Source: a virus. Taken from it: a stretch of 64,000 nucleotides of DNA. The notes below the pieces were generated by a model. It made no database searches and was not told where the DNA came from. It saw nothing but the letters and a program-made list of their open reading frames with translations. Below, in pieces: positions 1-64,000 of the stretch. The translations under genes were made by a program, and so were the position numbers. Each line of letters starts with the position of its first letter. Within the stretch, counting starts at the first letter, position 1. The stretch lies in UHGV virus genome UHGV-0076293; one strand, given 5' to 3'.

Positions 1-13
1 CCTTGATAAAGAA

Positions 14-478
14 GTGTTGAAAGTCGGTCGTCGTGAATTTGTGTATAAAGCAGAAATCCAGAACCGTTTACCACAGACCTTTTTAAGCAGCTTGCTTAAA
101 GATGTCAACACCCCAGTTGTCAGCCGAACATTTGACGGGGTGAAATATTACTCTTTTGAAGATTCGCACGTTGCTATCTGTGAAGGCGAGAATAAGTTTT
201 TTACGACCGTTATCTACTTTCGTATTGTTGAACCTACGAAAGAAGAACTGGTTTGCAACACTGCGAACGATGTGGCCGGGATGCGTATGGACGATATCAC
301 CGGTTCACTATCTGGATTAAATGACATACCGCGTATTGTGGAGCGAGTCTTGGAAGGAGACGATTACTTTAAGCTGCTTCCGCTGGTAGCAAGCGAAGAA
401 ACAGAACAGGAAAGCGCTTTCATTCAGGTTAACCTTACCGCTGCGCAGGCGGTAGATCGTTTCTTCGAAGCTTTATAA
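14..478 (+). CDS. hypothetical protein (possibly 5'-truncated at window edge)
   Basis: 154-aa ORF with GTG start; frame stays open to the window edge; intrinsic terminator directly downstream. Confidence 0.55.
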   Translation: MLKVGRREFVYKAEIQNRLPQTFLSSLLKDVNTPVVSRTFDGVKYYSFEDSHVAICEGENKFFTTVIYFRIVEPTKEELVCNTANDVAGMRMDDITGSLSGLNDIPRIVERVLEGDDYFKLLPLVASEETEQESAFIQVNLTAAQAVDRFFEAL

Positions 479-530
479 TCAGAAAGCCCTCTACGGAGGG
501 CTTTATTTTTTCGACCTTTAGGAGATAGAA

Positions 531-1082
531 ATGAACAAATTTAATATCTTAGACGCTAAAGTCGTATCCGAGTCTTCTATTCAGCAAGAAATCTTTCGTG
601 TTCAGTTCGGTGAGAAAGTTCTGAATATTCCGCGCCCAGTTATGATTGGCTTAGCGATATTCGTTAACAACAGCCATTGCAATGGTTCGGCGTTGTCAGT
701 TCTTGAGTACGGTGGCTACCAGTTCTATATTCCAGAGCATCTCGAGTATAACCGTTTTATTGAACTTAAACCGTTCTATAAATTCATGCTTGATGCAGGG
801 TATTCGATTCTAACCAAAACGTATATTCGTGACTACTCGAAGTTAGAATCTTTCTATCGTGCCCGTGGTCTTCGTGTCCCGCAACCGTTTGACGGATACC
901 AGACCCGCGTTGTGTTAACTGCGCCGTTAACGAAAGAACTGGCTTCCTATAAACTGGATATCGAGCAGAAACTACTGCGTGACGACTTACTGAAAATCTA
1001 TAACCAGTTGTCCGTGGTACCTTCTTCAACTGTCTCGAACATTGAACCAGAGTACGGAATAAGACAATACAAGGAAGGTTAA
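531..1082 (+). CDS. hypothetical protein
   Basis: 183-aa ORF, AGGAG RBS 7 nt upstream of ATG. Confidence 0.7.
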   Translation: MNKFNILDAKVVSESSIQQEIFRVQFGEKVLNIPRPVMIGLAIFVNNSHCNGSALSVLEYGGYQFYIPEHLEYNRFIELKPFYKFMLDAGYSILTKTYIRDYSKLESFYRARGLRVPQPFDGYQTRVVLTAPLTKELASYKLDIEQKLLRDDLLKIYNQLSVVPSSTVSNIEPEYGIRQYKEG

Positions 1083-1083
1083 G

Positions 1084-1389
1084 ATGAAACCGAGAGCCGA
1101 CCGAGTAGACGTAATACATTTTGAAGAGTGTGAAACCGAGTATCAGGTTAAACGCACTGATTTACGTTTAGTTATTCCTAAGCTAAACGAACCTGAGTGG
1201 AACGGCGAGCTGATGGTACCGCTTGCCGAACCAATTAAAACGGGGACAGGCGAGATTAATTATCTCCATTTAGAAGCCGCCGGACGCAAAGTAACCGTTT
1301 GGCATCTTGCTGACGGTTACAAAACCAGTCAGCTTACACGTAAAGCATTTATTCGGAAATTAAGAAAGTCGATGGGAGTTGTGAAATGA
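1084..1389 (+). CDS. hypothetical protein
   Basis: 101-aa ORF, tightly coupled to flanking genes (stop/start overlap with DHFR). Confidence 0.65.
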   Translation: MKPRADRVDVIHFEECETEYQVKRTDLRLVIPKLNEPEWNGELMVPLAEPIKTGTGEINYLHLEAAGRKVTVWHLADGYKTSQLTRKAFIRKLRKSMGVVK

Positions 1390-1922
1390 CAGTTACTGTA
1401 TCTTTGATTGCAGCAGCGGGACTTAATAATGAAATAGGGAAAGACAATAAACTCCCTTGGCATATTCCCGATGACTTGAAGAACTTCAAAGCACTTACGT
1501 CAGGTAAGGTTATCGTGATGGGACGTAAGACGTGGGAGTCGTTGGGATATAAACCCTTACCGAACCGTCACCATGTTATCTTAACACGAAAACAAGGCGG
1601 TGTTCCTGACATCGACGGTGTGTTGAACCTTAAAGGTGGCATGGGGTCGGTTATCGAGTTTCTCAAGAAAGAAGTCGTGGAGAAAGATTACCCGAAAGAA
1701 ATCTTTATTATTGGCGGCGCAGAGATTTACCACCAAGCGATGCCTTATGCAGATAAGATTTACTTGTCTCGTGTTGAGGTTAAGGTAGAGGGCGCGGATG
1801 CGTTCTTCCCTGAAATCGATCGCGATGTCTTCAGACTGAATTACAACCTGACACACTATTCGAAACCAGAAAGTGGTATTCCGCGTTGGCATTATCAGAT
1901 TTGGAAAAGAGATGGGCGCTGA
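1386..1922 (+). CDS. frd: dihydrofolate reductase
   Basis: 178 aa; motifs IGKDNKLPW, VIMGRKTWESLG and IIGGAEIY align with the E. coli FolA / T4 Frd family signature (IGMENAMPW, VIMGRHTWESIG, VIGGGRVY). Confidence 0.9.
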   Translation: MTVTVSLIAAAGLNNEIGKDNKLPWHIPDDLKNFKALTSGKVIVMGRKTWESLGYKPLPNRHHVILTRKQGGVPDIDGVLNLKGGMGSVIEFLKKEVVEKDYPKEIFIIGGAEIYHQAMPYADKIYLSRVEVKVEGADAFFPEIDRDVFRLNYNLTHYSKPESGIPRWHYQIWKRDGR

Positions 1923-2208
1923 GTTTGTAACCTTAGAAAAACTCTTTTTAGGCAGCGTCGCTAAAGGGAAGATAGCCCGTTTCACCTGGAACCGTACTCC
2001 CGTAAAATACGCGTTTCTACGTCGTTTACACTACGAGAAAAGCATCAAGCTGGTCTTGGTCGTGTTGTTCGAAAACAAACGCGGATTGTTGATTAATAAT
2101 CGTCGTTTTGCGGCGGAGATCTGGGCGACCACATCTGGCGGCGAGGAAGCATCTGTTGGCTTTGCTAACGATGAGGTTATCTTTGAGGGTATACCTTATC
2201 TGTTATAG
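1912..2208 (+). CDS. hypothetical protein overlapping DHFR 3' end
   Basis: ORF in alternate frame; first ATG at 1912 overlaps DHFR stop; intrinsic terminator follows at ~2222. Confidence 0.45.
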   Translation: MGAEFVTLEKLFLGSVAKGKIARFTWNRTPVKYAFLRRLHYEKSIKLVLVVLFENKRGLLINNRRFAAEIWATTSGGEEASVGFANDEVIFEGIPYLL

Positions 2209-2297
2209 CACAGATAAACATAAAAGGGGACTTCGGTTCCCTTTTATTTTTTTTTCATTTCGCGCCTGTGATATGACTATAACGAAGGAACAAGCCA

Positions 2298-3806
2298 ATG
2301 CAACAGTATTTTGAAATTCCGTCGTTAGACGCGACCATTCGCAAACCGATAATCGATGGCGTTATACAACGTGTACTTAATGAATCAGGTATTGATAAAG
2401 CAGCGGTTGTTTTCCTTGATGAATTCAATAGCGCACATCAACCCGATTCCACGTTAGGCGACGGTACAGAAGTTGAGTACAGCTCGCCTGAAAAGGTGTA
2501 TGTTGAAGTAGAAGAAGAACGTGATGAGTGGGCCAGAATCAATCGTCAGGTTGGTCAGCAAGCCGAACCGTACTTCTTTGAAAACTCCGTCGATCAGGTA
2601 CGCGCCTGGCCCGTTAGAACGATGTATAACGTAACGGTGACGTTACGACGTACCAGTGCTTCTCGCGATGAGTTATTGCGCTGGACAAACCGTTTAGACT
2701 CGTTAGTGGACATGGGTCGGTATTCGACAATGACCGAGTCAGAAGCGTTTTATTATATTCCGAAACCGGCACTGAAGTTGCTGAATGCCTGTTATGTCGC
2801 CGCAGGGACTCGTGTACCGACGTTTGATGATTTTAAAGCCTATCTCAAAGCGTACTTTACACCCGACGTGTTTCGCGCTGCTAACGTTGCCGGTGGACAG
2901 GAATCTATTGCGGTTCGCTATGCACCTACTCGCTTAGAGACTGTATACGACGTTCAGACACCTGCCTGGGATAAAGACGAGAACCACTGGGAAGCTACAT
3001 TCGTCGTGCGTTTCTCTTATCAACGTCCTGAAGAGATTGTGGTTTCGTATCCGTATATCATCAACCAGACACCGCTTCCTGATGAATATTGGCCAGAGAT
3101 AGATCCACCGTGGGTGTCTAACGAAGAACTGGTGTATCGTCATCCGCAACAAAAGAATCTCGATTCAACGTGGTGGATTAACGAAACCCGTCAGTATATT
3201 CGTTTACCGTATCTACTGTCACCGACAGAACAGTTCCACCGTACACATTCCCCGTTAAAAGATAAACTCTTACACGTTTTCGGAACAGACGTTGTATTTG
3301 ATGAAGACAATATGAGCTCACCGAAAGTGTTATCTGTGGAGGATTTACCGTACGAGTGGAATCCAGATTTGTTGCCGTATATCGAACACTGTCGTGCAAT
3401 AGACCCTACCGGACAGACAGGTGTCTTCCGTGTGGAGCTGTTCGAAGAAGGACAAATCATCGAACCGCGTTTCTATCATTGGGAAGACAATACCTTCTTT
3501 TTGAAAGGACGTGATTTAAAAGTTAACAAGAGTTACTACCTAACCGAATCGGTGATGTTCGACTGGCGAGGGATGAACCTGTGGCCACTCCAGCTCTATC
3601 CTAAAGCTGCGAAAGTGTTGATAGAATGGTTATTTCCGAAATGGGATGTACCGGACTGGTGGTGGGATAAACCCGTATTACCGCCTAGTGTTGTCGACGA
3701 CATTAATAAACTGATTCCTAACGTAGAAGCCCGCGTCTTGCTGACGGTGCTGAACTCGACTGTGATTACCATGCGAGGGACAGAGAATGCTCAAAGCGAA
3801 GCGTGA
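2298..3806 (+). CDS. hypothetical protein (502 aa), possible virion component
   Basis: long ORF, AAGGA RBS, first gene of a five-gene translationally coupled block. Confidence 0.75.
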   Translation: MQQYFEIPSLDATIRKPIIDGVIQRVLNESGIDKAAVVFLDEFNSAHQPDSTLGDGTEVEYSSPEKVYVEVEEERDEWARINRQVGQQAEPYFFENSVDQVRAWPVRTMYNVTVTLRRTSASRDELLRWTNRLDSLVDMGRYSTMTESEAFYYIPKPALKLLNACYVAAGTRVPTFDDFKAYLKAYFTPDVFRAANVAGGQESIAVRYAPTRLETVYDVQTPAWDKDENHWEATFVVRFSYQRPEEIVVSYPYIINQTPLPDEYWPEIDPPWVSNEELVYRHPQQKNLDSTWWINETRQYIRLPYLLSPTEQFHRTHSPLKDKLLHVFGTDVVFDEDNMSSPKVLSVEDLPYEWNPDLLPYIEHCRAIDPTGQTGVFRVELFEEGQIIEPRFYHWEDNTFFLKGRDLKVNKSYYLTESVMFDWRGMNLWPLQLYPKAAKVLIEWLFPKWDVPDWWWDKPVLPPSVVDDINKLIPNVEARVLLTVLNSTVITMRGTENAQSEA

Positions 3807-5157
3807 TAAGCCGTCAACATTTGAACCCGTAGACCGGCCTATCCCCGAATTAAATAAACCACAGGACGGTGTAAAAGAAACCACCAATATCGTTACGCAA
3901 CCCACACGTACAACTGTTACTGATTTAGACCGTATTCCAAAGCAATACCTAATGAAGTATCTGGAAGGGTCAGCGTGGACGGTGGACTTCTTTAACTTCC
4001 TGAAAGGAAGAAACGACGCCAAGAAGTTTTTCGATTCGAAAGTGCTTACACCTGACCAACAGGTGGAGAAAATCATCGGGTTGGAGCTGCGTGTAACGAC
4101 ACCGCTCGACCGTAGCCAAGACACCACGAACAAAACGTTCAGCATGTCAGGCGCTGCAACAATTGCAAACTCGATTATCCCTAACGAGGGTTGCTTTTTC
4201 ATCGCCCCTATCGGTGACGGTCGTTTCGCGTTGTTTAACGTTACCAACGTTGTGCGTATGTCGAATAACAAAGTCGCGACGTACAACATTGAATACACGT
4301 TACTTTTCGAAGTTGACCCAGAAACCGCAGAAACGATTCGTCGTTGTACCGTACGTGAATACTACTACGTTGCAGAGCGTGCCTGGACAGGTGGTGATAC
4401 ACTTCTCACACCGAAAGAGTACCGTGCGTTCCTGGAAGTCGTTGACGCGATTGAAGACATTGAACAGACGTATGTAAAACGTTTCTACGACGGTGAAACG
4501 GCCACGTTGTTGTTCCCACACGATCGTCACAGCGACGGTTTGCGTAGCCGTGCTTACTACGACGTGTTCTTAGCGCTGTTTGTGCGCGCGGTGGGGTTAC
4601 GTACCGTAGGTAAGGATATTCAGATTTATCCGCACCCACCGATGAACGTGGAAGACATTGAAACGGTGTGGACAGCGCTGCTGCAACAGTCGCCAACGTT
4701 CTTAGCAGATTACAAACGTGACAGCACGGTGTGGCAAACGAAAACTTTCCGTACGATGCAACATCGTAACTCGGTAACGTGGTCGTTGATCTCTGATACC
4801 CGGTTCTTTACGGAAGAGTTAAAGCCAGGTTACGGGATGGCGCAACGTTTCCCCGGTCAGTGGCCAGAATGGAAACCGTTTGAGCCGGTTGAAGTTGAAA
4901 ACTATCGTGGGAACGAAGGGGAGTCTATTCCGGCCTTCCTACCGCTGTCCTTTAAACCGTATTTGCTGAGCGAGACGTTCTACGACGGTTCTTACAGTTC
5001 GTTGTTGGAATACGGCTTGTACTTGTACCTGCATAAACGTTCGCTACCGTCGGTAATTGCGTTAAAACTGTTTGAGGAAGTTTATAAGCTCCCGAAAGAC
5101 GCACAGTTCTATTACATTCCGATGGTGTATCTGCTTTTAAGATATTCGAGGGATTAA
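3787..5157 (+). CDS. hypothetical protein (456 aa)
   Basis: GAGGGA RBS; start overlaps upstream gene by 20 nt. Confidence 0.75.
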   Translation: MLKAKRDKPSTFEPVDRPIPELNKPQDGVKETTNIVTQPTRTTVTDLDRIPKQYLMKYLEGSAWTVDFFNFLKGRNDAKKFFDSKVLTPDQQVEKIIGLELRVTTPLDRSQDTTNKTFSMSGAATIANSIIPNEGCFFIAPIGDGRFALFNVTNVVRMSNNKVATYNIEYTLLFEVDPETAETIRRCTVREYYYVAERAWTGGDTLLTPKEYRAFLEVVDAIEDIEQTYVKRFYDGETATLLFPHDRHSDGLRSRAYYDVFLALFVRAVGLRTVGKDIQIYPHPPMNVEDIETVWTALLQQSPTFLADYKRDSTVWQTKTFRTMQHRNSVTWSLISDTRFFTEELKPGYGMAQRFPGQWPEWKPFEPVEVENYRGNEGESIPAFLPLSFKPYLLSETFYDGSYSSLLEYGLYLYLHKRSLPSVIALKLFEEVYKLPKDAQFYYIPMVYLLLRYSRD

Positions 5158-5158
5158 T

Positions 5159-5698
5159 GTGTCAGTGAAACGTAGTGCAGCATTTATGCTGTTCCATAAG
5201 TGGGTAGCATGGCGGGTTCCTGAATGGACAACCATCACCCAGTATATGTCGCAAGAACACGGATTGTTCTTGCCGGATGACGAAAAGAAAGCACGAGCGA
5301 TTTTGTTGAATAAGAAAACGGTCTATATGCGGCCATTTGAAGTGGCGGTGTATGCAGAGACCGGTGCTGCGTTAGATGTTCACGATCCGAATGACGGTAT
5401 TATCGTTTACGGATATATCATGGAACACCTAGCAGATTGGTTACATTACATGCAAGAGCCTCATCTGACGACGCGTAAAGTGCCGATAGAAGGACTCCGT
5501 CAGTTCAACGCCTTAGCATGTAAACTCTTTCCCGTTGCTAACCGATACGGTTATTTTAAGAAACCGGAAGTGACGATGGCGACGTCGGTACAAGCGTTAT
5601 TTGGAGAGGTGCGTTTAGAAACGCAGCAACACCGTTTTAACGATACGATAATGCGACGTATAGAAGCGATTTATCGTAAAAGGGGAGGTATACTGTAA
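5159..5698 (+). CDS. hypothetical protein (179 aa)
   Basis: GTG start 2 nt after upstream stop, GAGGG RBS. Confidence 0.7.
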   Translation: MSVKRSAAFMLFHKWVAWRVPEWTTITQYMSQEHGLFLPDDEKKARAILLNKKTVYMRPFEVAVYAETGAALDVHDPNDGIIVYGYIMEHLADWLHYMQEPHLTTRKVPIEGLRQFNALACKLFPVANRYGYFKKPEVTMATSVQALFGEVRLETQQHRFNDTIMRRIEAIYRKRGGIL

Positions 5699-7017
5699 TG
5701 TCGTTTGGTCGGTTACAGAACATAGCAAACGTGCACATTGCACAAGCGGCGGGATTACCGGCCATCGAATACGTACCTATCATTACGGTACGTGGCACAG
5801 TTATCAGCGTATTTAAAACGTTGTCGATAATCCATGCCAGTAACTTCGCACAGGACTTAACGACTATCACCCATCTTACCGTGATGATACCGTTAAGCCA
5901 ACAGCGTGTGTTAACGTCTTCCGCAGACGGGGATTTGTCCGTGAAAATTCTAATGCGGACAATGAACAAGAAAACCGTTGCGAAACTCGACTATCGGGGT
6001 ATCGTCGTGAACAACCACGATCCCGATATGGAATCGCCCACGATGTTCTTAGGTGAGTCTGACCAGAAAGCGTTAGCGGTCGTCACCCTGGAGTTGATGG
6101 ACGAGTCGATGTGGTTCTTACGTTGCCGTCAAGTCGGTGGGATTTATCACGAGACAGATGGTCTTAGTGTTGTTCGTGCACTGCTGGCAGATACGTTACC
6201 TACTGGTGATGCGCCAGAAGGCCAGTTGGTGGGTGTGGAGTACGAGGAAGAGGAGCAACAGCCCTATCGGGATATTTTGATTCCTGACTCGGAAAGTTTC
6301 CTGTCCGTGTTCGATTACCTTCAGAATCGTTACGGGGTTTATAGTCAAGGTCTGGGGGTGTTCCTCTACAAACACCGTTGGTATATTTTCCAACCTTGGG
6401 ATTCTAAGAAGTTTTCATCAGCGAAGAATAAGCTGGTGATTATAAACCTGCCGAAAGAGAAAGCAGCGTATCTGAATAAGACCTGCCACATTGACGGTGA
6501 CGTGATTTACCTGATATGTGGTGGCGATGTCCACACCTTCGAAGATAAAGACTCCTTAGCACTAAACCAAGGTACCGGTTATCGTGTGGGGTCTATCCGT
6601 GCGTTGGATGGCCGTGCGTCTTCTTTCTCGTCAGGCGATGTTTCTGCTACAACGTCAGATTCGTTCGTGTCAGCGGCTGATCCGACGCAATATCCAGGTG
6701 GGGTGGTTAACGCACCAATAGACCCGAACCAACACTTCTCGGACACAGATAAACCGCAACGGTCTAAGTTGGCGGCGGCGAAAGGGACGCTAACAGCAAC
6801 AACCTGGAACGCATCAACGTACGGCTTACTCCGTCCGGGGATGGCAGTAAAATATATTTATGCGAATAACTATGGTGTATACACGCGTTACGGAACATTA
6901 GTTGCAGAAGTTTTCCAAGGTGCAATTGATGGTGGTTCAGCGGCTTCACCACGGTTTAATACCATTAGCCAGTTGACGTTGTGGCTGACTAATGAAAATT
7001 TTACATCCACAACGTAA
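5698..7017 (+). CDS. hypothetical protein (439 aa)
   Basis: TAATG stop/start overlap, AGGGGAGG RBS. Confidence 0.75.
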   Translation: MSFGRLQNIANVHIAQAAGLPAIEYVPIITVRGTVISVFKTLSIIHASNFAQDLTTITHLTVMIPLSQQRVLTSSADGDLSVKILMRTMNKKTVAKLDYRGIVVNNHDPDMESPTMFLGESDQKALAVVTLELMDESMWFLRCRQVGGIYHETDGLSVVRALLADTLPTGDAPEGQLVGVEYEEEEQQPYRDILIPDSESFLSVFDYLQNRYGVYSQGLGVFLYKHRWYIFQPWDSKKFSSAKNKLVIINLPKEKAAYLNKTCHIDGDVIYLICGGDVHTFEDKDSLALNQGTGYRVGSIRALDGRASSFSSGDVSATTSDSFVSAADPTQYPGGVVNAPIDPNQHFSDTDKPQRSKLAAAKGTLTATTWNASTYGLLRPGMAVKYIYANNYGVYTRYGTLVAEVFQGAIDGGSAASPRFNTISQLTLWLTNENFTSTT

Positions 7018-7043
7018 GTTATGTCGACAGCAACCTAAAGGAT

Positions 7044-7850
7044 TTGTTAATGAGCAATTTACTTACTTTCCGCATGTCTGGTCAAACGTTAATGCAGATT
7101 GACGAGTACGAAAAAGAACATTTCGCTAAACCGTCTAAACTGTTAGAACGTTGCTTAAAGGTTATTCCAGGCGGCGAGCATTGTCAGCTAGATTTCGTCA
7201 TGGCGTCTTCTGCTGACAAAACGGTCTCTGTTATCTACACGGTTGACGGAGTACAGGGCCATCGCTTATTACCGATTGAAGAAAAAGGTTCTTTGGGTAA
7301 TTTGTTGTTCTTGCACGCAATCACGACTGCGGTAGTGACGGGAGCACTGGAAGCGCAGTACGGTTTCGCGTATTGTTATTTCTACGCACAGAAGTTGGCG
7401 AATGCGGTAGTTCCAGGAGAACCAGAAACGTATCCGAAGTATATCGAACGTTTGCTTCCGACGCATTTTGCTGAGTCTGACGACTATGAGTTCAATGCTT
7501 TCCGTTTCACGATGGTTGGCGAAGCACGCGATCCTGAAAACACCATTGCGTTACGTGCTGTTGTTCGTTACGCAGTAATTTCGTCTGACAGCGGAATGGC
7601 AAGCAACTTCAACGAAGTGTTCCCGGTTATGCAACTAGGTCCGTATATCACGTTTAATGCGTACGTACCGTTTACTTGTCAGTTAATCGGCCCGCAGGAT
7701 AACGATTCTATCCTCCCGATTACTGAAGAGAAAGGTCTGCATATTCGTGACGCTGTAGAAGTCATCAATGATAAACGTTTTACGATCTCATCAAAAAGCG
7801 GTATTGCTGATGAAGAACTTGCGGTCGTGAACAAAATGCAAGTGATGTAA
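7044..7850 (+). CDS. hypothetical protein (268 aa)
   Basis: ORF followed by a strong intrinsic terminator. Confidence 0.75.
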   Translation: MLMSNLLTFRMSGQTLMQIDEYEKEHFAKPSKLLERCLKVIPGGEHCQLDFVMASSADKTVSVIYTVDGVQGHRLLPIEEKGSLGNLLFLHAITTAVVTGALEAQYGFAYCYFYAQKLANAVVPGEPETYPKYIERLLPTHFAESDDYEFNAFRFTMVGEARDPENTIALRAVVRYAVISSDSGMASNFNEVFPVMQLGPYITFNAYVPFTCQLIGPQDNDSILPITEEKGLHIRDAVEVINDKRFTISSKSGIADEELAVVNKMQVM

Positions 7851-7856
7851 AATTAT

Positions 7857-7896
7857 CCCGTTACCTTTGTGGGTAACGGGATGTCCTTTTATTTAC
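7857..7896 (+). terminator. intrinsic terminator
   Basis: hairpin CCCGTTACC-TTTGT-GGGTAACGGG followed by a T-rich stretch. Confidence 0.7.
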
Positions 7897-8010
7897 TCGT
7901 AAATGCGTCTTAGACGCTGTTTTACACCTTAAGACGATTAATGGTGTTTAAAAAATAAAAGGTCGTCAGAATGCGATACAGCGCGTTTTAGAGGGTGTTT
8001 TAATTAAAAA

Positions 8011-8065
8011 TATTTTCAGATATATATTACTTAGGTGAGAGAATTACGTAATACTCATTTATCGA
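8011..8065 (+). promoter_or_regulatory. phage promoter-like element with downstream 5'-UTR hairpin (copy 1)
   Basis: TTTTCAGATATATATTACTTAGGTGAGAG followed by an imperfect palindrome; about 25 nt upstream of an AGGAG RBS; one of five near-identical copies. Confidence 0.6.
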
Positions 8066-8087
8066 ATACCTAATTAGGAGCTATATC

Positions 8088-8231
8088 ATGATTTCTGTAA
8101 AACACAAAAAAGCTATCTTCGCTGTTGTTATCGCTGTTGTTCTGGGTTGCCTGTACCTGGATATCGATAAAGGCTACGACACTTGCATCGACAACGGTAA
8201 TTCCGTTGCGCAGTGCACTGGTCGTGGTTAA
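8088..8231 (+). CDS. small lipoprotein (47 aa)
   Basis: not in the ORF track; N-terminal K-rich plus hydrophobic signal ending in lipobox VLGC; AGGAG RBS; optimal codons; own promoter motif and terminator. Confidence 0.6.
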   Translation: MISVKHKKAIFAVVIAVVLGCLYLDIDKGYDTCIDNGNSVAQCTGRG

Positions 8232-8236
8232 TGTAT

Positions 8237-8268
8237 AAGGCACCTTCGGGTGCCCTTAATTTTTTTAT
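8237..8268 (+). terminator. intrinsic terminator
   Basis: AAGGCACC-TTCG-GGTGCCCTT hairpin followed by a T-run. Confidence 0.75.
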
Positions 8269-8285
8269 TAATTGGAGCATAAACG

Positions 8286-9101
8286 ATGATTACTATTAAA
8301 GATTATTTTCCGCGTGGGTTGAGCAATGAAAACTTCGTTCCAACTGAAGACATTGCCATCGTTGCAGAGTCCAGCGATAAGTCTTTTAAACTCTACTTGA
8401 GTACGGCAGCAGGAAAATCCACTCTTATCCTTCGTGAACCTGAAGTGATAAGCATCTGCTCGTTTGGGGGTGGTGTAGAAGGAACGATTAACTGGTTGAA
8501 ATCCAGAATGCATCGTTTGCTTATCGTGAATACCGATCCTGTGATTCGTTTACAGCAATTGAAATCGTTGAATGAAATTATCGTCGGATTATTGGAACAT
8601 GAAACGTTTGGTAATGCTGAGATTGCGGAAGCGATTAAATCTGTAGAACTAATCGAGTGGAGCGATATCGAATACGAACGTGCTGGGTTATTCGCAATGT
8701 ACGGTGATGATAATCCCGTTGCGTTTGCACAAACGTTGGATAATGTTACCGTAACAGCGCGCGTATTGTTTGGTTTACAACGTGTTGAGTTTGAACTGAA
8801 ACACGTCTACGTGAGCAATAAACCGGAGATGGTGGAGACATTGATTCGTGCTTTCGCATACCCGTTAGACGGTGAATGGGAACAGCAGATTAATGAAGCG
8901 TTAGAAGCCATGCATTTCCTGGCTGAAACGTTAAGGAAGGATGAGAAATTGAAAGGTCGTGTTTATCCAGAACACGATTTTGTTTGTGAAGAATGTGGAG
9001 CACAGTATCAAATCCGTGTTCCTTTAACCGGCCTAACATTCCCGCAAGCCAACGTGCAATGTAAGGAATGTGGTCATGTTCAATACGTAGCGATTAAATA
9101 A
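8286..9101 (+). CDS. hypothetical protein with C-terminal zinc ribbon
   Basis: 271 aa; C-terminal CEECG...CKECG (CxxC-x-CxxC) motif. Confidence 0.75.
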   Translation: MITIKDYFPRGLSNENFVPTEDIAIVAESSDKSFKLYLSTAAGKSTLILREPEVISICSFGGGVEGTINWLKSRMHRLLIVNTDPVIRLQQLKSLNEIIVGLLEHETFGNAEIAEAIKSVELIEWSDIEYERAGLFAMYGDDNPVAFAQTLDNVTVTARVLFGLQRVEFELKHVYVSNKPEMVETLIRAFAYPLDGEWEQQINEALEAMHFLAETLRKDEKLKGRVYPEHDFVCEECGAQYQIRVPLTGLTFPQANVQCKECGHVQYVAIK

Positions 9102-9107
9102 AAGCAA

Positions 9108-9150
9108 CCCCTAATCCCGAAAAGGATTAGGGGTACACTTTATTTATTTT
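9108..9150 (+). terminator. intrinsic terminator
   Basis: CCCCTAATCC-CGAAAA-GGATTAGGGG hairpin followed by a T-rich stretch. Confidence 0.7.
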
Positions 9151-9173
9151 CGCTCTTAAAAGGAAATTGTGTC

Positions 9174-9329
9174 ATGAGAAATGTTAATGCAATGCTTAAC
9201 CAGGCATTTGTTAACCAACAGCGTTTTCAGGAACGCTTAGCACAACTTAAAACACAACACAGACCACCACAACAAAGAGTGGTTAAGAGCAAGTTCGGCG
9301 AAATGGTTTTCGAAAGAAAATCTTTCTAA
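9174..9329 (+). CDS. small basic protein (51 aa), member a of a tandem trio
   Basis: not in the ORF track; AAGGA RBS; followed by a terminator hairpin; shares FxERL and FERKS-type motifs with the next two small ORFs. Confidence 0.45.
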   Translation: MRNVNAMLNQAFVNQQRFQERLAQLKTQHRPPQQRVVKSKFGEMVFERKSF

Positions 9330-9337
9330 TAACCGTT

Positions 9338-9361
9338 AGGGGTGTGACAGCACCCCTTTTT
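9338..9361 (+). terminator. intrinsic terminator
   Basis: AGGGGTG-TGACAG-CACCCCT hairpin followed by TTTT. Confidence 0.65.
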
Positions 9362-9479
9362 ACGCTTTAACTTTTCCAAAGAGAAGTTAAAGCAGTAAGG
9401 ACTGTTGGCGCAGTCCTTACTTGTCATCGCTATTACAGAAACGTGATAGCACAATTCTAATTTTTAGAGGCGATCAGAA

Positions 9480-9647
9480 ATGTTCGACAGTATTACACAA
9501 ATTTTTAACACTACCGTAAACAATCACGCTCAGCAAGCGAAGTTTAATGAACGATTAAGGGAAGTTCAACAATTAGGATTAAATAAAAGATTAAAATCTT
9601 CCAATAATCCTCGAGTACAGATCTTCACCGAAAGGAGAAGTAACTGA
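9480..9647 (+). CDS. small basic protein (55 aa), member b of a tandem trio
   Basis: not in the ORF track; AGAGG RBS; C-terminal QLGLNKRLKSSNN...QIFTERRS closely matches member c. Confidence 0.5.
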   Translation: MFDSITQIFNTTVNNHAQQAKFNERLREVQQLGLNKRLKSSNNPRVQIFTERRSN

Positions 9648-9656
9648 TAAAAACAA

Positions 9657-9684
9657 GGTGAGCTGTTGGAGCAGCTCACCTTTT
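9657..9684 (+). terminator. intrinsic terminator
   Basis: GGTGAGCTG-TTGGAG-CAGCTCACC hairpin followed by TTTT. Confidence 0.7.
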
Positions 9685-9743
9685 ACAACGCCATTACGTT
9701 TCCGTAATGGATTTCTTTAATCACCCTACAAAGAGGGCTTACC

Positions 9744-9917
9744 ATGAACAATGGTTACTACTTTACTGACAAAATGCTTGCAGAACAATATGCAGCAAAA
9801 ACCAATTTACAGCAACGTATCTACGAGTATAGTCAACTCGGTGCGAATAAACGATTAAAACCATCAACCAACCGTTTCACACAGATAATCACTGAAAAAA
9901 GGAGTGAACGCTACTAA
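9744..9917 (+). CDS. small basic protein (57 aa), member c of a tandem trio
   Basis: not in the ORF track; AGAGGG RBS; QLGANKRLKPSTN...QIITEKRS matches member b. Confidence 0.5.
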   Translation: MNNGYYFTDKMLAEQYAAKTNLQQRIYEYSQLGANKRLKPSTNRFTQIITEKRSERY

Positions 9918-10052
9918 CTAATAAAAGGGGGTGTGCTACCACCCCCTACTTAGTTCAGCAGTTGTCTTTCGTTCATAAATATTAGATGTCTTGTTTTTTT
10001 TTGCTTTTCGGGACGCATAAGGGGTCGTAGGGGGAGCCGAAGCTCCCCAGAC

Positions 10053-11615
10053 TCAAAAGAGTTCGTCACCCATACCGCCTGTAAAGACGTTAATCGACGA
10101 TGCAGTCACTGTTTCTTCTTTATCGCAATCCCAAGGCAGAATGCCAACTTCACGGAAAGGTATTACTGTATAATGGTAAGCTTCTTTAGTATCGATAATT
10201 GTACGGTGTTTACCACGTTGTACTTCTAAGTAACTATGCCCATTGACAACACGTTTGTTAAAATACATCTCACCGTCAGCTTCGTTATCCAAGCTGGAGC
10301 AGTTATCGTAAAGACCGCGACCTGGTAAGTTCTTACAGAAACTTGCTGGGTCTAACGCTTTTAATTTTTTGCCTTCCGGTGAGATTTGGTGTGGCGCTAA
10401 CAAGAAACCACGGTTACGTACTACCTGGATGTTTCGAGCGATACGATAAATTTCTTTAATGTCGCTACCGGCAATCCCGTTACCGTGACCTGCTTTACTG
10501 ATAGTCCCGAAATAGTCTCCGCGAATCCCAGCTACATGATAACCTCGACGCTTTAAGTCCAGTATTAAGTCGTTTAAGTAATGTATTTTAAAATCTGAGT
10601 TTGTGTGTTTCTGAAAGATGTACTCCCAACCGTTAGCCCGCATTTTACTACAGAGGTAGTCCGACATTTTTGTGTTGTGTAAAGCTTTCTCTTCGTCGGT
10701 AGCGTTTTCAGAAGCAACCATAACCGGTGCTTCACCTTCAAAATGACCGTAGAGCGCTTGGTACGCATACGCCAAGTTAACGTCCAGTTCGTTCTCTAAA
10801 CTTAAATCGAGAATAACCGGCTGCAAATCACCTTTAACGTTTTCCATTACTTTTTCAGGCGTATTGAATACCGGAATACTGATAGACAACAACAGACTAA
10901 AAAGCGATTTACAGTTAAAGGGCAATGCAGGCATTAGCCAAAGTTCTTCGGTAATCCCTTTGTTACAACCCAGCATCTGGTTAATGGCTTTCCATCCGGT
11001 ACGTAAACCATTACCCGCTGCTTTCTTACTGATTGAGTCGAACACATGTACGAACGGTGCACGGTTATCCGTAATAAGCTCACCAACTAGTGAGGGAATC
11101 TTATTATGAGAGCGTTCACTGAACGTAGAGAGACTATCTCTGAGGTCGTTGAGCGCCGTTTGTAAATCAACGCGCGTTTCGGTTCCGTTCAGTGCGCCTA
11201 ACGTACGACCTAATTTTTGTTTCAGTTGTACGCCTTGAATAGCTTGACGTAATTGGAAGTAGTATTGTGCTACTTGACGGTTAAGATGCTCGATGCGTGC
11301 TTCTGGTTCTTCTGGAATATCATCTTCCAGGAATTTGGTAATCGTATCGTATAGAGGACGTATTTGCGTAGTGGCCAGTTTCAAACGTTTCATGACGTTT
11401 GTGTGGTCGTAAGGCATACCGCCGTCTATGATGGATGTGATGATATCCTTGATTTCGACGAGGGCGGCACGTTCGTCACCTTCCTCTACGTAATCAGGAA
11501 GCTTAGCCTCTAACAGCACTTTTCTTATGACCTCGTGATCCTTCTCAGGGTCGGTCAGCAGACTTTCAGTGTATAGTGTGGCTAATGCGGTTATCAACAT
11601 CATTTTGTTATTCAT
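10053..11615 (-). CDS. hypothetical protein (520 aa)
   Basis: long minus-strand ORF; AAGGA RBS on the minus strand; start codon lies 13 nt from a divergent + strand gene. Confidence 0.75.
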   Translation of the reverse strand: MNNKMMLITALATLYTESLLTDPEKDHEVIRKVLLEAKLPDYVEEGDERAALVEIKDIITSIIDGGMPYDHTNVMKRLKLATTQIRPLYDTITKFLEDDIPEEPEARIEHLNRQVAQYYFQLRQAIQGVQLKQKLGRTLGALNGTETRVDLQTALNDLRDSLSTFSERSHNKIPSLVGELITDNRAPFVHVFDSISKKAAGNGLRTGWKAINQMLGCNKGITEELWLMPALPFNCKSLFSLLLSISIPVFNTPEKVMENVKGDLQPVILDLSLENELDVNLAYAYQALYGHFEGEAPVMVASENATDEEKALHNTKMSDYLCSKMRANGWEYIFQKHTNSDFKIHYLNDLILDLKRRGYHVAGIRGDYFGTISKAGHGNGIAGSDIKEIYRIARNIQVVRNRGFLLAPHQISPEGKKLKALDPASFCKNLPGRGLYDNCSSLDNEADGEMYFNKRVVNGHSYLEVQRGKHRTIIDTKEAYHYTVIPFREVGILPWDCDKEETVTASSINVFTGGMGDELF

Positions 11616-11628
11616 GGAGCATCCTTAA

Positions 11629-12153
11629 ATGCAAATTCGTTTTAGTCCACCGTGGGAAGTTCAGCCTAACATAGATAAAGGCGCTGCCGTTAAAAGTGTA
11701 GAATTGCTCCAGGCAGGGTTCTTTAACTGGTTATATGACTGTCCGAATGGTTTCAGTTCTATCATCTTACCTGAAGTAAGTCGTTCTGCTATTTATAAAG
11801 CGTTAATGGCTCCGCCTGTACTTCCAGGTAAATATTATGATCAGGTGTTACGTCTGGTCGAATCAGGCGAAAAGGTTTCCCTTGACGATTTATATGGGGA
11901 AACAATTCCTTGTCGCTTACGCTGGGTCTTTACCCAACGTGGTGATACGATTGTGGCGTCATTTGCAGAAGCGAAGTCCGGTTCGGGTTTTTCTTCGGGT
12001 GAAGACCACGCTGCGAAAAAGATGTTCTGCGCAGAACTTTTTAAATATATGCGTACCAAGACTCGCGTCGTGGATGACTGCTTCAGTACCTCAACGCAGT
12101 TTGCCGCTAACGAAGTGCTGACGCAATTATACGCATGTCATTTATCTCATTAA
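11629..12153 (+). CDS. hypothetical protein (174 aa)
   Basis: GGAG RBS; immediately upstream of the highly expressed 761-aa gene. Confidence 0.7.
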   Translation: MQIRFSPPWEVQPNIDKGAAVKSVELLQAGFFNWLYDCPNGFSSIILPEVSRSAIYKALMAPPVLPGKYYDQVLRLVESGEKVSLDDLYGETIPCRLRWVFTQRGDTIVASFAEAKSGSGFSSGEDHAAKKMFCAELFKYMRTKTRVVDDCFSTSTQFAANEVLTQLYACHLSH

Positions 12154-12165
12154 GGTATTAAACAA

Positions 12166-14451
12166 ATGAAAGATACCCGAATCTCTAATTTAGAGAAACT
12201 CGTAGAAGCCGGTACTAGTCTGGCCCAAAACGTCATCGGCAACAACACCGCCAGCGAAATGTGGAAGACGATTGTTGCAGGCGAGTCCGTACGTAGCAAC
12301 GCAAAAGTATTTGGCGCTCTGCGTGACGAAGCATCACAGCACTATGCCAACGCTTTTGGCGGCAAGAAAATGTCTCATGCTGCGACCGTCGCTTCCGCAA
12401 TGATTCTGGGCGTAGCTAACCACGGTAAAGACCTGCAAGAACGTGTTGCCCAGGAATACGCTAAGCCGGAATTCCACACCAAGTATAACCTGGATATTGG
12501 TATCCCTGGTGCGCAAGGTGGTGATTGGGGTCGTGAGCGTATGGTTGTTGCTCAGGAATACTACAGCAACAAAGACTACGACAAAAACCTGGGCCTGACC
12601 TGGACCCTGAACGTACGTGCTCTGGAAACTCAGTCCAAGTTTGCTGAAACACTGTTCCCGACCATTACCGTTGACACCAACGATGTTGGTATTACCGTAC
12701 GTACTAAAGTGACTACCGTTTCTCGCGGTATCATGAACGCGCTGCTGAGCAAAGACGTCGTTGAAGATCATCGTCGTCCGCTGCACAACGCTCTGACTGA
12801 CCACACCGTTCTCCAGGACGAAGCGATCAACATCGTTCCTTACGTAATGGAAACCGGTGAAAACCAGGAATACTTCGTAAGCGAAGATCTGGTTCCGAAC
12901 GAAACCGTTCGCCTGGGCCGTGTACCTCCGTATCCGACTAACTACCTGAGCTTTGCAAACGACACACTGAACCTGTTCCAGCTGTCTGCGCATCCGGGTA
13001 TTGTTCAGGAAGGTTACGATGAAACTGATGAAATCGCACCGGGTTGTGCTCTGGGCAGCCTGCTGATTTCTGTACGTAAACCGGCCGAAGAAGCGAAAGC
13101 GGGTAAATTCATCAAACTGCACGTTCGTGACATGCAGTTCGCAACCTTCCAGCGTCCTGCTGAAGGTGACGGCCGTGAACTGGTTCTGCAATTCCGTCGT
13201 ACCGCGTTCTCTCTGAATGCGAAAACCACTGACTGGAAAGGCGACGCTATTCCGGCACTGCAAGCACTGGGCCAGAACTCCTACACCCTGCGCTACGTTA
13301 TCACCATCACCATGTCCCTGTTCACCAGCGGCCAGTTCGGTGGTAAAGTAGACATTTCCGGCCACAAACTGGAAATCGAAGGTCTGTACGATGCAACTGG
13401 TAACAAAGTTGATACCAAGTCTGGTACCGGTAAAGTTATCCTGGACGGCCTGAAACTCGAGCTGATGGGCTGGCGCTTCGATGGTACTCGTACCAACGAA
13501 AACCGTCGTACCCAGGGTCTGCTGCTTGACCCAATTTGGGAACAGGAAAACTACAAACTGCAATACGGTTCTCCGATTCTGACCAAGTCTCCGGTTGGTG
13601 TTGAATACGACGACACTGAACGTCTGGATGACCTGATCTCTGCGGTGAACATCCGTAACGAACAGCTGGCTATTACTCAGACGCTGTCTTACACTGAAGC
13701 AGTACGTAACGCAGCCGCTGCGATGATCACTCCGTGGGACAAACCGGCTATCCGTGGTCTGGGCCGTCACTGGGTTGCTCCGTGGTTCAAAGAGTCTGAC
13801 TACAAAGTCGATGAAGTTGTTCAGTCTCTGGATACCAAAGAAGCGCTGATCAACGCTCGTCAGGGTCTGTTGCAGCGTATCGGTAGCCAGGTAACTCAGG
13901 CTATCCAGGATTCTCGTTTCATTCCTGCACTGCGCCTGCTGACTGCTGATCCGGACATTCTGCCGAAAGTTATCATCGCAACTGACGAACCGACTGCATC
14001 CATGCTGCTGCTGGTTCAGGGCGACCAACGTCTGCTGGGCGACCGTTATGAATACGAAGTCGTTACCACCAACGATGACCGCTGGCGTATCTACAACGCA
14101 GCTGACGATTCCTGGACTCGTCGTCTGCAATGGTTCCTGAAAGTTCCGACTGCGGACGATGGTTCCTACTGCGTACTGAACTGGGGTAACCACTTCTGGT
14201 CTCCGATCATGGTTACCAACATCAACATCCAGCGTAACGGTTCTACTTCTAAAGAACTGGCTGTACAGCCGCGTAACGCGCATATCTGCCACTGCCCGAT
14301 CACTGGTCTGATTTGGGTTAAAGGCATCACCAAACTGGTTGAAGAAAAACTGGCTTACAACGTTTCTGTAGAACAGAACGGCCAGAAACAAACCGAAGGT
14401 GGTGTAGCAGGTAATGTTGCTGGCGACGGTAAAGACAAAGCTGGTAAATAA
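12166..14451 (+). CDS. abundant virion protein, probable major capsid protein (761 aa)
   Basis: extreme bias to enterobacterial optimal codons (CTG, CGT, GGT, ACC, AAA, GAA); the bias leaves a 685-aa stop-free antisense frame; size fits the ~750-aa major capsid proteins of phiKZ-like phages; no motif-level confirmation possible here. Confidence 0.5.
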   Translation: MKDTRISNLEKLVEAGTSLAQNVIGNNTASEMWKTIVAGESVRSNAKVFGALRDEASQHYANAFGGKKMSHAATVASAMILGVANHGKDLQERVAQEYAKPEFHTKYNLDIGIPGAQGGDWGRERMVVAQEYYSNKDYDKNLGLTWTLNVRALETQSKFAETLFPTITVDTNDVGITVRTKVTTVSRGIMNALLSKDVVEDHRRPLHNALTDHTVLQDEAINIVPYVMETGENQEYFVSEDLVPNETVRLGRVPPYPTNYLSFANDTLNLFQLSAHPGIVQEGYDETDEIAPGCALGSLLISVRKPAEEAKAGKFIKLHVRDMQFATFQRPAEGDGRELVLQFRRTAFSLNAKTTDWKGDAIPALQALGQNSYTLRYVITITMSLFTSGQFGGKVDISGHKLEIEGLYDATGNKVDTKSGTGKVILDGLKLELMGWRFDGTRTNENRRTQGLLLDPIWEQENYKLQYGSPILTKSPVGVEYDDTERLDDLISAVNIRNEQLAITQTLSYTEAVRNAAAAMITPWDKPAIRGLGRHWVAPWFKESDYKVDEVVQSLDTKEALINARQGLLQRIGSQVTQAIQDSRFIPALRLLTADPDILPKVIIATDEPTASMLLLVQGDQRLLGDRYEYEVVTTNDDRWRIYNAADDSWTRRLQWFLKVPTADDGSYCVLNWGNHFWSPIMVTNINIQRNGSTSKELAVQPRNAHICHCPITGLIWVKGITKLVEEKLAYNVSVEQNGQKQTEGGVAGNVAGDGKDKAGK

Positions 14452-14466
14452 TAACGAATAAAAAGT

Positions 14467-14504
14467 GTCTAAGCCCTTCGGGGCTTAGACCTTTTATTTT
14501 TTTC
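14467..14504 (+). terminator. intrinsic terminator
   Basis: GTCTAAGCCC-TTCG-GGGCTTAGAC followed by a T-run. Confidence 0.8.
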
Positions 14505-14568
14505 TTTCTATTATTTTTTGGATAGATATTATCAAAGGGAGACTGTCAGTTGGTTTAAAGGAGACTTT

Positions 14569-14619
14569 ATGGAAAAAATACAGTTAAGACTAAAGATATG
14601 TACCATTATTAAAACTTAA
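14569..14619 (+). CDS. possible 16-codon upstream ORF / leader peptide
   Basis: ATG with AGGAG RBS 7 nt upstream; encodes MEKIQLRLKICTIIKT; stop lies 12 nt before the SD-less start of the next gene, in the same frame. Confidence 0.3.
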   Translation: MEKIQLRLKICTIIKT

Positions 14620-14631
14620 TCTGGCCCTTAC

Positions 14632-15642
14632 ATGAACCGTCTTGATATTGATGTGGTACCCAGTATTACTGACCGCTCGTTGTATCAAAAGTCAGGACTA
14701 CAAAAACTCATCACTTTTGAGAATAATACTGGTGTGCCAATTTACGTCACTGAAACCAGTGGCGGTAGCTTTATTTTAACTCCGTCCAAAAGCCCGGCTG
14801 ATGAGCATGGGGTTGTTGTTTATGTAACGTATCAATCATTCGGAAATCTGGCTAACCTGAACGGGTTTGCAGAAGTCTTACCAGAAAAACAATTCACTAA
14901 ATTTTGTGCAGATTTAAAGGAGAAAGGAGAGGTCACACTCCGATACGTGGTTGACGATATCGGTGCTTTATTACGTGGGGACTTGGTTGTATTGAAGCAG
15001 CTAGGATTCGCATTTTCAATTACACCAGTTCGATTAGAAAGTACGCCACCGAGCGTAAGACCAGGAGGTGAGAGAACTGAATTTACATTAGGTGTTATTG
15101 TTGTGCAGCGTTACGACGATCCCGAACTATATCGTTGGATTAGATTCTACGGAACGCGCATGGAAGTACAACCGGTACTATCACGGTATTACGAACCGGG
15201 TGTGTACATGGTAATAGGAGGAGGAGACAAAGTAGAAGGGAGCAGGATGATTCACTTTGAGTTCGATGACTTATTGTCACCGTTCCGTGTTTTTAAAGAT
15301 AAAGAAACAGCCACTGCGTTTCGATGGCAAGAAACGTTACCGGATATTCACGAGATAAAGGAAAAGCTGGAAAGTCAATACAGAGAAAAATTAGAAAGTT
15401 TGGATTCGGCAAAAGACAAACTGGAATTAGAACACAAAAAACAACTACAGAATTTGGCTTTAGAAAAGGAGCGTTTGACTCTAGCGTATAAACAACAAGA
15501 ACTAGAAGCAAAGTCTCGGGCAGAGGCACGAAAAGAATTCTACGAGACTCGTTCTTACATTCGTAAAGATGGGTCAGACCTATTTAAATCAGTCCCTGCG
15601 TATCTGGCGGCGGGTGTCGCATTTATAGGGATGCTAAAGTAA
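14632..15642 (+). CDS. hypothetical protein with coiled-coil region and C-terminal hydrophobic segment
   Basis: 336 aa; heptad-like charged region EKLESQYREKLESLDSAKDKLELEHKKQLQNLALEKERL; C-terminal AYLAAGVAFIGML. Confidence 0.7.
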   Translation: MNRLDIDVVPSITDRSLYQKSGLQKLITFENNTGVPIYVTETSGGSFILTPSKSPADEHGVVVYVTYQSFGNLANLNGFAEVLPEKQFTKFCADLKEKGEVTLRYVVDDIGALLRGDLVVLKQLGFAFSITPVRLESTPPSVRPGGERTEFTLGVIVVQRYDDPELYRWIRFYGTRMEVQPVLSRYYEPGVYMVIGGGDKVEGSRMIHFEFDDLLSPFRVFKDKETATAFRWQETLPDIHEIKEKLESQYREKLESLDSAKDKLELEHKKQLQNLALEKERLTLAYKQQELEAKSRAEARKEFYETRSYIRKDGSDLFKSVPAYLAAGVAFIGMLK

Positions 15643-15652
15643 GGAGCGTGGC

Positions 15653-17428
15653 GTGTTTAAAGATGCAATCAGAAAGCTTAAAGAGGATGGCAAAATAGTA
15701 CCCTTTAACCGAGCGATTGCGGAAGGTGTCGGTTATACCCAGGCCAAAGATGGTATACACGAACGTGTTCAGATTATCTTGAAACGTGAGCTGGATTATC
15801 ATCCTGTTGATAATCCGCGTGTTCCTGAAGGGCTGGCTGTATTAGGTGTACGGTTAATGTCGCCGTTTGAAACGTTCATCTATAAGCTGTCTCGTTCTGA
15901 GAGCAGCAGAATGGATAGACGCCGTGGTGTGATGTCCATTGCGAACACCGATGCGTATATGGTCATGTCAACATTCCGTATTCCAGGAGATTCTCGACCG
16001 ATCTCAAGACCGATTAACTTACCCTTTATCCGTCGTGGTGGTTTAATGAACTATTACGGTACGACGTATCACGTTGCGCCGGTTATTCACCAGCCAGGTA
16101 TCTGTCGCGAACACGGTGGGGTATTTGTTAACTTTGACTTTAAACGTAAAGCCTCGTTGAAATTCTGTAAGCAACCTGTCCGTGTGTTAGTCAACGGTAA
16201 AAAAGAGGAGCTATTCTTACCAGGAACCAAAAACCTGTTCAAAGCGAAGAACGCAACACATCCCGATACTGACGAGAAACCGTTAATGTATTGGTTGTTC
16301 GGACGTTACGGATTTAAAGAAGCGATTAAACGCTATACTGGTGTTGACGTAGAAATTTATCCATCGTTTAAGATCCCAGAACTCGATCTCAACGAGAAAG
16401 TTGTAATCAGTTCCGGTGAATCGAAATATAACCGTTCGATAATGTACGCGGTTGTCGTACCCGCAGAAGCATTGCCGAACGTGGATAAAGTCGGTTGGGA
16501 TCAAAACGAGCATTTATTGCTGGCTGCAATTGCTGCGTTCTTCAAAGCTGCTCACTACTATTGCAGTAAACAATCTATTAAGAACGGTAACGTCACACCG
16601 CTGCCGCCGCTGTTTACCGCAATTAACGAGTTAGCGATGGAAGACGATATTGCTAATCTGAACTCTGCTCCGATTTGGCGTGAGATTCTGGGAAGAAGTA
16701 TCGTAGGACTGAAACCTTCCGATATTGAGTTAGCGCACAGTATGGCGAAACACTATACTGAATGTGATCGCTATGTTAACTCAACGTTCCGTGCAGAACT
16801 GAAGATGACCGATCCCGACATTCCAGACGATATGGATATGTTTGATTTCTTCTGGTATGCAACGAAACTGATGGTACGTACCCGTTTGACCAAACAGGGC
16901 GACATTCCGTCGATGTACGGAAAACGTTTAACCGTAACTGACTACTTACTGTTAGGTGACCGTGGGTTTACACCAACGGTAGCGGCTATTCGTTTCCAGC
17001 TGGGACAAACGGAGAACCGTTCGCCGGAATCCTGCGCGAATATGATTCGTAGCGCACTCAATAAAGAAATTGTCACGAGTCTGGTACTGCGTAATATCAC
17101 CGGTAATGGCGGTGTAAGTTATTTTAACGCATCAACAGAATCCATGGTGTTAGGAGTATCCACACACGCGATCAGTCAAACTGAAACGGAATCTAAACGC
17201 AACAGCAAGGGCGGTAAAACGGTTAACCTTAACGACCGTACGAAACACGCTTCTGCATCGCATCTGGAGTGCGGTAACGTTTATTATATTCCGAAATCGT
17301 CCCCGTTCAAATGGGGTGTCCTTAACCCGTATATGAAAACTAACCGTCAGTTAGTGATGGTTCGTAATCCAAAACTTGACGAGTTAATCCAAGCAACTGA
17401 AGAAGACATTGCGAAGATTGGCCGTTAA
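15653..17428 (+). CDS. hypothetical protein (591 aa)
   Basis: GTG start 6 nt after AAGGAG. Confidence 0.75.
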   Translation: MFKDAIRKLKEDGKIVPFNRAIAEGVGYTQAKDGIHERVQIILKRELDYHPVDNPRVPEGLAVLGVRLMSPFETFIYKLSRSESSRMDRRRGVMSIANTDAYMVMSTFRIPGDSRPISRPINLPFIRRGGLMNYYGTTYHVAPVIHQPGICREHGGVFVNFDFKRKASLKFCKQPVRVLVNGKKEELFLPGTKNLFKAKNATHPDTDEKPLMYWLFGRYGFKEAIKRYTGVDVEIYPSFKIPELDLNEKVVISSGESKYNRSIMYAVVVPAEALPNVDKVGWDQNEHLLLAAIAAFFKAAHYYCSKQSIKNGNVTPLPPLFTAINELAMEDDIANLNSAPIWREILGRSIVGLKPSDIELAHSMAKHYTECDRYVNSTFRAELKMTDPDIPDDMDMFDFFWYATKLMVRTRLTKQGDIPSMYGKRLTVTDYLLLGDRGFTPTVAAIRFQLGQTENRSPESCANMIRSALNKEIVTSLVLRNITGNGGVSYFNASTESMVLGVSTHAISQTETESKRNSKGGKTVNLNDRTKHASASHLECGNVYYIPKSSPFKWGVLNPYMKTNRQLVMVRNPKLDELIQATEEDIAKIGR

Positions 17429-17467
17429 CCACGAAAGACGTATTAAGACCTATTAGGAGAATTAAGA

Positions 17468-19078
17468 ATGGCAAGCTACAGCGAAACTCGTGAATTTATC
17501 TTGAAAGTTGTAATGGCTAAACAGGATCAGCTGTTGAACTATCTCGTCGATGCGATGAATGCGAAAGGGATAAAAGAAGATCCGTTTGTTAATGCAGCGT
17601 GCATTGTAGGTAACTGGTATCTGCAAAACCGTCGTCCTAACGACCAGACTAACGTTGCGGTTATCGAAACCTTTAAGGCAACGCTGTATAGCCGTCTGTT
17701 AGGTTTAGGCCTGACGCCGTTGCAGCCGGACATTCATAGCGCGTTAGAGAAAGCGTTTGTGCTGGCGAATCAACTTGCAGAAGAAGCTCGTCGTGCCGGG
17801 CAGGGTGGATTCGGTGTACGTACTGAACCAGTTAACTTCGGTATTCAGAATTCACAGAATGCGCAACCAACCGCACCGATTCAGGGTTCTTCTGTACCAA
17901 TGGCCAGCTATACTCCGGCAGGTGTAACAGTGCAACCTGTACAACCCGCTCCGGTATTCGGCGGTACTCCGCAACCTCAACCTCAGCCGCAATCGCAGCC
18001 TGCTATTATTCAGCCGGCTGTTCCGCAGGAAGTGATGAACAAAAGCAAGCCTGTGGATATGAATAAGGAAACGATGGATGATATCATTCAACGTGCTAAC
18101 CGTCCTCACCATGACATTTTGCGGGTAGAAATTGTGGAAGACTATTTAGATCACGAGCTGAAAGAAAAGATTCAGCAAAACGTTGTTTCGCCGAAAGAAG
18201 CTAACACACGCGTCAAGAATTCTGTGTATGCAGAACATCGTGACTGGGGTGATAAGGTTAGTGAACTGGTTGAAGATAACGACAAACAATATTGCTCGTA
18301 TGACGATGCGGGTATCATGGTGAAAGTCGAAAGCGAATATCGTCTGTATCCGATGGCACAGACTGAAACTTCTGCGGTGTATCTCCAGGAGTTTTATAGT
18401 TCGGTTCGCCAGATTATCGACGATCTCGATACCGTACGTGATATTGACGATATTGAAAAGCTGATGGAGCGTGTTTCTAATGACGTCTTCAGACTGCGTG
18501 ACCTTGCACAACGTTTGTTAATGTACTTCCTCACCAAATCTGATGAGAATGAAACGTATCGTAGCGAATGTTCAATGTTTACTCGTCGTTTCATTGCAAC
18601 ATTAACTGTGCTGGTTCACAACGCCATCTCCGTGGCATCTGCTTACGGTAAAGACGTTCCGGGTACGAAATTCGTACAGTTGGAATGCTGCCTGGATGAC
18701 ATGACCTACTTTAAAGAGACAGTGTATGGTCGTACCATCGGTGAAAATGGTGTGAGCAAGTCTGCGGATTATTTCCGTGAAATGTTCCTGCTGATCGCGC
18801 GTTCTCTGCGTAAGCTGCACATTCGTCTGACCTGCGATAATAAAGCCATTGAACTGTCTCAGGTAACGTACACGATTTCTCTGCAAGCAGATTATCAATC
18901 CGCTAACGATCGACATATCGTGGAAATCTCTTCGTTCGGTAACAGCTTCGAACCGATTGTTTCAATCTACGAAGTCATTAACCAGAAAGCACCAGAAGCG
19001 TTCATTAAACTTAAGACTCCGTCTCATGTTTACTCGCTGCTGAGCACAGGTGACGTTACTGCACCAGTTCGTTATTAA
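17468..19078 (+). CDS. hypothetical protein with Pro/Gln-rich linker
   Basis: 536 aa; low-complexity PQPQPQPQSQP segment between two domains. Confidence 0.75.
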   Translation: MASYSETREFILKVVMAKQDQLLNYLVDAMNAKGIKEDPFVNAACIVGNWYLQNRRPNDQTNVAVIETFKATLYSRLLGLGLTPLQPDIHSALEKAFVLANQLAEEARRAGQGGFGVRTEPVNFGIQNSQNAQPTAPIQGSSVPMASYTPAGVTVQPVQPAPVFGGTPQPQPQPQSQPAIIQPAVPQEVMNKSKPVDMNKETMDDIIQRANRPHHDILRVEIVEDYLDHELKEKIQQNVVSPKEANTRVKNSVYAEHRDWGDKVSELVEDNDKQYCSYDDAGIMVKVESEYRLYPMAQTETSAVYLQEFYSSVRQIIDDLDTVRDIDDIEKLMERVSNDVFRLRDLAQRLLMYFLTKSDENETYRSECSMFTRRFIATLTVLVHNAISVASAYGKDVPGTKFVQLECCLDDMTYFKETVYGRTIGENGVSKSADYFREMFLLIARSLRKLHIRLTCDNKAIELSQVTYTISLQADYQSANDRHIVEISSFGNSFEPIVSIYEVINQKAPEAFIKLKTPSHVYSLLSTGDVTAPVRY

Positions 19079-19115
19079 GTTTGGATTGGGGGTGGAAACA
19101 TCCCCATTTTAAGGA

Positions 19116-19370
19116 GTGCGTATGGCCGCTTATGTTGATTACAGTAAAGCCAAGATAGAGCTAAACGTAATTGATACCGTAGAGCGTTTAAAGCAACAAC
19201 TTTCTTTGGAGTTATATCAACTTCGCGTCCGTATTCACGAGCGTGAACAACTTATTGAGAAACATCCATTATTTATCGACGAGAAGCAGGTAAAACTTAT
19301 CACTGCGGAGTTAGAAGTTATGGCCGCAGAGAAACTGTTACTCGAAGAACGTATCGCTGCTATTGGTTAA
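19116..19370 (+). CDS. hypothetical small coiled-coil protein
   Basis: 84 aa, AAGGAG RBS, terminator follows. Confidence 0.65.
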   Translation: MRMAAYVDYSKAKIELNVIDTVERLKQQLSLELYQLRVRIHEREQLIEKHPLFIDEKQVKLITAELEVMAAEKLLLEERIAAIG

Positions 19371-19378
19371 TCACCACG

Positions 19379-19412
19379 CAAGGAGAGCTTCGGCTCTCCT
19401 CCTTTATTTTTA
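19379..19412 (+). terminator. intrinsic terminator
   Basis: AGGAGAGC-TTCG-GCTCTCCT followed by a T-rich stretch. Confidence 0.75.
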
Positions 19413-19458
19413 TTCCCCAATTTATTATAGCTGCCCACTATAGTGAGGGAATGAGGAA

Positions 19459-19764
19459 ATGATTAAATATGTTGTTATTAATGTAAACTACGAACGTAGT
19501 CCACGTTTTCGCTTCGAATTACCTGAAACCGAAGCAACCATGGAGTTTAATCGCTACTTTTTACAGCATTCAAACACCAAAGTCAATCGCGGTAGATACT
19601 GGCTTATCTACTATAATGCACGTAATGAGTTATTGGAAGCCGTTAAGAAATCAGGTCAGTCAGAACTGTTAGCGAAACTGATGGCGTTTGATAACGATCC
19701 TTTAGCGATAGGAATTATGTTAGACCTTGTTATTAATAAAGACCATATAGCATGGTCCGATTAA
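19459..19764 (+). CDS. hypothetical protein (101 aa)
   Basis: GAGGGAATGAGG RBS region; preceded by a degenerate copy of the promoter motif. Confidence 0.65.
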   Translation: MIKYVVINVNYERSPRFRFELPETEATMEFNRYFLQHSNTKVNRGRYWLIYYNARNELLEAVKKSGQSELLAKLMAFDNDPLAIGIMLDLVINKDHIAWSD

Positions 19765-19783
19765 AGAAAAGCTACTCCGACCC

Positions 19784-19822
19784 CAGAAGGGTCGGAGTAA
19801 GCTCGAATTAATTTTTTTTTTG
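19784..19822. terminator. bidirectional intrinsic terminator between convergent genes
   Basis: CTCCGACC-CCAGAAGG-GTCGGAG hairpin flanked by an A-rich stretch on the left and T10 on the right. Confidence 0.65.
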
Positions 19823-19826
19823 CTAT

Positions 19827-22544
19827 TTAGAGAGTTTCATCGGTGTTGTCATCTGCACCGGTATCCGTCTCGTCTGTGCCTTCAGTTGAAACGTCTTCTT
19901 CCGTTGTCGTATCGGTTTCCGTCGTTTCGTCATCAGTCATGTCCAAGTCTTCATCACCGCCCAGATCGTCACCACCTAAGTCCTCATCGCCTCCTAAGCC
20001 GCCGTCGTCTTCAGAGCCGCCACCGAAGTCGCTACCCCCGCCGAAGTTATTGGCGTCCTCAGGATTCAGATCAGCTGCTTTTGCCAATGTTTCGACTTTC
20101 CCTGTTACACGTTTTGCTAACTGAATCAATGTCTTAGACGCAGAAGCAATTTCGTCAGAGATCATCTTCACATTTTCACCGCGTTTCTCTTCATCGTAAA
20201 TCAGGTCGAACATATCGTTCTCAATGCCCTGATTACGTAGCCAGTGGCGCGCGTAGAAGGTCTTAACCATCGTCTTGAGGTCATCAGGCGACATTTCAAT
20301 ACCTTCGTTCTGAAGCATATTAGCAATGTCATCCGTGACCACCAGATCTGCAAGTTTCTCGATAAATTCATAGCGTTTATCGAAGAGATCAGCTTGAGAT
20401 GCTGTTGCAGAAGTATCAGGCGGTGGCAAGGTGACCTTCATACCGTTGATAAACTTCGCCATATACTCTGACGTTTGTTTTGTCATCTCTTCGCTAGATA
20501 CATTCGGATTCTGCTCACGGATATACTCAACGATAATACGGATGAGTTCTGCTTGCAGTTTCGGTGAAGCTTGCAGACTGTTTGTAACGTAGCGCGTAAG
20601 CGGGGTTGAGAGGATTTCCTGTTTCTTCACAATCTGTTGAGTAACCAACAGCGATTTAGAATAAATCTGAGAAGCAAACTCCAGGTTCTCCGGGGTAAGT
20701 ACAAGGTCAGGATCAACACACGCGATGTGACACGTACGGCGTAACAGGTTCTCGTCAATTTGTTGATCAGGAACTTTATACTCCGGCGTGGTATCAGACA
20801 CAGACACTTTGTGGCTGGCGTAGTAATCGTTACCCGTTACGTTAAAGGCAATCCCCGCGTTAGCTCCCATTGCCCAAGCATCGTTAATATCCCCCCACAT
20901 CGGTAAACGACGGTTGTAGGAGTTAAGGATATCCGATTTGGTTTGGTCGACAGTTTTTTGACCGTTTGCATCATCTGGTGATAGCTCAATGTCGTACTGC
21001 ATGTGACGTGCCGAGTTCAGTACAGATGAGTTCATTGTCGCAAACAACAGCGCCATCCTGACGGTGGAGATGATAAAGGAGCGTTCAGTGATAGAAACCC
21101 CGATACCGTCTTCGTTAAAATCCGTTGCAAAATAGCATAGGTTATTAACCGGAATGTAAACCACCTGAGTATGACGTTTTGCGAGATGACGCGCTAACAG
21201 AATACGACCGAATGTTTCGGTAATATTCATGCTGATTTCTGCGCCACCTAGTGCCTGACTTAATGCGCGGGCAAATTCGTTTTCAGCGATTTCACCGCAA
21301 CGTGTACTTAAACGGTTGGCGATTTCCGGGGTAATGCGAGAAGTGTTCCCTAGGCCCAGATTAGAACGGTTAATGATGCTGTCCGTCATCCCGTCGTTAT
21401 TCAGGTAGTTCATAAAGTTCGCATCGCCGTACAGCGAGGAGCGAGCATTGATGAAGTTACCCATGTCATCTACGATGGTCAGATAACCGATAGGGTTACG
21501 AACGTCATCGCCAATTACCAGTGGCAGCGTTGACTCTGCGGGCAGTAAACGTTCGATGTATTCGATTTTGTTATTCTCATCCATTGAGATAATAGGAATA
21601 TCACCGTACGTTTGTGTTTTCGGTGTTGACTTATACGCCTCGTTTAAATCACCCAAGTTAATGAACCCTTTTTCAGCGGCGTCACGCTGACGGTCATCGA
21701 AAGATTGGTTAGGGTCGAACGGACTGCCACCGTTTGGTGTAGACGGCTTTTCATATGCGGCTTGCTCTAATTGCCCGTACAATCCCGTACGTGCGTTCTC
21801 ATGCGCAATACGACGATACAAATCTGGCAGCATGGTAATGCGCGGGTTATCGGTAATCGTGATTTCCATCTGGAATTTATCCGAGAACATCGAATCGTGC
21901 TTACCGAAATCGATTTTCAACGTCTGAGGACCAGTAACGGCTCCGTGTAAACGGTTGAGAATTGATTCCACACCAACTCGCTGCCCTTCTTTCGGCGCAT
22001 TAATAGGCCCGAGAATACCAAGCTGTTGTTCGAAGAACGCCGTTTGGGAACGACGAACAGATTCAGTAGCGACCTTTGTATTCAGACCGAATAATTGGTC
22101 GAAGCCGGTATCCGAGATTATCATCACTGGACTTGCGCCTTTGGTTTTTAACGCATCGTAAATCCACTGATATAATTTCTTAGGTAGCTGACGAATGTTA
22201 TCGTGATAATCACGGGTCGGTGTCAGTAGTGCGTTACGCAGATCGATGGGGATGTCCGCGATGTTGTCGTAAATCAACGTCGTGTTGATTAAGTCTTTTG
22301 TTGATAGCAGGCTCGAAGTTGCAATAGTAACGATTGTTTCGAGTTCAGGTAACGCATCAAAGATACGTTCCGCATTTTTGATAGTACGAATACGTGAACT
22401 CGCAATTGCCGTGAGTTCTTGACGTGTTGGCGTAGAACCACCCTCGCTACGCGTACCGCGTTGTTGCTGAGGTGCTGGGCCCGTAGTTTTACGAAGAATT
22501 GCAGCTACGGCGGGGTCGCCCGTTAATTTACTAATATCGTCCAT
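19827..22544 (-). CDS. large protein (905 aa) with acidic Gly-rich C-terminal tail; possible head/portal-class protein
   Basis: long minus-strand ORF; C-terminal ~80 aa are FGGGSD/DLGGDED repeats plus a D/E/T-rich tail; functional class not verifiable from sequence. Confidence 0.7.
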   Translation of the reverse strand: MDDISKLTGDPAVAAILRKTTGPAPQQQRGTRSEGGSTPTRQELTAIASSRIRTIKNAERIFDALPELETIVTIATSSLLSTKDLINTTLIYDNIADIPIDLRNALLTPTRDYHDNIRQLPKKLYQWIYDALKTKGASPVMIISDTGFDQLFGLNTKVATESVRRSQTAFFEQQLGILGPINAPKEGQRVGVESILNRLHGAVTGPQTLKIDFGKHDSMFSDKFQMEITITDNPRITMLPDLYRRIAHENARTGLYGQLEQAAYEKPSTPNGGSPFDPNQSFDDRQRDAAEKGFINLGDLNEAYKSTPKTQTYGDIPIISMDENNKIEYIERLLPAESTLPLVIGDDVRNPIGYLTIVDDMGNFINARSSLYGDANFMNYLNNDGMTDSIINRSNLGLGNTSRITPEIANRLSTRCGEIAENEFARALSQALGGAEISMNITETFGRILLARHLAKRHTQVVYIPVNNLCYFATDFNEDGIGVSITERSFIISTVRMALLFATMNSSVLNSARHMQYDIELSPDDANGQKTVDQTKSDILNSYNRRLPMWGDINDAWAMGANAGIAFNVTGNDYYASHKVSVSDTTPEYKVPDQQIDENLLRRTCHIACVDPDLVLTPENLEFASQIYSKSLLVTQQIVKKQEILSTPLTRYVTNSLQASPKLQAELIRIIVEYIREQNPNVSSEEMTKQTSEYMAKFINGMKVTLPPPDTSATASQADLFDKRYEFIEKLADLVVTDDIANMLQNEGIEMSPDDLKTMVKTFYARHWLRNQGIENDMFDLIYDEEKRGENVKMISDEIASASKTLIQLAKRVTGKVETLAKAADLNPEDANNFGGGSDFGGGSEDDGGLGGDEDLGGDDLGGDEDLDMTDDETTETDTTTEEDVSTEGTDETDTGADDNTDETL

Positions 22545-22555
22545 TGGGGTCTCCG

Positions 22556-24739
22556 ATGCAGAGATTTAACATATTTCGTGAACAGAACATCGCGTTGGCG
22601 AAATCACTGATTATTAAATCAGAATCAATCGCACAACAGATGAATCTGGCAATAACCGAGAACGGCGGTTTCGTTTCCGATAACCGAAGTACGTGGCGAT
22701 ACTACCTGCATTTAGCAGGACAACGTCACGAATGGGATAAGCCCATTTACATAACGTCGCTCGACACGCAAGAGCAGATAGAATTAACGACAGCCAACCT
22801 GTCCCGTCATAAAAAGACCTCAAACGTATTTCGTTCGAACGGCGAGTACATTGAGGAGCTGATCAGAACGTATCCTGACTACGCGATTTATATCCGAGGT
22901 GTGTTTAATCCGGTGGATATAAACTACGCCATCCGTGTGGCTGATTGTTCTATTCTCTATTACGACAGTTCATTAGTGGAGTCGCAAGAGACGTCACTGA
23001 TGTCGAGATTGGAAGACAGAATAAGGGCAGCTCACGTTCGCTATATGTCAGAAGGGTGGAAAGTTCACAACGATGCGTTCGTGTTAGCATTCTACTGTAT
23101 TCTGTATCCGCAGCTACCCGGCATTATCGGCTATATCCGTTCTTCTTTACAGCATACCACGGAAACACACTCGTTTTACGTGACAGAGTTCTTAGCATCG
23201 CACCAAGAACTTCACGAGTTTATGCCGTATCTGACCCAGAAACAGAAATTCATTCTTTATCGGAACATTCGTTACTGGGAACGTAACTCAGGGAAAGAGG
23301 AGATTTTCGACTGGCAGATTGATGCTTTGCTGACAGGTTGGGGGATGCCTGCGGTTGGGTATAATGTTGCACAACAGATACACGAACCGAAGGATGATGA
23401 CGACTCCACGTTAACACCGTTACCGATTGGTTATCAGCAATCGCTTAACTATACGGAAAAGGATTCTGGTCGAGACCTTGACATTGTAACGACGACGGAC
23501 ATTATCCAGAAGGAAGTCGCGTTAGCGTACAATAACCCGGCGTACGAACCGGAGTATCAGGAAGACTTAGATACCCGTTTAAGTTTAACGCAATACCCTA
23601 ACCTGAAAACCAAACTCATTGAAGTTACAGCAGTCGACCCAGAAGCGATTGAGCGCTTCGAGTATCTGCATAACCTCTTTAACGAATGGGTACATCTCGT
23701 CGCGAAAGGGAAATACAACATTTACCACGAGATTCTTAACCCAACAAACGGGGATACCCTAAAGCTTAGCTCAAAAGAGTTACTGGCGCTGTTCTTGTAC
23801 GCGGCGTATAAAGGGTATTCTGACGTTGCGTTAGAAGAGATTCCTGTGTTCAACGTGTTCGGGGTGTTAATCAAACGCTGGGTTTCGTTCGATGAAATGG
23901 AACAACATTTAATTCCGAGTTGGGAAAACCGTTTCGATGCGTTGATTAACTATTATACCGATACACACACAGAAGTCGTCGGAACGATTCTTAGTGCTGA
24001 TGAACTTTACGACACGGTTAATGAAATCATTACCCAGAAACGTCGTCGTTGGCGTTATAGTCAAAACCGACGTAAGATTCCTGACCGTGCAGCGGGCTTG
24101 ATGCTGTTTAACTACCATTACCGTGATTATCGTTGCGATTTAAAACTGAACTATCGTAATTACGATGAGTTCTTTAAAACGTTTGGGTTAGATTATACGT
24201 TGGTTTCGGCGGAGACGTGGCAAGATATTGCTATTGACGCATTTAACACCGCAACTAACCTGGAAACCCGCGCAACGATTTCACAGTCTGAGATTCAGCG
24301 TGCGATGGTACGTCTGATGACGAAGTTGTCATCCTACACCGTACATTTTGCTGCACGAATGGGGTCAGATTCTTACGACGTTATGGACCCGCTCTGTCCT
24401 ATCTTAGGGGATATCCCTATGAGTGGGGAGGGGTCGGTTACCATTATTGAACCCCTCTTAGGCGTACAGCAAGTTACGCGTCACCAGTATATATCCACCG
24501 ACACTGTGTTACCGGCAGCGCCTGTTATTAAAGAACTGTCGATGCCGCAGCACATCAAACTCAGGATGAACATTTACATGGGCATCCGAGTGAAAGTAAC
24601 ACAGCAGGTTGTGGTGGATATTAACGAGCCGACTACCGGGGTTGTTAAAGTGAAATCTTCGCTTGACGATTGGACGTTAAACGAACAGGTGAAAATTAAC
24701 GATCTTGACGGCTTCACGCTTGACCAGCTACCTAAGTGA
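22556..24739 (+). CDS. hypothetical protein (about 727 aa)
   Basis: ORF track starts at a TTG at 22544; the first ATG is at 22556; start lies 12 nt from the divergent minus-strand gene start. Confidence 0.7.
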   Translation: MQRFNIFREQNIALAKSLIIKSESIAQQMNLAITENGGFVSDNRSTWRYYLHLAGQRHEWDKPIYITSLDTQEQIELTTANLSRHKKTSNVFRSNGEYIEELIRTYPDYAIYIRGVFNPVDINYAIRVADCSILYYDSSLVESQETSLMSRLEDRIRAAHVRYMSEGWKVHNDAFVLAFYCILYPQLPGIIGYIRSSLQHTTETHSFYVTEFLASHQELHEFMPYLTQKQKFILYRNIRYWERNSGKEEIFDWQIDALLTGWGMPAVGYNVAQQIHEPKDDDDSTLTPLPIGYQQSLNYTEKDSGRDLDIVTTTDIIQKEVALAYNNPAYEPEYQEDLDTRLSLTQYPNLKTKLIEVTAVDPEAIERFEYLHNLFNEWVHLVAKGKYNIYHEILNPTNGDTLKLSSKELLALFLYAAYKGYSDVALEEIPVFNVFGVLIKRWVSFDEMEQHLIPSWENRFDALINYYTDTHTEVVGTILSADELYDTVNEIITQKRRRWRYSQNRRKIPDRAAGLMLFNYHYRDYRCDLKLNYRNYDEFFKTFGLDYTLVSAETWQDIAIDAFNTATNLETRATISQSEIQRAMVRLMTKLSSYTVHFAARMGSDSYDVMDPLCPILGDIPMSGEGSVTIIEPLLGVQQVTRHQYISTDTVLPAAPVIKELSMPQHIKLRMNIYMGIRVKVTQQVVVDINEPTTGVVKVKSSLDDWTLNEQVKINDLDGFTLDQLPK

Positions 24740-24746
24740 GAAAACC

Positions 24747-25274
24747 ATGGCATATCGCGTCGACTTAACGAAAACTCCGAAACAAATTCTGGTAGATCGT
24801 ATTAACTACGTTTTCGGGGTATCCTATACCACTGACAACATCGATTTTAACGATAAAGGTGTGCAACCACTGACAAAAGATGAAGCCCGTCGTTACGGAC
24901 TGGAATCGAAAGTGGCTGCTGACTTTAAAAACGGTGTTGCAGGGAACCAGGAATTTATCTTAACCCGTGTTGACCTGGCAACGTTCTTAGCTGACGAACC
25001 GGTTACGGTACCGAAAGGCGAAGTAACCAGCAGCCAAGAACTGGCAGACTATATCGTTGCTCAGACCGGTATTGATTTGACTGAAGACGACATTATGATC
25101 GAGCCTATCAGTGAGGAACTCGATTCTTATGATGTTCGCTTAGTCCCGAATCACTTATCTTTTAAAGGAACGATTCCGGTCGTATTTACTGACCCCACAC
25201 CACGTACGTTGGCGTCTCTCGTGACGAAACTTGCGCTGGACGGGTTCCGCCCTGGAGAATTAATCAATGTCTAA
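24747..25274 (+). CDS. hypothetical protein (175 aa)
   Basis: first ATG of the ORF, 8 nt after the upstream stop. Confidence 0.65.
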   Translation: MAYRVDLTKTPKQILVDRINYVFGVSYTTDNIDFNDKGVQPLTKDEARRYGLESKVAADFKNGVAGNQEFILTRVDLATFLADEPVTVPKGEVTSSQELADYIVAQTGIDLTEDDIMIEPISEELDSYDVRLVPNHLSFKGTIPVVFTDPTPRTLASLVTKLALDGFRPGELINV

Positions 25275-26154
25275 TGTCAAAGTTTACGACGGTAAACTCT
25301 CGACGGTAACACTTAATGCGATGCGTCTGGCTACCGCATTAATTACCGGTGCCGATGTGCAATACCCACAGAAGTCCACACTGAATGAGTTTTATAAGCT
25401 CATGCAAACTCCAGTGCCGGACGGTAAAGCACGTCCCCATTTGCAGTACATGGCGATTGGTAACCGTGGCCACATGGTCGACACATCAGATGTTGTTGCT
25501 GATGTTGTTCCTGTAGCTAAAGAACCTATCGCGTCCGGGATGTTTTCACGCGTTCCGTTTGTCCTGCGTACTAAAGACAACGATTTGTCTGATGAACAGC
25601 GTAAGAACTACGCTTTCCGTACTCTGGAAACCATCAACAAACGTGAGTATTGGGCGTACTATTTAAAACGCATTGACATGCGTGCAGTAAAAACTACCGA
25701 CTACGACATTAAGCGTGAGAACGGTGTTGAAACTGTAGAAGACTTTGTTTATACGGATACTGAACTGAACCCGGTACCGAAAGTGTTGCCGGACTACGAT
25801 TACGACGATGACGGTACCGTTGCAATTCCTGATGGCCGTTATGTGGAATCAGGCGCAGACCTGGTTATTCCGTGGACGGACTTTGACGTTCAGGAGTACA
25901 TGAACGTGACCAGCATTATGCGCGGTAGCCCTCGTAGTTCGATTATCTCTGAACTGGCACTGTGCTCTGGTTTAGACCAGGTAACGTCCGGTGACTCTGC
26001 CACAGGTTCGAAGTTCAGCTACACTGAAGCTATCGGTGTACAAGCCCTGTATTACATTTCGATGTTTACTAACCTGGCGCAGACGAACGATAAGCTGTCA
26101 CTGACAATCCGTATCGGTCAACCTGCACCGTTCTTCTTAGGGACAGCGAATTAA
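25267..26154 (+). CDS. hypothetical protein (295 aa)
   Basis: overlaps upstream stop; TAATG overlap with the downstream gene. Confidence 0.7.
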   Translation: MSNVKVYDGKLSTVTLNAMRLATALITGADVQYPQKSTLNEFYKLMQTPVPDGKARPHLQYMAIGNRGHMVDTSDVVADVVPVAKEPIASGMFSRVPFVLRTKDNDLSDEQRKNYAFRTLETINKREYWAYYLKRIDMRAVKTTDYDIKRENGVETVEDFVYTDTELNPVPKVLPDYDYDDDGTVAIPDGRYVESGADLVIPWTDFDVQEYMNVTSIMRGSPRSSIISELALCSGLDQVTSGDSATGSKFSYTEAIGVQALYYISMFTNLAQTNDKLSLTIRIGQPAPFFLGTAN

Positions 26155-26798
26155 TGTTGATTCCTGAGCCGAGACTTCCCGATAAGATGGTCAGGATCGC
26201 GGCGATAGACCCCGGTACGAGCCATCTCGGGATGGCGGTGCTGGATTGGGAATATGGCAGCGACCAAGCCGAAGTGGTGTGGGCTGATACCATGCACGTA
26301 TTAGACCCAACACATCCAAGTGCGTTTGCAGAGTGTGTCGGTAAACGCGACGATCGCTTAGTAAAACTCGAAGCGTGCTACCGTGAGTTTCTTCGGATTG
26401 CGCGTCCGACGTTTGTTGCAACAGAAACGCCGTTTATGCGGCGGGCAAAACTCTCCGCGTACGAATCTGGCGTAGAGTTACAGCTGATGTTAAGACGAGC
26501 GTTATGGGACGTGTTTCCAGAGAAGGTGCTACACGGGTTCAATCCGATTATTGTAAAATCATTCGTTGGTGTGGAAGCGAAAGGAACGGACAAAACAGAT
26601 ATGTTTCGTGCCGTAACGAAGTTGTATCGCGACCACGCGTTGTTTGACATTACAACGTTGGATGAGCACAGTATCGATGCCGTGGCGGTGGGGAATATCT
26701 TTGTCAGGGTAAACCTGTTAAACTTGAATAGTCTCCTACCGCCAAAACAAAAGTCTGCTAAGACAGCAAAACGGCGGAGAAGACGTCGGAGGAAATAG
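26154..26798 (+). CDS. RuvC-like Holliday junction resolvase with poly-Arg tail
   Basis: motifs IAAIDPGTSHLG, ATETPFM and DEHSIDAVAVG align with the RuvC catalytic motifs (GIDPG, AIEQVFM, DAADALAIA); C-terminal KRRRRRRRK. Confidence 0.7.
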   Translation: MLIPEPRLPDKMVRIAAIDPGTSHLGMAVLDWEYGSDQAEVVWADTMHVLDPTHPSAFAECVGKRDDRLVKLEACYREFLRIARPTFVATETPFMRRAKLSAYESGVELQLMLRRALWDVFPEKVLHGFNPIIVKSFVGVEAKGTDKTDMFRAVTKLYRDHALFDITTLDEHSIDAVAVGNIFVRVNLLNLNSLLPPKQKSAKTAKRRRRRRRK

Positions 26799-26800
26799 CG

Positions 26801-27379
26801 ATGTCGCAACCAACACAAGACGTGTCAGCAGCAATTCTTGACATTCTTATCCAAGCAGGGAACAGAAAGTTAAGTAAAGAGCAGTCCGAAGAACTGTCTA
26901 AGATTCTCAAAGACAACTTCGGTGACGAAGTCTCTGTAGACGTAACACGGTCGGGTACAAAGATTCTGTCGGAGTTACGTCCAACGCTTCTTGAGAACCT
27001 TGGAAAGATGGCGGAAAACTTTCAGCAGCAAGCCACAAATGCTGTAGAGAGTTTAGGTGACGAAGTAAGCAAAGAAACGATGTTGACACTGTGGCCGAAA
27101 CTTGCTGGCGCACAGAAGTTCATTATTGTTCTGCTTGCATTCGCCACTGTTGTCGTGACAGGCTTCTTAGCGTACGACACTCATCAGAACTTTCCAAAAG
27201 ACAGCATGGAAGTGTTGTTTGTATCCTTACTTCCGCTGTTCGGATTGGTAGTGTTCGCAACGTGGCCAATTAAAACATTGGCTTACAAGTCGTTGGAGAT
27301 TGCTACCAAAGTTGTCGAGAAGAAACTTGAGAAATCAGGTCAGGTCATCGCGAAGACAGAAACAAAGACAACGAAATAA
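26801..27379 (+). CDS. membrane protein, two predicted TM helices
   Basis: hydrophobic segments FIIVLLAFATVVVTGFLAY and VLFVSLLPLFGLVVFATWPI. Confidence 0.7.
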   Translation: MSQPTQDVSAAILDILIQAGNRKLSKEQSEELSKILKDNFGDEVSVDVTRSGTKILSELRPTLLENLGKMAENFQQQATNAVESLGDEVSKETMLTLWPKLAGAQKFIIVLLAFATVVVTGFLAYDTHQNFPKDSMEVLFVSLLPLFGLVVFATWPIKTLAYKSLEIATKVVEKKLEKSGQVIAKTETKTTK

Positions 27380-27383
27380 AACC

Positions 27384-27420
27384 AACCTCTACCTTCGGGT
27401 AGAGGTTTTCTTCTTTTTAT
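27384..27420 (+). terminator. intrinsic terminator
   Basis: ACCTCTACC-TTCG-GGTAGAGGT followed by a T-rich stretch. Confidence 0.75.
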
Positions 27421-27467
27421 TTTACAATTTTTGATCATACTGTGAGACTTCTAGCGAGGAGATTTAG

Positions 27468-28154
27468 ATGAAGGAATTGCAATTAAGAAAGCGTACTACT
27501 CTTATCCCCCTTAAGGAACTAAAACAGTGTCCCGTTTTCTACTCACCGAAAGATCACCTAGATTTATCTAAAGAGAAAAAGATTATTATTTCTGCCTTCC
27601 GAGAAGTAATCAATCTTCGTTATTTCGCGGCACCAATGGATTGTGCTATCGAACATGCTATGTTGGATGGAAGAACGTCGCTTACAGTTTACGATTTGTT
27701 AGAAGAAAAGAATATCGGTATTGAAACTGGTATACTGAGAGTAAACAAAAATGAGTTATTAGAAAGTCAAAAACAACTAATGACAGGTGTTCAATTACTC
27801 TTAGAGCAATATGGCTTCTATTCGGAAAAACCAACTTCTGCGGTATCTACGCAACCCATCATCTGTGACCATGGGTTTGAGGTAGAATGGAAAACAATTC
27901 GAGGGCAAGATTTTATTTTAATACATTGGTTCGTTCCCTATCTTTGGAAAGAGCGTACCACAGTTTATGCTTTACTTGAATTCGCTGTCTACTGGAGCAT
28001 TTATAAAAAAGAACGTGCTACTGCAATGAAAACGGTAATGACCACGCCGTTAAATCAACTTTTTACCTCTGGGTTAGAAACAGATTTTAACGAACTATGT
28101 ACAACTATTTTCAAGATGGAGTATGGCTATGCACCAGTTGGATATAACCGCTGA
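27468..28154 (+). CDS. hypothetical protein (228 aa)
   Basis: GAGGAG RBS. Confidence 0.7.
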   Translation: MKELQLRKRTTLIPLKELKQCPVFYSPKDHLDLSKEKKIIISAFREVINLRYFAAPMDCAIEHAMLDGRTSLTVYDLLEEKNIGIETGILRVNKNELLESQKQLMTGVQLLLEQYGFYSEKPTSAVSTQPIICDHGFEVEWKTIRGQDFILIHWFVPYLWKERTTVYALLEFAVYWSIYKKERATAMKTVMTTPLNQLFTSGLETDFNELCTTIFKMEYGYAPVGYNR

Positions 28155-28605
28155 TAAAATCTCCGCTAAATTTCCACAATTACGTGAATACATCAACGAC
28201 TTAAATTCAATTCGGGAAACACCGGTTAGAATTACGTTAGCAGTTGAAGATGATATTACTCACGGTATTGCGATCTGGGAGCCGGGTAATCTTATTTATC
28301 TGGTGGTGGCGGAAGGTTCTCGACGTTTCGGTGTTGGTTCGTTTTTATTGCAATACGTTCAATTGAATTCCGATCGTCAAATGGTGACGTGCCGTGTCCA
28401 CCCTTCGAACATTGACGGCCTGTGTTTCTTTTCGAAAAAGGGCTACCAGATTGACCGTTGGTATATCGCCAGCGACTCTCGTCGGTATTTTCGTATGACG
28501 AACGGTAACGTTGTTTCGTCATACGCCCCGCCGGAAGAAGGATATTTGGTGGATTTTATCGAAAACACGCCCATCTTTCTCTCTGTTGCGGATAAAATTT
28601 ATTAA
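28123..28605 (+). CDS. GNAT-fold acetyltransferase-like protein
   Basis: acetyl-CoA binding motif-like RRFGVGSFLL; start may be the in-frame ATG at 28129. Confidence 0.5.
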   Translation: MAMHQLDITADKISAKFPQLREYINDLNSIRETPVRITLAVEDDITHGIAIWEPGNLIYLVVAEGSRRFGVGSFLLQYVQLNSDRQMVTCRVHPSNIDGLCFFSKKGYQIDRWYIASDSRRYFRMTNGNVVSSYAPPEEGYLVDFIENTPIFLSVADKIY

Positions 28606-28621
28606 CCGTTGAGAGTCTAAA

Positions 28622-29098
28622 ATGATACGTGTCGAATATGAGACGCGGTGCTTAGAAGACAATCGAGCAAAAGCATTACGTTGTGTTGAAATCGTCCCCG
28701 CACACGAACTGGATATTCAAGCTGGTAAGGTTCGGGGCGTTCCGGTTAAGATCGTACAACACAGCCATTGTTCGCAATATAAAGAGAAAGCTGTCCCAGT
28801 AGTACGTTCCAGTAAACGAGAAGACTTTTCAGAACTCCGTAAGTGTTTTCAACGACACTACCGCCGGAGTAAATGGAAGGTGTTGGTATTAATGTTAGTC
28901 GACGATTTCATTAAAGACCTGGTTTGGGAAGAAGTGCTTAAAGAGCGTGGTTTTCAACCCAAACCGTTCTCGTATCACTGGGAACGTTTCAAAAAGAAAT
29001 ACCACGAGTCATTGCGTTGGTCTCCGAACACACGGAATATGATGCCACGTTTGGAATCAATGCCTTGGCTTCGTGTTTATCTCGATGAGGTAAACTGA
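28622..29098 (+). CDS. hypothetical protein (158 aa)
   Basis: ORF with ATGA-type coupling to the downstream gene. Confidence 0.65.
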   Translation: MIRVEYETRCLEDNRAKALRCVEIVPAHELDIQAGKVRGVPVKIVQHSHCSQYKEKAVPVVRSSKREDFSELRKCFQRHYRRSKWKVLVLMLVDDFIKDLVWEEVLKERGFQPKPFSYHWERFKKKYHESLRWSPNTRNMMPRLESMPWLRVYLDEVN

Positions 29099-29487
29099 TG
29101 AAACGTTTTATTACTCCCTTTCTAATGTTACTTTCGTTTTCCGTATTAGCGGATTTTAAACCTTACGATATCAGTCGTTACGAACCCGCTGTTCCTGGCG
29201 ATAAACCGGTTGTGTTTAAAGCAGGTGACCAACCCGTCACTGTGGTTCAAAACGATGAGTTTGCAGTGGTGAACTACGGCAAAACGGAGTTATGCCCTGC
29301 GGGTGGATTTTATCTGGTGAACATCAAACGTCGGACTTACCAGTTTGTTGATCCGGGTAGCTGCTCTGCAACGGTTAAGGTAACGTTAGAAACCGTACCT
29401 TACACGAATAAAAACATTAATATACAACGTTTAACCTTTTATGCGGGTGATGAAATCACAGCACGTTATCCGTTATACGGGTATTAG
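29098..29487 (+). CDS. secreted/periplasmic protein with signal peptide
   Basis: N-terminal MKRFITPFLMLLSFSVLA signal-peptide-like segment. Confidence 0.65.
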   Translation: MKRFITPFLMLLSFSVLADFKPYDISRYEPAVPGDKPVVFKAGDQPVTVVQNDEFAVVNYGKTELCPAGGFYLVNIKRRTYQFVDPGSCSATVKVTLETVPYTNKNINIQRLTFYAGDEITARYPLYGY

Positions 29488-29510
29488 TGATTAGCCCCCA
29501 CGGAGTTCGT

Positions 29511-30149
29511 ATGTCTTTTGTAATTGATTTCGACGTTGGCCACAGACAGAACTTACTTAATCTCGTTAGTTATTGTAACAGCGACAGTGTACGGAAAAAG
29601 CTTTCGGCTGAAAAGGTAGACGTTACGCTCGTCGGTGCCCCAACACCTGAAGGGCGCTATAAGGTAAAGTTAACGAACCGTAACGACATAAACGATGCGG
29701 TACTGATTACCTACACAAAGCTTCAACTGAACGACTTCCTTGAGATTCCCGCCAAGTATCTGGATTGGTTTGATTTCGAAAACGGTCAACCTAAGAACTA
29801 CGATACGTGGGCAGCTTCCGCTAAAGTCGCTGTAGAGAAAATGTGCCAAGACCGAGGTATGGTGTTATCGCGCGCTTGGGACACCGGTTCACAGTGTCAT
29901 GTTGAGTTTGACGAGTCTATCGAACGGTATGTGGTTGTTTACGAGTGCGACTCTTTTATTTATAGTGCGAGAAACCGATTCATCTTACCTCTACACTTAG
30001 GGCAGGTGATTAACGACACGACATTAGACGGTCTTAATTACAATAACGAACTGAACAAGAAACCATTGGCGGATTTGGACGGTGAGTTAGAAGTGTGGAT
30101 GGGTCAGGCGTTGGCTGAGACAGTAGTCTTAAGCGGCCTGGAAGTGTAA
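29511..30149 (+). CDS. hypothetical protein
   Basis: ATG with GGAG RBS; ORF track extends to a GTG at 29487. Confidence 0.65.
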   Translation: MSFVIDFDVGHRQNLLNLVSYCNSDSVRKKLSAEKVDVTLVGAPTPEGRYKVKLTNRNDINDAVLITYTKLQLNDFLEIPAKYLDWFDFENGQPKNYDTWAASAKVAVEKMCQDRGMVLSRAWDTGSQCHVEFDESIERYVVVYECDSFIYSARNRFILPLHLGQVINDTTLDGLNYNNELNKKPLADLDGELEVWMGQALAETVVLSGLEV

Positions 30150-30161
30150 TAGTAACGGTGT

Positions 30162-30205
30162 GTAGAGAGAGCTTTCGGGCTCTCTCTACTTTTCTTTTTT
30201 TTTTC
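30162..30205 (+). terminator. intrinsic terminator
   Basis: GTAGAGAGAGC-TTTCG-GGCTCTCTCTAC followed by T10. Confidence 0.85.
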
Positions 30206-30233
30206 ATTATCGACGGTCTTTATGGAGGTGACT

Positions 30234-30788
30234 ATGAAAGAATATAGAATTGCGATCATCGGGTCTCGAGAAACACCGGAAGACGTTATGCAGGAAATGT
30301 TAGAAACGTTACGGGAAGGGTTTCGAATCTTACGAAAGAAAGGCTACACGATTACCACCCGTTCTGGAGGGTGTTATAAAGGCCCAGACCAACTTCAGTT
30401 TATGATAGCACGTACCGAGGACGTTAAGAGCGTTTGTTATCTGCCGGATGAAAAGAAAATGTGGTTAGGGAAAATACACCCTAAGGTAGAGTTTCGTTAT
30501 ATCCCACAAGACGTTCAGTATCGTGCAGTTGTTGCTTCACTCCACCCAAACCCAGATAAGCTCTCACCGATTGCCTGGGCGTTACACGGTCGTAATCTGA
30601 ACATCATCGCAGGTGACCGCTTAGACGAACCGGTAGACGCAGTATATTACTTTAGCGACCACGACAAACACGGAAACGCAAAGGGTGGTACTGCGATGGG
30701 TGTAAAATACGCGAAGTCAATCGACGTTCCTTGTTACTATCATACCGCCGATCGAGATAAGTGGTTGGAAAGTCTTCGTTTATTATGA
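30234..30788 (+). CDS. Rossmann-fold SLOG-like (DprA/LOG-like) protein
   Basis: N-terminal YRIAIIGSRE followed by a Gly-rich segment resembles DprA/Smf and LOG-family nucleotide-binding folds; GGAGGT RBS. Confidence 0.4.
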   Translation: MKEYRIAIIGSRETPEDVMQEMLETLREGFRILRKKGYTITTRSGGCYKGPDQLQFMIARTEDVKSVCYLPDEKKMWLGKIHPKVEFRYIPQDVQYRAVVASLHPNPDKLSPIAWALHGRNLNIIAGDRLDEPVDAVYYFSDHDKHGNAKGGTAMGVKYAKSIDVPCYYHTADRDKWLESLRLL

Positions 30789-30911
30789 ACTTGACTTTAA
30801 CCGCGTAGTTGAGTTCAGCGATTCACCGTGTGATGGGAACAGAAGTTACTGCGTATCCGTTAGCAGGGTGAACTGGGTAAAAGTAAGATCAAAGCAAACG
30901 AGTAAATTATC

Positions 30912-32045
30912 ATGTCAACGTTAGATAGCGACTTAGAAGTGCTTTGTGACGATTACGACCGACTCGTAGCGTTAGAATCCATTGGAGTAAAAGACAATTA
31001 TCCGGCTATCGTTGCTATCCGTAAACGTTGGCTTTTGGATGATGTGGTTGTTGCGTCAGAGTCTGCGGCCATGATGCATCGTGCGCAGTTTTTGTCAGAC
31101 ACGGAACCTGATAAAGGGATTGGCAAAGCGGCGGCGCGACTCACCGGTCGTGCGGTTCGTGGCGTAAGTCGGGTAGCAGGACGTGCTGCCAGTGCAGGTG
31201 CAAAAGCATCAGCGAACTTTGCAGGTAAACATTCCAAACAACTTGCTTTACGTTTTGTGGATTTTGCTGAGGCTGCCGGTAAAGAAGTCATTAAGGAATT
31301 AAAAGAAGCGACGTCTAAAACGACGACCTTAGAACGCAAACTGCAAAAGTTAACCGCACGTCTAAGTTTAATCGGTGACAAAGACACTTTAAAACCGGTT
31401 GACTGCGACACGGGAAGTTGGACGACCAAAGTCTGTTTAGAAGACAAACCTAACGTAAAAGCATGTATTGAGTTCAGTAAGAACCTGAACGCAATGGATG
31501 CGATGGTCAACGAGTATACCGTTAAAACACGCACCATTATCGGTAAGAGCAAGAAAGTTACCGAGAGTGGTTTGGAGAAAGTAGGCCGGTCAACGAACTG
31601 GGCGATTAAACGTAGCGCAGGATTGTTCGGTATTATTGATCCGTTTAAAACGGTGAAAGCATATCCGTGGCCAGGTAACGTGGTGGTCGTTGAACACGAC
31701 AGCGGTAAGATTGAGTGGGCGATTGCCCGTGATGGTGATTTTGGCCACACAATCAAATCGCTGAACTTACACGAAATCGGTTCAGCACTCGATGCCGTTA
31801 GAAACATTATCCGTGCTTTACGTCAGCGTGGTACGAAACGACGTAGCGTTGGTTATACCGGTATTTACGATGAAATTCAGCGAATGAAAAAAGAACTGAA
31901 ATCGTTAGACGGTCGTGAGTTACGTGACGCTACCGTTCGGTATAAGAACGCACTGCGTTTAGAAGATGCGTTTACTACCTCGTTAGTGCGTGTTGCGGAA
32001 GGCTTACTGGAATGGTGCAGGTTGTCGCTGATTGAGGTTAAATAA
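30912..32045 (+). CDS. hypothetical protein (377 aa)
   Basis: long ORF with Ala/Arg-rich N-terminal region; the antisense 269-aa ORF inside it is rejected. Confidence 0.7.
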   Translation: MSTLDSDLEVLCDDYDRLVALESIGVKDNYPAIVAIRKRWLLDDVVVASESAAMMHRAQFLSDTEPDKGIGKAAARLTGRAVRGVSRVAGRAASAGAKASANFAGKHSKQLALRFVDFAEAAGKEVIKELKEATSKTTTLERKLQKLTARLSLIGDKDTLKPVDCDTGSWTTKVCLEDKPNVKACIEFSKNLNAMDAMVNEYTVKTRTIIGKSKKVTESGLEKVGRSTNWAIKRSAGLFGIIDPFKTVKAYPWPGNVVVVEHDSGKIEWAIARDGDFGHTIKSLNLHEIGSALDAVRNIIRALRQRGTKRRSVGYTGIYDEIQRMKKELKSLDGRELRDATVRYKNALRLEDAFTTSLVRVAEGLLEWCRLSLIEVK

Positions 32046-32512
32046 TGCGTATCACTATTATTCTCAAACCCGACAGTAAATACGGAAAGTTATACGGCGA
32101 CCAGGTACTCAAACTGCACAACATGCTGTTCGCAGAAGAGAAAGTGCGTATTAGTCAGTTAACCGGCCGTGACACGTTCAACCCCATCGAACGTTTAGAA
32201 GAGATTTGGCCTCAAGATTATCTCTGTGCGTGTGCGGTAGGTGACAACGAACAGCTTCTGGGATTTATGACGTTCTCATTGGGTTCTTGCTCAAAAGACA
32301 CGTTTGTTTACATCGGGAATTACTATGTGATTCCTGAAGCACGTTCTCAAGGGGTAGGGCGTGCGCTTATGGACAAAGTCCGTGAATACGGAAAGTCCAA
32401 AGGTTGTGGTTGGATGAGTCTGGATGTGTTAGACAACAACGTTAAAGCTATCTCCTTGTATGAGAAAATGGGATTCCGTACCGAATGCAGGGAAATGATA
32501 AAGGAAATCTAA
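32045..32512 (+). CDS. GNAT family N-acetyltransferase
   Basis: motif A-like RSQGVGRALMDKV and C-terminal LYEKMGF. Confidence 0.7.
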   Translation: MRITIILKPDSKYGKLYGDQVLKLHNMLFAEEKVRISQLTGRDTFNPIERLEEIWPQDYLCACAVGDNEQLLGFMTFSLGSCSKDTFVYIGNYYVIPEARSQGVGRALMDKVREYGKSKGCGWMSLDVLDNNVKAISLYEKMGFRTECREMIKEI

Positions 32513-32513
32513 A

Positions 32514-33146
32514 ATGGCTGCAAGATTCGTACCGTTTCACGACGGGTCTAGATATACTTTTGGTGTAGAGCGTTACGCTGTGGGTTTTCGTCCTGGTTGG
32601 AGAGTGGTACGAATCGATAAAACGTGTTGGTGTTTACCGACCAGCATTTTTGATTACTTTACACCTGAAGCTTTAACGCGGTTTGTTTCTCTGGGTTCAC
32701 CCACGCAACGTGCTGCGTGGGAAAAGAATATTCGTTGCCGTTATTTGGGTAAAACACGAAACGCGACGGTACGTGGTGTTTATCATGTAGGGAGTCGTTG
32801 GTTACACGTTGAGCCAACACATCCCCGTTGTGCCGTCACGCCCTTTAACGGTGAATATCATGGTCAGGTGTATACGGGGTTACATTTTGCGTTCCCGGAT
32901 AACCCTGACCTTAATTATTTTCTGGCTACCCCGAAAGACGTTACATTAGCCACGTTCTATAAATACCTTTTGTTCTATCCTGCCTACGTCGTTGCAGAAT
33001 ACGAACACAAAGCATTTCCTCTGCCTTACGGTAGAGACAGGAGATTAGCAGGATGTTCTATCGAGAACTTCAGCAATACACCGACGCTCTCCGAAAAGCG
33101 ACCATTGATGCTCACAACAACCTCAGAGATGTCGTTAGCGTTATAG
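32514..33146 (+). CDS. hypothetical protein (210 aa)
   Basis: ORF directly after the GNAT gene. Confidence 0.65.
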   Translation: MAARFVPFHDGSRYTFGVERYAVGFRPGWRVVRIDKTCWCLPTSIFDYFTPEALTRFVSLGSPTQRAAWEKNIRCRYLGKTRNATVRGVYHVGSRWLHVEPTHPRCAVTPFNGEYHGQVYTGLHFAFPDNPDLNYFLATPKDVTLATFYKYLLFYPAYVVAEYEHKAFPLPYGRDRRLAGCSIENFSNTPTLSEKRPLMLTTTSEMSLAL

Positions 33147-33424
33147 AACAGTGTTCGGATGTATTGTATGCGGAAACGATTGAAACGCCAACCCACGACG
33201 GTGTGAAATCGCTCCAGCTACACGTTTGTAGTAAACACGGCAGTCTGTCGTTAAACTTCCGTGTAGGTTTAGATTATTACATGGTTCGTAAGAGCTATTT
33301 AAGTTGTGACGGTGACCTCTATCCGGTTGTCTGGAACAACGATTATTCTAAGTTTGTTTATCCACTTGAAGAACACCGACGCACGGTTTATGAATTTGTG
33401 AAAGCTGTTCTCGAGGGGTTCTAA
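33053..33424 (+). CDS. hypothetical protein (123 aa), overlaps upstream gene by 94 nt
   Basis: alternate-frame ORF; unusually long overlap, so one of the two boundaries may be wrong. Confidence 0.4.
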   Translation: MFYRELQQYTDALRKATIDAHNNLRDVVSVIEQCSDVLYAETIETPTHDGVKSLQLHVCSKHGSLSLNFRVGLDYYMVRKSYLSCDGDLYPVVWNNDYSKFVYPLEEHRRTVYEFVKAVLEGF

Positions 33425-33434
33425 AGAGGGTATT

Positions 33435-34043
33435 GTGATGTCAGAGATGATTCTCGACTCATTACTGCTGATTACGGTGGCGTATATCAACAAAACCGGT
33501 AAGCTACCAAAGCGTGGGGTGACGATTGAACGGGAGGGGTTTAAGCACCGCTACCCGTTAACGAAAGTTCTCGATTTGGCAGCGCGGTTAGCGAAGATGC
33601 GTAGACCGACGTCAGACGCAGCACCGAAGTACGTATTAGTGGTACTTCAACGTGCGATTTCTGAAGTTCGTCGTGCGCGTCGTCGTGCCTCGTTTCGCTT
33701 TTATCCAAACTCTACGCAACAGGTTGTGGGGGTCTATAACGAAATGGTTGTTGATTTACGTACCGAACACTGTAACGTTACGGGACTTGCGTATAACCGC
33801 CTCAAACGCATTCTGGACAACTCAGACGCGTTTACCACACCGCAAGAAGGCCAAGCGGCTTTAGCGCTTCTACGTGGCGCTGAGCTCGTTATTGTGGACA
33901 CCGCAGTACAGGCCGCAAGAATGCAGCACTATCTTGCTAAGCAAGGGTTAGTTATACTGTGTGTACCGTCTGCACAGGCTGCTAATCTTACCGCACCGGA
34001 AACGTCAGAAGTGTGGAGTGGTCCGATTGTTGACCATCAATAA
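33435..34043 (+). CDS. hypothetical protein (202 aa)
   Basis: ORF followed by a terminator. Confidence 0.65.
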   Translation: MMSEMILDSLLLITVAYINKTGKLPKRGVTIEREGFKHRYPLTKVLDLAARLAKMRRPTSDAAPKYVLVVLQRAISEVRRARRRASFRFYPNSTQQVVGVYNEMVVDLRTEHCNVTGLAYNRLKRILDNSDAFTTPQEGQAALALLRGAELVIVDTAVQAARMQHYLAKQGLVILCVPSAQAANLTAPETSEVWSGPIVDHQ

Positions 34044-34050
34044 AACCTTA

Positions 34051-34088
34051 CCCCTACCGTTAGGTAGGGGCGGGTTTCTTTTTTATCC
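34051..34088 (+). terminator. intrinsic terminator (repeat-family hairpin)
   Basis: CCTTACCCCTACC-GTTA-GGTAGGGG followed by a T-rich stretch; near-identical hairpin recurs at 34813. Confidence 0.75.
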
Positions 34089-34181
34089 TAAAATTTATTA
34101 CAACCAATAGCTATTATGTGAACGCCGGTATGGAATAAAGAAGTATCGGTTTAAATTTTTGTGCGTAAAGGTAAAACAATA

Positions 34182-34805
34182 ATGCTTAAGACAGTGTCTA
34201 TTGATGGCCCTGACTTTTCTGGGAAATCGACGTTGTGCAAAATAGTAAAAGGTATGCTGGAATCTGCGGGGTTAAAGGTCTGCATCCGTAATCACCCTAC
34301 GACGGAGACCGAAGCGGGTATCCGCGCACGCAGTTTAGTCGTTCAGTCCGCAGCAAAAGCAAAAATTGCTGAAGCGATGTGCGACGATTTCCTCCACACG
34401 CTAGACCATGTTGTTGACGATTACGATGTTGTTATTTTCGACAGGTTCTGTCCCTCTACAATCGTTTACCAGGGCGTCGACGGTAAAGACGAAGTTTTCC
34501 GACGCAAGCTAACGCGTCATTTCCACGCGCCAGATTTATACGTTTGGACAGATGTGGATTACGACGGCGCAGTAGCACGCTTTAAGAAACGAGTAGAAGA
34601 ACAAGGTAAGAATTGGGACGATGAAGTTCTTACCGTTAAGTATTTAAAAGACAACCAAAGCTGGGAAGCGTTACGTGACCACTACCGTTTCGCCCACCAC
34701 ATTCTCACTGAAGGCGGTTGTCTACATCGTTTATTGCCTGTGAAACAAGACGACGACTACCGTTTAAAAGCGGCGGAAATCGTTGCTTGTATTTTAGAGA
34801 ATTAA
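34182..34805 (+). CDS. tmk: thymidylate kinase-like nucleoside monophosphate kinase
   Basis: P-loop IDGPDFSGKST and DRF...STIVYQG align with the E. coli Tmk motifs (IEGLEGAGKTT, DRH...STQAYQG); ATG at 34182 with AAAGG RBS (track starts at a GTG at 34161). Confidence 0.65.
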   Translation: MLKTVSIDGPDFSGKSTLCKIVKGMLESAGLKVCIRNHPTTETEAGIRARSLVVQSAAKAKIAEAMCDDFLHTLDHVVDDYDVVIFDRFCPSTIVYQGVDGKDEVFRRKLTRHFHAPDLYVWTDVDYDGAVARFKKRVEEQGKNWDDEVLTVKYLKDNQSWEALRDHYRFAHHILTEGGCLHRLLPVKQDDDYRLKAAEIVACILEN

Positions 34806-34812
34806 TCCCTTA

Positions 34813-34848
34813 CCCCCTACCTTCGGGTAGGGGTTATTTAATTTTTTC
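34813..34848 (+). terminator. intrinsic terminator (repeat-family hairpin)
   Basis: CCCTTACCCCCTACC-TTCG-GGTAGGGG followed by a T-rich stretch. Confidence 0.75.
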
Positions 34849-34890
34849 TCAGATATATATTACCTTAGTGAGATTACACAGTAATCACTT
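34843..34890 (+). promoter_or_regulatory. phage promoter-like element with downstream 5'-UTR hairpin (copy 2)
   Basis: TTTTTTCTCAGATATATATTACCTTAGTGAGA followed by an inverted repeat (TTAC...GTAATCAC). Confidence 0.6.
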
Positions 34891-34923
34891 TACGACTTGT
34901 TCTACAGATTAGGATTAATTATC

Positions 34924-35283
34924 ATGGCTTACAATCACAACTCTATTGTTTTAGCAAAACGTAAATTCGGTCTTCATCTTTCTTACGTGATTCGTCATTT
35001 GACAGCGAAAGACATTACGCAGCGTGAACTTGCCCAGCTTGCGAAAGTTTCACAACCGGTTATCTCATCTATTAAGAACGATCGCAGCGAACGCCTGAGT
35101 CTCCCAATAATGATGAAGGTTGCTGATGCGATTCGTCTGAAATATCAGATTACGTTTAATTCTGTTAAAGGGCGTTGCTCAGTAACGGTTCACGTAGAGT
35201 CTGCGTTGGACTACGTTGCAAATACGTCCCTTAAACGTACAGCGAAGAATATTCGTTTTGTTACTAACAGCGCAACACACTAA
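34924..35283 (+). CDS. XRE-family helix-turn-helix DNA-binding protein
   Basis: ITQRELAQLAKVSQPVISSIKN is a canonical HTH; first ATG (track starts at a TTG at 34897); directly downstream of promoter motif copy 2. Confidence 0.65.
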   Translation: MAYNHNSIVLAKRKFGLHLSYVIRHLTAKDITQRELAQLAKVSQPVISSIKNDRSERLSLPIMMKVADAIRLKYQITFNSVKGRCSVTVHVESALDYVANTSLKRTAKNIRFVTNSATH

Positions 35284-35304
35284 TCAACCTAAAGGAGTAT
35301 TATC

Positions 35305-35988
35305 ATGGCACCGAAAACTAAGAAAACTGAAGTTAAAGAAACTGTAGAAAAACCGGTTGATGCTAAGGAAGCAGAAGTTAAGCAGACTGAGCCTAGCAAG
35401 AAGCTTGCGCTTATGCCGCCTGCCACAGAAATACACGGGGATAAAATCTTAAGTTACACTCCGCGTGCGAGTTTAACGATCGATATTTACCATTACCCGG
35501 TATTCGACTTGTACACGCTTGTCTGTCGACTCGACGATGAGGTACTGGCAGTCGTTCCTGGTATCCACAAAGAAAAACTGCTTACGGGTTCAGTCATTAG
35601 CGAGATTTTCCTGCGCTTGATGTTTAAATCAGACGATAAGAGGATCAGCCAGATTGCTAGTAAATTGGCTGACTTCTTTGTTGAGGCTTCAACGTGGTTA
35701 GGCTTTCACCCAACGGCTTATTTCATTTTCGACACCAAAATGTTGTATGCTGAAATGGGCGATAGTGTTAAGTATCCTATCTTACTTAATGAAGAAGTCG
35801 TTCCGTTTTCCCTTTCCAGTCCTAACAAACATCTTCGCTTTCATCCGGCGTTAGAAAGCCTGATCGAATACCAACGGTTGGAAAAATATTACGCTTATCA
35901 TCGCATGTTCTTTGAGCTTCTGCGTGATAAATTAAGAGGCAAAGTTCCAGATTCTAGTGTATCGTTCACTAGTTCTAAGCTTTGGTAG
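35305..35988 (+). CDS. hypothetical protein (227 aa)
   Basis: AAGGAG RBS; Lys/Glu-rich N-terminus. Confidence 0.7.
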   Translation: MAPKTKKTEVKETVEKPVDAKEAEVKQTEPSKKLALMPPATEIHGDKILSYTPRASLTIDIYHYPVFDLYTLVCRLDDEVLAVVPGIHKEKLLTGSVISEIFLRLMFKSDDKRISQIASKLADFFVEASTWLGFHPTAYFIFDTKMLYAEMGDSVKYPILLNEEVVPFSLSSPNKHLRFHPALESLIEYQRLEKYYAYHRMFFELLRDKLRGKVPDSSVSFTSSKLW

Positions 35989-35997
35989 TTTGTAACA

Positions 35998-36028
35998 AAC
36001 AGGGAGCTTCGGCTCCCTTTTTCTTTTT
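35998..36028 (+). terminator. intrinsic terminator
   Basis: AGGGAGC-TTCG-GCTCCCT followed by a T-rich stretch. Confidence 0.8.
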
Positions 36029-36074
36029 ACAACTTTTTCTTTTGTTGTGAGGAAAGCCGATAAGGAGTATTAAA

Positions 36075-37061
36075 ATGGTATATCGTAAAACGATAGAAAG
36101 AACCTCTTCTGATTTAACAGTAGGACGCTTAGCCCGTAGAGATATTCGCAATCCTCAACTTCAGGCATGTTTAATGGGTCCTAACGGTGCGGTGATTCGT
36201 GAAGCACTGTGTAATACCGAGCTGAATACGTTCTCTTTACAAAAAGGAAAAACAATCCAAGGGTTTATCATCACAAAACACATTTACGGTGATCCAACGT
36301 TACACTGCTTGTATATGCACGAAATTGTACCAGGCTGTTTGAACAAACTGAGTCTTCTATTGGTACTTGACTATACGGGTTTTACGTACCTTAACCGAAT
36401 TGCCAGAGGCGTGGAAGAAATTGCTGAGCTTAACGATTTAGGGTTTAGACATACCCACACAGCATATCGTTTAGGTACACGTACGCTATCGGATGTCACT
36501 TTACCGACGAACGTGAAGAACGTCTCCGGCGACTTCTATAAAGACTTAACCGGAGCACAACGTGAGCAGCTCATGACATTGTTTGGCACTAGTGTCGTTG
36601 AAAATATCAATGCTGACCCTGTAACGCGTTCTCGACAAATAATGCCGCAAGTTGAAACATTGGTGGAGTTAGTGCGGCACGTCAATCACTACACTTACGT
36701 TTGGATGGGCGGTAATGACGTTGTGGGTGTGGTGCAAGTTAAATCACGTAATCTTAGTGAGTGCGAACTAAAAGCCATTGCGGTAAGTGAATCACACCGG
36801 GGCCGTGGGATTGGGCGTGCGTTGCTGTATCGTGCTTTACAGATTGCATCGACAACAGCGGCACCATTAGAAATAGGGTGTTACAATAACAATTCAGCAT
36901 TTAGACACCTGGCTGTAGATTTGTTTAAATTCCGTCCCTACGAGTACGAATTTGTTTTAGTGCGCGACGACGATGTCGTCAGTTGGGAGCGTCGGAAAAA
37001 CCGCGTCGCGTTAGTGTTAGGCGACGAAATGTCAACGTTACAAGGCGGAATTAATGCATAA
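36075..37061 (+). CDS. two-domain protein with C-terminal GNAT acetyltransferase fold
   Basis: C-terminal AVSESHRGRGIGRALLYRAL (GNAT motif A); about 200-aa N-terminal domain of unknown function; overlaps the Dam start. Confidence 0.6.
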   Translation: MVYRKTIERTSSDLTVGRLARRDIRNPQLQACLMGPNGAVIREALCNTELNTFSLQKGKTIQGFIITKHIYGDPTLHCLYMHEIVPGCLNKLSLLLVLDYTGFTYLNRIARGVEEIAELNDLGFRHTHTAYRLGTRTLSDVTLPTNVKNVSGDFYKDLTGAQREQLMTLFGTSVVENINADPVTRSRQIMPQVETLVELVRHVNHYTYVWMGGNDVVGVVQVKSRNLSECELKAIAVSESHRGRGIGRALLYRALQIASTTAAPLEIGCYNNNSAFRHLAVDLFKFRPYEYEFVLVRDDDVVSWERRKNRVALVLGDEMSTLQGGINA

Positions 37062-37869
37062 ACCAATTATAAAGTGGATGGGTGGCAAATCGCGGATCAT
37101 CGACACCTTACTACAAGTCTTACCTGAACGTACAACATTCGTTGAACCGTTTGTTGGTGCAGGGTCGGTGTTTTTGAACACACGTTATAAACGTTACATT
37201 CTTGCTGACTCTAACCCTGACTTAATACAGTTGCTGAACGTGGCGAAAGACCAACCTGAAGAACTTATCTTAAAGTCGAAACCGCTATTCGAAGACGGTA
37301 ACGATTGTATTAAGTATATGGAGAGACGAGAACTGTTTAATCGCGAAACGGATATGGCTCCGTTAGACCGTGCTGCAATGTTTCTGTACTTAATGCGTCA
37401 CGGTTTTAACGGGATGTGTCGTTACAACGGCAGCGGGGGGTTTAACGTTCCGTTTGGTCGCTATCCTAACGGTGTGTATTACCCGTTAGAAGAGATTCGT
37501 GGTTGGGCTAAACGTTGTCAAGAACCGGAATACTTAGAAATTGTTTGTGAAGATTTCCGAACAGTTTTAGAGCGTACACCGGAAGACAGCGTGATTTACG
37601 CAGACCCACCTTATATACCGCTCTCAGAGACCGCTAAACACGCCCAATACCATCGGAAGGAGTTTTCCCAGGCTGACCATCGGGAACTCGCCAGAGCGCT
37701 GTTTAAGCAGGTTGAGAAGGGGAATAGCGTTGTGTTGTCCAATGCAGATACGTTACTAACGCGTGAGATTTATTACGGGTTCGAATGGCGTTCTGTGGAA
37801 GTAGGGCGGTATATGGGTGCATCGGGCGCTGCTCGTAAAACGGTAACGGAATTGTTAGGAGTGCTCTAA
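37054..37869 (+). CDS. dam: Dam-type DNA N6-adenine methyltransferase
   Basis: KWMGGK, VEPFVGAGSVFLNT, YILADSN and catalytic DPPY motifs match E. coli/T4 Dam almost residue for residue. Confidence 0.9.
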   Translation: MHKPIIKWMGGKSRIIDTLLQVLPERTTFVEPFVGAGSVFLNTRYKRYILADSNPDLIQLLNVAKDQPEELILKSKPLFEDGNDCIKYMERRELFNRETDMAPLDRAAMFLYLMRHGFNGMCRYNGSGGFNVPFGRYPNGVYYPLEEIRGWAKRCQEPEYLEIVCEDFRTVLERTPEDSVIYADPPYIPLSETAKHAQYHRKEFSQADHRELARALFKQVEKGNSVVLSNADTLLTREIYYGFEWRSVEVGRYMGASGAARKTVTELLGVL

Positions 37870-38642
37870 TGCGTATAGTGGATATCCACGATTATCGTAA
37901 TGACCATTTAGCGATTGGTGTAGAAGGTAAAATGGTTTCGTTAACCCGTGTACGTAAAGGGTTAATGGAAAAGGAAATCATTCGGGAATCTGAAGACCCT
38001 ACCTTTATCATCCTTTCGAATACTAACCAGTTACAGGGCATCTTTTCAGGGCGTGCAGACGGTAAGATTTTCTATATGTCCGCGATCGTTGTGTTTGCGA
38101 AGAAGAACATCAACTTCGCCCAACTCAAACGTTTGTTAAACGTGAAGATGTTCGATGTCACGTACCCTGCTAACGACCTAAAACGTCGTAATCAATTAAT
38201 GACGTTTTTAGGTATGCAACCAACGTCTATCGATTATGACCTTACGATTACTGAAAAGCCGGAAGTGCGCACTGACTTACCTGACGTAGACGATGTTGAA
38301 TCCTTAACGTTAGAAGAGACGTTTACGATTCCTAAGGTTGTTAATGTCAACCTGGACACGCACTGTTTAGGGTTGTTAGCCGTAGGTGCAGCAGAAGGGT
38401 TGTGTTGTCGTAAAGACGGTAAGGTTGAAGGTATCTTAGTCTATTCGAAAATCAACGAAAAGACATTTGCCACCGAAGGCTTTTTCTATAACGATTGCAC
38501 TTACGGAAACGCTCTACTAACCACGTATTTCCGTATTGCTTATCTGAAAGGCGCAACTGTACGCCTCACGTTTCCATACACAGCTCCACCGTCTATGGGT
38601 GGAGTTGAGGTAGAAGCATTAACCGGTCACTTTATCTTTTAA
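37869..38642 (+). CDS. hypothetical protein (257 aa), third gene of the GNAT-Dam operon
   Basis: TAATG overlap with dam. Confidence 0.65.
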   Translation: MRIVDIHDYRNDHLAIGVEGKMVSLTRVRKGLMEKEIIRESEDPTFIILSNTNQLQGIFSGRADGKIFYMSAIVVFAKKNINFAQLKRLLNVKMFDVTYPANDLKRRNQLMTFLGMQPTSIDYDLTITEKPEVRTDLPDVDDVESLTLEETFTIPKVVNVNLDTHCLGLLAVGAAEGLCCRKDGKVEGILVYSKINEKTFATEGFFYNDCTYGNALLTTYFRIAYLKGATVRLTFPYTAPPSMGGVEVEALTGHFIF

Positions 38643-38651
38643 GGATGATGA

Positions 38652-38879
38652 ATGGAAATCAAACGTATTGTAACCAAAAACAAACAGATTGTTTACGTCG
38701 CAGGTGATAACGAATTCTCGGCGGTAATTAACAGCGAAAATGCGCTCATTATCGGTTATCCGGGTAAAGTTATTACGCGCAGTCACCAACGTGCGATTGA
38801 CAAACTTATCGCGAAAGCGAAAGCGCGCGACGGTGTTGGTTCAGTACAAACCCACACAGGGTTAACGCTGACCCTCTAG
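38652..38879 (+). CDS. hypothetical small protein (75 aa)
   Basis: AGGATGATGAATGG RBS region. Confidence 0.6.
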   Translation: MEIKRIVTKNKQIVYVAGDNEFSAVINSENALIIGYPGKVITRSHQRAIDKLIAKAKARDGVGSVQTHTGLTLTL

Positions 38880-38918
38880 TCAGCAGGTAATATGACCTCT
38901 TAACTGGAGACTTTAATA

Positions 38919-39425
38919 ATGAGTGAGACTCTGGATTTTAATCAGCTCGAACAACACGATTTCGATCTCGGTGTTCGTGATATCGATGCTGATCATGAAA
39001 CACGTTGTAAAGAGCTGTTTAACCGTTACGGTCAGCTCATCACCGGTGCCTCTGATGACACCGAATTCAGTTTAGATGAGTTTGAAAAAGTTTTGTCGTG
39101 TTTTATCACCGATTGCCTGGCGAAGAAAGCGTTACTGGTAGAACTGAACTTAGACTCCGTCGAACCTACCGATGCCCACGCGGTGTTGAAAGAATCCATT
39201 ATCCCAACTGATGAGATTATGGACACGGTAGCAGGTATTCGTGGTACGTTTGAAACCGCTGTAGATGAATACACGGAACAGCTTCGTGAGTCAGGACTGA
39301 CGTTGTGTGCGCCAGCAGGCGAGCAATTACCGTCCGACGCAGAAACTGAAGAAGCGCGTAGCCGCTTAGCACGTTATGTTATCACGTCTATCTTGGTAGA
39401 TGATCGCGAAGAGAATCTGCTGTAA
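38919..39425 (+). CDS. strongly acidic small protein
   Basis: 168 aa with very high Asp/Glu content and few basic residues. Confidence 0.65.
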   Translation: MSETLDFNQLEQHDFDLGVRDIDADHETRCKELFNRYGQLITGASDDTEFSLDEFEKVLSCFITDCLAKKALLVELNLDSVEPTDAHAVLKESIIPTDEIMDTVAGIRGTFETAVDEYTEQLRESGLTLCAPAGEQLPSDAETEEARSRLARYVITSILVDDREENLL

Positions 39426-39428
39426 GCT

Positions 39429-39466
39429 GCCCCCTCTCTCCAGACGGAGAGAGGGTGTATTTTTTA
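39429..39466 (+). terminator. intrinsic terminator (repeat-family hairpin)
   Basis: CCCCCTCTCTCC-AGAC-GGAGAGAGGG followed by a T-rich stretch; near-identical hairpin at 40214. Confidence 0.8.
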
Positions 39467-39520
39467 CGCGTATAGCCGTAGTTATGCACAAGTAAACAAA
39501 ATTAATTGAGGAACAATCTG

Positions 39521-39838
39521 ATGTGGTTAAGTGCTATTCATCGCGATTTACCGAAAACGGCAGTGAGTTTTGCTAAGAAAACTCCTGTTCCTAACGTTGG
39601 TGTTGCTAAATTTGAACGAGTGGAAGAGGGGCAATTCGTTGTAACGGATCATAAAGAAAACGAATTTATGTTGTATCATCCAGAAGTGGATACCTCTGAA
39701 ATTTGTGAGGGTGTTTTTTTATTGTCCTGGCAAGACCCTGAAACTAAAGAGTGGAAGTGGTGCACCGCTAAACCATTAAAAGAAATCGAAAACGGTTATG
39801 GGATTGGAGAGATTTATGTCGAACCAGAACCACACTAA
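39521..39838 (+). CDS. hypothetical protein (105 aa)
   Basis: first ATG with GAGGA RBS (track starts at a TTG at 39506). Confidence 0.6.
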   Translation: MWLSAIHRDLPKTAVSFAKKTPVPNVGVAKFERVEEGQFVVTDHKENEFMLYHPEVDTSEICEGVFLLSWQDPETKEWKWCTAKPLKEIENGYGIGEIYVEPEPH

Positions 39839-39879
39839 TTTCGATATAACTTCAGCATTGTGTTGTTAACGGTCTAAAA

Positions 39880-39920
39880 AATTTAAGATATATTTCATCT
39901 ATGTGAGAATTCTCACTTAA
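39880..39920 (+). promoter_or_regulatory. phage promoter-like element with downstream 5'-UTR hairpin (copy 3, variant)
   Basis: AAGATATATTTCATCTATGTGAGAATTCTCAC; perfect GTGAGAA/TTCTCAC palindrome. Confidence 0.5.
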
Positions 39921-39939
39921 CTAAATGGAGTAATCTAAA

Positions 39940-40209
39940 ATGGCTAAGATTTACATTGTTGAAAAACGTTCAGGTAATGTTCTTTCTTATCACGAAGAAG
40001 GCAAACCCGAAAGAGTTAAAACGCTCAAGCTTGAAGGTTTTGATGTGAAAAGCCTGCGTAAAGGCGTGAAGATTACTTTCAAAGGTTTGATTCGTGCAAG
40101 TAACTTACACATCATTAAAACGGACGGAACGATGGTTGCATTAGCACCGGCTACCGCTGCGAAAACGACAGCCGGTCGGGGTTGCTACGGCAGCAGTCGT
40201 AAGATTTAA
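39940..40209 (+). CDS. hypothetical small protein (89 aa)
   Basis: GGAG RBS, downstream of promoter motif copy 3. Confidence 0.6.
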   Translation: MAKIYIVEKRSGNVLSYHEEGKPERVKTLKLEGFDVKSLRKGVKITFKGLIRASNLHIIKTDGTMVALAPATAAKTTAGRGCYGSSRKI

Positions 40210-40213
40210 GCAG

Positions 40214-40254
40214 TGCCCCTCTCTCCTAGCGGAGAGAGGGTACTTTTATTTTTC
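40214..40254 (+). terminator. intrinsic terminator (repeat-family hairpin)
   Basis: CCCCTCTCTCC-TAGC-GGAGAGAGGG followed by a T-rich stretch. Confidence 0.8.
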
Positions 40255-40264
40255 TTCGAGGTGT

Positions 40265-40756
40265 GTGATGACAACGGTATTAGTAACAAAGGATTACATT
40301 TTAGCTGATCGTTTAGTGGAATATAGTGGAACAGTTAAAGAATTGCCCAAACTACACAAACACAAAAACAAGTTTGTTTTCTACACGGGGGAACGTGTAC
40401 TGGACACCGAGTTTTGGAAAATGTCGATGACCGTTACTATAGAAAAATATTTAGACGAGGATAAACGCAAGAAAGTTGAGCCGTTGCTTGTGGAACTTTT
40501 CGAAAAAGAGCAATTGTTTGATCAAATCGTCATTTTTACGGTCAGAGAAACCTATTGGCTAGGATTAGTATCAGATAAGTTTAAAACGTTTGTAATAAAT
40601 AAAAATGCGGTCTGGACGACGGGATCTGGTGGCGGCTTTGCGCGGGCAGCTTGGGCAACAGGAATATCAGAAAAGAAAATTATGCCATTGGTAGGATCAA
40701 TTGATACAGCATCATCACAAACGTACGACTTGTTTTACAGGAAGCATTTACGATGA
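40265..40756 (+). CDS. hypothetical protein (163 aa)
   Basis: GAGGTG RBS. Confidence 0.65.
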   Translation: MMTTVLVTKDYILADRLVEYSGTVKELPKLHKHKNKFVFYTGERVLDTEFWKMSMTVTIEKYLDEDKRKKVEPLLVELFEKEQLFDQIVIFTVRETYWLGLVSDKFKTFVINKNAVWTTGSGGGFARAAWATGISEKKIMPLVGSIDTASSQTYDLFYRKHLR

Positions 40757-41274
40757 AAATAAATGCGGTTTTAATTGGCGATGAAATATTCGTTAATACA
40801 AAAACACAATATATGTGTTACGAAGGTATTACTGTAATAGACGATTATTACGGTAAATACGGTTGGTGGGTTCCGTCTCCTAATTCTTTACGATTAGAAG
40901 AGGCATTAACTGCCGAAGAGAACAAACTGGATGACGAATGGACTTATATCAGCTCCGTAATTGACGTCAGTGGACGAATTAAAGACGTCTTCTGGGCTAA
41001 AGATATAGGGTGGCGTGTTACACTACACCAACCAACCCCGGTAAGATTGCTCTACGACCACGCCGATACTTCAGAGTTAGCGTTTACCATTGAGACGCTC
41101 TCGGTACGTAAAGATTTAGATAACGTAGGTAAAGGGAAGTGGTCTATTGAACGCGTAGAGGAAATTCTTAGTCACTTTAAAGCCAACAACAAATTTAAAC
41201 GTTGGTGCACGTTACCTGAATTAGTAGAGGAGTTGAAAAAGCGGGATTGCAAGCCGCTACCTTTTAATCCGTAA
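40753..41274 (+). CDS. hypothetical protein (173 aa)
   Basis: ATGA overlap with upstream gene. Confidence 0.65.
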   Translation: MKINAVLIGDEIFVNTKTQYMCYEGITVIDDYYGKYGWWVPSPNSLRLEEALTAEENKLDDEWTYISSVIDVSGRIKDVFWAKDIGWRVTLHQPTPVRLLYDHADTSELAFTIETLSVRKDLDNVGKGKWSIERVEEILSHFKANNKFKRWCTLPELVEELKKRDCKPLPFNP

Positions 41275-41318
41275 CTTTTTACGAATGTAGCTATTTTAAT
41301 GATTAGGAGAATATAGAG

Positions 41319-41714
41319 ATGACAGCAATACTAGGTGTAATGACAAGAAAAGCCGATGCCATTGAAACGTTTATTGAACAATACAACAACTCACCGTATA
41401 CGCGTTTTAGATTGCATAAACCGAAGAATAGTACAGAATGGGTTCGTTGGTTTAGGATTTGGGATAAAACAATAAGTAAAATTGATCCGTTATTTAGAAT
41501 AACGGTTGAACCTGCTTATTGGATAGTAATGGAAATTTCGCTATTGCGTATTATCGAAAAACGTCCTATTGACACAAAGACGATGTTTGGGAATGATACG
41601 TATAAAATGTTGACTAACGGTTTTGTAGGTAATGGAGAACACACTTTGTATCAGGCGATGCTGGAAATGTGTTTGTTCGATTTAGTTACATACGAATTGG
41701 AGATTTCAAAATGA
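41319..41714 (+). CDS. hypothetical protein (131 aa)
   Basis: AGGAGA RBS. Confidence 0.65.
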   Translation: MTAILGVMTRKADAIETFIEQYNNSPYTRFRLHKPKNSTEWVRWFRIWDKTISKIDPLFRITVEPAYWIVMEISLLRIIEKRPIDTKTMFGNDTYKMLTNGFVGNGEHTLYQAMLEMCLFDLVTYELEISK

Positions 41715-42175
41715 ATTGCTTCGAATCTAAAGAAATTGTTGAGTTGTTTAAACAGCGTGAGAAAACCTCTTTCCGTGACTTGTACGATTCTGATTATCGT
41801 CCACTATTTGCGGTATTGTTGAAACTGGATAAAGAACCCGAAATCGCGTTAGCAGAAGTCCAGCATCATCACGTGAGTTTCGTGTTAACTGAAAACAAGG
41901 AACGTTGGGTAGATGACATACTGAACCGTATCGCGCTTTTGGAAACGCCGCATCGCTGGGAAGTGGTTATTCAGAAATCGTTGTTCCCGCGTGAAGACAT
42001 TTTCAACAACTATCGTCCGAAACAGTATTACAACCACGACGGGTCGCCAAAACGTGCTTTCCTGGCACCCCAGCATTTCGTAACCTACGTAACGTTGCGT
42101 TACAAAGACACCGTGGTGCCGTTTGACACCTACCTGGAAATGCGCGAGATAATTTTAGGGAAGAATCCGTCATGA
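41711..42175 (+). CDS. hypothetical protein (154 aa)
   Basis: ATGA overlap with upstream stop; track lists a longer ORF from 41669. Confidence 0.6.
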   Translation: MNCFESKEIVELFKQREKTSFRDLYDSDYRPLFAVLLKLDKEPEIALAEVQHHHVSFVLTENKERWVDDILNRIALLETPHRWEVVIQKSLFPREDIFNNYRPKQYYNHDGSPKRAFLAPQHFVTYVTLRYKDTVVPFDTYLEMREIILGKNPS

Positions 42176-42654
42176 TTCAATTTTCTGTTGACGCAGAAAG
42201 ACTGGCGTCATTTAAAGAGCGTGCTCAGTCTGCAATCAAAAACGGTTACATTGAGAAAGGTGTTCGTGATACTTGTAAACTAATCAACGACCATCCGCAT
42301 GTTGTTTCGATCTGGTCTTGTGAAGGACATGGTACTTATTCAAAGTCTCCAGGGCATCTCCGTATTATCTTTGCAACGCACGCTGTTGGAAACCAGATAC
42401 CGATGCGGCTAATGAACGAACTTGCAAAAAGCGACTTAGCCAACTTTTGGAATCTTAGTTTGTGTCGTCTTCATTTACCAGAAGTGGATTCAGAATTATT
42501 ATATCCTGAACCTGACTACGGGTTGAACACAGACGACACGTCTTACTGGGCATGGCAAATCGGGTACATGTGCTTGATTAATCGCCCTGCGTTAATTGAG
42601 ACACGTCAAGCTCTTTATAAAGCATTTCACACAGTATTAGTTGAGAATAAATAA
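42172..42654 (+). CDS. hypothetical protein (160 aa)
   Basis: ATGA overlap. Confidence 0.65.
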   Translation: MIQFSVDAERLASFKERAQSAIKNGYIEKGVRDTCKLINDHPHVVSIWSCEGHGTYSKSPGHLRIIFATHAVGNQIPMRLMNELAKSDLANFWNLSLCRLHLPEVDSELLYPEPDYGLNTDDTSYWAWQIGYMCLINRPALIETRQALYKAFHTVLVENK

Positions 42655-43346
42655 TGGCTACCAAACAAAAGAAACCTCGTAACAAAAAGTATAACCCGAA
42701 AGCGGCTGCTAACCGTACTGCACACACCATTGCTGAAAATGCGCTAAACCGCATTACTTTCGTCGGTAGCTCTATTCGTCCCATCGGTCCGTACGCGGGC
42801 CGTGGTTTCCAGTTTACAACGTCGCCGCGTATGCGCATGGCAGCCACCGACATGTTAATCGGTGGTTTGTTTGACGAACCGCGTAACTGGAAACTTTGGG
42901 TTGCGCATCTGTACGAAACAGATGACGGTGTACAAGCAGAAACCATCGTTGCAACGCTTGACGACTACACGTTAAGTGACTTCTGTCAGCATGGTGATAA
43001 AATCATCAAGTCGCTACGTGAGACGGAAGAAAACTATTTCGGTTACGCTTTCGTTGCTGCACCTAACGAACGTTATGATTTCGACCAGGGAGAAGAACGC
43101 TTACTGGAAAACTTCATGCATTCGGGTCTGTTAGACAAATCCTTACACTTACCTGAAGAAGAACTGATGGTTACGCGTAAGGATATGGTAACGTTGCTAC
43201 TAGCCGATCGTGGTCGTTTTGATATTACTGAACCCCATGTACGTAAAGTACAGAAACTCGTGGATAAAGTAGACGAAACTGACCTGGACACTAACGAAGT
43301 CGCAACACGACTTCAGTCTGTGGTAAACCAGATTGAGGATTACTAA
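42654..43346 (+). CDS. hypothetical protein (230 aa)
   Basis: TAATG overlap; basic N-terminus. Confidence 0.65.
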   Translation: MATKQKKPRNKKYNPKAAANRTAHTIAENALNRITFVGSSIRPIGPYAGRGFQFTTSPRMRMAATDMLIGGLFDEPRNWKLWVAHLYETDDGVQAETIVATLDDYTLSDFCQHGDKIIKSLRETEENYFGYAFVAAPNERYDFDQGEERLLENFMHSGLLDKSLHLPEEELMVTRKDMVTLLLADRGRFDITEPHVRKVQKLVDKVDETDLDTNEVATRLQSVVNQIEDY

Positions 43347-43348
43347 AC

Positions 43349-43879
43349 GTGATAGCGAGACTTATGAGTTGGTTTAAGCAATGTCGGGCAAAGGCGGTCG
43401 AATGGCCGCCTATTACGCACGATGAAAAGGTGGTTGCTTTTCTGAATTATAACAAAGACTTGAAGAGATTAGGCGAGTTAATGCGCTTAACGGAATGTCA
43501 GGTTTTTGCTAAGATTTCAAGTAGTGCTTTACGTAAACAGGTAATTCCCTACCTATCCTTTTCAGGGCAGGTTTATGCAATAACAGCAGAAGAATTTTTA
43601 TCGATGGTGGGCAATGAAACCCCACGTATACGGTACTCGGTTGCGGGTTCATCTGATGCGGTCGGTACAGTTGATTTCGGACGGTTGTATCAGAGCATTA
43701 AAAGTGTGGGGCATATACATGTTAAGCGATTATCAGAAACTTCTGTAGTGATTTATCATCGCACTGAGCACGATTTGTTAGGGTGTGTTATAAGGCTAAC
43801 AAATTTACATAGTTTTTACGTTGATTTACTTACAGAGTTTTATCCAGAATCATGGTGCTATATAGATGAAAATAAATGA
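43349..43879 (+). CDS. hypothetical protein (176 aa)
   Basis: GTG start after GAGGA. Confidence 0.6.
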   Translation: MIARLMSWFKQCRAKAVEWPPITHDEKVVAFLNYNKDLKRLGELMRLTECQVFAKISSSALRKQVIPYLSFSGQVYAITAEEFLSMVGNETPRIRYSVAGSSDAVGTVDFGRLYQSIKSVGHIHVKRLSETSVVIYHRTEHDLLGCVIRLTNLHSFYVDLLTEFYPESWCYIDENK

Positions 43880-44078
43880 CGGATATATCATCTCAGCAAT
43901 TGTTTCAACTGCGTTGATTGTAGCGATGTTGATGTTCTACGTTAAGACGTCCGACGAATCACGTAGAGAGTCCCTTTATCGTGAATGTATGTCAGGTACT
44001 ACTGTAGATAACCCACGTTACGCTGAATTAGTAATGGCGTGTACGGAATACGCTAAACGAATGGGAGGCGGACGATGA
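43866..44078 (+). CDS. small single-pass membrane protein (70 aa)
   Basis: N-terminal TM helix YIISAIVSTALIVAMLMFYV, two Cys in the soluble part; architecture matches the next gene. Confidence 0.55.
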   Translation: MKINDGYIISAIVSTALIVAMLMFYVKTSDESRRESLYRECMSGTTVDNPRYAELVMACTEYAKRMGGGR

Positions 44079-44272
44079 AAATTTGGTTGCCGATTGTAGT
44101 TTTTATCCTTATCGCAGGGGCACTAGCGAACGCCGAGTACGAGAGTCGTGTTTTAGAAACGAAACGCATGTTGTATCTGAATTGTATAAAGGATTATACA
44201 CCAGGCACAGAGCTTCATGCACAGGCTGTAAAAAGCTGTGCATTGATGGCTGAATCACAGACTCGCTCCTAA
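44075..44272 (+). CDS. small single-pass membrane protein (65 aa)
   Basis: N-terminal TM helix IWLPIVVFILIAGALA, ESR motif and two Cys; ATGA overlap. Confidence 0.55.
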   Translation: MKIWLPIVVFILIAGALANAEYESRVLETKRMLYLNCIKDYTPGTELHAQAVKSCALMAESQTRS

Positions 44273-44646
44273 TGCGTATCTGGACGCTACAACTTGCTAA
44301 GTGGCGGTTAGCTAAGCAGAAAGGATTTCACGCAGTGGATATTACTGTGAAGTCAGGGCGAAAGGAACTCGCCCCCGACTGGGATTTCCTAATGGCGTAT
44401 AAAGTTTCTGCCCAGGACGCTACCGCTGAACGTGAGTACACGATAAAGTATTTGTACAAACTCGAACAACTGTTAGATACTGATGCCGAAGTTTTAGTGT
44501 CGTTACTCAGGCACGATGACTTGGTTTTGATGTGTTATTGTCCCGCAGGTAAGTTTTGTCATCGTTACTTACTGGCGAACAAACTTCAAGAAGTAGGAAT
44601 GATATTCGGTATCGACGTTGAGTTATGTGGAGAATTAACCGAATGA
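44272..44646 (+). CDS. hypothetical protein with Cys-x-Cys...CHR motif (DUF488-like)
   Basis: C-terminal LMCYCPAGKFCHRYLLA resembles the conserved CHR signature of the DUF488 family; assignment from memory of the family signature. Confidence 0.35.
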   Translation: MRIWTLQLAKWRLAKQKGFHAVDITVKSGRKELAPDWDFLMAYKVSAQDATAEREYTIKYLYKLEQLLDTDAEVLVSLLRHDDLVLMCYCPAGKFCHRYLLANKLQEVGMIFGIDVELCGELTE

Positions 44647-45080
44647 AAGTAAAAGCAGCAGTAGAAGTTATTCCCAAAAAAGAAATCGTAGTGTGTTCCG
44701 GTTTAGTATTCGAGCTGCCGCGCACTGAATGTTATAATAGCACCAATCCTGAAACGATAATTAGACGCCTTTCAAGACATTGCCTAAACTACTGTCAAGT
44801 TGTTACACCGACAAAGGATGGCGATATAGTCCAAGAACATTTGATTATTAATGAACTCGTGGGCGGTGTCCTTAACGGAATGGAGCTTGAAGAAGTGAAT
44901 GGTTCGTTAAAGCTTTATGCCAACTTTCGTCCATGTGGACCACTGGGCAATAAAGTAAATGAATTTATTCAGTCACACGGGTATGTAAAGCTTAAACCAC
45001 GTTTACACTATATCGATTCTAAAGTAGCTATGATTTCAGCTATCGATATTGACCTATCAAAACCTTCTGAAAATCACTAA
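44643..45080 (+). CDS. hypothetical protein (145 aa)
   Basis: ATGA overlap with upstream stop. Confidence 0.6.
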   Translation: MKVKAAVEVIPKKEIVVCSGLVFELPRTECYNSTNPETIIRRLSRHCLNYCQVVTPTKDGDIVQEHLIINELVGGVLNGMELEEVNGSLKLYANFRPCGPLGNKVNEFIQSHGYVKLKPRLHYIDSKVAMISAIDIDLSKPSENH

Positions 45081-45111
45081 CCGTCCTTGATTTTCAGCTA
45101 CAGATTAGTTT

Positions 45112-45156
45112 CCTACCGCCCGATTCTATGGGCGGTAGGTGTTTTATTTTTTTTTG
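45112..45156 (+). terminator. intrinsic terminator
   Basis: CCTACCGCCC-GATTCTAT-GGGCGGTAGG followed by T9. Confidence 0.8.
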
Positions 45157-45171
45157 ATCTTGGAGGGTTAA

Positions 45172-45735
45172 GTGGCCACATCTTACGTACCTGATTTGAG
45201 TCTGACCTCAGCAGAGCTAGTGGTCGCTTTAATCAATCATGATAACGGGTTACAGCTTACGCTAAACGAAATCCGTATTAGCGGAACCGTAACAAACCCA
45301 TCACCAACAACTTCGCGTCGTAACACCATCACCGAAATCAGTAAAATCAGAAAACCGGATGGTGCGTCTGTTGTGGTCTACTACGACAGACTTGACGCCG
45401 ATGAGGTATTAACGTCTGAACCTATTTTGATTTCGTTAGACGGTACCGAAGCGATTATCCGTGACGTTCTGAGTGTTGTAAATGAACACTGCGGTACGAA
45501 CTTACAGCCTGAAGACTTACGCGTTTCTGATATTACTTCAGGTAACGATCCTATTGCCGTTAACGTTGCCGACGATTCACCTGCGTGGATGAATGCGTTT
45601 ATGGTGACGTTATTTGATAAAACTGAGCGTGCGTTAGCGAACGAAGAAGATGAAATCTTCTGCATCGGTGACGATAGCGTTCTTACCTTTGAGGTTCCAG
45701 ATGACGACTCAGCTGAAGAAAACCCGACTACATGA
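45172..45735 (+). CDS. fibre-associated protein, paralog A1 of a four-member family
   Basis: GTG start after GGAGGG; shares PDLSLTS...NHD...YYDRLDA...CGTNLQ...CIGDDSVLTF with the gene at 51471; sits directly upstream of a tail fibre gene. Confidence 0.6.
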   Translation: MATSYVPDLSLTSAELVVALINHDNGLQLTLNEIRISGTVTNPSPTTSRRNTITEISKIRKPDGASVVVYYDRLDADEVLTSEPILISLDGTEAIIRDVLSVVNEHCGTNLQPEDLRVSDITSGNDPIAVNVADDSPAWMNAFMVTLFDKTERALANEEDEIFCIGDDSVLTFEVPDDDSAEENPTT

Positions 45736-45940
45736 ACTTGATGATTTTTACCGGTAATGGAGGACAAAGCAAACTTTTATCAAGACTTAGCAAACCAAAA
45801 TCATGAAAACGCGAAATTGAACATCGCTTTCACGTTAGAAGATGATGTATTAAAACCAGGGCAATAGTAACCCGCTTATAAAAAATTGGGGGGTAAACTA
45901 CTCTCCTGATCTTTTAGCTCCCGATAGAGAATTAAATATC

Positions 45941-48900
45941 ATGGCTAAAGCGGTAAAGAAAATTCGTTTACACGATTTACGTCCATACACCGGTGATATC
46001 GGTGAAGGCGTTTTACTTTTCTCCAAGGATGAGAAAGATTATAAGTTACCAGTCCGTGAGGTTATTGCAGATATTGACACCGTACGTAATGCGGTGGCTG
46101 ATGCACAAACAGCAGCAGCACAATCACAAGAAGCTGCAACTCAGGCTACGCAAGCAAAAGTTTTAGCAGAAGCAGCAAAACAACAAACTGACACAGTTGC
46201 GGCAACGGTTGCACAACAAGCGCAAACCGTAACCGAAAAAGCAACAGAAGTCAGTACAAAACACACCGAAGTGTTAGCCGCGAAAACGGCGGTAGACGCT
46301 CAGGCTGTGTCCATTAATGAGAAAGCACAAGCGGTAGCGACAAGTGAGGCAAACGTCACACAAGCAGAAACTACCGTTACGAAGAAAGCAGAAACTGTTG
46401 CCACACAAGCCGGGCGGGTCGAACAGTCACTTACGGCAGTTAACGAAGCTGTTGCGTCGGTAGAGTCGTCGAAAGCTGCCGTAGAAGCTAAAGCAACACA
46501 AGTTACTTCAGACAAAGAAACCGCAGAGAATGCGGCAACTCGTTCTGAGGCAGCCGCTAAGCGTGCGGAAGAAATCGTTGCTCAAGGTACTGTTGATGCA
46601 ACAACGACCAGTAAAGGTGTCGTTAAACTTAATAATACCTTAACCAGTGACTCTGTTACTGAAGCGGCTACACCGTCAACGGTTAAGCAGTTAAATGATG
46701 AATTGCAGTTAAAAGCAAACCGTCACAACCCAACTTTTACCGGTGTGGTAAAAGCACCGACTCCTGCTTCGGATTCTAACGACACGAGCGTCTCAACGAC
46801 TGCATGGGTACGGCAAGCGATTGCTGAATTAGTGGACTCTTCACCCGAGACGTTAGATACGTTATCAGAAATTGCAGCCGCGTTAGGAAACGATCCTAAC
46901 TTTGCGACAACGATAACGAACCAACTAGCGGGTAAACAGCCGTTAAGTCCGTTACTGACAGCGATTGCCGCAGTCACCACCGCTGCAAACAAACTCCCTT
47001 ACTTTACCGGTAGTAATCAGGTAGGGTTAGCGGATTTCACCTCGACTGCTCGCGAATTATTAGCGAAAGGGTCGACGGCCGATATCATCAGCTTCCTGGG
47101 GTTGAAAACCACCGTTGATAAAGCTGCGGGCGCTATGCAACGTAGTTCTAACGGTGCCGATATTCCCGATAAAGCCACCTTCGCGAAGAACATCGGGTTG
47201 TCAGCAGAGACGTACCTGAAGTTTAATGGGGAGATGCCAGTAGATGCAGACATCAACACCTTCGGCCCGGTTGAAGCGTTTATGGGCGTTTGGTCTAAAG
47301 CCACGTCTACGAACGCAACAGTTGCAAAGAATTTTCCAGAAGAAAACGCAGTTGGTTGTTTAGAAGTTTTCAAAGCGGGTAACTACAGCGGAAGTCAACG
47401 TTTTACTGTACGTAACGGTAACATCTATACACGTCATCTTACTGCTGCATGGAATGGGACAAACGGTCCTTGGTCAGAATGGCGTAATGTTGCTGGTTCC
47501 GCCAGAACGTTGAACGAACAAAATAATCTGAATGACTTGGGTGGTGAGGCCGCACTAGGTGTTTGGAGAAACAGTTCGAGTACATTAGCAACAACCGCGC
47601 TGAATTATCCTGAAGAAGGCTCTTTTGCCCAGGGCGTATTAGAAGTTCTCAAAGGTGGCAACTATAGTTACACACAACGCTACACTACCCGCAGAGGCAA
47701 TGTATACGTTCGTTGTCTACAAGCCACGTGGGACGCTTCAAACCCGCAATGGGAAGAATGGCGCTGTGTTGGTCATCAATCTGTCAGCACATATTTCGAA
47801 GGCGATCTCGACACGTTAACTTCGCCTAACCGTTATAGCATTACTGATAAAGCGACAAACGTTCCTTTAATCGACGGTACTAAAATTATCGGTATCTTGG
47901 ACGTCAGTCGTCGTTTTGATAACATTAGTGTCGAACAAAAATTCACCTCGTTTGGTTCTGGGAGCAAAACTACAGGGCGTATTTTCACACGTGTATTCTC
48001 CGGTCAATCAAACGGTAAATGGAGTGAGTGGCGAGAGGTTTTCACCTCGTATTCACTTCCGTTAGTTTTAGGTATCGGTGGGGTTGCAGCTAAGGTTGAC
48101 CCGTTAGACTGGCAAACCTACGACTTCGTTCCTGGACAGATGTTAACGACGCCGTTGAACACCATGAAAAACATTCCTGCAGGAATGGATTGGGGTACTA
48201 TTGACGGTAACTTAGTTAACATCCTTGTAGGGCCGTCTGACGACACCGGTACTGGTCGGAGTATGCTGGTTTGGCGTAGCACAGTGTCTGTTGCTAACTA
48301 TCGCTTCTTTGCGGTACGTATCGCTGGTGAGAAGGGTAGTCGTACGATTACGCCGCGTCAGATGCCTGTGTTGAACGCAGCGCACACCTGGGCAGAGAAA
48401 CAAACGTTCTCTAAAGGTTTAGCGGGTGAATTAACCGGTAATGCTTCTTCAGCAACGAAACTTCAAACAGCCCGTTTAATCGGCGGCGTAAGTTTCGACG
48501 GCACCAAGGACATTGCACTCCCTGGCGTTAACGCACAAGGTACGCAGAACACCACTGGGAATGCGGCTACCGCAACCAAATTACAAACGGCTAGAAATAT
48601 CAACGGTGTGAAATTCGATGGCTCTGGAGACATCAATATCAACACCTTAGTAGGTCGTGGACGTGTCACTGCTCTGGCTGGATCAAACAAAGGTACACCT
48701 GGTATCCAGATGTACGAGGTTTACAATAACGGTTATCCGACCGCGTATGGTAATTTACTGCATTTAGGTGGTGCTACTGCCGTAGGTGAAGGTGAACTAC
48801 TGATCGGTTGGTCTGGTACCAGTGGCGCACACGCACCTGTTTATATCCGTAGTCGTCGAGACACTACAGATGCGCCGTGGTCAGAATGGGCGCAAGTTTA

Positions 48901-50257
48901 TACTGCACGAGACAGCATTCCGGGTGTCAACACCACAGGTAATCAGGATACGACCGGAAACGCAGCTACCGCTACAAAACTTAAAACCACACGTAAAATA
49001 GGCGGGGTTAATTTTGACGGAACGGGTGATATTAACCTACCAGGTGTAAACCAGCAGGGCAACCAGAACACAACAGGTAACGCTGCGACAGCGACTAAAC
49101 TCCAGACTGCCCGAAATATTGGTGGTGTGGCTTTCGATGGTACTAAAGACATCAGTTTACCTGGGGTAAACCAAACAGGGAATCAGTCAACTACGGGGAA
49201 CGCTGCTACTGCAACGAAGTTGCAGACAGCAAGAAGTATCAACAACGTACCATTCGATGGTTCGAAAGATATTACTCTAACGCCAAGTAATATCGGTGCG
49301 GCTGCCTCCTCAATGACTTGGTTAAATACCGGGGATAATGGTGCAGCGCTTAGTACAGATTCTTTTATTACTTTGTTGCAAAATAACGGGGCTTTTAATT
49401 CCAGAACTTGGATAGCCCGATGCTCTTGGGCGTATGCTCAAAATGGCGTGATTCCAGATAGTGAAACAAAGTGCGGTACTATTCCACTTGCAGGCTCAGT
49501 TATTGAAGTTGTAAGTTTTGGGATGACCAACTACACCATTCGTATCACAACCCCTACGACGACATCGGTTAGCGGAGCAAAAACCAACTCTGAGTTTATT
49601 TATTGCTATAATGGTAAAGATTATTCTCCAGGTTGGCGACGGCAGTATAACACTGTTAATAAACCGTCTGCTAGTGACGTTGGCGCTCTACCAACTGGTG
49701 GCGGTACTGTCAGTGGCGATTTGACGGTTAATGGTAAACTGGTTACGAAAAATGCCGATTTTCGAATTGCTTACGGTAGTTACGGTTTCATTTTACGTAA
49801 CGATGGCAATAGCACCTATTTCTTAGTAACAGCATCTGGTCAAGCTGCAACGGGTTCCTGGAACAACTTACGACCGATGTACTTTAGCAATTCTACCGGT
49901 CAAGTAACCTTCGGACACAACATTACCGGTAACGGCAACGGTTCGTTTAACGACGTACAGATTCGTTCTGACCGTCGTAACAAACGTAATCTGGTGAAAC
50001 TGGATAATGCATTAGACCGTTTAGAACTCCTTACCGGGTATCTGTACGAAGTTCAACATCCTGACGATGGATGGAATACTTCGGTAGGCTTAATTGCCCA
50101 GGATGCATTAGTTGCGTTACCTGAATTGGTTACTGAAGACGATGACGCTATTTCTGGTGAAAAACGTTTACGTTTGAACTATAATGGTGTTATTGCGTTG
50201 TTGGTAGAGGGTATTAAAGACCTTCGTCGTGAGCTTAAGGAACTCAAGGGGAAATAA
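45941..50257 (+). CDS. long tail fibre, T5 pb1-like (1438 aa)
   Basis: Ala/Gln/Thr-rich coiled-coil N-terminal region; five tandem GNAATATKLQTARNIGGVxFDGTKDI repeats (phage tail-fibre repeat class); C-terminal peptidase S74-type intramolecular chaperone with SDRRNK Ser-Lys motif. Confidence 0.85.
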   Translation: MAKAVKKIRLHDLRPYTGDIGEGVLLFSKDEKDYKLPVREVIADIDTVRNAVADAQTAAAQSQEAATQATQAKVLAEAAKQQTDTVAATVAQQAQTVTEKATEVSTKHTEVLAAKTAVDAQAVSINEKAQAVATSEANVTQAETTVTKKAETVATQAGRVEQSLTAVNEAVASVESSKAAVEAKATQVTSDKETAENAATRSEAAAKRAEEIVAQGTVDATTTSKGVVKLNNTLTSDSVTEAATPSTVKQLNDELQLKANRHNPTFTGVVKAPTPASDSNDTSVSTTAWVRQAIAELVDSSPETLDTLSEIAAALGNDPNFATTITNQLAGKQPLSPLLTAIAAVTTAANKLPYFTGSNQVGLADFTSTARELLAKGSTADIISFLGLKTTVDKAAGAMQRSSNGADIPDKATFAKNIGLSAETYLKFNGEMPVDADINTFGPVEAFMGVWSKATSTNATVAKNFPEENAVGCLEVFKAGNYSGSQRFTVRNGNIYTRHLTAAWNGTNGPWSEWRNVAGSARTLNEQNNLNDLGGEAALGVWRNSSSTLATTALNYPEEGSFAQGVLEVLKGGNYSYTQRYTTRRGNVYVRCLQATWDASNPQWEEWRCVGHQSVSTYFEGDLDTLTSPNRYSITDKATNVPLIDGTKIIGILDVSRRFDNISVEQKFTSFGSGSKTTGRIFTRVFSGQSNGKWSEWREVFTSYSLPLVLGIGGVAAKVDPLDWQTYDFVPGQMLTTPLNTMKNIPAGMDWGTIDGNLVNILVGPSDDTGTGRSMLVWRSTVSVANYRFFAVRIAGEKGSRTITPRQMPVLNAAHTWAEKQTFSKGLAGELTGNASSATKLQTARLIGGVSFDGTKDIALPGVNAQGTQNTTGNAATATKLQTARNINGVKFDGSGDININTLVGRGRVTALAGSNKGTPGIQMYEVYNNGYPTAYGNLLHLGGATAVGEGELLIGWSGTSGAHAPVYIRSRRDTTDAPWSEWAQVYTARDSIPGVNTTGNQDTTGNAATATKLKTTRKIGGVNFDGTGDINLPGVNQQGNQNTTGNAATATKLQTARNIGGVAFDGTKDISLPGVNQTGNQSTTGNAATATKLQTARSINNVPFDGSKDITLTPSNIGAAASSMTWLNTGDNGAALSTDSFITLLQNNGAFNSRTWIARCSWAYAQNGVIPDSETKCGTIPLAGSVIEVVSFGMTNYTIRITTPTTTSVSGAKTNSEFIYCYNGKDYSPGWRRQYNTVNKPSASDVGALPTGGGTVSGDLTVNGKLVTKNADFRIAYGSYGFILRNDGNSTYFLVTASGQAATGSWNNLRPMYFSNSTGQVTFGHNITGNGNGSFNDVQIRSDRRNKRNLVKLDNALDRLELLTGYLYEVQHPDDGWNTSVGLIAQDALVALPELVTEDDDAISGEKRLRLNYNGVIALLVEGIKDLRRELKELKGK
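48425..49295 (+). repeat. five tandem ~37-aa tail-fibre repeats inside the fibre gene
   Basis: repeated TGNAATATKLQTAR-x-IGGV-x-FDG-x-DI-x-LPGVNQ-x-GNQ units, recoded with synonymous codons between copies. Confidence 0.8.
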
Positions 50258-50260
50258 AGG

Positions 50261-50803
50261 ATGGCAGTTGTTGAAGTTCCAGGTTATATCGGTTCTTCTG
50301 CAAAGGAAGTTACTGGCGAAGAGATGATGTCTGAAGCGATGACCGAACTCGGCGTTGTCGTACCAGGGATGATGTCTGAAATGGCAGGTCTGTCAATGGG
50401 TTGCTATGTAACGTTTGAGGAGTGGACTACCGTTGAAGATGGCCTTGATGTTCGATGGATCGGTGCGTCTACTTCCGAGTGGACAGACGGCTACGGCAAA
50501 CCGGTCGTTAAAGGAAAAATATCCGGGGCGAAGATGTTTGGTTTGAATGTCGAAGCGGAGCTGATCGGAATGCACTATAAAAAGCATCCGCGATTCCCTT
50601 GGTCAGTCGAACTAAAATGTCGCTGCGAAAAAGGTAGCAATTTCAGTTATACGTTAGACGGTGTAAGCGGTTCTGTATCGAGTGATGGTACCGGTACAAC
50701 CGGAATGCAAATTCGTACATTCAAATTTAACAATTTCAGTGCAGCATTTAAGGAAAAGATAGAGCAAGTTGGTGTCAAGATGCCAACATCACGTAAATAT
50801 TAA
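50261..50803 (+). CDS. hypothetical protein, paralog X1
   Basis: N-terminal GSSAKEVTGEEMMSEA...MMSEMAGLSMGC motif shared with the gene at 50865. Confidence 0.65.
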   Translation: MAVVEVPGYIGSSAKEVTGEEMMSEAMTELGVVVPGMMSEMAGLSMGCYVTFEEWTTVEDGLDVRWIGASTSEWTDGYGKPVVKGKISGAKMFGLNVEAELIGMHYKKHPRFPWSVELKCRCEKGSNFSYTLDGVSGSVSSDGTGTTGMQIRTFKFNNFSAAFKEKIEQVGVKMPTSRKY

Positions 50804-50815
50804 AAGAGTAGCGTA

Positions 50816-50825
50816 GGGGGGGGGG
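50816..50825. repeat. poly-G tract (G10) inside a GC hairpin
   Basis: homopolymer GGGGGGGGGG pairing with a downstream C6 run. Confidence 0.9.
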
Positions 50826-50853
50826 AGGTCACCCCCCTACGCGAATCTTAACA

Positions 50854-50862
50854 GGGGGGGGG
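50854..50862. repeat. poly-G tract (G9) forming the ribosome-binding region of the gene at 50865
   Basis: GGGGGGGGG ends 2 nt before the ATG. Confidence 0.9.
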
Positions 50863-50864
50863 TA

Positions 50865-51368
50865 ATGGCGGTTAACTCGGGTTGGGTCGGTTCTTCGGCT
50901 AAGAGCGAAACGGGCGAACAGTGGATGAGCGCTGCGGGTGCCAAATTGGGATTGGGTAAACCTTTTATGATGAGTCAAATGGTGGGACGATCTATGGGCT
51001 GTAAAATTTCAACTGCTGCATATAGTGATTCTTTAGGTAAGAAATGGGGTGCTGTGGGATCAAGTTGGCCATTAACTCAGAAAAATCAGGGAACCATTCA
51101 AAACGCGGGTAACTGCGGGGTGGGAACTTTAGTAGGTATAGAGTTACAATTAACGACGGTAGTTGCCAACGCAACGCCTACTCTAGCGGTCTATTTACAA
51201 GGCGGCAGGGCCTCTAACATCACTGCAAATCTAGGCGGTAACACTTGTGCGCTGACCTATCAGCAGGTTATTAATGGCCAACATTATTACTGGACCAATA
51301 ACATTAGTGCCGCGTTCCAAAACGTGATGAAATCGACCGGTACACTAAGAGATTTCAAAATTAGTTAA
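50865..51368 (+). CDS. hypothetical protein, paralog X2
   Basis: GSSAKSETGEQWMSAA...MMSQMVGRSMGC; flanked by poly-G tracts. Confidence 0.65.
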   Translation: MAVNSGWVGSSAKSETGEQWMSAAGAKLGLGKPFMMSQMVGRSMGCKISTAAYSDSLGKKWGAVGSSWPLTQKNQGTIQNAGNCGVGTLVGIELQLTTVVANATPTLAVYLQGGRASNITANLGGNTCALTYQQVINGQHYYWTNNISAAFQNVMKSTGTLRDFKIS

Positions 51369-51405
51369 TTATTTTTCAAACGAATGTGTTTGAAAACGTA
51401 ATCGA

Positions 51406-51415
51406 GGGGGGGGGG
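51406..51415. repeat. poly-G tract (G10)
   Basis: homopolymer about 55 nt upstream of the gene at 51471. Confidence 0.9.
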
Positions 51416-51470
51416 TGAAGTGTTTTTAGCCAACATTTTATGTCTCCCCAACCGTAGGAGGTAAATATAC

Positions 51471-51983
51471 GTGGAACAATTCACGCCAGATTTGTCGTTA
51501 ACTTCACTTAACATGGTTATTTCACTGGTTAACCATGACCTCCAACTTGACTTGCAAGAGAATGAGGTCGAAGTCAGTGACGTAAAGACCAGTGACGAAA
51601 TGGAACGTGACACCACTGCTGTTGTAAAGATAAAACGTTCTGGTAACAGAACGTTACAAATCTACTACAACCGTTTAACTGCAGAGCGGTGGTTAAACCG
51701 ACAACCTGTACTTGTAAAAGTAACAGGCGAAGGGTTTAATGCGCACGATCTAATCGAATCCATCAACACCGTTTGTGGTGCTAACTTACAAACCGACGAT
51801 TTAACCGACCAGTCGTTCACGGTGGGTAAAGACGCGGTAATATTTAGCATCGCTCCGAGTTCCCTCGGCTACAAAGGTCAGTTCTCCGTGGTGGTTTTCG
51901 GTCCAGATGAAACACCGTGTGGTATCGGTGACGATTCTGTCGTGCTAACGTTTGACAATAAAATCTTAACCTTTGGAGAGTAA
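51471..51983 (+). CDS. fibre-associated protein, paralog A2
   Basis: GTG start after AGGAGG; paralog of the gene at 45172; directly upstream of the second fibre gene. Confidence 0.6.
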   Translation: MEQFTPDLSLTSLNMVISLVNHDLQLDLQENEVEVSDVKTSDEMERDTTAVVKIKRSGNRTLQIYYNRLTAERWLNRQPVLVKVTGEGFNAHDLIESINTVCGANLQTDDLTDQSFTVGKDAVIFSIAPSSLGYKGQFSVVVFGPDETPCGIGDDSVVLTFDNKILTFGE

Positions 51984-51986
51984 TAG

Positions 51987-54119
51987 ATGAGTCAGCCAAT
52001 TGGAAAGAAGCGTATTCATGAGCTGGAAACATTTGAAGGTGAATTAGCAGGAGTCGTTCTGCTGATGTCCAAAGACGACAAAGAATATAAACTTGACGCA
52101 TCTCGTTTACAAAACGATAAGCTGTATCTAGCTTGCGGTACACCTTTTCCTAAACTAGTATTCCAAAACGATAAAACACATTACAATATTAATCCGTACA
52201 GTGACTACGACACTTATGAAGTTTCTGCAAATAAAGGTCGGGTATCTAAAGTTACTCGTGCCACATTTAGCGTGATGGCTGGGTCTTTATCGGTTGGCGA
52301 GAAAATACAACTTACAGTTACGCGCAATGGCGTACCATTTCAATTTGAAGTTACCGTATCGGGACCGCGTATCACTACTCCCACTTGGACACTTCCAGTT
52401 AATGGCGGTAAATTGAGCGTAACGCCAACCTTTGAAGTAACTGACTATCAAGCCTATCCATATACCAACACCGGTAATCAACAGACCGCTGCCAGTTGGG
52501 AAATTTCCACTAGTGAAGATTTCTCAACTACAGTTTTCCAATCACTGAACGACACCGTCAACAAAACAACCATCAGTATCCCAGAAGGTAAGTTAGAACC
52601 AGGTCAAACTTACTACGCACGTGTTCGCTTCCATAACGCAGTAACCGAAAGTGATTGGTCCGTTGTTCAATTCTCAGTCGGCGAAGCATTTATTCAGCGT
52701 CCTGCACTGATCGAACCCACCGTAGACATGGTGTTAAGCGCATCGAATATTACACTTAAAACTGATGTTTTTAAATGGGTCGGTGACGAACCTGCGGAGA
52801 CCCACGTATCGACTGACTGGCAGGTTACTTACGGTAGCAACGATTTTGACGAAATGAATAATCTCGTTAACCAATTAGAAGATGCGATTAACCTGACGTC
52901 GCTTAAATTACCGTCTGATCGGGTTTACGTTAATAACAGTTATCGTGCACGCGTGCGTTTTCGTGGTGAGAGAAGCGTCAGTGATTGGTCTGAACCTTTA
53001 ACGTTCCGTGTAAGTCGCGGGAACGTACCAACAAGTGAATTCCAGTCAATTTCTGCTTCTGGATTTACAGGTAATTCAATCGGTGCTGAGTTGGCATGTA
53101 CTGACGACGGTTTGCTGTTTGCTGCTACTGGCGTTGCACAGAAAGCGAAATTCTTACATATCTTTAAGAAAGACTTCCCGTCTTACAACAAAGTTGCCTC
53201 TTTAACAGCTGCTACTGAGGTTGACGCAGACAGAGATGGTCGCTGTCCGGTCAGTATGTCAGCCGACGGTAAGATTATTGTTGTCGGTGTTAGCGCATCT
53301 AAAGCTAACGAAGACCACGGCGAAGTTATCGTTTACCGTAACCCAGATAACGCTGAGTGGAGTACAATCAACGGAATAACTTTAGCGGGATTACCCACAG
53401 AAGGGTTCCATGGCCTTGCAGTAAAACTGTCAAAAGACGGCAATCGTTTGATTGTGGGTAACGGTACGAAAGTGCTGTCTATGTATTCCAATACCGATCA
53501 ATTTGCTACACGTACGGCTGTGTCGCCGACACTAAGTGCCGAAGACGCCACTTGTGGTGGTATTGGTAGCATTGCAATGTCTGAAGACGGTAACGGTTTA
53601 GTGCTTGGCGAAACTAACGGAACGAAATTCCACGTACTGGCTTGGGAATCGGATAGTTGGGTGTCTAAGGCATCTATTACACCAAAAGACTTGACTGAGA
53701 AAGCAACGATTAAAGTCGCTGCTTCTTCTGACTTGTCTACGATTCTTGTTTCTGTAGTTGAGACACACAAATACTACGTTTACAAGAAAACCGGTGATAG
53801 TTGGTCTCTGTTCCAAACCTTGGATTATACCGAACTGGATTACTCCATTACTTCTACCCGTTACCCGACGGGAGACATTAATGTTGCGCCTTCCGGAAGC
53901 TGGTTAATTTTCGGTATGGTGGGTTCGTTGGGTTCTATTTTCGAATTTCGTAATAGTACCTACCAACGACAAAATAGCATTTACGGCAGTAGTCTTAGCG
54001 ATCCTGAGAATTACCACTTCTATACGTCACAAGCCATCAGTGCACAAAACGATTTGTTCGTCGGTGCTGATGTTAAAGAAAGTGCTTCGTACTTCCCACA
54101 AATCAAAGTTTACATGTAA
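51987..54119 (+). CDS. second tail fibre / receptor-binding protein (710 aa)
   Basis: N-terminus KKRIHELETFEGELAGVVLLMSKDDKEYKL is homologous to the N-terminus of the 1438-aa fibre; two FN3-like units (YYARVRF...SDWS, YRARVRF...SDWS); C-terminal repeated S-x-DG-x-x-(I/L)-(V/I)-x-G beta-propeller-like blades. Confidence 0.7.
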   Translation: MSQPIGKKRIHELETFEGELAGVVLLMSKDDKEYKLDASRLQNDKLYLACGTPFPKLVFQNDKTHYNINPYSDYDTYEVSANKGRVSKVTRATFSVMAGSLSVGEKIQLTVTRNGVPFQFEVTVSGPRITTPTWTLPVNGGKLSVTPTFEVTDYQAYPYTNTGNQQTAASWEISTSEDFSTTVFQSLNDTVNKTTISIPEGKLEPGQTYYARVRFHNAVTESDWSVVQFSVGEAFIQRPALIEPTVDMVLSASNITLKTDVFKWVGDEPAETHVSTDWQVTYGSNDFDEMNNLVNQLEDAINLTSLKLPSDRVYVNNSYRARVRFRGERSVSDWSEPLTFRVSRGNVPTSEFQSISASGFTGNSIGAELACTDDGLLFAATGVAQKAKFLHIFKKDFPSYNKVASLTAATEVDADRDGRCPVSMSADGKIIVVGVSASKANEDHGEVIVYRNPDNAEWSTINGITLAGLPTEGFHGLAVKLSKDGNRLIVGNGTKVLSMYSNTDQFATRTAVSPTLSAEDATCGGIGSIAMSEDGNGLVLGETNGTKFHVLAWESDSWVSKASITPKDLTEKATIKVAASSDLSTILVSVVETHKYYVYKKTGDSWSLFQTLDYTELDYSITSTRYPTGDINVAPSGSWLIFGMVGSLGSIFEFRNSTYQRQNSIYGSSLSDPENYHFYTSQAISAQNDLFVGADVKESASYFPQIKVYM

Positions 54120-54128
54120 GGAAACGCG

Positions 54129-54689
54129 ATGAAATATGCTTATTTAAAAGACGGTAATGTGATCGACTGGAATGTTACCGAAGACATGATTGCTTTGCGT
54201 GGCCACACTGTAGATATTTATACGCCTGTAGTAGAATCTGCTAAACCGGTTGTTAACCCTGATTGTTATATCGTGTTCGAAACAACACCAAAACTGGTAA
54301 AAGGCAAGCTGGTTCAACAGTGGGTGACTGAAGCGCTGCCTAAAGAAACGGTAGTACGTAACCAGAAGGCACGTTTAGCGGAAATTCGTTATGCGAAAGA
54401 AACTGCCGGGATTACGTTTAAAGACCAAACTATTCCTACGACACGTGATGTACGTTATCAGTTAATTCAGTCTAAACACGTTGATTCTACGCAACCTATT
54501 AACTGGAAGCTAGGCGATACGTGGCTAAGTCTTACTCAGGAAGACATTGATGCGCTGCTGGTTGCAATCGCAACTTATGTTGAGAAATGCTACGCGGCAG
54601 AACGCACAGTCTCCGAGAAAATCACTAAGGTGAAAGCACCTGAAAAACTGGATGTAGAAACCTTATTTAACGACGCTTTCGCAGCGTAA
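54129..54689 (+). CDS. possible tail-fibre assembly/chaperone-like protein
   Basis: position immediately after a fibre gene; ARLAEIRYAKETAGITFKD...WKLGDTWLSLTQEDIDALL resembles tail-fibre assembly proteins; weak. Confidence 0.4.
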   Translation: MKYAYLKDGNVIDWNVTEDMIALRGHTVDIYTPVVESAKPVVNPDCYIVFETTPKLVKGKLVQQWVTEALPKETVVRNQKARLAEIRYAKETAGITFKDQTIPTTRDVRYQLIQSKHVDSTQPINWKLGDTWLSLTQEDIDALLVAIATYVEKCYAAERTVSEKITKVKAPEKLDVETLFNDAFAA

Positions 54690-54692
54690 CAC

Positions 54693-54736
54693 GGTAGCAG
54701 GGGCTTAGCCCCTGCTACCTTTTTCTTTATTTTTTC
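54693..54736 (+). terminator. intrinsic terminator
   Basis: GGTAGCAGGGGC-TTA-GCCCCTGCTACC followed by a T-rich stretch. Confidence 0.85.
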
Positions 54737-54782
54737 TCAGATATATATTACCTAGAGGAGAGTGAAATTTACATTCACTCCA
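54731..54782 (+). promoter_or_regulatory. phage promoter-like element with downstream 5'-UTR hairpin (copy 4)
   Basis: TTTTTTCTCAGATATATATTACCTAGAGGAGAGTGAA followed by an inverted repeat ending TTCACTCC. Confidence 0.6.
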
Positions 54783-54809
54783 TTAGTTATAGCCGAAAAG
54801 GAGGATTAG

Positions 54810-55661
54810 ATGTATCACCCGTATTATCTCCCGCACATTCTAGCAAATAGAGACCCTGGTTATTACTACGAACAAACAAAAGGATCTTTTAATCGGCTCT
54901 ACATTCGCGAATTTAATACTGATGAAATGACCGATGACCAGTATCTGGAGTATCTAAAAGACCTCTACGGTTTTTCAAAATCGAATAAAGGTGGCTTTGG
55001 ACGTTCCGCAGTTATTAGAGTTGGTGAATATCGTCATTTGGCTAAGCCCGTTACGTATCCTATTGTTACACGCGCTTATACATCGGATAGGCAATATATT
55101 GCTGAACTAAAATTTCCTTTACGGATAGACGGGCCACAAATTAGCGCTATAGAAGTAGAAATTCAACCAATTGCTGAAGACTATATTGAAGTCTACTTCA
55201 AGAAAGCTAAAGAGGTACTCGAGGAGGGTTTAAGCTACTATGAAGAAGGAACGATTTGTCTTCTTTCGTTACTCACGAAGGCTTATGTCACAGCAAATTT
55301 CCGTATCTCCGACTCCAGTGACTATAACACATTTACCCCCTCTAAGGCAAAACCTGTTTATTGGGACGATCAGTTAGTCGACAGACAACGCTGGCTTACT
55401 ATCTTAGATAAAGTAAAATTCGAACCCCCTAAACACACTGAAGACAACTTTATTCTATTCCACAACTTCGAACCGATCTATATTCCGACGCATTTTGAGC
55501 AAGCCTTACGTCATCGATTGAAGTATGTGTTGGAATTACGGTACGGGAAGATAAATGGGCTAACTTGTTCTGGTGAATTGAGTGAAGAAGAACGCGAGAA
55601 GATAAAAATCGTGTTTGATAAGTTGGTTGAAGATTACATTAAGAAGGAAGGACAGTTATGA
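54810..55661 (+). CDS. hypothetical protein (283 aa)
   Basis: AAGGAGGA RBS; first gene after the promoter motif. Confidence 0.7.
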   Translation: MYHPYYLPHILANRDPGYYYEQTKGSFNRLYIREFNTDEMTDDQYLEYLKDLYGFSKSNKGGFGRSAVIRVGEYRHLAKPVTYPIVTRAYTSDRQYIAELKFPLRIDGPQISAIEVEIQPIAEDYIEVYFKKAKEVLEEGLSYYEEGTICLLSLLTKAYVTANFRISDSSDYNTFTPSKAKPVYWDDQLVDRQRWLTILDKVKFEPPKHTEDNFILFHNFEPIYIPTHFEQALRHRLKYVLELRYGKINGLTCSGELSEEEREKIKIVFDKLVEDYIKKEGQL

Positions 55662-56101
55662 AACCAAATACTACTAACGGCATTATGTTACTTTGTGATT
55701 CTGAAACGTTAGCAAACCGTATTCGTGGTTTGATGCAAGTACGTTGGCAGCAAAAGGTTCGCGTGGATTATGCTGCTCCGTTTGTTCACGTTAGTTGGTT
55801 GCCAGAAGCTAACGATTTCAAAGAAAATATCACCACGAAAAGAATTAAAAATTGGTTAATGGCAATCATTAACAAACAGATTACCGTTATCAATTTCCAG
55901 TTGTTCGGTAGTAAAGAGGAACATGATACCTTAAAACGCTGTTTAAGGGGATTGGATCTTGCCTTTTCTGTTCGTGGAAATTGTTACACAGCGTTCTTCA
56001 TCGGTTCTCTCGAGTTATTTCAGGGAACATTAAACATTCAACTAAAAGAAGATTACGGGATTGTAAATAAGATTGATTTCGAATTCCCAGCAATGATTTA
56101 A
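55658..56101 (+). CDS. hypothetical protein (147 aa)
   Basis: ATGA overlap. Confidence 0.65.
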   Translation: MKPNTTNGIMLLCDSETLANRIRGLMQVRWQQKVRVDYAAPFVHVSWLPEANDFKENITTKRIKNWLMAIINKQITVINFQLFGSKEEHDTLKRCLRGLDLAFSVRGNCYTAFFIGSLELFQGTLNIQLKEDYGIVNKIDFEFPAMI

Positions 56102-56112
56102 GGAGTAGTAGC

Positions 56113-56940
56113 ATGTTACAGTTCGAACTCACCGAAGAAAGAAAAGTCGTTAACGAGTTTAAAATTTCCCCTATCCCTACCGAAAAACAAATTAAAGAAA
56201 TCGCTGAGTTACAAAATAAGTACAGCTTTTACTATAAAGTTAAATCGGAAACATTTAATATTTTCTGGACCGAAGACGAGGTCAATTTCCCTAACAAACT
56301 CATTAATGCGGCTCTAGATATTTTAGTACGGCCTGTTGAGACGTCTAAAGATCCAGAACAAACCACTTGTAGGTTGAAAGTCGAGCGCCCAGCGAAGGAT
56401 GTTGCTTACTTCACAGACGAGATTCTACTTACCTCCAAACAGGCAGGTAAAATTGGATCAATATTATACCTTTTTTACAGCGACAAATTCACTTATCTGG
56501 TTGAAAACAGCGTACTTAAAGTGAACTATGAATATGCTAGTTATCGTGTTCTTTTAAATCAACTATTGGAAGACATAGAGGGAGAAAATGTTCTGGTATT
56601 TACAGTTGAATATATTAGCAAAGCCGATGCTGTCGAGTTTATCCGCCGCGTGAAAGATGAACTCGAAGACCGTGAATTTATGATTTATCAAAGCAAATAT
56701 CTTGAAGGTAACTTGAATCTCTTGATCAGAAACGAATCATGGATTCTTAAAGTTTTGGAATCCCATGCGCAGAAAATTAAGAGAGGCAGTGATTGTTTTA
56801 AACAAATTTTCGAGAAATACGAAACGGAAATTAGACAACGGCTTGCATCCCACTGGGCCGTAGATCAGGATGTGGAATACGCCCAGCTATTTGATAAGTT
56901 TTATAACGAGATGAGGAGGGTTTGGGATCTTAAACAATAG
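56113..56940 (+). CDS. hypothetical protein (275 aa)
   Basis: AGGAG RBS. Confidence 0.7.
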   Translation: MLQFELTEERKVVNEFKISPIPTEKQIKEIAELQNKYSFYYKVKSETFNIFWTEDEVNFPNKLINAALDILVRPVETSKDPEQTTCRLKVERPAKDVAYFTDEILLTSKQAGKIGSILYLFYSDKFTYLVENSVLKVNYEYASYRVLLNQLLEDIEGENVLVFTVEYISKADAVEFIRRVKDELEDREFMIYQSKYLEGNLNLLIRNESWILKVLESHAQKIKRGSDCFKQIFEKYETEIRQRLASHWAVDQDVEYAQLFDKFYNEMRRVWDLKQ

Positions 56941-57020
56941 GCCGAAGATCATTTCCGTAAGTATTAAACAGGGGGATTTACGTCCCCTCAACACAGAGCA
57001 AACCCCTAAAGGAGCATTAA

Positions 57021-57536
57021 ATGTCAGTAAATATTAACATGAATCTTTATACTAAACGTGAACGTCAGATTCTGGCGAATCAACCCGGTGTTACGACTAT
57101 TGACGGTAAACCCATTGACCGTTTAAAAGTTATCGTTGCGCGAAATTGCCATGAACGCGATTGGGACATTACCTACTTCCGTTGTTGTTCGGTCGCAAAC
57201 GCGCTTACCCAACTCTCCAACTACCACCCAGGGCCGTTATTAAAAGACTGGGTTTGGTTAGTACCCAAAACACCTTCGGCGATTGAATACCCCTCAGGGT
57301 TAGTCTATATTCGCCCTGTTGCTTATCCAGAGCGTCTGAAAGAGTATCTTGAAGTTATCTGGAACCGTCCTCGTAAAGAGCTGCTGACGATTATTAATTT
57401 ACTGCAACAGATCGATATCCCCGGTGTTTCGAATTTGAAACTCACGTCTCGCGATATTAACCAGGCTTACTGGGAACTAGAGTGGACAGAACCGAAATTC
57501 GAAAACACTAACCGTATTTTCTTGCACCGGGGGTAA
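57021..57536 (+). CDS. hypothetical protein (171 aa)
   Basis: AAGGAG RBS. Confidence 0.65.
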   Translation: MSVNINMNLYTKRERQILANQPGVTTIDGKPIDRLKVIVARNCHERDWDITYFRCCSVANALTQLSNYHPGPLLKDWVWLVPKTPSAIEYPSGLVYIRPVAYPERLKEYLEVIWNRPRKELLTIINLLQQIDIPGVSNLKLTSRDINQAYWELEWTEPKFENTNRIFLHRG

Positions 57537-57538
57537 AA

Positions 57539-57820
57539 ATGTTAAATTGGTTGTTGGGTTTAATTAACTCACGTCAACAGGAGCTTTATAAAGAAAACAC
57601 ACGATTACGGCAGGAACTTAATAACAATCGTCAGACCAAACGACAATTAATTCGGATGGTAAAACAACAGGCGCGTTGTATACGGGATATCGATTATCAG
57701 TATCACCGTCTGAATACCTTAGACCCAACAACAAAAGCTTTAGGTAGTACGATTGGACACGCACGTAAAGTCAGTCACGATGCGTTAGTTCGAATCGATA
57801 CAATAGAAGAGAAACTGTGA
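57539..57820 (+). CDS. hypothetical coiled-coil protein (93 aa)
   Basis: start 2 nt after upstream stop. Confidence 0.6.
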   Translation: MLNWLLGLINSRQQELYKENTRLRQELNNNRQTKRQLIRMVKQQARCIRDIDYQYHRLNTLDPTTKALGSTIGHARKVSHDALVRIDTIEEKL

Positions 57821-57863
57821 TTAGCACTCCCTCGGTTTTCCCGAGGGAGATAAGGTGTTTTGC

Positions 57864-58253
57864 ATGAAGCGTTTATCTTACTTAAAAAGACGTTTGTTAC
57901 TAAAGGTCCAATTATTCATCAATGGGAAAGTTAAAAACTGGCTATGTGGTGAAAGGGTACAACGTATCGTCAGTGAGGGCGACTGGTATACGGAAATCGT
58001 GGTTTCCCCAAATGGCGAGCTTATAAACGTTACCATTCGTGACGTTTTGGTTAAGATTGGCAGGGAAGGTGGTTTGCTGTTTGAATCGGAAACTACAAAA
58101 GTCGTTGCTAAACAATTGAAAGAAGGTCGGATTATATTCAACGTTGCTGCCCAAAAATACTACGACAATTTATTCGAATGTCAACGAGCAATAGGCAGAA
58201 TGACTCGTGAGATGCGAAGAATGCACATCACGGAGATCACTATAGGAGTTTAA
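57864..58253 (+). CDS. hypothetical protein
   Basis: first ATG (track begins at a GTG at 57855); preceded by a GAGGGAG-containing hairpin. Confidence 0.6.
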   Translation: MKRLSYLKRRLLLKVQLFINGKVKNWLCGERVQRIVSEGDWYTEIVVSPNGELINVTIRDVLVKIGREGGLLFESETTKVVAKQLKEGRIIFNVAAQKYYDNLFECQRAIGRMTREMRRMHITEITIGV

Positions 58254-58255
58254 CG

Positions 58256-58564
58256 ATGGAAAATAAAATCGCAAACACAACGGCACCTGAGAACATCGTC
58301 AACTATATTCTCAGTGGCGGGTTATTAGAAGACAACAAAGAAACGTGCGATAAACTCGTTTCACAACTACTGCCTATTCGTTCAGAATACTGCGAAATCG
58401 TTATCTTAGGTTCTGAGTATTGCGTACGTTCTTACTGTCGTCGTTTCGAAGCCTTACGCGTTCCACGTACGTTAGGTGGCGTGATACTCTTAGTCTCTAA
58501 CTTTCACAGTGCACACGTTCGTGTTGCAACCTGGATTGCAAACGGTGGCGATAATGGTTTTTAA
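58256..58564 (+). CDS. hypothetical protein (102 aa)
   Basis: tight coupling to neighbours. Confidence 0.6.
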   Translation: MENKIANTTAPENIVNYILSGGLLEDNKETCDKLVSQLLPIRSEYCEIVILGSEYCVRSYCRRFEALRVPRTLGGVILLVSNFHSAHVRVATWIANGGDNGF

Positions 58565-58841
58565 TTTATTTAAACGTAAGGAATGTCTTGTCTGCGAAAC
58601 CTGCGAAAAAATTATCTCTACGCAAGATGAGCTAATCAAACAGCAAGATAAGTTGCTCACTGAAATGGGCGAACTCTATTTTAAACTTTGTGCTATTACC
58701 GAACTGGTTAGTGAAGGTGTGTTAACGAAAGACGGTGGATTAGAGTTGGTCAAGAAGGCAACGATTCACTGTCGTCCTGAAGTAGAAAAATATAAACTTG
58801 AAGTGAAACGTGAAATGTGGGAGATTATTAATGAAGCGTGA
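58554..58841 (+). CDS. hypothetical protein (about 95 aa) with CxxC motif
   Basis: internal ATG of the track ORF 58509-58841; 11-nt overlap with upstream gene; CLVCETC motif. Confidence 0.5.
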   Translation: MVFNLFKRKECLVCETCEKIISTQDELIKQQDKLLTEMGELYFKLCAITELVSEGVLTKDGGLELVKKATIHCRPEVEKYKLEVKREMWEIINEA

Positions 58842-59112
58842 AACAGTTGTATTTCGTAGTAATGGTGATGTGGTTTTGTATCGTGGTAAGAAACGTATTC
58901 GTACGTTAGAATACCGTGAAGCAAAACGTTTTGTTGAAGAGTGTGCATGGTTAATGCATTACGAAGGGAACTATCGTGCTATCTTAGAAGCTCCGCGTTT
59001 AGAACGTGCGGTTGCACAGATGGCAATAGGTAATCCTAAGAACTGTTACCTGGCCCGTAAGCCAAAATACTTACAGCGTCTTTCGTTAGGCAGCTTTATT
59101 GCTGGATTTTAA
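58831..59112 (+). CDS. hypothetical protein (about 93 aa)
   Basis: internal ATG of the track ORF 58810-59112 with GGAG RBS. Confidence 0.5.
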   Translation: MKRETVVFRSNGDVVLYRGKKRIRTLEYREAKRFVEECAWLMHYEGNYRAILEAPRLERAVAQMAIGNPKNCYLARKPKYLQRLSLGSFIAGF

Positions 59113-59118
59113 TAAAAA

Positions 59119-59170
59119 TAATTTCAGATATATATTACCTAGGTGAGAGTTCAGTTACTCTCACTTAACC
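59119..59170 (+). promoter_or_regulatory. phage promoter-like element with downstream 5'-UTR hairpin (copy 5)
   Basis: ATTTCAGATATATATTACCTAGGTGAGAGT-TCAGT-TACTCTCAC; clean 8-bp stem. Confidence 0.65.
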
Positions 59171-59194
59171 AAAACCATTTTAGGAGCATATACC

Positions 59195-59689
59195 ATGAAC
59201 TTCACTAGACTTGACTACACTAACGAATTAGTCGACAAAGAAAAATACAAATTCACCGTTGACTTGGGTTACGGATTACTGGACGTAGAAAAAGACGTCC
59301 TGCACAAAGAATTCCGTGAACAGTTCGGTGCTCTGTTCTGCGCAGGTTTCCGCAGAAACACTATCGATATCGGTTATAGCGCAACAGCGTATACCGACGA
59401 AGAAATGTTTAAGCTGGTAACACAGATTATCGGTACGCGTGGAGCCAAACGACTCAACTATTCCAACGAACTTGTTTCGAAAGAACATTACAAGTTCACC
59501 GTTAGACTACCTGTTCCCCTCACAGAAGAGGATAAGAACATCCTCTATAAAGCCCTTCAAACCGAATTCGGTAAAACGCTCAAAGTAGGGTTCCGTAATC
59601 GTAGTATCGATATCGGAATTAGTGTGGACGTGTGTAGTGACGACGACCTTTACGAATTAGTTTCGGAAGTTATCGAAAAACATCTCTAA
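59195..59689 (+). CDS. hypothetical protein with internal tandem duplication
   Basis: two ~80-aa halves: RLDYTNELVDKEKYKFTVDL...GFRRNTIDIGYS versus RLNYSNELVSKEHYKFTVRL...GFRNRSIDIGIS. Confidence 0.7.
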   Translation: MNFTRLDYTNELVDKEKYKFTVDLGYGLLDVEKDVLHKEFREQFGALFCAGFRRNTIDIGYSATAYTDEEMFKLVTQIIGTRGAKRLNYSNELVSKEHYKFTVRLPVPLTEEDKNILYKALQTEFGKTLKVGFRNRSIDIGISVDVCSDDDLYELVSEVIEKHL

Positions 59690-59735
59690 ACCTAAATTAA
59701 CACTTCGACTTGTAAATCTAAAAGGAAAAATAAAA

Positions 59736-60500
59736 ATGAAAACTATCGAATTCAAAAACAGCAACGTACGCGAGCAAGGACACATTATCACGAGCTTCCT
59801 GAAAAATTCTACACCGCATTTAGCTTATCAATTCTACGGGAACGAACTTAAGATTGCCGGTTTTGATGAAGTTGAATTAAATAAGGCAAACGAATTCATT
59901 ACCGACGTTATTGCCGACGAAGCTACCTGTTTAGTTCTGAACTTCGTTAAACCTGGAGAAGACATAAAGTCTGCCGAGAAGTTATTTATGGCAGTTTCTG
60001 AGAAACTATACGGTATCGTTGAGGTTGATAGCAATAACTATATTGTTTATTTTAAGCATTCTCCAAAGAAAAACCTCGCTAAAATCAGAGAGTTTTTTGA
60101 ACACAACCCTTCATACTGCGTAGATCTTTACACCCTCGCCTACGACGGAAAAGCACATCCTAACAACCTTATTCGTTATGACCATATTCCGCATGTACCG
60201 GGAAGATTCGAGGCTACGGAATGGTTCTTATTACACAAAGATCGGATTGCTTATTACAATTACGAAGAGATCAAAGGGATTGTAGACAAAATCAATGATG
60301 ACTACTTACAAACTCGTGAAATGTTTTGCGTGACTGTAAGAGCTAATGGTTTAACTTCATTCACTTGTGACAACCGCGTCGGTCGTCGGGTCTACGATCT
60401 GTTAATAAAGGAACTTGACAAACTTACTCCGGTAAAAGTTGGTGTTAACTATTTAAATTGGATAAAGGCGGGTTTAATTGATGAAAACTCTAAATTCTGA
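59736..60500 (+). CDS. hypothetical protein (254 aa)
   Basis: AAGGAAAA RBS. Confidence 0.7.
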   Translation: MKTIEFKNSNVREQGHIITSFLKNSTPHLAYQFYGNELKIAGFDEVELNKANEFITDVIADEATCLVLNFVKPGEDIKSAEKLFMAVSEKLYGIVEVDSNNYIVYFKHSPKKNLAKIREFFEHNPSYCVDLYTLAYDGKAHPNNLIRYDHIPHVPGRFEATEWFLLHKDRIAYYNYEEIKGIVDKINDDYLQTREMFCVTVRANGLTSFTCDNRVGRRVYDLLIKELDKLTPVKVGVNYLNWIKAGLIDENSKF

Positions 60501-60909
60501 TTTGCGTGATTACATTCGTAAATACCCAGCCAGTATTCCGGTACTGGCTTCACTCTCTTTATCGGGTATGGACCTTAATACCTTAACGGTAGAAAAATTC
60601 CACGAAGTAGTAAAATCGTCGTATCAAATTGTTACCGATATGTCAGTGCGGAAACGTGCTGACTACCCAGACGGTGATTTCGGTACAGAGATGTTCACAG
60701 ACTACGCAGTTGCGTATCTGATGGGACGTCACTTTATCGATAAACTCAATACGGCTGTAGAAGGAGAAACAGTCACGGAAATTGTCAATGCTTGGCAGCA
60801 ACGTATTGTGAGTGACGCTTACTGTCGTCAAGCCTTAAAGAAAATGTCGGCGGTAGCATTAACCAATGACCAACGTGCTTTAGAGTTCCTTAAGCACAAT
60901 TACGAATAA
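60481..60909 (+). CDS. hypothetical protein, paralog of the gene at 62097
   Basis: ATG 3 nt after a TTG used by the track; shares DLRDYIRKYP...EYPxGDFG...VxEWxxRIxSD with the gene at 62097. Confidence 0.65.
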   Translation: MKTLNSDLRDYIRKYPASIPVLASLSLSGMDLNTLTVEKFHEVVKSSYQIVTDMSVRKRADYPDGDFGTEMFTDYAVAYLMGRHFIDKLNTAVEGETVTEIVNAWQQRIVSDAYCRQALKKMSAVALTNDQRALEFLKHNYE

Positions 60910-60930
60910 TTTACCAAAAGGAAAAGTACC

Positions 60931-62034
60931 ATGTTTAATATCGAGATTACACCGCTCGTTAAAACTGAAATCCGTCCGGTTCCTGAAGCACAGTTACTCG
61001 ATCAACTTTATCGTATATTCCTGGATAAAGGTGTACATTTCCGTGCAGAACAGGTCAACGATGAAAGCATCGTGTTCTACTGGACTCACTGCAACGATTA
61101 TCTTTGCGACACTATTGCGGTGGAAATCGGTGAGTTACTCAACCCGGTAGAAACGGCCGAGACTGAACAACCGAAAGTCGATGAACAGCAGAAAGACGAA
61201 CCGCTCGTCCTCTGGTACGAAGGCGAAAAGATTAAGGATATTAAAGAGGCGTTAGAGACCTTCTATCCCGGTGATTTAGGCATTTACTGGGATAACAGCA
61301 AGCTCGTCGTTCGATTGAAGAAAGACGATCGTAACCTCATGGAAGAAGTACGTTCTATCGCCGAACTGTTCGATAACGACGCAGTTCGTCTTATTTCGTT
61401 TCATGATATCGGAAAAGAAGACGCAGATGATATCATGCGTGGTGCTGTACACGAACACAAGGGGAAAATTCGCCAGTCTAATTATGTTGACAGCACTCTA
61501 ACTGTGCTTGTTGATAATGATCCTGACGTTATTAAATGGTTCGAAGAACCGTATTCCTTTACTTACACTGGCCCAGAGGCCGAAGCGATTAATGATACCT
61601 TGACAGCTTTCTATCCTACCAAAGTAGAGACTAAACTCGAAGGTGAAAAACTCACCATTAAATGGAAATGGTGGGACGCTGCTCTCGACGAAGAAATTCA
61701 TAGTCTCATTAAAGAGATTGTTGGCAATCGTCTACGTCTTCTAACAATCACTACTATTGGGAAAGAAGATGCCGACACGCTTATGCGTGGTATCACTCGT
61801 TGGTTTCCTGAGAAAGTCCGTCAGTGGACTTACACAAACGATACACTTACCATTCTACTCAACTATGAACCCGGTATTATTGGAAAGTTAAAAACTCATC
61901 TGCGTGACTTGTGGTCAGTTCGTTTTCTTAATAATAACGAGCACTTACTCGACACGTACTTTAGAGAAATATCTTCTGGCGTAGGTTGCAACTGCCCTAA
62001 CTGTCAAAAACGTCGTCAATTAACGACTTTCTAA
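60931..62034 (+). CDS. hypothetical protein with internal tandem duplication (367 aa)
   Basis: two ~115-aa repeats, each containing IGKEDAD(D/T)(I/L)MRG. Confidence 0.7.
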   Translation: MFNIEITPLVKTEIRPVPEAQLLDQLYRIFLDKGVHFRAEQVNDESIVFYWTHCNDYLCDTIAVEIGELLNPVETAETEQPKVDEQQKDEPLVLWYEGEKIKDIKEALETFYPGDLGIYWDNSKLVVRLKKDDRNLMEEVRSIAELFDNDAVRLISFHDIGKEDADDIMRGAVHEHKGKIRQSNYVDSTLTVLVDNDPDVIKWFEEPYSFTYTGPEAEAINDTLTAFYPTKVETKLEGEKLTIKWKWWDAALDEEIHSLIKEIVGNRLRLLTITTIGKEDADTLMRGITRWFPEKVRQWTYTNDTLTILLNYEPGIIGKLKTHLRDLWSVRFLNNNEHLLDTYFREISSGVGCNCPNCQKRRQLTTF

Positions 62035-62042
62035 ATTCATCT

Positions 62043-62078
62043 AGAGGGGTGGTAAACCACCCCTCTATTATTGTATTT
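62043..62078 (+). terminator. intrinsic terminator
   Basis: AGAGGGGTGG-TAAA-CCACCCCTCT followed by a T-rich stretch. Confidence 0.75.
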
Positions 62079-62096
62079 ACCTAAAGGAGTATTAAA

Positions 62097-62528
62097 ATGT
62101 TTTTCGTATTAAAAGATGATATCCGTAACTACATTCGTAACAACCCGATTGCTCTGACTGTTTTAATAGGTTTCTGCCGCCCGAATACTGGCTTCGATTT
62201 ACTTAAGTTAGAGGAATACCAAGAGATTGTAAACACTGCCTATATGGAGATTTGCAGCTGCGGTAAACGTCCTCGTGAAGAGTATCCCGCAGGTGAATTA
62301 GGCGACTCTATGCATCGTGACCAGAATCTGATGCAGGAATTCGTTGAATACACACTGGAAAATCTTAACTATCCACTCCTGGTCGACACTGTACCAGAAA
62401 TGGTTGACGAATGGTTAAAACGTATTTATAGCGATCCTACTGCCAACAAGTTACTGAGCCAGATGTCGCAAACTTCTCGTGACATCGACACTCGTAGCCT
62501 GATGTACTTAGCACACAACGTTCGCTAA
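62097..62528 (+). CDS. hypothetical protein, paralog of the gene at 60481
   Basis: AAGGAG RBS; DIRNYIRNNP...EYPAGELG...VDEWLKRIYSD. Confidence 0.65.
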   Translation: MFFVLKDDIRNYIRNNPIALTVLIGFCRPNTGFDLLKLEEYQEIVNTAYMEICSCGKRPREEYPAGELGDSMHRDQNLMQEFVEYTLENLNYPLLVDTVPEMVDEWLKRIYSDPTANKLLSQMSQTSRDIDTRSLMYLAHNVR

Positions 62529-62535
62529 CCACTCT

Positions 62536-62580
62536 CCGCTATAGGCTTCGGTCTATAGCGGAATTAATTTTCTTTCCCTT
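62536..62580 (+). terminator. intrinsic terminator
   Basis: CCGCTATAGGC-TTCG-GTCTATAGCGG followed by a long T-rich stretch. Confidence 0.8.
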
Positions 62581-62694
62581 TTCTTTTTTGTTATTTTGAC
62601 ACCACCTTACTTACACCCTACCCGACTATTCCTATGCTGGCTGAGGGATGTAAAACGACCTCTTAAACCTTTTTACTTACTGTGAGTTAACGCG

Positions 62695-63543
62695 ATGTCT
62701 CTTACGTCAAAACAGAAACTGCTAAAACTCATCAACACTGAAAACAATATTAGTCCGCCGTTGACCTTCAGTGATGTTGATATCGGAGAGCCTACTGGTA
62801 CTGGGGTTGATACCCAGGTGGTTCTGACCTCTAAACTCAAAGGCGATGAGTCTACTACTTTAACAGTGACTTACCACCGTCGTAACTTACCTGACTACCT
62901 AACCGGTGAGTTGGTATTCGGTAACGACAGTGTGGTAACCGCATCAGATTTGCTTAATGCGATTAACGCAAAATACAACCTAAATATTTTACCCTCGGAT
63001 ATCGTTGACGCAAAAGTTGAAGGCGAAACCCATCAGCTTACCGCTAACGAGAAATCTTACGAGTGGTGCGGTGTAGTAACACTTACGCTGCGTGATCCTA
63101 TTGACCTGACTGAACTGTTACCAGTTACTCAATTAGAGAATCTGGTAGAGTATCCGTCCACTAAGAAAGGTAACGCTGCGGTTTATTCTCACCCGATCGA
63201 TTTCACCGCAGAAAAAGATTACCTTGACCCGATTACTATCAACGACACCGTAGACTTGGTCGAGTTAGCCGCTAAACTGGATGGCGTCGTTGACGAGAAA
63301 TGGGTAAGTGTGCCTAAGAACGCGACTAACAACCTGTACGGTGCGAAGGTTATTTACGATGGCCCAACCGCAGGTTACGAAGGCGCAAATACGAAGTTCA
63401 CTCGTGTGTTGGTGCTGACGCTCAGCCCGCTGTGTTCTAACCTGACAGGTAATCTGTTAATCCACTTTAACGGTACCGATCGTCCGAAGTCGAAGATTGA
63501 ATTAGCACAGACTAATCCGGTCTTACCGGGATTCTTAGATTAA
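62695..63543 (+). CDS. hypothetical protein, paralog B1 of the fibre-associated family
   Basis: N-terminal MSLTSKQKLLKLIN...TVTYHRRNL...SDLLNAINAKYNLNI aligns with the genes at 45172 and 51471. Confidence 0.65.
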   Translation: MSLTSKQKLLKLINTENNISPPLTFSDVDIGEPTGTGVDTQVVLTSKLKGDESTTLTVTYHRRNLPDYLTGELVFGNDSVVTASDLLNAINAKYNLNILPSDIVDAKVEGETHQLTANEKSYEWCGVVTLTLRDPIDLTELLPVTQLENLVEYPSTKKGNAAVYSHPIDFTAEKDYLDPITINDTVDLVELAAKLDGVVDEKWVSVPKNATNNLYGAKVIYDGPTAGYEGANTKFTRVLVLTLSPLCSNLTGNLLIHFNGTDRPKSKIELAQTNPVLPGFLD

Positions 63544-63556
63544 GAGGATTACAGTA

Positions 63557-63997
63557 ATGACCAATCAAGAAACTATCTTCGACCTTATTAAAAAGGCTAA
63601 CCCAGACGCTGAGTTCGACACCACCAAAGTCACACTGGGTGACCCGGTCGTAACCACCGGTACGTACAATACCGAAATCACAGTTGCGTCAATTAAGAAT
63701 CTCGGTTATACTAACGAACAAACGTTCCAGTATAACCGGATCGACGCAGGTTTGTATTTCCTGAACGTATTACCGAAACTGTTGGTGGAATCGGCAACAA
63801 CGACCGCTGACTTACTGCCTGTCATTAACGAGCAGTACAGCCTAACCCTTACAGAAGACGATGTATGGGTAGAGCAGGTTGGTGAGTTACCGTTAGACGG
63901 AAGCGCAATCGAACACGGTATTTTCTTCCGTCCTGAGTGTCTGACCTGGGTTGGCGGTTTTACAGTGCGAGTTGCGCGTAAACCGGCTGGGCAGTAG
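63557..63997 (+). CDS. hypothetical protein, paralog B2 of the fibre-associated family
   Basis: TFQYNRIDA...ADLLPVINEQYSLTL matches the same conserved core. Confidence 0.65.
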   Translation: MTNQETIFDLIKKANPDAEFDTTKVTLGDPVVTTGTYNTEITVASIKNLGYTNEQTFQYNRIDAGLYFLNVLPKLLVESATTTADLLPVINEQYSLTLTEDDVWVEQVGELPLDGSAIEHGIFFRPECLTWVGGFTVRVARKPAGQ

Positions 63998-64000
63998 CTA

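Follow-up and report, generated by a model that had tools for sequence, protein, structure and literature searches.

The window, by which we mean the whole stretch of 64,000 nucleotides analysed from the virus genome UHGV-0076293, is, judged by its gene content, part of an SPN3US-like (phiKZ-related) jumbo phage. Its proteins match those of SPN3US, Asesino, phiEaH2 and their relatives at 57-67% with full synteny, and a phiKZ internal-head-protein domain is encoded within it. Because GenBank phages gave only a 66-nt match at the DNA level, we used protein-level searches together with IMG/VR contigs. A thymidylate kinase gene (tmk) is bracketed by two hairpins, T_up and T_down (pair 1), and two small genes are bracketed by another two (pair 2). 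Of the close relatives, four IMG/VR contigs span the pair 1 site and eight relatives in all span the pair 2 site. Members of the clade are IMG/VR contigs 3300045988_078609, 3300045988_095954, 3300045988_113438 and 3300029126_000001, together with OBXH01000029.1, SKEP01000003.1, JACXXQ010000002.1 and QZLY01000003.1. The outgroups compared at the hairpin sites are SPN3US, pEa_SNUABM_29, STsAS and Asesino. The features are as follows.

27384..27418, + strand: third hairpin akin to those of pair 1, from local alignment and stem stability
34043..34085, + strand: T_up, terminator-type hairpin 3' of a gp168-like gene, from its stem, T-tract and stability
34051-34058/34063-34070, + strand: inner stem of T_up (CCCCTACC/GGTAGGGG), with loop GTTA and outer stem AAACCT/GGGTTT
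34086..34181, + strand: T_up/tmk junction, a variable (hyperplastic) spot whose gene content differs among relatives
within 34086..34181, + strand: weak promoter-like AT-rich motif AAAATTTATTAC
about 34103-34160, + strand: 59-nt spacer, the slot for the extra gene of relatives, from comparison with them
34182..34805, + strand: tmk, thymidylate kinase gene (Pfam PF02223, 1.6e-17)
34814..34847, + strand: T_down, terminator-type hairpin 3' of tmk, with tail TTATTTAATTTTTT
34850..34875, + strand: promoter-like motif CAGATATATATTAC..GTGAGA, which would serve an HTH-regulator gene; member of a repeat family
39432..39466, + strand: 5' terminator-type hairpin of pair 2, with T-tail
39521..39838, + strand: small conserved gene 1 (phrog_9789; SPN3US gp156 homologue)
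39839..39939, + strand: intergenic stretch, apparent relic of a lost small ORF, from comparison with relatives
about 39867-39909, + strand: degenerate copy of the promoter-like motif, of the same repeat family as that at 34850
39940..40209, + strand: small conserved gene 2 (phrog_12339; SPN3US gp154 homologue)
40217..40252, + strand: 3' terminator-type hairpin of pair 2, with T-tail

The near-identical hairpins that had been proposed to flank the thymidylate kinase gene are real, with stems at 34051 and 34814, and so is the second pair, at 39432 and 40217, around the two small genes. The members of pair 1 read CCCCTACC GTTA GGTAGGGG (T_up, 34051-34070) and CCCCTACC TTCG GGTAGGGG (T_down, 34814-34833); those of pair 2 read CCCTCTCTCC AGAC GGAGAGAGGG (5' copy, 39432-39455) and CCCTCTCTCC TAGC GGAGAGAGGG (3' copy, 40217-40240). 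Their spacing, 763 bp in pair 1 and 785 bp in pair 2, agrees with the direct repeats about 0.8 kb apart of the original prediction. The patterns CCCCTACC-N4-GGTAGGGG and CCCTCTCTCC-N4-GGAGAGAGGG each have exactly two matches in the 64-kb window, and neither was matched in 100 dinucleotide-preserving shuffles of it. Extension of the repeat around the hairpins halts at 33-35 nt, with 70-82% identity.

All four hairpins lie between genes and share their strand, the stems beginning 7-9 nt past the stop codons of plus-strand ORFs (34043, 34805, 39425 and 40209). The stems are 8-10 bp long, that of T_up reaching 14 bp in two tiers, and the predicted RNA stabilities are -22.1 (T_up), -16.1 (T_down), -25.1 (39432) and -23.8 (40217) kcal/mol, with z-scores of -2.3 to -4.9 relative to shuffles (-4.1 for T_up). 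T-rich tails follow 3' of the four stems (TTTCTTTTTT, TTATTTAATTTTTT, TGTATTTTTT and TACTTTTATTTTT), the T-tracts of T_down and of the 40217 hairpin being interrupted. A hairpin with a T-tract right behind a stop codon is the canonical layout of an intrinsic terminator, and we read all four as intrinsic terminators predicted to close short transcription units, which upholds the earlier assignment of the hairpins as terminators. In AR9, a related jumbo phage, transcription ends at predicted intrinsic terminators (PMC5312081). No Rfam family was matched across 26-46 kb.

The window has about 19 terminator sites, with diverse and mostly unique stems. Most strong terminators, in the window as in SPN3US, have a C/T-rich 5' arm with hardly any G. 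Among the 171 terminator pairs of the window, pair 2 is the sole clear top-scoring one (score 24 vs a median of 8). A third hairpin, AACCTCTACC TTCG GGTAGAGGTT at 27384-27407, resembles both members of pair 1 (local alignment scores of 20 and 19) as closely as these resemble each other (18), so pair 1 is a family of three with one member 6.7 kb off; another look-alike terminator family lies at 19381, 30162 and 36001. Close relatives, on contigs of 220-225 kb, have each exact stem only as its pair, and the hairpins are therefore not simply the commonest terminator genome-wide. Searching for further copies recovered the exact stems as their pairs only, plus the similar hairpin at 27384.

Most hairpins run directly into the next promoter-like motif, forming terminator-promoter junctions. 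The motif CAGATATATATTAC..GTGAGA has exact copies at 8017, 34850, 54738 and 59125, and SPN3US has 16 copies on the plus strand and none on the minus strand; we regard this strand-specific, promoter-like motif as a putative phage promoter. A scan for sigma-70 promoters gave no excess over shuffles and none at the hairpin junctions. A second promoter-like motif after terminators, TTTTAC-N-TGTGA, was dropped as not significant (2 matches vs 0.9 expected in the window).

The bracketed genes had been taken for independently inserted modules, a view that did not survive comparison with related phages. By tblastn, 63 phage records have tmk in syntenic position, always adjoining the gp168 homologue region, and 62 have its upstream neighbour; small gene 1 (the gp156 homologue) was found in 53 records and small gene 2 (the gp154 homologue) in 31. 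Presence-absence comparison places the bracketed genes in every close relative that covers them, tmk in four of four and both small genes in eight of eight. Neither tmk nor the two small genes show a compositional oddity (GC 0.425 vs 0.43-0.47 nearby). We rejected a horizontal swap of tmk, since its identity to clade A is flat across the gene with no mosaic signal, and an integron, site-specific or homing origin, since the neighbouring ORFs scanned have no recombinase or endonuclease domain; the ORFs scanned at 27-45 kb have neither an integrase nor a recombinase domain, and no transposase-like gene lies nearby. The repeats had also been suggested as recombination substrates, and the product of a hairpin-to-hairpin deletion, with a single hairpin left, was seen in no relative, neither in IMG/VR nor among the metagenome matches listed. 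We conclude from these comparisons that tmk and both small genes are long-established and conserved rather than recently inserted.

It is the hairpins that changed instead. At all four orthologous sites, the four outgroups have hairpins unlike those of the window, each type being consistent or closely related among them. Unlike hairpins accompany these genes in the outgroups, so the repeats arose once the genes were already in place. At the T_up site the outgroups have CCCACTCC TTCG GGAGTGGG, with CCCCCTCAC TTCG GTGAGGGG in Asesino, and T_up is kept in the four IMG/VR relatives that span the site (an exact 25-nt T_up query gave no IMG/VR match, the loops differing, and a pattern with a free loop succeeded). 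T_down has as its outgroup orthologue the hairpin CCCC(C/T)(C)TTACC TTCG GGTAAG(A/G)GGG(G), which is about one base pair longer than that of the window; in clade B (contigs L005, L006 and L116) T_down is swapped for GGTACCACC CAAC GGTGGTACC. By this comparison we judge T_down to be ancestral and T_up to be lineage-specific.

The 39432 hairpin was found in all eight relatives, and at its site the outgroups have CCTCCTTGCC yrC GGGTGAGGAGG, which may be orthologous to it. At the 40217 site three outgroups have CCCTACCTAAC TYCG GTTAGGTAGGG, and Asesino has the related CCCCTACCC CTGTCC GGGTAGGGG. We read the 40217 hairpin as a copy of the 39432 stem-loop that overwrote an ancestral hairpin. The likeness of the 5' flanks of pair 2 (TAAGC...) was considered as a longer duplicated tract and rejected: in the outgroups the same position has TAAG(T/C)AGT next to an unlike hairpin, which makes the flank orthologous. 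The stems of pair 2 are unchanged across 18 of 18 copies from nine genomes, with varying loops and flanks, and in L004, L005 and L006 both copies have a GTTT loop and are identical 24-25-mers. Between two sub-clades of close relatives, three of seven terminators were changed or replaced and four were conserved. Among relatives the same hairpin loops also turn up in reverse-complement form (GTTT/AAAC and TAAC/GTTA), which indicates that the palindromes are recombinationally active.

Gene content varies beside the hairpins. The slot between T_up and tmk has zero, one or two genes in related phages, from at least four unrelated families, and most of these genes bring their own promoter-like motif, terminator or both. 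It is empty in the window, L003, L006, SPFM16 and pEa_SNUABM_29, and occupied by gp167 in SPN3US, an unrelated ORF in STsAS, gp115 and gp116 in Asesino, and a 204-aa gene with its own terminator in L004 and L005; gp167 and Asesino gp116 are the only related pair. Likewise, four of four relatives have an unrelated gene in place of the one that follows the 27384 hairpin in the window (27468-28154), the swap beginning just past the junction. The link to variable gene content that had been proposed thus holds beside T_up, in the T_up/tmk slot, and fails for the genes within either pair. The ends of an SPFM16/SPN3US indel fall in the T-tracts behind two terminators; most other indel endpoints within the 20 kb compared are inside ORFs or ribosome-binding sites, not at hairpins.

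Between 39.5 and 40.8 kb, alleles are reshuffled gene by gene and the intergenic islands are conserved. The core of small gene 1 is 62-90% identical to clade A and 58-88% to clade B, with flanks 93-100% identical to clade A, which marks the allele of the window as divergent; the allele of small gene 2 is common to the window and L003 and differs in L004 and L134. Four contigs (L005, L006, L116 and L186) have an extra ORF of ~260 bp between the two small genes, of which only fragments are present in the window, L003 and L004. SPN3US gp155 occupies the equivalent position, a likeness of position only.

In the complete SPN3US genome, where the terminator set numbers 46, five terminator pairs have a common 5' arm word of at least 10 nt vs 0.05 expected from composition-preserving shuffles. 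Three identical 24-nt hairpins lie at 67.3, 94.2 and 181.0 kb with unrelated flanks, and identical terminators are up to 114 kb apart, their identity stopping at the stem foot. Adjacency as a general rule was rejected: similar-stem pairs are 10-220 kb apart with only one of 17 adjacent, and identical terminators were not enriched among neighbours (P = 0.85). Because SPN3US shows no neighbour preference, the adjacency of both window pairs could be partly luck (by a rough estimate, P about 0.01-0.05).

We think it probable that the likeness of neighbouring hairpins arose because terminator stem-loops were replaced or copied between sites while the flanking genes stayed put. The mechanism would be ectopic conversion over short tracts, or template switching, with the palindrome at its centre. 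For pair 2, a copy of the hairpin lying 0.8 kb upstream would have overwritten an ancestral CCCTACCTAAC-type hairpin after the gp154 homologue, at a time before the split of the sampled relatives. For pair 1, an ancestral T_down would have been slightly shortened and the hairpin at the T_up site would have given way, in this lineage, to a stem from the T_down family, the donor being ambiguous between T_down and the hairpin type found 3' of the gp154 homologue in outgroups. The hairpin likeness would then stem from copying between sites and not from insertion of the enclosed genes, and the junctions would act as conserved linkers, beside which accessory genes come and go and between which alleles are exchanged among related phages. 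As no conversion tract can be traced past the stem, strong sequence-specific selection on stems may also act. A broader version, which we hold only tentatively and rather doubt, makes terminator stem-loops tiny convertible modules, with palindrome-limited copying near and far, loop flipping, and gene gain, loss and allele swap centred on the junctions; breaks or replication stalls at the hairpin could drive the copying, and an SbcD-like palindrome nuclease is encoded in this phage family.

Could the likeness instead reflect convergence? If a polymerase or phage factor preferred G-free, C/T-rich 5' arms, stems would drift alike and their adjacency would be coincidental. The arm composition of most strong terminators in the window and SPN3US would fit, as would the identity that ends at the stem foot, the lack of adjacency enrichment in SPN3US, and the one stem motif with TTAT common to 61 phiKZ terminators (PMC10914365). 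However, the excess of SPN3US pairs sharing at least 10 nt was measured against shuffles that preserve composition, and the loops are identical too, in the three SPN3US hairpins and in pair 2 of L004-L006, which selection on stem composition does not explain. The stems of the window are otherwise diverse, and each exact stem occurs just twice per ~220 kb genome in its clade. Convergence therefore seems unlikely to us. Insertion and excision of the bracketed units through the direct hairpin repeats, in the manner of the PeSLs of T4-type phages and with one hairpin arriving with the cassette, we consider quite improbable. Such mobility would suit direct repeats of 20-25 nt only 0.76-0.79 kb apart, a neighbouring junction that gains and loses promoter-gene-terminator units, and the T-tract ends of the SPFM16/SPN3US indel, and PeSL-flanked ORFs of T4-type phages are excised as mini-circles (PMC2839356). 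Yet the bracketed genes are syntenic in 30-60 family members and every close relative that covers them, outgroups have these genes with unlike hairpins, no single-hairpin deletion product appeared in IMG/VR or the metagenome matches listed, and the identity of about 20-25 nt is far below the ~100 bp of PeSLs. The truly variable cassettes (gp167 and the L004 slot gene, L004_X) are flanked by unlike terminators.

A role of the hairpins in RNA processing or stability, or in protein binding (nuclease sites or 3' protective stem-loops), with each pair marking transcripts co-regulated by one hairpin-specific factor, is in our view very improbable. The invariance of pair 2 stems amid varying loops and flanks and the two interrupted T-runs would be consistent with such a role, but the hairpins have the layout of intrinsic terminators, stem and T-tract after a stop codon, and they brought up neither an Rfam match (26-46 kb) nor a candidate binding protein. 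Moreover, the 27384 hairpin and T_up are as conserved as pair 2, which therefore does not stand out by its invariance; four of seven sites are conserved overall.

Taking copying and replacement of stem-loops as the preferred reading, repeated look-alike terminators are nothing out of the ordinary in phages that copy and replace their terminators in this way. Directly repeated terminators around a jumbo-phage gene do not mark a mobile cassette, which guards annotation against over-interpretation. The comparison yields a usable map of the accessory region, in which foreign genes collect at a hot spot flanked by the 34051 hairpin and tmk and alleles are exchanged at 39.5-40.8 kb, and a strand-specific promoter-like motif for the phage group. 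If hairpin-limited copying is true, it adds a small mechanistic piece on how giant phages remodel regulatory punctuation and shuffle genes; if the convertible modules are also real, they would be the jumbo-phage counterpart of PeSL shuffling with far shorter homology.

Bacterial REPs reach copy numbers of tens to hundreds and are associated with RAYT transposases. REP/BIME elements are similarly short intergenic palindromes that often lie 3' of genes and are identical only within the palindrome; in contrast, the window families have two or three copies, each a terminator-type hairpin with a T-tract. Unlike integron attC sites, the window hairpins are perfect short palindromes with T-tracts. 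By the definition of Juhala et al. (2000) as cited in PMC10914365, a moron is a single gene with its own promoter and terminator between genes that are adjacent in related phages. On that wording, SPN3US gp167 and the STsAS insert (ins1) fit fully, and the slot genes of L004 and L005 (L004_X and L005_X, own terminator) and Asesino gp115 (own promoter-like motif) fit in part, whereas tmk and the two small genes, present in all relatives and of no odd composition, do not resemble morons so defined.

phiKZ has 61 intrinsic terminators with one shared C-rich/G-rich stem motif (Putzeys et al. 2024, PMC10914365). Many of the window terminators, from the same wider phage group, likewise have C-rich 5' and G-rich 3' arms, and they fall into sequence families, and in T_down GGGG is followed by TTAT. 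The phiKZ motif (BCCYCCCC-loop-GGGRRGG-TTAT) has the same arm polarity on other stems; it dominates 61 sites, whereas the ~19 window and 46 SPN3US terminators have no dominant motif and a different consensus, most stems being unique apart from several small families of two or three copies.

PeSLs are the promoter-early stem-loops of T4-type phages (Arbiol et al. 2010, PMC2839356; Comeau et al. 2014, PMC4122927). They differ from the window junctions in having sigma-70-type promoters, where the window has the phage-specific CAGATATATATTAC...GTGAGAG, and in similarity over ~100 bp, where identity in the window is confined to the 20-25 nt hairpin. The bracketed genes are conserved and no ORFans, and the window, from an unrelated jumbo phage with its own RNA polymerases, has relatives in which neither a circle nor a hairpin-to-hairpin deletion was seen. 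The two systems are alike in joining a terminator stem-loop to an early promoter, putative in the window, at junctions between small accessory genes, and in the gene insertion, deletion and replacement beside these junctions, for which they have been proposed as linkers in modular shuffling. The PeSL trait of flanking differing genes, untrue inside either hairpin pair, is true of the T_up/tmk and 27384 junctions.

We confirmed by pattern scans and shuffled controls that the thymidylate-kinase gene (tmk) is flanked by hairpins of nearly the same stem (pair 1) and that a second look-alike pair surrounds two small genes (39521-39838 and 39940-40209):

34051-34070, + strand: upstream hairpin of pair 1 (T_up), CCCCTACC-GTTA-GGTAGGGG
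34814-34833, + strand: downstream hairpin of pair 1 (T_down), CCCCTACC-TTCG-GGTAGGGG
39432-39455, + strand: upstream hairpin of pair 2, CCCTCTCTCC-AGAC-GGAGAGAGGG
40217-40240, + strand: downstream hairpin of pair 2, CCCTCTCTCC-TAGC-GGAGAGAGGG

Each pattern had exactly two matches in 64 kb, whereas 100 dinucleotide-preserving shuffles gave none. A + strand ORF ends 7-9 nt before each of the four hairpins, and a T-rich tail comes after each; their RNA folding energies range from -16 to -25 kcal/mol, with z-scores of -2.3 to -4.9. T_up has an extra outer stem, AAACCT/GGGTTT. In anatomy they are complete intrinsic terminators, and they are among ~19 strong terminator-like sites that pattern scans gave on the + strand of the window. 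An Rfam search of 26-46 kb returned no matches.

No near-identical phage was found in GenBank. The encoded proteins match those of SPN3US-like jumbo phages (Seoulvirus, Erskinevirus and related Erwinia phages) at ~57-67% identity with gene order kept, and a phiKZ internal-head-protein domain is present at 30912-32045. A 1438-aa tail-fibre gene at 45941-50257 combines a T4 gp34-type trimerisation domain with a C-terminal S74 intramolecular chaperone domain. The ORF within pair 1 is tmk (PF02223, 1.6e-17), and the ORFs within pair 2 (phrog_9789 and phrog_12339) are the counterparts of SPN3US gp156 and gp154. The original prediction, that the bracketed genes were inserted as independent modules, was not borne out by presence and absence in related genomes, where these genes are conserved and syntenic. 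Phage records with tmk number 63, with its upstream neighbor in 62, and the gp156 and gp154 homologues occur at the same positions in 53 and 31 records. We compared eight close relatives, four from IMG/VR (L003-L006) and four metagenome assemblies among the matches listed (L116, L134, L179, and L186, with L179 99.7% identical to the window). All four IMG/VR loci, which span tmk, retain it (protein identity 90-98%), both small genes are kept in 8/8 relatives, and along tmk the identity with the nearest relatives stays level. A single recombined hairpin was found in none of the eight, the metagenome ones being among the matches listed.

We also compared the orthologous hairpin sites in four outgroups, SPN3US, pEa_SNUABM_29, STsAS, and Asesino:

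Hairpins at the orthologous sites of the outgroups
Before tmk: CCCACTCC TTCG GGAGTGGG; in Asesino, CCCCCTCAC TTCG GTGAGGGG
After tmk: CCCC(C/T)(C)TTACC TTCG GGTAAG(A/G)GGG(G)
Before the gp156 homologue: CCTCCTTGCC yrC GGGTGAGGAGG
After the gp154 homologue: CCCTACCTAAC TYCG GTTAGGTAGGG; in Asesino, CCCCTACCC CTGTCC GGGTAGGGG

Within any outgroup the hairpins of the four sites are all unlike one another, whereas at any one site the four outgroups have a common type or closely related ones, indicating that the hairpins, not the genes, have changed. By this comparison T_down descends from the ancestral hairpin, shortened by about one base pair. T_up is a replacement specific to the lineage, and the four IMG/VR relatives that span the site have all kept it. 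The 40217 hairpin looks to be a copy of the 39432 stem-loop in place of a CCCTACCTAAC-type hairpin. In L004, L005, and L006 both copies of pair 2 are identical, GTTT loop included, as expected if one was copied from the other. Because the outgroups have the same sequence immediately 5' of the hairpin at 40217 (TAAG-YAGT), the palindrome alone would have been exchanged. As a separate observation, the T_up type of L004, CCCCTACC TAAC GGTAGGGG, is what remains when the inner 8 nt are taken out of the hairpin that outgroups have after the gp154 homologue, CCCCTACCTAAC TTCG GTTAGGTAGGG; in the outgroups that hairpin type (101176 in SPN3US; 12176-12201 in its locus, L001) lies 5.5 kb away.

Terminator turnover is still under way among close relatives. 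Over 20 kb compared, 3/7 terminators were changed or replaced between two sub-clades, including the after-tmk hairpin, which is GGTACCACC CAAC GGTGGTACC in L005, L006, and L116 (clade B). Comparing the window with L003-L006, L116, L134, and L186, loops also occur as reverse complements: GTTT versus AAAC, plus one-step derivatives, at 39442-39445, and TAAC versus GTTA at 34059-34062 in T_up, which suggests that perfectly palindromic terminators have been repeatedly inverted.

Allele comparison of 39521-40756 in all eight relatives revealed that three genes at 39.5-40.8 kb are shuffled singly, gene after gene. In the core of 39521-39838, identity is only 62-90% with clade A relatives and 58-88% with clade B; 39940-40209 has the allele of L003, unlike L004 or L134; and 40268-40756 is 83-97% identical to clade B L006 and L116 versus 62-75% to the otherwise nearest genomes. 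In the intergenic junctions, hairpins included, identity with clade A remains at 93-100% while alleles are exchanged. The junctions are therefore likely to be conserved linkers for exchange at homologous positions between different phages, and not substrates on which the two repeats of one genome recombine.

Across IMG/VR, the exact pair 2 stem was present only in four relatives, with two copies apiece that make up the pair, and in one unrelated contig. The exact pair 1 stem has no copies outside the pair in the 152-225 kb contigs of the relatives. Neither stem is simply the commonest terminator genome-wide. Look-alikes are nevertheless not restricted to neighbors. The 27384 hairpin, CCTCTACC TTCG GGTAGAGG, is as similar to either member of pair 1 as these are to each other, and another family occupies 19381, 30162, and 36001. 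Among 46 terminator-like hairpins catalogued on the + strand of the complete SPN3US genome (NC_027402.1), five pairs have a common 5' arm word of at least 10 nt, where composition-preserving shuffles predict 0.05. Among these are three 24-nt terminators of identical sequence, CCCTCTTACC TTCG GGTAAGAGGG, in unrelated flanks at 67345, 94154, and 180981. Further look-alike sets are at 137590/186744 and 113924/160009/177902; similar SPN3US pairs were not enriched between neighbors (P = 0.85). As a rule the 5' arm is rich in C/T with almost no G, recalling phiKZ, in which one conserved motif covers 61 terminators (PMC10914365). Given these families and the phiKZ motif, near-identical terminators are a general property of this phage group, and to find both pairs of the window adjacent is no more than mildly unusual (P roughly 0.01-0.05). 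Separately, CCCCTACC-N4-GGTAGGGG hairpins were seen in 6-8 separate stretches each of other jumbo-sized, apparently unrelated IMG/VR contigs: 2974795378_000001 (309 kb), 3300041411_000080 (321 kb), and 3300034358_000008 (325 kb).

We think it probable that these are intrinsic terminators whose stem-loops have been overwritten by copies of other terminators. Another terminator's stem-loop would be copied over the resident one in a short tract centered on the palindrome, by conversion or template switching. Hairpin-directed breakage might drive this because SPN3US is annotated with an SbcD-like palindrome nuclease subunit, a link that we infer. That copy-and-paste limited to the hairpin is a distinct process is a tentative idea, and a somewhat doubtful one. 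Convergent selection toward particular stems would accord with the composition bias of the arms and the phiKZ precedent, but identical loops and a 100-fold excess above the composition null make it unlikely. Excision or insertion of cassettes, as originally predicted from the paired hairpins, is less likely again, given that the enclosed genes are conserved and the outgroup hairpins are unlike one another. That hairpins with terminator anatomy serve processing or binding in place of termination is the least probable reading.

Gene content does vary elsewhere, with eight indels or replacements between the window and L003-L006 over ~20 kb. The most striking variable site is the slot between T_up and tmk, just after the 34051 hairpin and a promoter-like motif:

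Genes in the T_up/tmk slot
No gene: window, L003, L006, SPFM16, pEa_SNUABM_29
One gene: L004 and L005 (204-aa gene with its own terminator), SPN3US (gp167), STsAS (unrelated ORF)
Two genes: Asesino (gp115 and gp116)

Here the window has a short non-coding stretch (34103-34160) where close relatives carry the 204-aa gene. Relatedness among slot genes was detectable for gp167/gp116 only, and SPFM16 and SPN3US differ with both endpoints in T-tracts 3' of two unlike terminators. A leader hairpin, GTGAGTCGG...ACTCAC, is conserved 5' of the slot gene (L004 9290-9345; SPN3US locus L001 3600-3650; Asesino locus L109 7090-7140), although BLASTP gave no similarity between the L004 gene and SPN3US gp167 or Asesino gp116. 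A second event beside a terminator concerns 27468-28154, a 228-aa ORF with no Pfam match. All four IMG/VR relatives have an unrelated gene of about the same size in its place, the swap running from just after the 27384 terminator and leader to the start of the next gene. The remaining events had no hairpins at their positions. They are either ORF-internal deletions with relics, at 44648-45054, 30789-30911, and 39839-39866, or, at 41319-41714, a deletion running cleanly between successive ribosome-binding sites. The stretches at 30789-30911 and 39839-39866 are short and non-coding, with recognizable fragments of the ORFs of ~270 and ~85 aa, respectively, that close relatives carry.

A motif of 25-40 nt, CAGATATATATTAC(Y)TAGGTGAGAG, is conserved 3' of several terminators. 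Its core is exact at 8017, 34850, 54738, and 59125, and near 39885 there is a degenerate copy. It is always upstream of genes and on one strand (4 + and 0 - in the window; 16 + and 0 - in complete SPN3US). It agrees with how AT-rich early-promoter motifs, found bioinformatically in jumbo phages encoding their own polymerases, have been described (PMC7598289), and is a candidate phage-polymerase promoter, putatively of that class.

Within the literature searched, such terminators and junctions have apparently not been described before for this phage group. They are nonetheless of a known kind: terminators in sequence families, and terminator-promoter junctions as points of plasticity. The window junctions are functionally similar to the PeSLs of T4-type phages (PMC2839356, PMC4122927), although they lack the sigma-70 promoter and the ~100 bp of common sequence of those elements. 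While tmk and the two small genes do not qualify as morons, the variable neighbor genes of the junctions resemble them, and those of the T_up/tmk slot behave like morons or PeSL cassettes.

What the first reader, a model, noticed from the sequence alone, without database searches (positions are those of the whole stretch)
34924..35283. XRE-type HTH regulator as first gene behind a promoter motif copy
This small protein has a canonical helix-turn-helix (ITQRELAQLAKVSQPVISSIKN) and lies about 35 nt downstream of promoter motif copy 2. It is a candidate early regulator, either a repressor of host or phage genes or part of a transcriptional switch.
Basis: partly seen in the sequence, partly recalled or inferred. 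Interest (0 to 1): 0.35.

Follow-up and report, generated by a model that had tools for sequence, protein, structure and literature searches.

The report
Early helix-turn-helix protein of a jumbo phage
This is a real, well-conserved small DNA-binding-type (XRE helix-turn-helix) gene that sits first behind a giant-phage early promoter; it is the counterpart of a gene already labelled 'putative transcriptional regulator' in Salmonella phage SPN3US, so it is ordinary, and nobody yet knows what DNA it binds.

Summary
ORF 34924-35283 (+) encodes a 119-aa basic protein (pI 10.4). Its residues 31-52 are the quoted HTH. Pfam HTH_37, HTH_26 and HTH_3 all pass their curated cut-offs. An AlphaFold model (pLDDT 85) matches XRE proteins by fold.

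The protein is a full-length member of PHROG 7126, about 40% identical to SPN3US gp101 ('putative transcriptional regulator'). It keeps the same neighbourhood: thymidylate kinase, then HTH, then GNAT and Dam-type methylase. The family is seen only on ~210-270 kb jumbo-phage contigs. It is under strong purifying selection (dN/dS 0.09).

The upstream motif AGATATATATTAC-(6N)-G matches the experimentally mapped virion-RNA-polymerase early promoter consensus of jumbo phage AR9. The same motif precedes the orthologues in SPN3US and the Erskinevirus phages Asesino and phiEaH2. The gene is the first cistron of a two-gene unit bounded by terminators.

Early timing, DNA binding and any regulatory role are inferred, not shown. 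No operator, toxin partner or restriction enzyme was found. My leaning is that it binds DNA reachable from the cytoplasm, meaning the host chromosome. The only support is an analogy with phage RAY gp094. Control of phage promoters is nearly as likely.

Verdict: a new member of a known, uncharacterised family, of low to moderate interest.

The parts
34814..34846 (+). Intrinsic terminator of the upstream (thymidylate kinase) unit: stem-loop CCCCTACC-TTCG-GGTAGGGG (34814-34833) followed by a T-rich tail
   Evidence: Terminator scan; repeat family D2; sequence
34849..34869 (+). Early-promoter motif copy 2, TCAGATATATATTACCTTAGT. The AT-rich core ATATATATTAC is 34853-34863. The predicted transcription start is G34870, 6 nt after the core
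   Evidence: Motif statistics. The same motif precedes the SPN3US, Asesino and phiEaH2 orthologues. There are 46 exact matches in 44 IMG/VR loci; all but one 7-kb fragment come from contigs of 107-246 kb, mostly 220-246 kb. The start-site position is inferred from the AR9 consensus AAATATATATTAT-(6N)-G+1 and the statement that phiKZ and phiR1-37 start 6 nt downstream (PMC5312081)
34870..34888 (+). Predicted 5'-terminal leader stem-loop, GATTAC-ACA-GTAATC (34872-34886), flanked by a possible G34870:C34888 pair
   Evidence: RNA folds of 50 motif instances. 41 distinct leaders have mean z -2.9, and 78% have z < -1.64, against 2% of control segments. Stems differ between copies but stay complementary
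34911..34914 (+). Shine-Dalgarno AGGA, 9 nt before the ATG
   Evidence: Sequence; leader layout shared with the other copies
34924..35283 (+). CDS of the 119-aa XRE-family HTH protein (orthologue of SPN3US gp101, PHROG 7126), 13.4 kDa, pI 10.4
   Evidence: Purifying selection: 0 non-synonymous against 11-12 synonymous differences to L054/L056, and dN/dS 0.09 to L014
35014..35079 (+). The helix-turn-helix itself (residues 31-52). Model helices are 33-39 and 44-51 (recognition helix). T32, A37, I47, S48 and N52 are invariant in the family; Q33 and K51 are nearly so
   Evidence: Alignment A3; AlphaFold secondary structure
35143..35265 (+). Family-specific C-terminal beta-rich part (residues about 74-114: strands 74-81, 84-91, helix 94-100, strands 101-105, 110-114). 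It may serve dimerisation, which is an inference
   Evidence: AlphaFold model. PDB fold matches cover only the N-terminal ~56-77 residues. Full-length fold matches come from viral proteins; those that carry a name are from jumbo phages
35305..35988 (+). Second cistron of the unit: 227-aa ORF of unknown function. It is not conserved with the genes downstream of the orthologues in other clades
   Evidence: No Pfam, PHROG or NCBIfam hit. No significant similarity to SPN3US gp103
36001..36030 (+). Intrinsic terminator closing the two-gene unit: AGGGAGC-TTCG-GCTCCCT plus a T run
   Evidence: Terminator scan; repeat family D4

Best explanation
The gene encodes a small, very basic XRE/Cro-C1-type helix-turn-helix protein. 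It is the orthologue of SPN3US gp101 in an uncultured ~225-kb SPN3US-like jumbo phage of the nucleus-forming family Chimalliviridae, found in the gut and in Enterobacteriaceae samples.

It is the first cistron of a two-gene unit bounded by terminators. That unit is driven by an early promoter of the kind read by the injected virion RNA polymerase. The protein should therefore be made in the host cytoplasm within minutes of infection, without host RNA polymerase.

It most likely binds double-stranded DNA through helix 44-51. It probably does so as an oligomer held together by the family-specific N-terminal helix and C-terminal beta-rich part.

Phage DNA of this family is shut inside a vesicle and then a protein 'nucleus', so my leaning is that the DNA it reaches is the host chromosome, where it would silence or re-programme host transcription. 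The reasoning parallels Erwinia phage RAY gp094.

Shown here: the ORF, the HTH family and fold, the conservation, the synteny, the promoter motif and the unit boundaries.

Inferred: early timing, the start site, DNA binding, oligomerisation and the target.

Sub-probabilities:
- XRE-fold nucleic-acid-binding protein expressed from an early promoter: about 0.8.
- Host chromosome as the main target: about 0.35-0.4.
For: HTH identity:
- Three Pfam XRE-type models pass their curated cut-offs.
- PHROG 7126 matches full length at 1.4e-32.
- The AlphaFold model has pLDDT 85 and pTM 0.78, with a canonical helix 2/helix 3 pair.
- Foldseek matches XRE regulators at probability ~1 and target TM-score 0.5-0.7: NE_1354 (2a6c), 2o38, C.BclI, C.AhdI, ClgR, HigA2 and HipB.
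- The canonical 'TQ..LA....S...IS.I.N' signature is invariant or nearly so across 19 family members.
- pI is 10.4, with 19 K+R against 7 D+E.

Real, selected gene:
- dN/dS is 0.09 against a 76%-identical orthologue, and there are 0 non-synonymous against 11-12 synonymous changes to closer relatives.
- The exact protein is found in 196 blocks of the public collection, on 211-226 kb contigs.

Lineage and synteny:
- 64 jumbo-phage records hold a homologue.
- Gene order matches SPN3US, Asesino and phiEaH2.
- SPN3US is a member of Chimalliviridae (bioRxiv 10.1101/2023.09.20.558163).

Early promoter:
- The motif has 0 expected by chance.
- The AT-rich core matches the mapped AR9 early consensus at 11 of 13 positions, with the same 6-nt spacing to a G (PMC5312081; PMC7598289).
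- The motif sits immediately upstream of the orthologue in SPN3US and Erskinevirus. In Kwan, pEa_SNUABM_9 and the Aeromonas phage AhC3_1 it sits upstream of the small operon that contains the orthologue.
- No sigma-70-like site lies in the 34806-34923 spacer.

Host-DNA leaning:
- A GFP fusion of RAY gp094, an XRE protein of a nucleus-forming phage, sits on the host chromosome and not in the phage nucleus (bioRxiv 10.1101/2023.02.24.529968).
- No recurrent palindromic operator exists in these 64 kb of phage DNA.
- The likely specificity residues at the start of the recognition helix differ between clades (QPV, PSQ, TST, VAT, TSI, SSA). The early promoter is invariant across those clades, so the protein is unlikely to read the promoter core.
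Against: - No experiment on any member of this family was found.
- Early timing and the start site rest on analogy.
- RAY gp094 is not an orthologue. Only 42 HTH columns align (hhalign probability 57%), and it lacks the C-terminal part. It is a precedent, not evidence about this protein.
- The family is conserved in phages of very different hosts (Salmonella, Erwinia, Klebsiella, Stenotrophomonas, Aeromonas). A conserved phage target explains that more easily than host-specific targets do.
- Whether SPN3US-like phages keep or degrade host DNA was not established here.
- Foldseek E-values against PDB are modest (about 0.01), and the C-terminal ~45 residues have no structural match.
- The operator search used exact palindromes only, and covered only 64 kb of a genome of about 225 kb.
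Confidence: 0.55

Rival explanations
1. Phage-directed temporal regulator. The protein is imported into the early infection vesicle or the phage nucleus and binds phage DNA. There it would shut off virion-RNAP early promoters or help the non-virion RNAP at middle or late promoters, acting as an early-to-middle switch.
For: - The family is conserved across phages of unrelated hosts and always sits in an early-promoter-driven unit. That fits a target which is itself conserved in the phages.
- A comparative review notes that most jumbo phages encode their own HTH transcription factors, which may work with their RNAPs (PMC7824862).
- The leader regions of many early units share a box (TCGAC/CGACT in 12 of 44 distinct leaders against ~0.9 expected) that could be a binding site.
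Against: - No repeated palindromic operator was found in 64 kb.
- Predicted specificity residues vary between clades while the early promoter is invariant.
- The leader inverted repeats differ in sequence and loop length between copies. That fits an RNA hairpin better than a shared operator.
- Selective import into the nucleus would be required, and nothing here speaks to it.
- The one XRE protein of a chimallivirus that has been localised was on host DNA.
Confidence: 0.3
2. Antitoxin-like or decoy protein. An XRE-fold protein of the HigA2/HipB kind that acts mainly by protein-protein contact, neutralising a host toxin or abortive-infection effector early in infection, with DNA binding secondary or lost.
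For: - The best Pfam family is HTH_37, and structural neighbours include M. tuberculosis HigA2 and HipB proteins.
- Weak NCBIfam hits go to the Y4mF/HipB antitoxin models.
- Early expression suits an anti-defence role.
Against: - The NCBIfam antitoxin scores (19.4 and 14 bits) are far below their cut-offs of 71.65 and 79 bits.
- No toxin-like gene is adjacent. The downstream genes differ between clades and have no Pfam domain.
- The DNA-contacting signature of the HTH is the most conserved part of the family, and the protein is strongly basic.
- The resemblance is what any XRE domain would give.
Confidence: 0.08
3. Restriction-modification-type controller (C protein) that times expression of the nearby Dam-type DNA methyltransferase (37054-37869).
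For: - C.BclI, C.AhdI and C.Esp1396I are among the best sequence and structure matches, with 23-37% identity over ~56-65 aligned columns.
- A D12-class methylase lies 1.8 kb downstream. The HTH-methylase neighbourhood recurs in SPN3US, Asesino and phiEaH2.
Against: - There is no restriction endonuclease.
- The methylase is separated from the HTH gene by another ORF, a terminator (36001-36018) and a GNAT gene.
- The linkage is absent in Miami, Kwan and AhC3_1.
- No C-box-like repeated palindrome was found.
Confidence: 0.03

Closest known systems
SPN3US gp101 (SPN3US_0101 / ACQ60_gp165, YP_009153395) and its family, PHROG 7126 'HTH DNA binding protein'
   Same: - Full-length homology: 40% identity over 104 residues, and PHROG E 1.4e-32.
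- Same length class (108-124 aa) and same architecture (N-terminal helix, HTH, beta-rich C-terminus).
- Same neighbourhood after thymidylate kinase.
- Same early-promoter motif about 66 nt before the start codon.
   Different: - Only ~40% identical.
- The residues at the start of the recognition helix differ (SQPV against SPSQ).
- The genes that follow are unrelated.
- No member of the family has been studied experimentally, so 'known' means annotated only.
XRE/Cro-C1 HTH proteins of the HTH_37 type (NE_1354, PDB 2a6c; 2o38; HigA2; HipB)
   Same: A helical bundle with an extra N-terminal helix before the HTH. Pfam HTH_37 aligns residues 19-76 to profile positions 20-77 of 80. Foldseek probability is ~1.
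   Different: An added ~45-residue beta-rich C-terminal part has no PDB match. There is no toxin partner. The antitoxin family models score far below their cut-offs.
Erwinia phage RAY gp094 (XRE-superfamily protein of a nucleus-forming phage that coats the host nucleoid)
   Same: A small XRE-type protein encoded by a chimallivirus. It shows that such proteins can act on host DNA outside the phage nucleus.
   Different: It is not orthologous: BLASTP finds nothing, and hhalign aligns only 42 HTH columns at probability 57%. It is 96 aa without the C-terminal part and lies in a different genomic neighbourhood.
Restriction-modification controller proteins (C.BclI, C.AhdI, C.Esp1396I)
   Same: Small dimeric XRE-fold regulators. 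They show the highest local sequence identity among solved structures (up to 37%).
   Different: No endonuclease, no adjacent regulated gene and no C-box. A terminator lies between the HTH gene and the methylase.
Virion-RNAP early promoters of RNAP-encoding jumbo phages (AR9 AAATATATATTAT-(6N)-G+1; phiKZ; phiR1-37)
   Same: An extended, highly conserved AT-rich element, with a G six nucleotides downstream. It lies in front of co-directional operons, directly after terminators.
   Different: In the SPN3US-like lineage, conservation continues through CYTAGGT-GAG. The predicted transcript begins with a stem-loop whose sequence varies but whose pairing is kept. I did not find this described in the papers I read.

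Membership tests
XRE / Cro-C1-type HTH superfamily (Pfam HTH_3, HTH_26, HTH_37) | Profile match above the curated gathering score | tested here: met
   HTH_37 31.3 bits (cut-off 27), HTH_26 29.2 (22), HTH_3 26.7 (23)
XRE / Cro-C1-type HTH superfamily (Pfam HTH_3, HTH_26, HTH_37) | Helical-bundle fold with a helix 2 - turn - helix 3 DNA-reading unit | tested here: met
   AlphaFold model pLDDT 85 with helices 33-39 and 44-51. Foldseek matches solved XRE regulators at probability ~1, rmsd 2.5-3.7 A over 56-74 columns. This is a prediction, not a solved structure
XRE / Cro-C1-type HTH superfamily (Pfam HTH_3, HTH_26, HTH_37) | Sequence-specific binding to double-stranded DNA | not testable with these tools
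   Only indirect support: pI 10.4 and a conserved HTH signature. No operator was found
SPN3US gp101 family (PHROG 7126) | Full-length profile match covering the N-helix, the HTH and the C-terminal part | tested here: met
   PHROG 7126 E 1.4e-32, residues 1-115 on profile positions 2-117 of 120. The family profile finds 41 clusters at E <= 1e-10, mostly full-length proteins of about 110-130 aa, with some longer multi-HTH proteins among them
SPN3US gp101 family (PHROG 7126) | Jumbo-phage genomic context: after thymidylate kinase, inside an early-promoter-driven unit | tested here: met
   Synteny with SPN3US, Asesino and phiEaH2. The motif lies upstream in those phages, or upstream of the small operon in Kwan, pEa_SNUABM_9 and AhC3_1. 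All named cluster members are jumbo-phage proteins
Type II toxin-antitoxin antitoxins (HigA2 / HipB / Y4mF) | Adjacent cognate toxin gene in the same operon | tested here: not met
   The downstream ORF (227 aa) and the downstream genes of seven orthologues have no Pfam domain and are not conserved with one another. The upstream gene is thymidylate kinase
Type II toxin-antitoxin antitoxins (HigA2 / HipB / Y4mF) | Match to the curated antitoxin family models | tested here: not met
   TIGR03070 19.4 bits (cut-off 71.65); HipB NF007271 14 bits (cut-off 79)
Restriction-modification controller (C) proteins | Located immediately upstream of, or overlapping, a restriction endonuclease gene, with a C-box operator | tested here: not met
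   No endonuclease was detected. The methylase is 1.8 kb away, beyond a terminator. No repeated palindrome was found
Lambda-type CI/Cro lysis-lysogeny switch | Divergently transcribed repressor pair sharing repeated operators | tested here: not met
   All neighbouring genes are co-directional on the + strand. No repeated operator-like palindromes were found. The genome type is a phiKZ-like lytic jumbo phage
Virion-RNAP early promoters of jumbo phages | Highly conserved, extended AT-rich element, over-represented in front of operons and restricted to RNAP-encoding jumbo phages | tested here: met
   4 strong and 1 weak copies against 0 expected. Each follows a terminator. There are 46 exact matches in 44 IMG/VR loci; all but one 7-kb fragment come from contigs of 107-246 kb, mostly 220-246 kb
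Virion-RNAP early promoters of jumbo phages | Transcription starts ~6 nt downstream of the element, within minutes of infection and without new protein synthesis | not testable with these tools
   Inferred from AR9, phiKZ and phiR1-37 (PMC5312081). No transcript data for this phage or for SPN3US were found

The most novel reading that the evidence does not exclude
The gp101-type protein could be the first dedicated transcription factor identified for the non-canonical multisubunit RNA polymerases of nucleus-forming phages. In that reading it is imported to the phage DNA and binds the conserved early leaders, switching off virion-RNAP transcription. Alternatively, it could be a lineage-wide host-nucleoid silencer with a new beta-rich oligomerisation module.
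Probability: 0.12. Interest if true: 0.6.

Novelty: new member of a known kind. Interest (0 to 1): 0.25.

Why it matters
How nucleus-forming jumbo phages time their early, middle and late genes is still unclear. No sequence-specific factor working with their own RNA polymerases is known. It is also unknown what cytoplasm-made DNA-binding proteins do when the phage genome is sealed away.

A conserved, early-expressed HTH protein in the SPN3US lineage is a reasonable entry point to both questions, and SPN3US is a culturable phage with genetics. As it stands, though, this finding only re-discovers a gene that public records already label 'putative transcriptional regulator'. It adds context but no function.

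Tried and rejected
- Close relatives in GenBank phages: megablast of 2.5 kb found only a 66-nt match, which is the promoter itself, in two Salmonella jumbo phages. The phage is therefore not in that collection.
- Toxin-antitoxin reading: rejected. There is no partner gene, and the family models score far below their cut-offs.
- R-M controller reading: rejected. There is no endonuclease, and a terminator lies in between.
- Orthology with the only localised chimallivirus XRE protein, RAY gp094: rejected.
- Operator hunt: exact inverted repeats with 5-7-nt half-sites and spacers of 0-12 across the window recovered only terminator stems.
- Fused-domain clues: longer relatives from the 1.84-billion-protein search carry only HTH domains.
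- Literature: searches for SPN3US gp101, Chimalliviridae with helix-turn-helix, and jumbo phage with XRE gave no functional data on this family. One search was badly specified and wasted.
- tRNA and Rfam scans of the window: nothing found.
- Not attempted: I did not model the C-terminal part alone or a homodimer. The structure tool takes single chains, and a 45-residue fragment would give an uninformative fold search.

Full report
**1. The observation**

AGGA at 34911-34914 sits 9 nt before the ATG.

The mechanical ORF list extends to a TTG at 34897. Every orthologue begins M-(A)-[RY]-[FY]-[KNQ]-H, as the ATG product does, and the TTG has no ribosome-binding site. The ATG start is therefore preferred.

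The quoted HTH string is residues 31-52. Three XRE-type Pfam models pass their curated thresholds:
- HTH_37: 31.3 bits against 27, E 1.8e-7.
- HTH_26: 29.2 bits against 22.
- HTH_3: 26.7 bits against 23.

PHROG 7126 ('HTH DNA binding protein') matches the whole length at E 1.4e-32.

**2. The promoter motif**

TCAGATATATATTACCTAGGTGAGAG with up to 3 mismatches occurs at 8016, 34849, 54737 and 59124, all on the + strand. None is expected in 100 shuffles. A weaker copy is at 39886. The copy at 34849 is the second.

Each copy lies just after an intrinsic terminator and just before a gene.

The core AGATATATATTAC-(6N)-G closely resembles the experimentally mapped early consensus of jumbo phage AR9, AAATATATATTAT-(6N)-G+1. 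[quoted passage not shown] A review says that such motifs can be found bioinformatically in front of presumed early operons of every RNAP-encoding jumbo phage (PMC7598289).

By that analogy the start site here is G34870 and the leader is 54 nt long. From the end of the repeat family the distance is 49 nt.

No sigma-70-like site lies in the spacer.

The unit has this layout:
- terminator, 34814-34833;
- promoter;
- HTH gene;
- a 227-aa ORF, 35305-35988;
- terminator, 36001-36018.

**3. What genome this is**

The window carries phiKZ-type genes: a major head protein, virion structural proteins, a DnaB-like helicase and a polymerase. An internal-head-protein-like gene sits a few kilobases upstream of the HTH gene; its product has a weak phiKZ_IP Pfam hit and aligns with the SPN3US 'internal head protein' gene.

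Around the HTH gene the order is the same as in Salmonella phage SPN3US, and nearly the same in Erwinia phages Asesino and phiEaH2:
- internal head protein;
- acetyltransferase;
- hypothetical genes;
- thymidylate kinase;
- HTH;
- hypothetical gene(s);
- GNAT;
- D12 adenine methylase.

At the DNA level nothing in the GenBank phage collection is close. The only megablast match is the 66-nt promoter region.

The exact protein is nevertheless found in 196 blocks of the public assembly collection. These include a human gut metagenome and assemblies labelled Salmonella or E. coli, on contigs of 211-226 kb.

The window therefore comes from an uncultured SPN3US-like jumbo phage of about 225 kb. SPN3US is counted among the Chimalliviridae.

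**4. The protein family**

tblastn finds homologues in 64 phage records. All listed records are jumbo phages of about 197-257 kb, infecting Erwinia, Salmonella, Klebsiella, Aeromonas, Stenotrophomonas, Raoultella and Proteus, at roughly 33-44% identity. A second query extends this to PhiEaH1, RisingSun/Joad and others.

A profile search of 1.84 billion representative proteins gives 41 clusters at E <= 1e-10. Most are proteins of about 110-130 aa matched over most of their length. A minority are longer proteins with several HTH-only matches, and below that threshold the hits are generic XRE domains. Every named member of the top clusters is a jumbo-phage protein.

The SPN3US member is SPN3US_0101, 'putative transcriptional regulator'. 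I found no experimental work on it.

The gene is under strong purifying selection:
- 0 non-synonymous against 11-12 synonymous differences to two relatives;
- dN/dS 0.09 to a 76%-identical orthologue.

**5. Structure**

The AlphaFold model built on a 19-sequence alignment has mean pLDDT 85 and pTM 0.78. Its elements are:
- a long N-terminal helix, residues 5-29;
- the HTH helices, 33-39 and 44-51;
- a helix at 60-69;
- a beta-rich C-terminal part: strands 74-81 and 84-91, helix 94-100, strands 101-105 and 110-114.

Against the PDB, only the N-terminal 56-77 residues find partners, and all the good ones are XRE-fold proteins. They include NE_1354 (2a6c), 2o38, the R-M controllers C.BclI, C.AhdI and C.Esp1396I, ClgR, M. 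tuberculosis HigA2 and HipB. Probability is about 1, and E-values are modest at about 0.01.

T32, A37, I47, S48 and N52 are invariant in the family, and Q33 and K51 nearly so. The first residues of the recognition helix vary by clade. The protein has pI 10.4.

**6. Context in relatives**

- In SPN3US, Asesino and phiEaH2 the identical motif sits 66 nt before the orthologue's ATG.
- In Kwan and pEa_SNUABM_9 a variant motif (…GATAGATATTAT…GTGA) follows the thymidylate-kinase terminator, and the HTH gene is the third gene behind it.
- In Aeromonas phage AhC3_1 a similar variant lies two genes upstream.
- In Klebsiella phage Miami a possible variant (CGATATTACC) is directly upstream. I did not verify it.

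The genes that follow the HTH gene are unrelated between clades and carry no known domains.

**7. How it most likely works**

Shown here: an XRE-fold, strongly basic, selectively maintained protein encoded first in a terminator-bounded unit behind an early-class promoter.

Inferred: it is made in the cytoplasm within minutes by translation of a vRNAP transcript. It binds DNA through helix 44-51. It oligomerises through its family-specific parts.

The target is the open point. In this phage family the genome sits in a membrane vesicle and then in a protein shell, while translation is cytoplasmic (PMC12931631). The one XRE protein of a nucleus-forming phage that has been localised, RAY gp094, coats the host chromosome like H-NS.

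I therefore lean to the host chromosome as the target, at about 0.35-0.4.

RAY gp094 is not an orthologue. The wide host range of the family fits a conserved phage target at least as well. The phage-directed temporal-regulator reading is therefore almost as likely, at about 0.3.

Two observations argue against the protein reading the early promoter core itself. The promoter is invariant across clades whose recognition-helix residues differ. The inverted repeats after the promoters differ in sequence and loop length.

The antitoxin and R-M controller readings fail their defining features.

**8. Comparison with what is known, and novelty**

This is a new, ~40%-identical member of an already annotated but uncharacterised jumbo-phage family. 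It belongs to the XRE superfamily and sits behind a promoter class that is known in kind.

Nothing about it would surprise a specialist. Its value is as a handle on the unanswered question of what HTH proteins do in phages that bring their own RNA polymerases and hide their DNA.

Interest 0.25.

**9. Side observations**

These are listed separately. The most substantial is that the predicted early transcripts of this phage lineage begin with a stem-loop whose pairing is conserved while its sequence changes. Across 41 distinct leaders the mean z is -2.9, and 78% have z < -1.64, against 2% of controls.

Noticed in passing
window 8037-8062, 34870-34888, 39905-39918, 54758-54781, 59145-59162; also loci L008-L051: Directly at the predicted +1 of every early-promoter copy there is a short stem-loop. 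Its sequence differs between copies but stays complementary, for example GAGAGTTA..TAACTCTT, GAGCGTTA..TAACGCTT, GAGATTAC..GTAATCTC and GAGCATTGA..TCAATGCTT. Across 41 distinct leaders from about a dozen jumbo-phage genomes the mean fold z-score is -2.9, and 78% have z < -1.64, against 2% for control segments. It could be a 5' mRNA-stabilising or export signal, or a DNA-level promoter element. I did not find it described in the papers I read.
   Followed up: partly
window 34890-34900 (TTACGACTTGT), 8062-8070, 59706-59716; leaders in L008-L051: Between the leader hairpin and the Shine-Dalgarno, many early leaders share a box of the form (A)TCGAC(T/C)(A/T)T or CGACTTGT, followed by TTAACC. TCGAC/CGACT occurs in 12 of 44 distinct leaders against ~0.9 expected. 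Orthologous copies inflate the count. Its function is unknown; it could be a translation element or a protein-binding site.
   Followed up: partly
window 34849-34903 compared with L011:5072-5152, L041:4098-4175 and L014:3644-3735: The promoter-plus-leader of the HTH gene is 85-86% identical to one that precedes an unrelated gene in related ~220-225 kb contigs. One of those contigs is the one that holds L014, and there the true HTH orthologue carries a different leader hairpin. Promoter-leader cassettes therefore seem to be exchanged between genes.
   Followed up: partly
window 19371-19458, 27380-27467, 34044-34160, 35989-36074, 62529-62694: Several other intergenic regions share a layout: terminator, T-run, then 20-40 nt ending in T(A/G)TGTGAG or TATGTGA just before the ribosome-binding site. 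Examples are CATACTGTGAGAC, TTTGTTGTGAGGA, CTATAGTGAGGG, CTTACTGTGAGTT and ATTATGTGAAC. This may be a second (middle or late) promoter class, comparable to the phiKZ late TATG element.
   Followed up: no
window 50816-50825, 50854-50862, 51406-51415: Three runs of 9-10 G lie in two neighbouring intergenic regions, one inside a hairpin (GTAGGGGGGGGGGAGGTCACCCCCCTAC). Long homopolymer runs are unusual in this otherwise AT-leaning intergenic DNA. They could be slippage-prone or structure-forming.
   Followed up: no
window 8088-8231: The first gene behind early-promoter copy 1 is a 47-codon ORF (MISVKHKKAIFAVVIAVVLGCLYLD...). It has a signal-peptide-like start and an LGC lipobox-like motif, and is followed by its own terminator. 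It may be a small early lipoprotein.
   Followed up: no
window 9102-10052: A 951-nt stretch has no ORF of 70 or more codons. It lies between a + strand gene and the - strand DnaB-like helicase and contains two GGGGTG-N6-CACCCC hairpins. No tRNA or Rfam family was found.
   Followed up: partly
whole window; loci L053-L056: The phage is absent from the GenBank phage collection at the DNA level. Its HTH protein nevertheless occurs, with exactly the same sequence, in 196 blocks of public assemblies. These include a human gut metagenome and Salmonella/E. coli-labelled assemblies, on 211-226 kb contigs. It appears to be a widespread uncultured SPN3US-like jumbo phage.
   Followed up: partly

What the first reader, a model, noticed from the sequence alone, without database searches (positions are those of the whole stretch)
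36075..38642. Translationally coupled operon: GNAT-domain protein, Dam methyltransferase, unknown protein
A 328-aa protein with an unknown N-terminal domain fused to a C-terminal GNAT fold overlaps the start of a canonical Dam-type N6-adenine methyltransferase (KWMGGK, FVEPFVGAGSV, DPPY). A 257-aa unknown protein follows with a TAATG overlap. Phage Dam enzymes protect against restriction. Co-transcription with an acetyltransferase and an unknown partner suggests a coupled nucleic-acid or protein modification (anti-defence) module.
Basis: partly seen in the sequence, partly recalled or inferred. Interest (0 to 1): 0.55.

Follow-up and report, generated by a model that had tools for sequence, protein, structure and literature searches.

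The report
Jumbo-phage Dam flanked by double-GNAT proteins
This is a tightly packed gene block in an SPN3US-like giant phage: an ordinary Dam-type DNA adenine methylase sits between two fast-evolving proteins that both have a double acetyltransferase (GNAT) fold, and the arrangement is already annotated in relatives with no evidence that the three work as one machine.

Summary
Three ORFs (36075-37061, 37054-37869, 37869-38642) overlap by 8 nt and 1 nt.

- **g2** is a Dam-family N6-adenine methyltransferase. It is 43% identical to E. coli Dam, keeps the GATC-contact residues, and has no nuclease partner nearby.
- **g1** is a tandem GNAT, not an unknown domain fused to a GNAT. It has a degenerate N-lobe and a canonical acetyl-CoA-motif C-lobe.
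- **g3**, the "unknown" protein, models as a divergent double-GNAT fold without the CoA motif (moderate model confidence).

Conserved terminator hairpins at 36001 and 39432 bound a five-gene unit, not three.

The window is an uncultured ~225-kb relative of Salmonella phage SPN3US, where the same genes are gp104-gp105-gp106. The order g1-Dam-g3 recurs in Seoulvirus, Machinavirus and two uncultured lineages. However, the whole region is collinear, so this does not show coupling. Erwinia phage phiEaH2 keeps Dam-g3 with no g1. Dam is conserved like the neighbouring TMP kinase (64-73%), whereas g1 and g3 are the fastest-evolving genes (22-28%).

A coupled modification module is therefore not supported; an orphan Dam plus independent, host-facing GNAT-fold proteins fits better. 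GATC is depleted about two-fold across the lineage. Interest is modest.

The parts
36001..36031 (+). Intrinsic-terminator-like hairpin (GGGAGC-UUCG-GCUCCC) plus T-run. It ends the upstream unit and marks the 5' boundary of the g1 unit.
   Evidence: Found by the terminator scan. dG is -13 kcal/mol with z=-5.1 against shuffles. It is conserved in relatives with a compensatory change, GGGAAC...GTTCCC.
36075..37061 (+). g1: 328-aa tandem-GNAT protein. The N-lobe (about aa 14-133) is degenerate. The C-lobe (about aa 189-296) is canonical, with the acetyl-CoA motif R242-G-R-G245-I-G247. The C-terminal tail (aa ~300-328) is predicted disordered and carries a conserved VSWxRxKNR motif. An AAGGAG ribosome-binding site sits 7 nt upstream.
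37054..37869 (+). g2: 271-aa Dam-family (D12 class) N6-adenine DNA methyltransferase, predicted to target GATC, and orphan (no adjacent nuclease).
   Evidence: Pfam MethyltransfD12 E=1e-57. NCBIfam TIGR00571 'dam' scores 254.7 bits against a cut-off of 114.85. PADLOC orphan MTase E=9e-87. E=1e-63 to E. coli Dam structures and 1.8e-41 to DpnM. 43% identity to E. coli Dam. 68% to SPN3US gp105 and 73% to phiEaH2 Dam.
37869..38642 (+). g3: 257-aa divergent double-GNAT-fold protein. No acetyl-CoA motif is recognisable in either lobe. It is the homologue of SPN3US gp106.
38652..38879 (+). 75-aa basic ORF (pI 9.9) starting 9 nt after g3. It is the homologue of SPN3US gp108, has unknown function, and lies in the same unit.
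   Evidence: phrog_7896 E=3e-21. 41-47% identity to SPN3US and phiEaH2 homologues.
38919..39425 (+). 168-aa very acidic ORF (pI 4.16, net charge -25). It is the homologue of SPN3US gp109 and the last gene of the unit.
   Evidence: phrog_8221 E=9e-56. 40% identity to SPN3US gp109.
39432..39465 (+). Strong intrinsic-terminator-like hairpin (10-bp stem CCCTCTCTCC/GGAGAGAGGG) plus T-run. It marks the 3' boundary of the unit.
   Evidence: Found by the terminator scan. dG is -22.3 kcal/mol with z=-5.5. In relatives the stem is invariant and the loop varies.

Best explanation
This is a segment of the conserved non-structural gene block of an SPN3US-like (phiKZ-type) jumbo phage. A five-gene unit bounded by intrinsic terminators is probably read as one transcript, with translational coupling at g1/g2 and g2/g3.

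- g2 is a solitary Dam-family enzyme that transfers a methyl group from SAM to N6 of adenine in GATC on phage DNA. Family membership and conserved contact residues are shown; the target sequence is inferred.
- The most likely benefit of Dam is that progeny genomes stay fully GATC-methylated. Rapid replication, probably inside a chimallin compartment that excludes host enzymes, would otherwise outrun or escape host Dam. Full methylation would avoid DpnII/MboI-type restriction and MutH nicking. This step is inferred.
- g1 is a tandem GNAT of the MshD/VipF type. The degenerate N-lobe probably shapes the acceptor site, and the C-lobe binds acetyl-CoA and acetylates an amine on a host or phage protein or a small molecule. 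The fold and motif are shown; the substrate is unknown.
- g3 has the same double-GNAT architecture but lost the CoA-binding loop. It is therefore either non-catalytic (a binder or decoy) or uses a non-canonical donor.
- g1 and g3 are the fastest-evolving genes of the block, as expected for host-facing factors. They act independently of Dam; the adjacency reflects inherited collinearity rather than an obligatory three-part machine.
For: - Dam identity. The alignment to E. coli Dam conserves positions K9, N120, R124, P134, R137 and Y138, with Y119F and L122M. Motif I (FVGAGS) and DPPY are also present.
- g1 tandem GNAT.
- g3 double-GNAT fold. It lacks the CoA motif.
- Unit boundaries. Junctions and ribosome-binding sites.
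- Collinearity with SPN3US gp100-gp110 and with Erwinia phages.
- g1 is dispensable: phiEaH2 has Dam and g3 but no g1.
- Rate contrast: TMPK 64%, Dam 68-73%, g1 28%, g3 22-24%.
- No nuclease partner, and no defence-family hit for g1 or g3.
- SPN3US has a chimallin homologue and a shell-like lattice (PMC9365700).
- GATC avoidance in enterobacteriophages linked to methyl-directed mismatch repair is established (references in PMC5014478).
Against: - No methylation, expression or localisation data exist for any member of the lineage.
- Sequence-level relatedness of g1 and g3 is not significant: BLASTP E=0.035, hhalign probability 0.2-1.2%.
- Dam-g3 adjacency is kept in every lineage seen, so a Dam-g3 functional link cannot be excluded.
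- GATC is about two-fold depleted across the lineage. A protective self-methylase does not simply predict this.
- Chimallin was not looked for in this window, so the nucleus-forming lifestyle is extrapolated from SPN3US.
Confidence: 0.6

Rival explanations
1. One reading: g1, Dam and g3 form one coupled modification or anti-defence module. Their products act together on the same target, either phage DNA or a host defence protein, and co-translation ensures stoichiometry.
For: - Overlapping stop and start codons at both junctions.
- The same order in the window clade, Seoulvirus, Machinavirus and two uncultured lineages.
- Dam-g3 adjacency is never broken.
- g1 and g3 share a fold and flank Dam symmetrically.
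Against: - The whole neighbourhood is collinear, so the synteny is not specific to the trio.
- phiEaH2 lacks g1 but keeps a 73%-identical Dam.
- Evolutionary rates are discordant.
- Overlapping codons are common in densely packed phage genomes; for example, the 155-aa GNAT at 32045 overlaps the preceding gene in the same way.
- There is no independent co-occurrence outside this lineage: exhaustive searches found g1 and g3 only within it.
Confidence: 0.18
2. The Dam is mainly an epigenetic or replication-packaging signal writer rather than an anti-restriction device, as with P1 Dam at pac or Dam-dependent gene regulation. The remaining GATC sites are functional marks, and the neighbours are unrelated.
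For: - Strong conservation of Dam across genera, 49-73%.
- Lineage-wide GATC depletion: observed/expected is 0.19-0.67, and the window has 124 sites against 193 +/- 14 in dinucleotide-preserving shuffles.
- SPN3US-type phages already shield DNA in a chimallin shell, which reduces the need for anti-restriction methylation (PMC9365700).
Against: - No striking GATC clusters were seen in the window; there are only two loose 4-site clusters near 56.7 kb and 60.2 kb.
- Dam is no more conserved than the TMP kinase next to it.
- Depletion is equally explained by the known mismatch-repair or restriction counter-selection.
- Only one 64-kb window was examined.
Confidence: 0.2
3. g1 and/or g3 are Mom-like nucleobase acyltransferases that further modify adenine in DNA. 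Dam either competes with them or primes the substrate.
For: - Mom of phage Mu belongs to the GNAT superfamily, and other GNATs are predicted DNA-base acylases in jumbo phages (PMC7824862).
- The genes are adjacent to a DNA adenine methylase.
- g1 is mildly basic (pI 8.7) with a conserved basic tail.
Against: - g1 matches only generic acetyltransferase profiles. Its closest structures are protein or small-molecule N-acetyltransferases: RimI, NatD, MshD, AAC(6'), polyamine acetyltransferase.
- g3 lacks a CoA site.
- g1 is absent from phiEaH2.
- The jumbo-phage survey describes Mom domains as typically fused to nucleases, which is not the case here.
Confidence: 0.04

Closest known systems
Salmonella phage SPN3US gp104-gp105-gp106 (SPN3US_0104-0106), and the same genes in Erwinia Machinavirus and Seoulvirus phages
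   Same: These are orthologous genes in the same order, inside the same collinear block from TMP kinase and the HTH regulator to the small downstream genes. They are annotated as a putative GCN5-related N-acetyltransferase, a putative DNA adenine methylase and a hypothetical protein.
   Different: g1 and g3 are only 28% and 24% identical. The window's clade lacks the extra gp107-like gene after g3. No DNA-level match to any deposited phage was found.
E. coli Dam, T4 Dam and DpnM (GATC-specific D12-class N6-adenine methyltransferases)
   Same: Full-length alignment at 43% identity to E. coli Dam. Motif I and DPPY are present, and the residues at the EcoDam DNA-contact positions are conserved. 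Like Dam, it is solitary.
   Different: It falls below the NCBIfam equivalog cut-off for E. coli Dam (255.6 against 441 bits). It is encoded by a virulent jumbo phage whose genome is GATC-depleted.
Tandem-GNAT enzymes: mycothiol synthase MshD, Legionella VipF, M. abscessus MAB_4324, Eis
   Different: Sequence identity is only 10-13%. No substrate-specific residues could be transferred. g3 has no CoA motif in either lobe.
Phage GNATs that modify host proteins (for example phiKMV Rac acting on the RNA polymerase alpha subunit)
   Same: A phage-encoded GNAT that is plausibly host-directed. This is the role proposed for jumbo-phage GNATs in general (PMC7824862; PMC13282480).
   Different: No specific sequence relationship to Rac was tested. 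Rac-type proteins are single-domain, whereas g1 and g3 are double-lobed.

Membership tests
Dam family / D12-class N6-adenine DNA methyltransferase (g2) | Profile match above the curated threshold (Pfam PF02086; NCBIfam TIGR00571 'dam' subfamily) | tested here: met
   PF02086 scores 195.9 bits against a cut-off of 22. TIGR00571 scores 254.7 bits against 114.85.
Dam family / D12-class N6-adenine DNA methyltransferase (g2) | SAM-binding motif I (FxGxG) and catalytic motif IV (DPPY) | tested here: met
   FVGAGS and DPPY are present and aligned with those of E. coli Dam.
Dam family / D12-class N6-adenine DNA methyltransferase (g2) | Residues at the EcoDam GATC-contact positions (K9, N120, L122, R124, P134, Y138; their roles are recalled from the EcoDam-DNA structures, not tested here) | tested here: met
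   The alignment conserves K, N, R, P and Y. L122 is replaced by M; from my own knowledge, T4 Dam also has M at this position.
Dam family / D12-class N6-adenine DNA methyltransferase (g2) | m6A actually placed at GATC in DNA | not testable with these tools
   This needs DpnI/DpnII/MboI digestion or SMRT/Nanopore sequencing.
E. coli Dam equivalog (NCBIfam NF008152) | Score above the equivalog cut-off | tested here: not met
   255.6 bits against a cut-off of 441. g2 is a family member but not the host orthologue.
Type II restriction-modification system | A cognate restriction endonuclease gene next to the methyltransferase | tested here: not met
   The neighbours are GNAT-fold proteins and small ORFs with no nuclease profile. 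The best PADLOC model for g2 is 'orphan methyltransferase'.
GNAT superfamily acetyltransferase (g1 C-lobe) | Profile match above threshold and the Q/R-x-x-G-x-G/A acetyl-CoA pyrophosphate-binding loop | tested here: met
   PF00583 scores 42.6 bits against 20.7. The loop is R242-G-R-G245-I-G247. G247 is invariant in the family, but G245 is replaced in the Erwinia lineages.
GNAT superfamily acetyltransferase (g1 C-lobe) | GNAT fold | tested here: met
GNAT superfamily acetyltransferase (g1 C-lobe) | Acetyl transfer to a defined acceptor | not testable with these tools
   The substrate is unknown. The structural neighbours span protein N-termini, aminoglycosides, polyamines and mycothiol.
Tandem (double) GNAT-fold proteins (MshD/Eis/VipF/NMT/Fem type) | Two consecutive GNAT lobes in one polypeptide | tested here: met
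Tandem (double) GNAT-fold proteins (MshD/Eis/VipF/NMT/Fem type) | At least one lobe has a recognisable acyl-CoA binding loop (g3) | tested here: not met
   No conserved glycine-rich loop is present at either beta4-alpha3 junction in the 14-sequence g3 family alignment. There are no Pfam or PDB sequence hits.
Mom-type DNA adenine acyltransferase | Specific sequence or structure similarity to Mom, and the nuclease fusion that the jumbo-phage survey describes as typical of jumbo-phage Mom domains | tested here: not met
   Only generic GNAT profiles match g1, and none match g3. There is no nuclease domain. The jumbo-phage Mom architecture is described in PMC7824862.

The most novel reading that the evidence does not exclude
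Dam and the invariably adjacent g3 (with g1 as an optional third member) could form a functional unit specific to enterobacterial nucleus-forming jumbo phages. In this reading a fast-evolving, CoA-motif-less double-GNAT protein either uses a non-canonical donor, as Fem/MprF/NMT-type double GNATs do, to modify DNA, Dam itself or a host sensor of methylated or unmethylated GATC, or it acts as a decoy for such a sensor. Combined with lineage-wide GATC depletion, GATC methylation status would then be a contested signal between these phages and their Dam-positive hosts.
Probability: 0.1. Interest if true: 0.65.

Novelty: new member of a known kind. Interest (0 to 1): 0.3.

Why it matters
As it stands, the finding mainly improves annotation. 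Two 'unknown' pieces, the g1 N-terminus and g3 (SPN3US gp106, phrog_9941), can now be labelled as GNAT-fold lobes. The locus is a five-gene unit, and the Dam is an orphan GATC-type enzyme.

It also raises a modest biological question. SPN3US has a chimallin homologue and a shell-like lattice, so phages of this type probably hide their DNA in a protein shell. It is unclear why the lineage keeps a well-conserved Dam while halving its GATC content, and why that Dam sits among the fastest-evolving acetyltransferase-like genes. If the GNAT-fold proteins turn out to target host factors or defence systems, they would add to the short list of phage acetyltransferase effectors. At present nothing demonstrates this.

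Tried and rejected
- Megablast of 35000-40000 against deposited phages found no match, so relatives had to be found at the protein level.
- Sequence tests for g1/g3 paralogy were not significant: BLASTP E=0.035; hhalign probability 0.2% and 1.2%.
- The gp107-like family compared with the g3 and g1 profiles gave probability 3-4%. SPN3US gp107 compared with the g3 profile gave 0.1%. The gp106/gp107 BLASTP comparison (run on the RefSeq-tagged CDSs) was also not significant. The 'array of double-GNAT paralogues' therefore rests on fold hits only and is not claimed.
- The window's 227-aa upstream gene has no BLAST similarity to SPN3US gp103. The gp103-like alignment was not pursued further.
- A PDB profile search with the g3 family found nothing. 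Pfam on gp103-, gp106- and gp107-like proteins from four lineages found nothing. PADLOC had no hit for g1, g3 or the small ORFs.
- I nearly took 'gp160, >300 copies per capsid' (PMC5694885) as a statement about the g3 homologue. The RefSeq tag ACQ60_gp160 is not the literature's gp160; in literature numbering the homologue is gp106. The lead was rejected.
- gp103-gp107 are not mentioned in the main text of the SPN3US papers checked: gp104-gp107 in PMC5105663 and PMC7411985, gp103-gp107 in PMC5694885.
- The sigma-70 promoter scan was not above chance (18 found, 16 +/- 4.7 expected). It is also not relevant for phages that carry their own RNA polymerases.
- The metagenome and IMG/VR scans with the g3 profile returned only the known lineages.
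- Literature searches found no functional or methylation data for these genes.
Full report
**Observation.** The g1/g2 junction reads ATGCATAA, an 8-nt overlap. The g2/g3 junction reads TAATG. g1 has a strong AAGGAG ribosome-binding site and g3 an AGGAG site. The quoted Dam motifs are present. Profile searches confirm a D12-class adenine methyltransferase for g2 (Pfam E=1e-57). They also confirm a GNAT domain in g1 residues 199-275 (E=8e-11). g3 has no Pfam hit. All three belong to PHROG families.

**What genome this is.** There is no DNA-level match to any deposited phage. At the protein level, g1 and g3 hit SPN3US-like Salmonella, Escherichia and Proteus jumbo phages and Erwinia jumbo phages at 21-29% identity. 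The window also encodes several jumbo-phage hallmarks:
- a 761-aa major head protein;
- a phiKZ-type internal head protein;
- a DnaB-like helicase, a polymerase and virion proteins.

Near-identical copies of the locus lie on metagenome contigs of about 222-228 kb. One contig, OBXH01000029.1, is 100% identical over all three genes. The window therefore comes from an uncultured jumbo phage of about 225 kb that is distantly related to SPN3US.

**The methyltransferase.** The evidence that g2 is a Dam-family enzyme is consistent across methods:
- It aligns end to end with E. coli Dam structures (E=1e-63) and with DpnM (E=1.8e-41).
- It is 43% identical to E. coli Dam.
- It passes the curated NCBIfam 'dam' subfamily cut-off but not the E. 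coli equivalog cut-off.
- Its best PADLOC match is the orphan-methyltransferase model.

In the alignment, the positions that contact GATC in EcoDam are conserved or conservatively replaced: K9, N120, R124, P134 and Y138 are kept, Y119 becomes F and L122 becomes M. The roles of these residues are recalled from the published EcoDam-DNA complexes. GATC specificity is thus a strong inference, not a demonstration. No neighbouring gene resembles a nuclease.

g3 has no glycine-rich CoA loop at either beta4-alpha3 junction. It does retain invariant polar residues: S50, N51, R88, E203, Y192, Y212 and H254. At the sequence level, relatedness between g1 and g3 is not significant. Shared fold is therefore supported, but paralogy is only a possibility.

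The full-length g1 architecture is rare. An exhaustive profile search of 1.84 billion representatives found 8 with E below 1e-10, one of them a fragment, all of this type. The g3 family is equally narrow.

**Transcription unit.** A UUCG-loop hairpin followed by a T-run lies at 36001-36031. It is much more stable than shuffled controls (z=-5.1) and is conserved in relatives with a compensatory stem change. The next strong + strand terminator-like hairpin is at 39432-39455 (dG -22.3 kcal/mol, z=-5.5). Its stem is invariant in relatives and its loop varies. Between the two lie five closely spaced genes: g1, g2, g3, a 75-aa basic ORF starting 9 nt after g3, and a 168-aa very acidic ORF (pI 4.16, net charge -25). 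Co-transcription remains inferred.

**Is the trio a functional module?** The order g1-Dam-g3 recurs in several lineages:
- the window's own clade;
- SPN3US, as SPN3US_0104, 0105 and 0106 in literature numbering;
- another Seoulvirus and Machinavirus phages;
- an IMG/VR lineage and the most divergent g1 relative found.

The whole block is collinear, from TMP kinase and the HTH regulator through at least five genes beyond g3.

Two observations argue against obligatory coupling. First, Erwinia phage phiEaH2 has the closest Dam (73% identity) and an unambiguous g3 homologue right after it (hhalign probability 99.9%). Yet only about 200 bp lie where g1 would be, and phiEaH2 is absent from all 48 phage records with a g1 hit at E<=1e-3. 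Second, divergence is very uneven. Identity to the SPN3US/phiEaH2 homologues is:

| Gene | Identity |
|---|---|
| TMP kinase | 63-64% |
| Dam | 68-73% |
| Small downstream genes | 40-59% |
| g1 (SPN3US only) | 28% |
| g3 | 22-24% |

. The two GNAT-fold genes are the fast-evolving outliers, a pattern typical of host-interaction factors. The Dam behaves like a housekeeping enzyme. Dam-g3 adjacency is never broken in the loci seen, so a Dam-g3 link cannot be excluded.

**Mechanism proposed.** I take g2 to be an orphan GATC methylase acting on replicating phage DNA. SPN3US has a chimallin homologue and a shell-like lattice (PMC9365700). If this phage also replicates inside such a compartment, host Dam would presumably be excluded. 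A phage-encoded enzyme would then be the only way to keep progeny DNA methylated. That would protect against GATC-specific restriction and MutH-type nicking. These steps are inferred.

I take g1 to be an active acetyl-CoA-dependent N-acetyltransferase with an MshD/VipF-like division of labour between its lobes. Its structural neighbours do not identify the substrate; it could be a protein N-terminus, a lysine or a small amine. g3 is either a non-catalytic double-GNAT scaffold or uses a non-CoA donor. Comparative-genomics reviews assign jumbo-phage GNATs a host-takeover role by analogy with phiKMV Rac (PMC7824862; PMC13282480). I found no experimental data on these particular genes.

**A side observation.** GATC is clearly under-represented in the window. 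There are 124 sites, against 268 expected from a maximal-order Markov model. Dinucleotide-preserving shuffles give 193 +/- 14 (z about -5). Among 4-mer palindromes only CTAG is comparably depleted. Depletion is shared by every related locus examined:

| Loci | GATC observed/expected |
|---|---|
| Window's clade | 0.34-0.67 |
| SPN3US (L001, L009, L014) | 0.35-0.38 |
| Other SPN3US-like and Erwinia jumbo-phage loci | 0.19-0.37 |

phiEaH2 and the L015 lineage are both at 0.25. The GTAC control stays near 1 in the SPN3US and Erwinia loci (0.85-1.04). It is somewhat lower in the window's clade (0.65-0.83) but within noise in the shuffle test. GATC counter-selection in enterobacteriophages is a known phenomenon (references in PMC5014478). 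Its coexistence with a conserved phage Dam is mildly paradoxical and was not resolved here.

**Verdict.** The 'coupled anti-defence module' interpretation is only partly supported. The locus is a new, divergent member of an arrangement already annotated in SPN3US-like phages. The added value is the fold assignment of g3 and the g1 N-lobe, the five-gene unit, and the phiEaH2 counter-example.

Noticed in passing
whole window 1-64000; also loci L001-L016: GATC is about two-fold under-represented although the phage encodes a Dam. There are 124 sites, against 268 expected under a Markov model and 193 +/- 14 in dinucleotide-preserving shuffles. Depletion is lineage-wide: observed/expected is 0.19-0.67, and 0.25 in phiEaH2. 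The GTAC control is about normal in the SPN3US and Erwinia loci and somewhat lower (0.65-0.83) in the window's clade.
   Followed up: partly
window 38919-39425 (+): The 168-aa product is extremely acidic (pI 4.16, net charge -25). It belongs to phrog_8221, is the homologue of SPN3US gp109, and is the last gene of the same terminator-bounded unit as the Dam. Its composition is reminiscent of DNA-mimic anti-restriction proteins, but this was not tested.
   Followed up: no
window 32045-32512 (+), with 30912-32045 (+): A second, single-domain canonical GNAT (155 aa, motif QGVGRAL) has a start codon that overlaps the stop of a phiKZ internal-head-protein-like gene (Pfam phiKZ_IP). The phage therefore carries at least three GNAT-fold genes within 7 kb.
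   Followed up: no
window 37054-37869 compared with L003, L007, L008, L021-L024: Between the two sub-clades of the window's own lineage, Dam is less conserved (82-84%) than g1 (86-91%) and g3 (89-91%). This is the reverse of the long-range pattern and may indicate recombinational replacement of the Dam gene.
   Followed up: no
window 36975-37061 (g1 residues ~300-328): The C-terminal tail of g1 is predicted disordered (pLDDT below 50). It nevertheless carries a basic motif, VSWxRxKNR, that is conserved across genera. This could be a targeting or interaction signal.
   Followed up: no
L001 7493-8305 (SPN3US gp107); L002 6786-7583; L016 5692-6462: SPN3US-like and most Erwinia relatives have an extra gene of about 245-270 aa directly after the g3 homologue, and the window's clade lacks it. 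Foldseek with the g3 model hits a 256-aa phiEaH2 protein (J7KKF1), which matches the length of this gene. It also hits proteins of about 215 aa that may correspond to the gene upstream of g1. This hints at an array of double-GNAT-fold genes. Sequence profiles do not confirm it.
   Followed up: partly
window 34051-34070 and 34814-34833; 39432-39455 and 40217-40240: The terminator-like hairpins come in pairs with near-identical stems. CCCCTACC...GGTAGGGG occurs twice and CCCTCTCTCC...GGAGAGAGGG occurs twice. This suggests that terminator modules are duplicated or conserved between units.
   Followed up: no
window 35305-35988 (+): The 227-aa gene upstream of g1 has a lysine/glutamate-rich, low-complexity N-terminus of about 45 residues. 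It has no detectable homologue in SPN3US by BLAST, although it occupies the position of gp103.
   Followed up: no
L001 versus L014 (SPN3US NC_027402 versus JN641803): The RefSeq locus tags (ACQ60_gp160 and so on) run opposite to the SPN3US_0xxx numbering used in the literature. The abundant virion protein called 'gp160' in PMC5694885 is therefore not the g3 homologue, which is gp106.
   Followed up: yes
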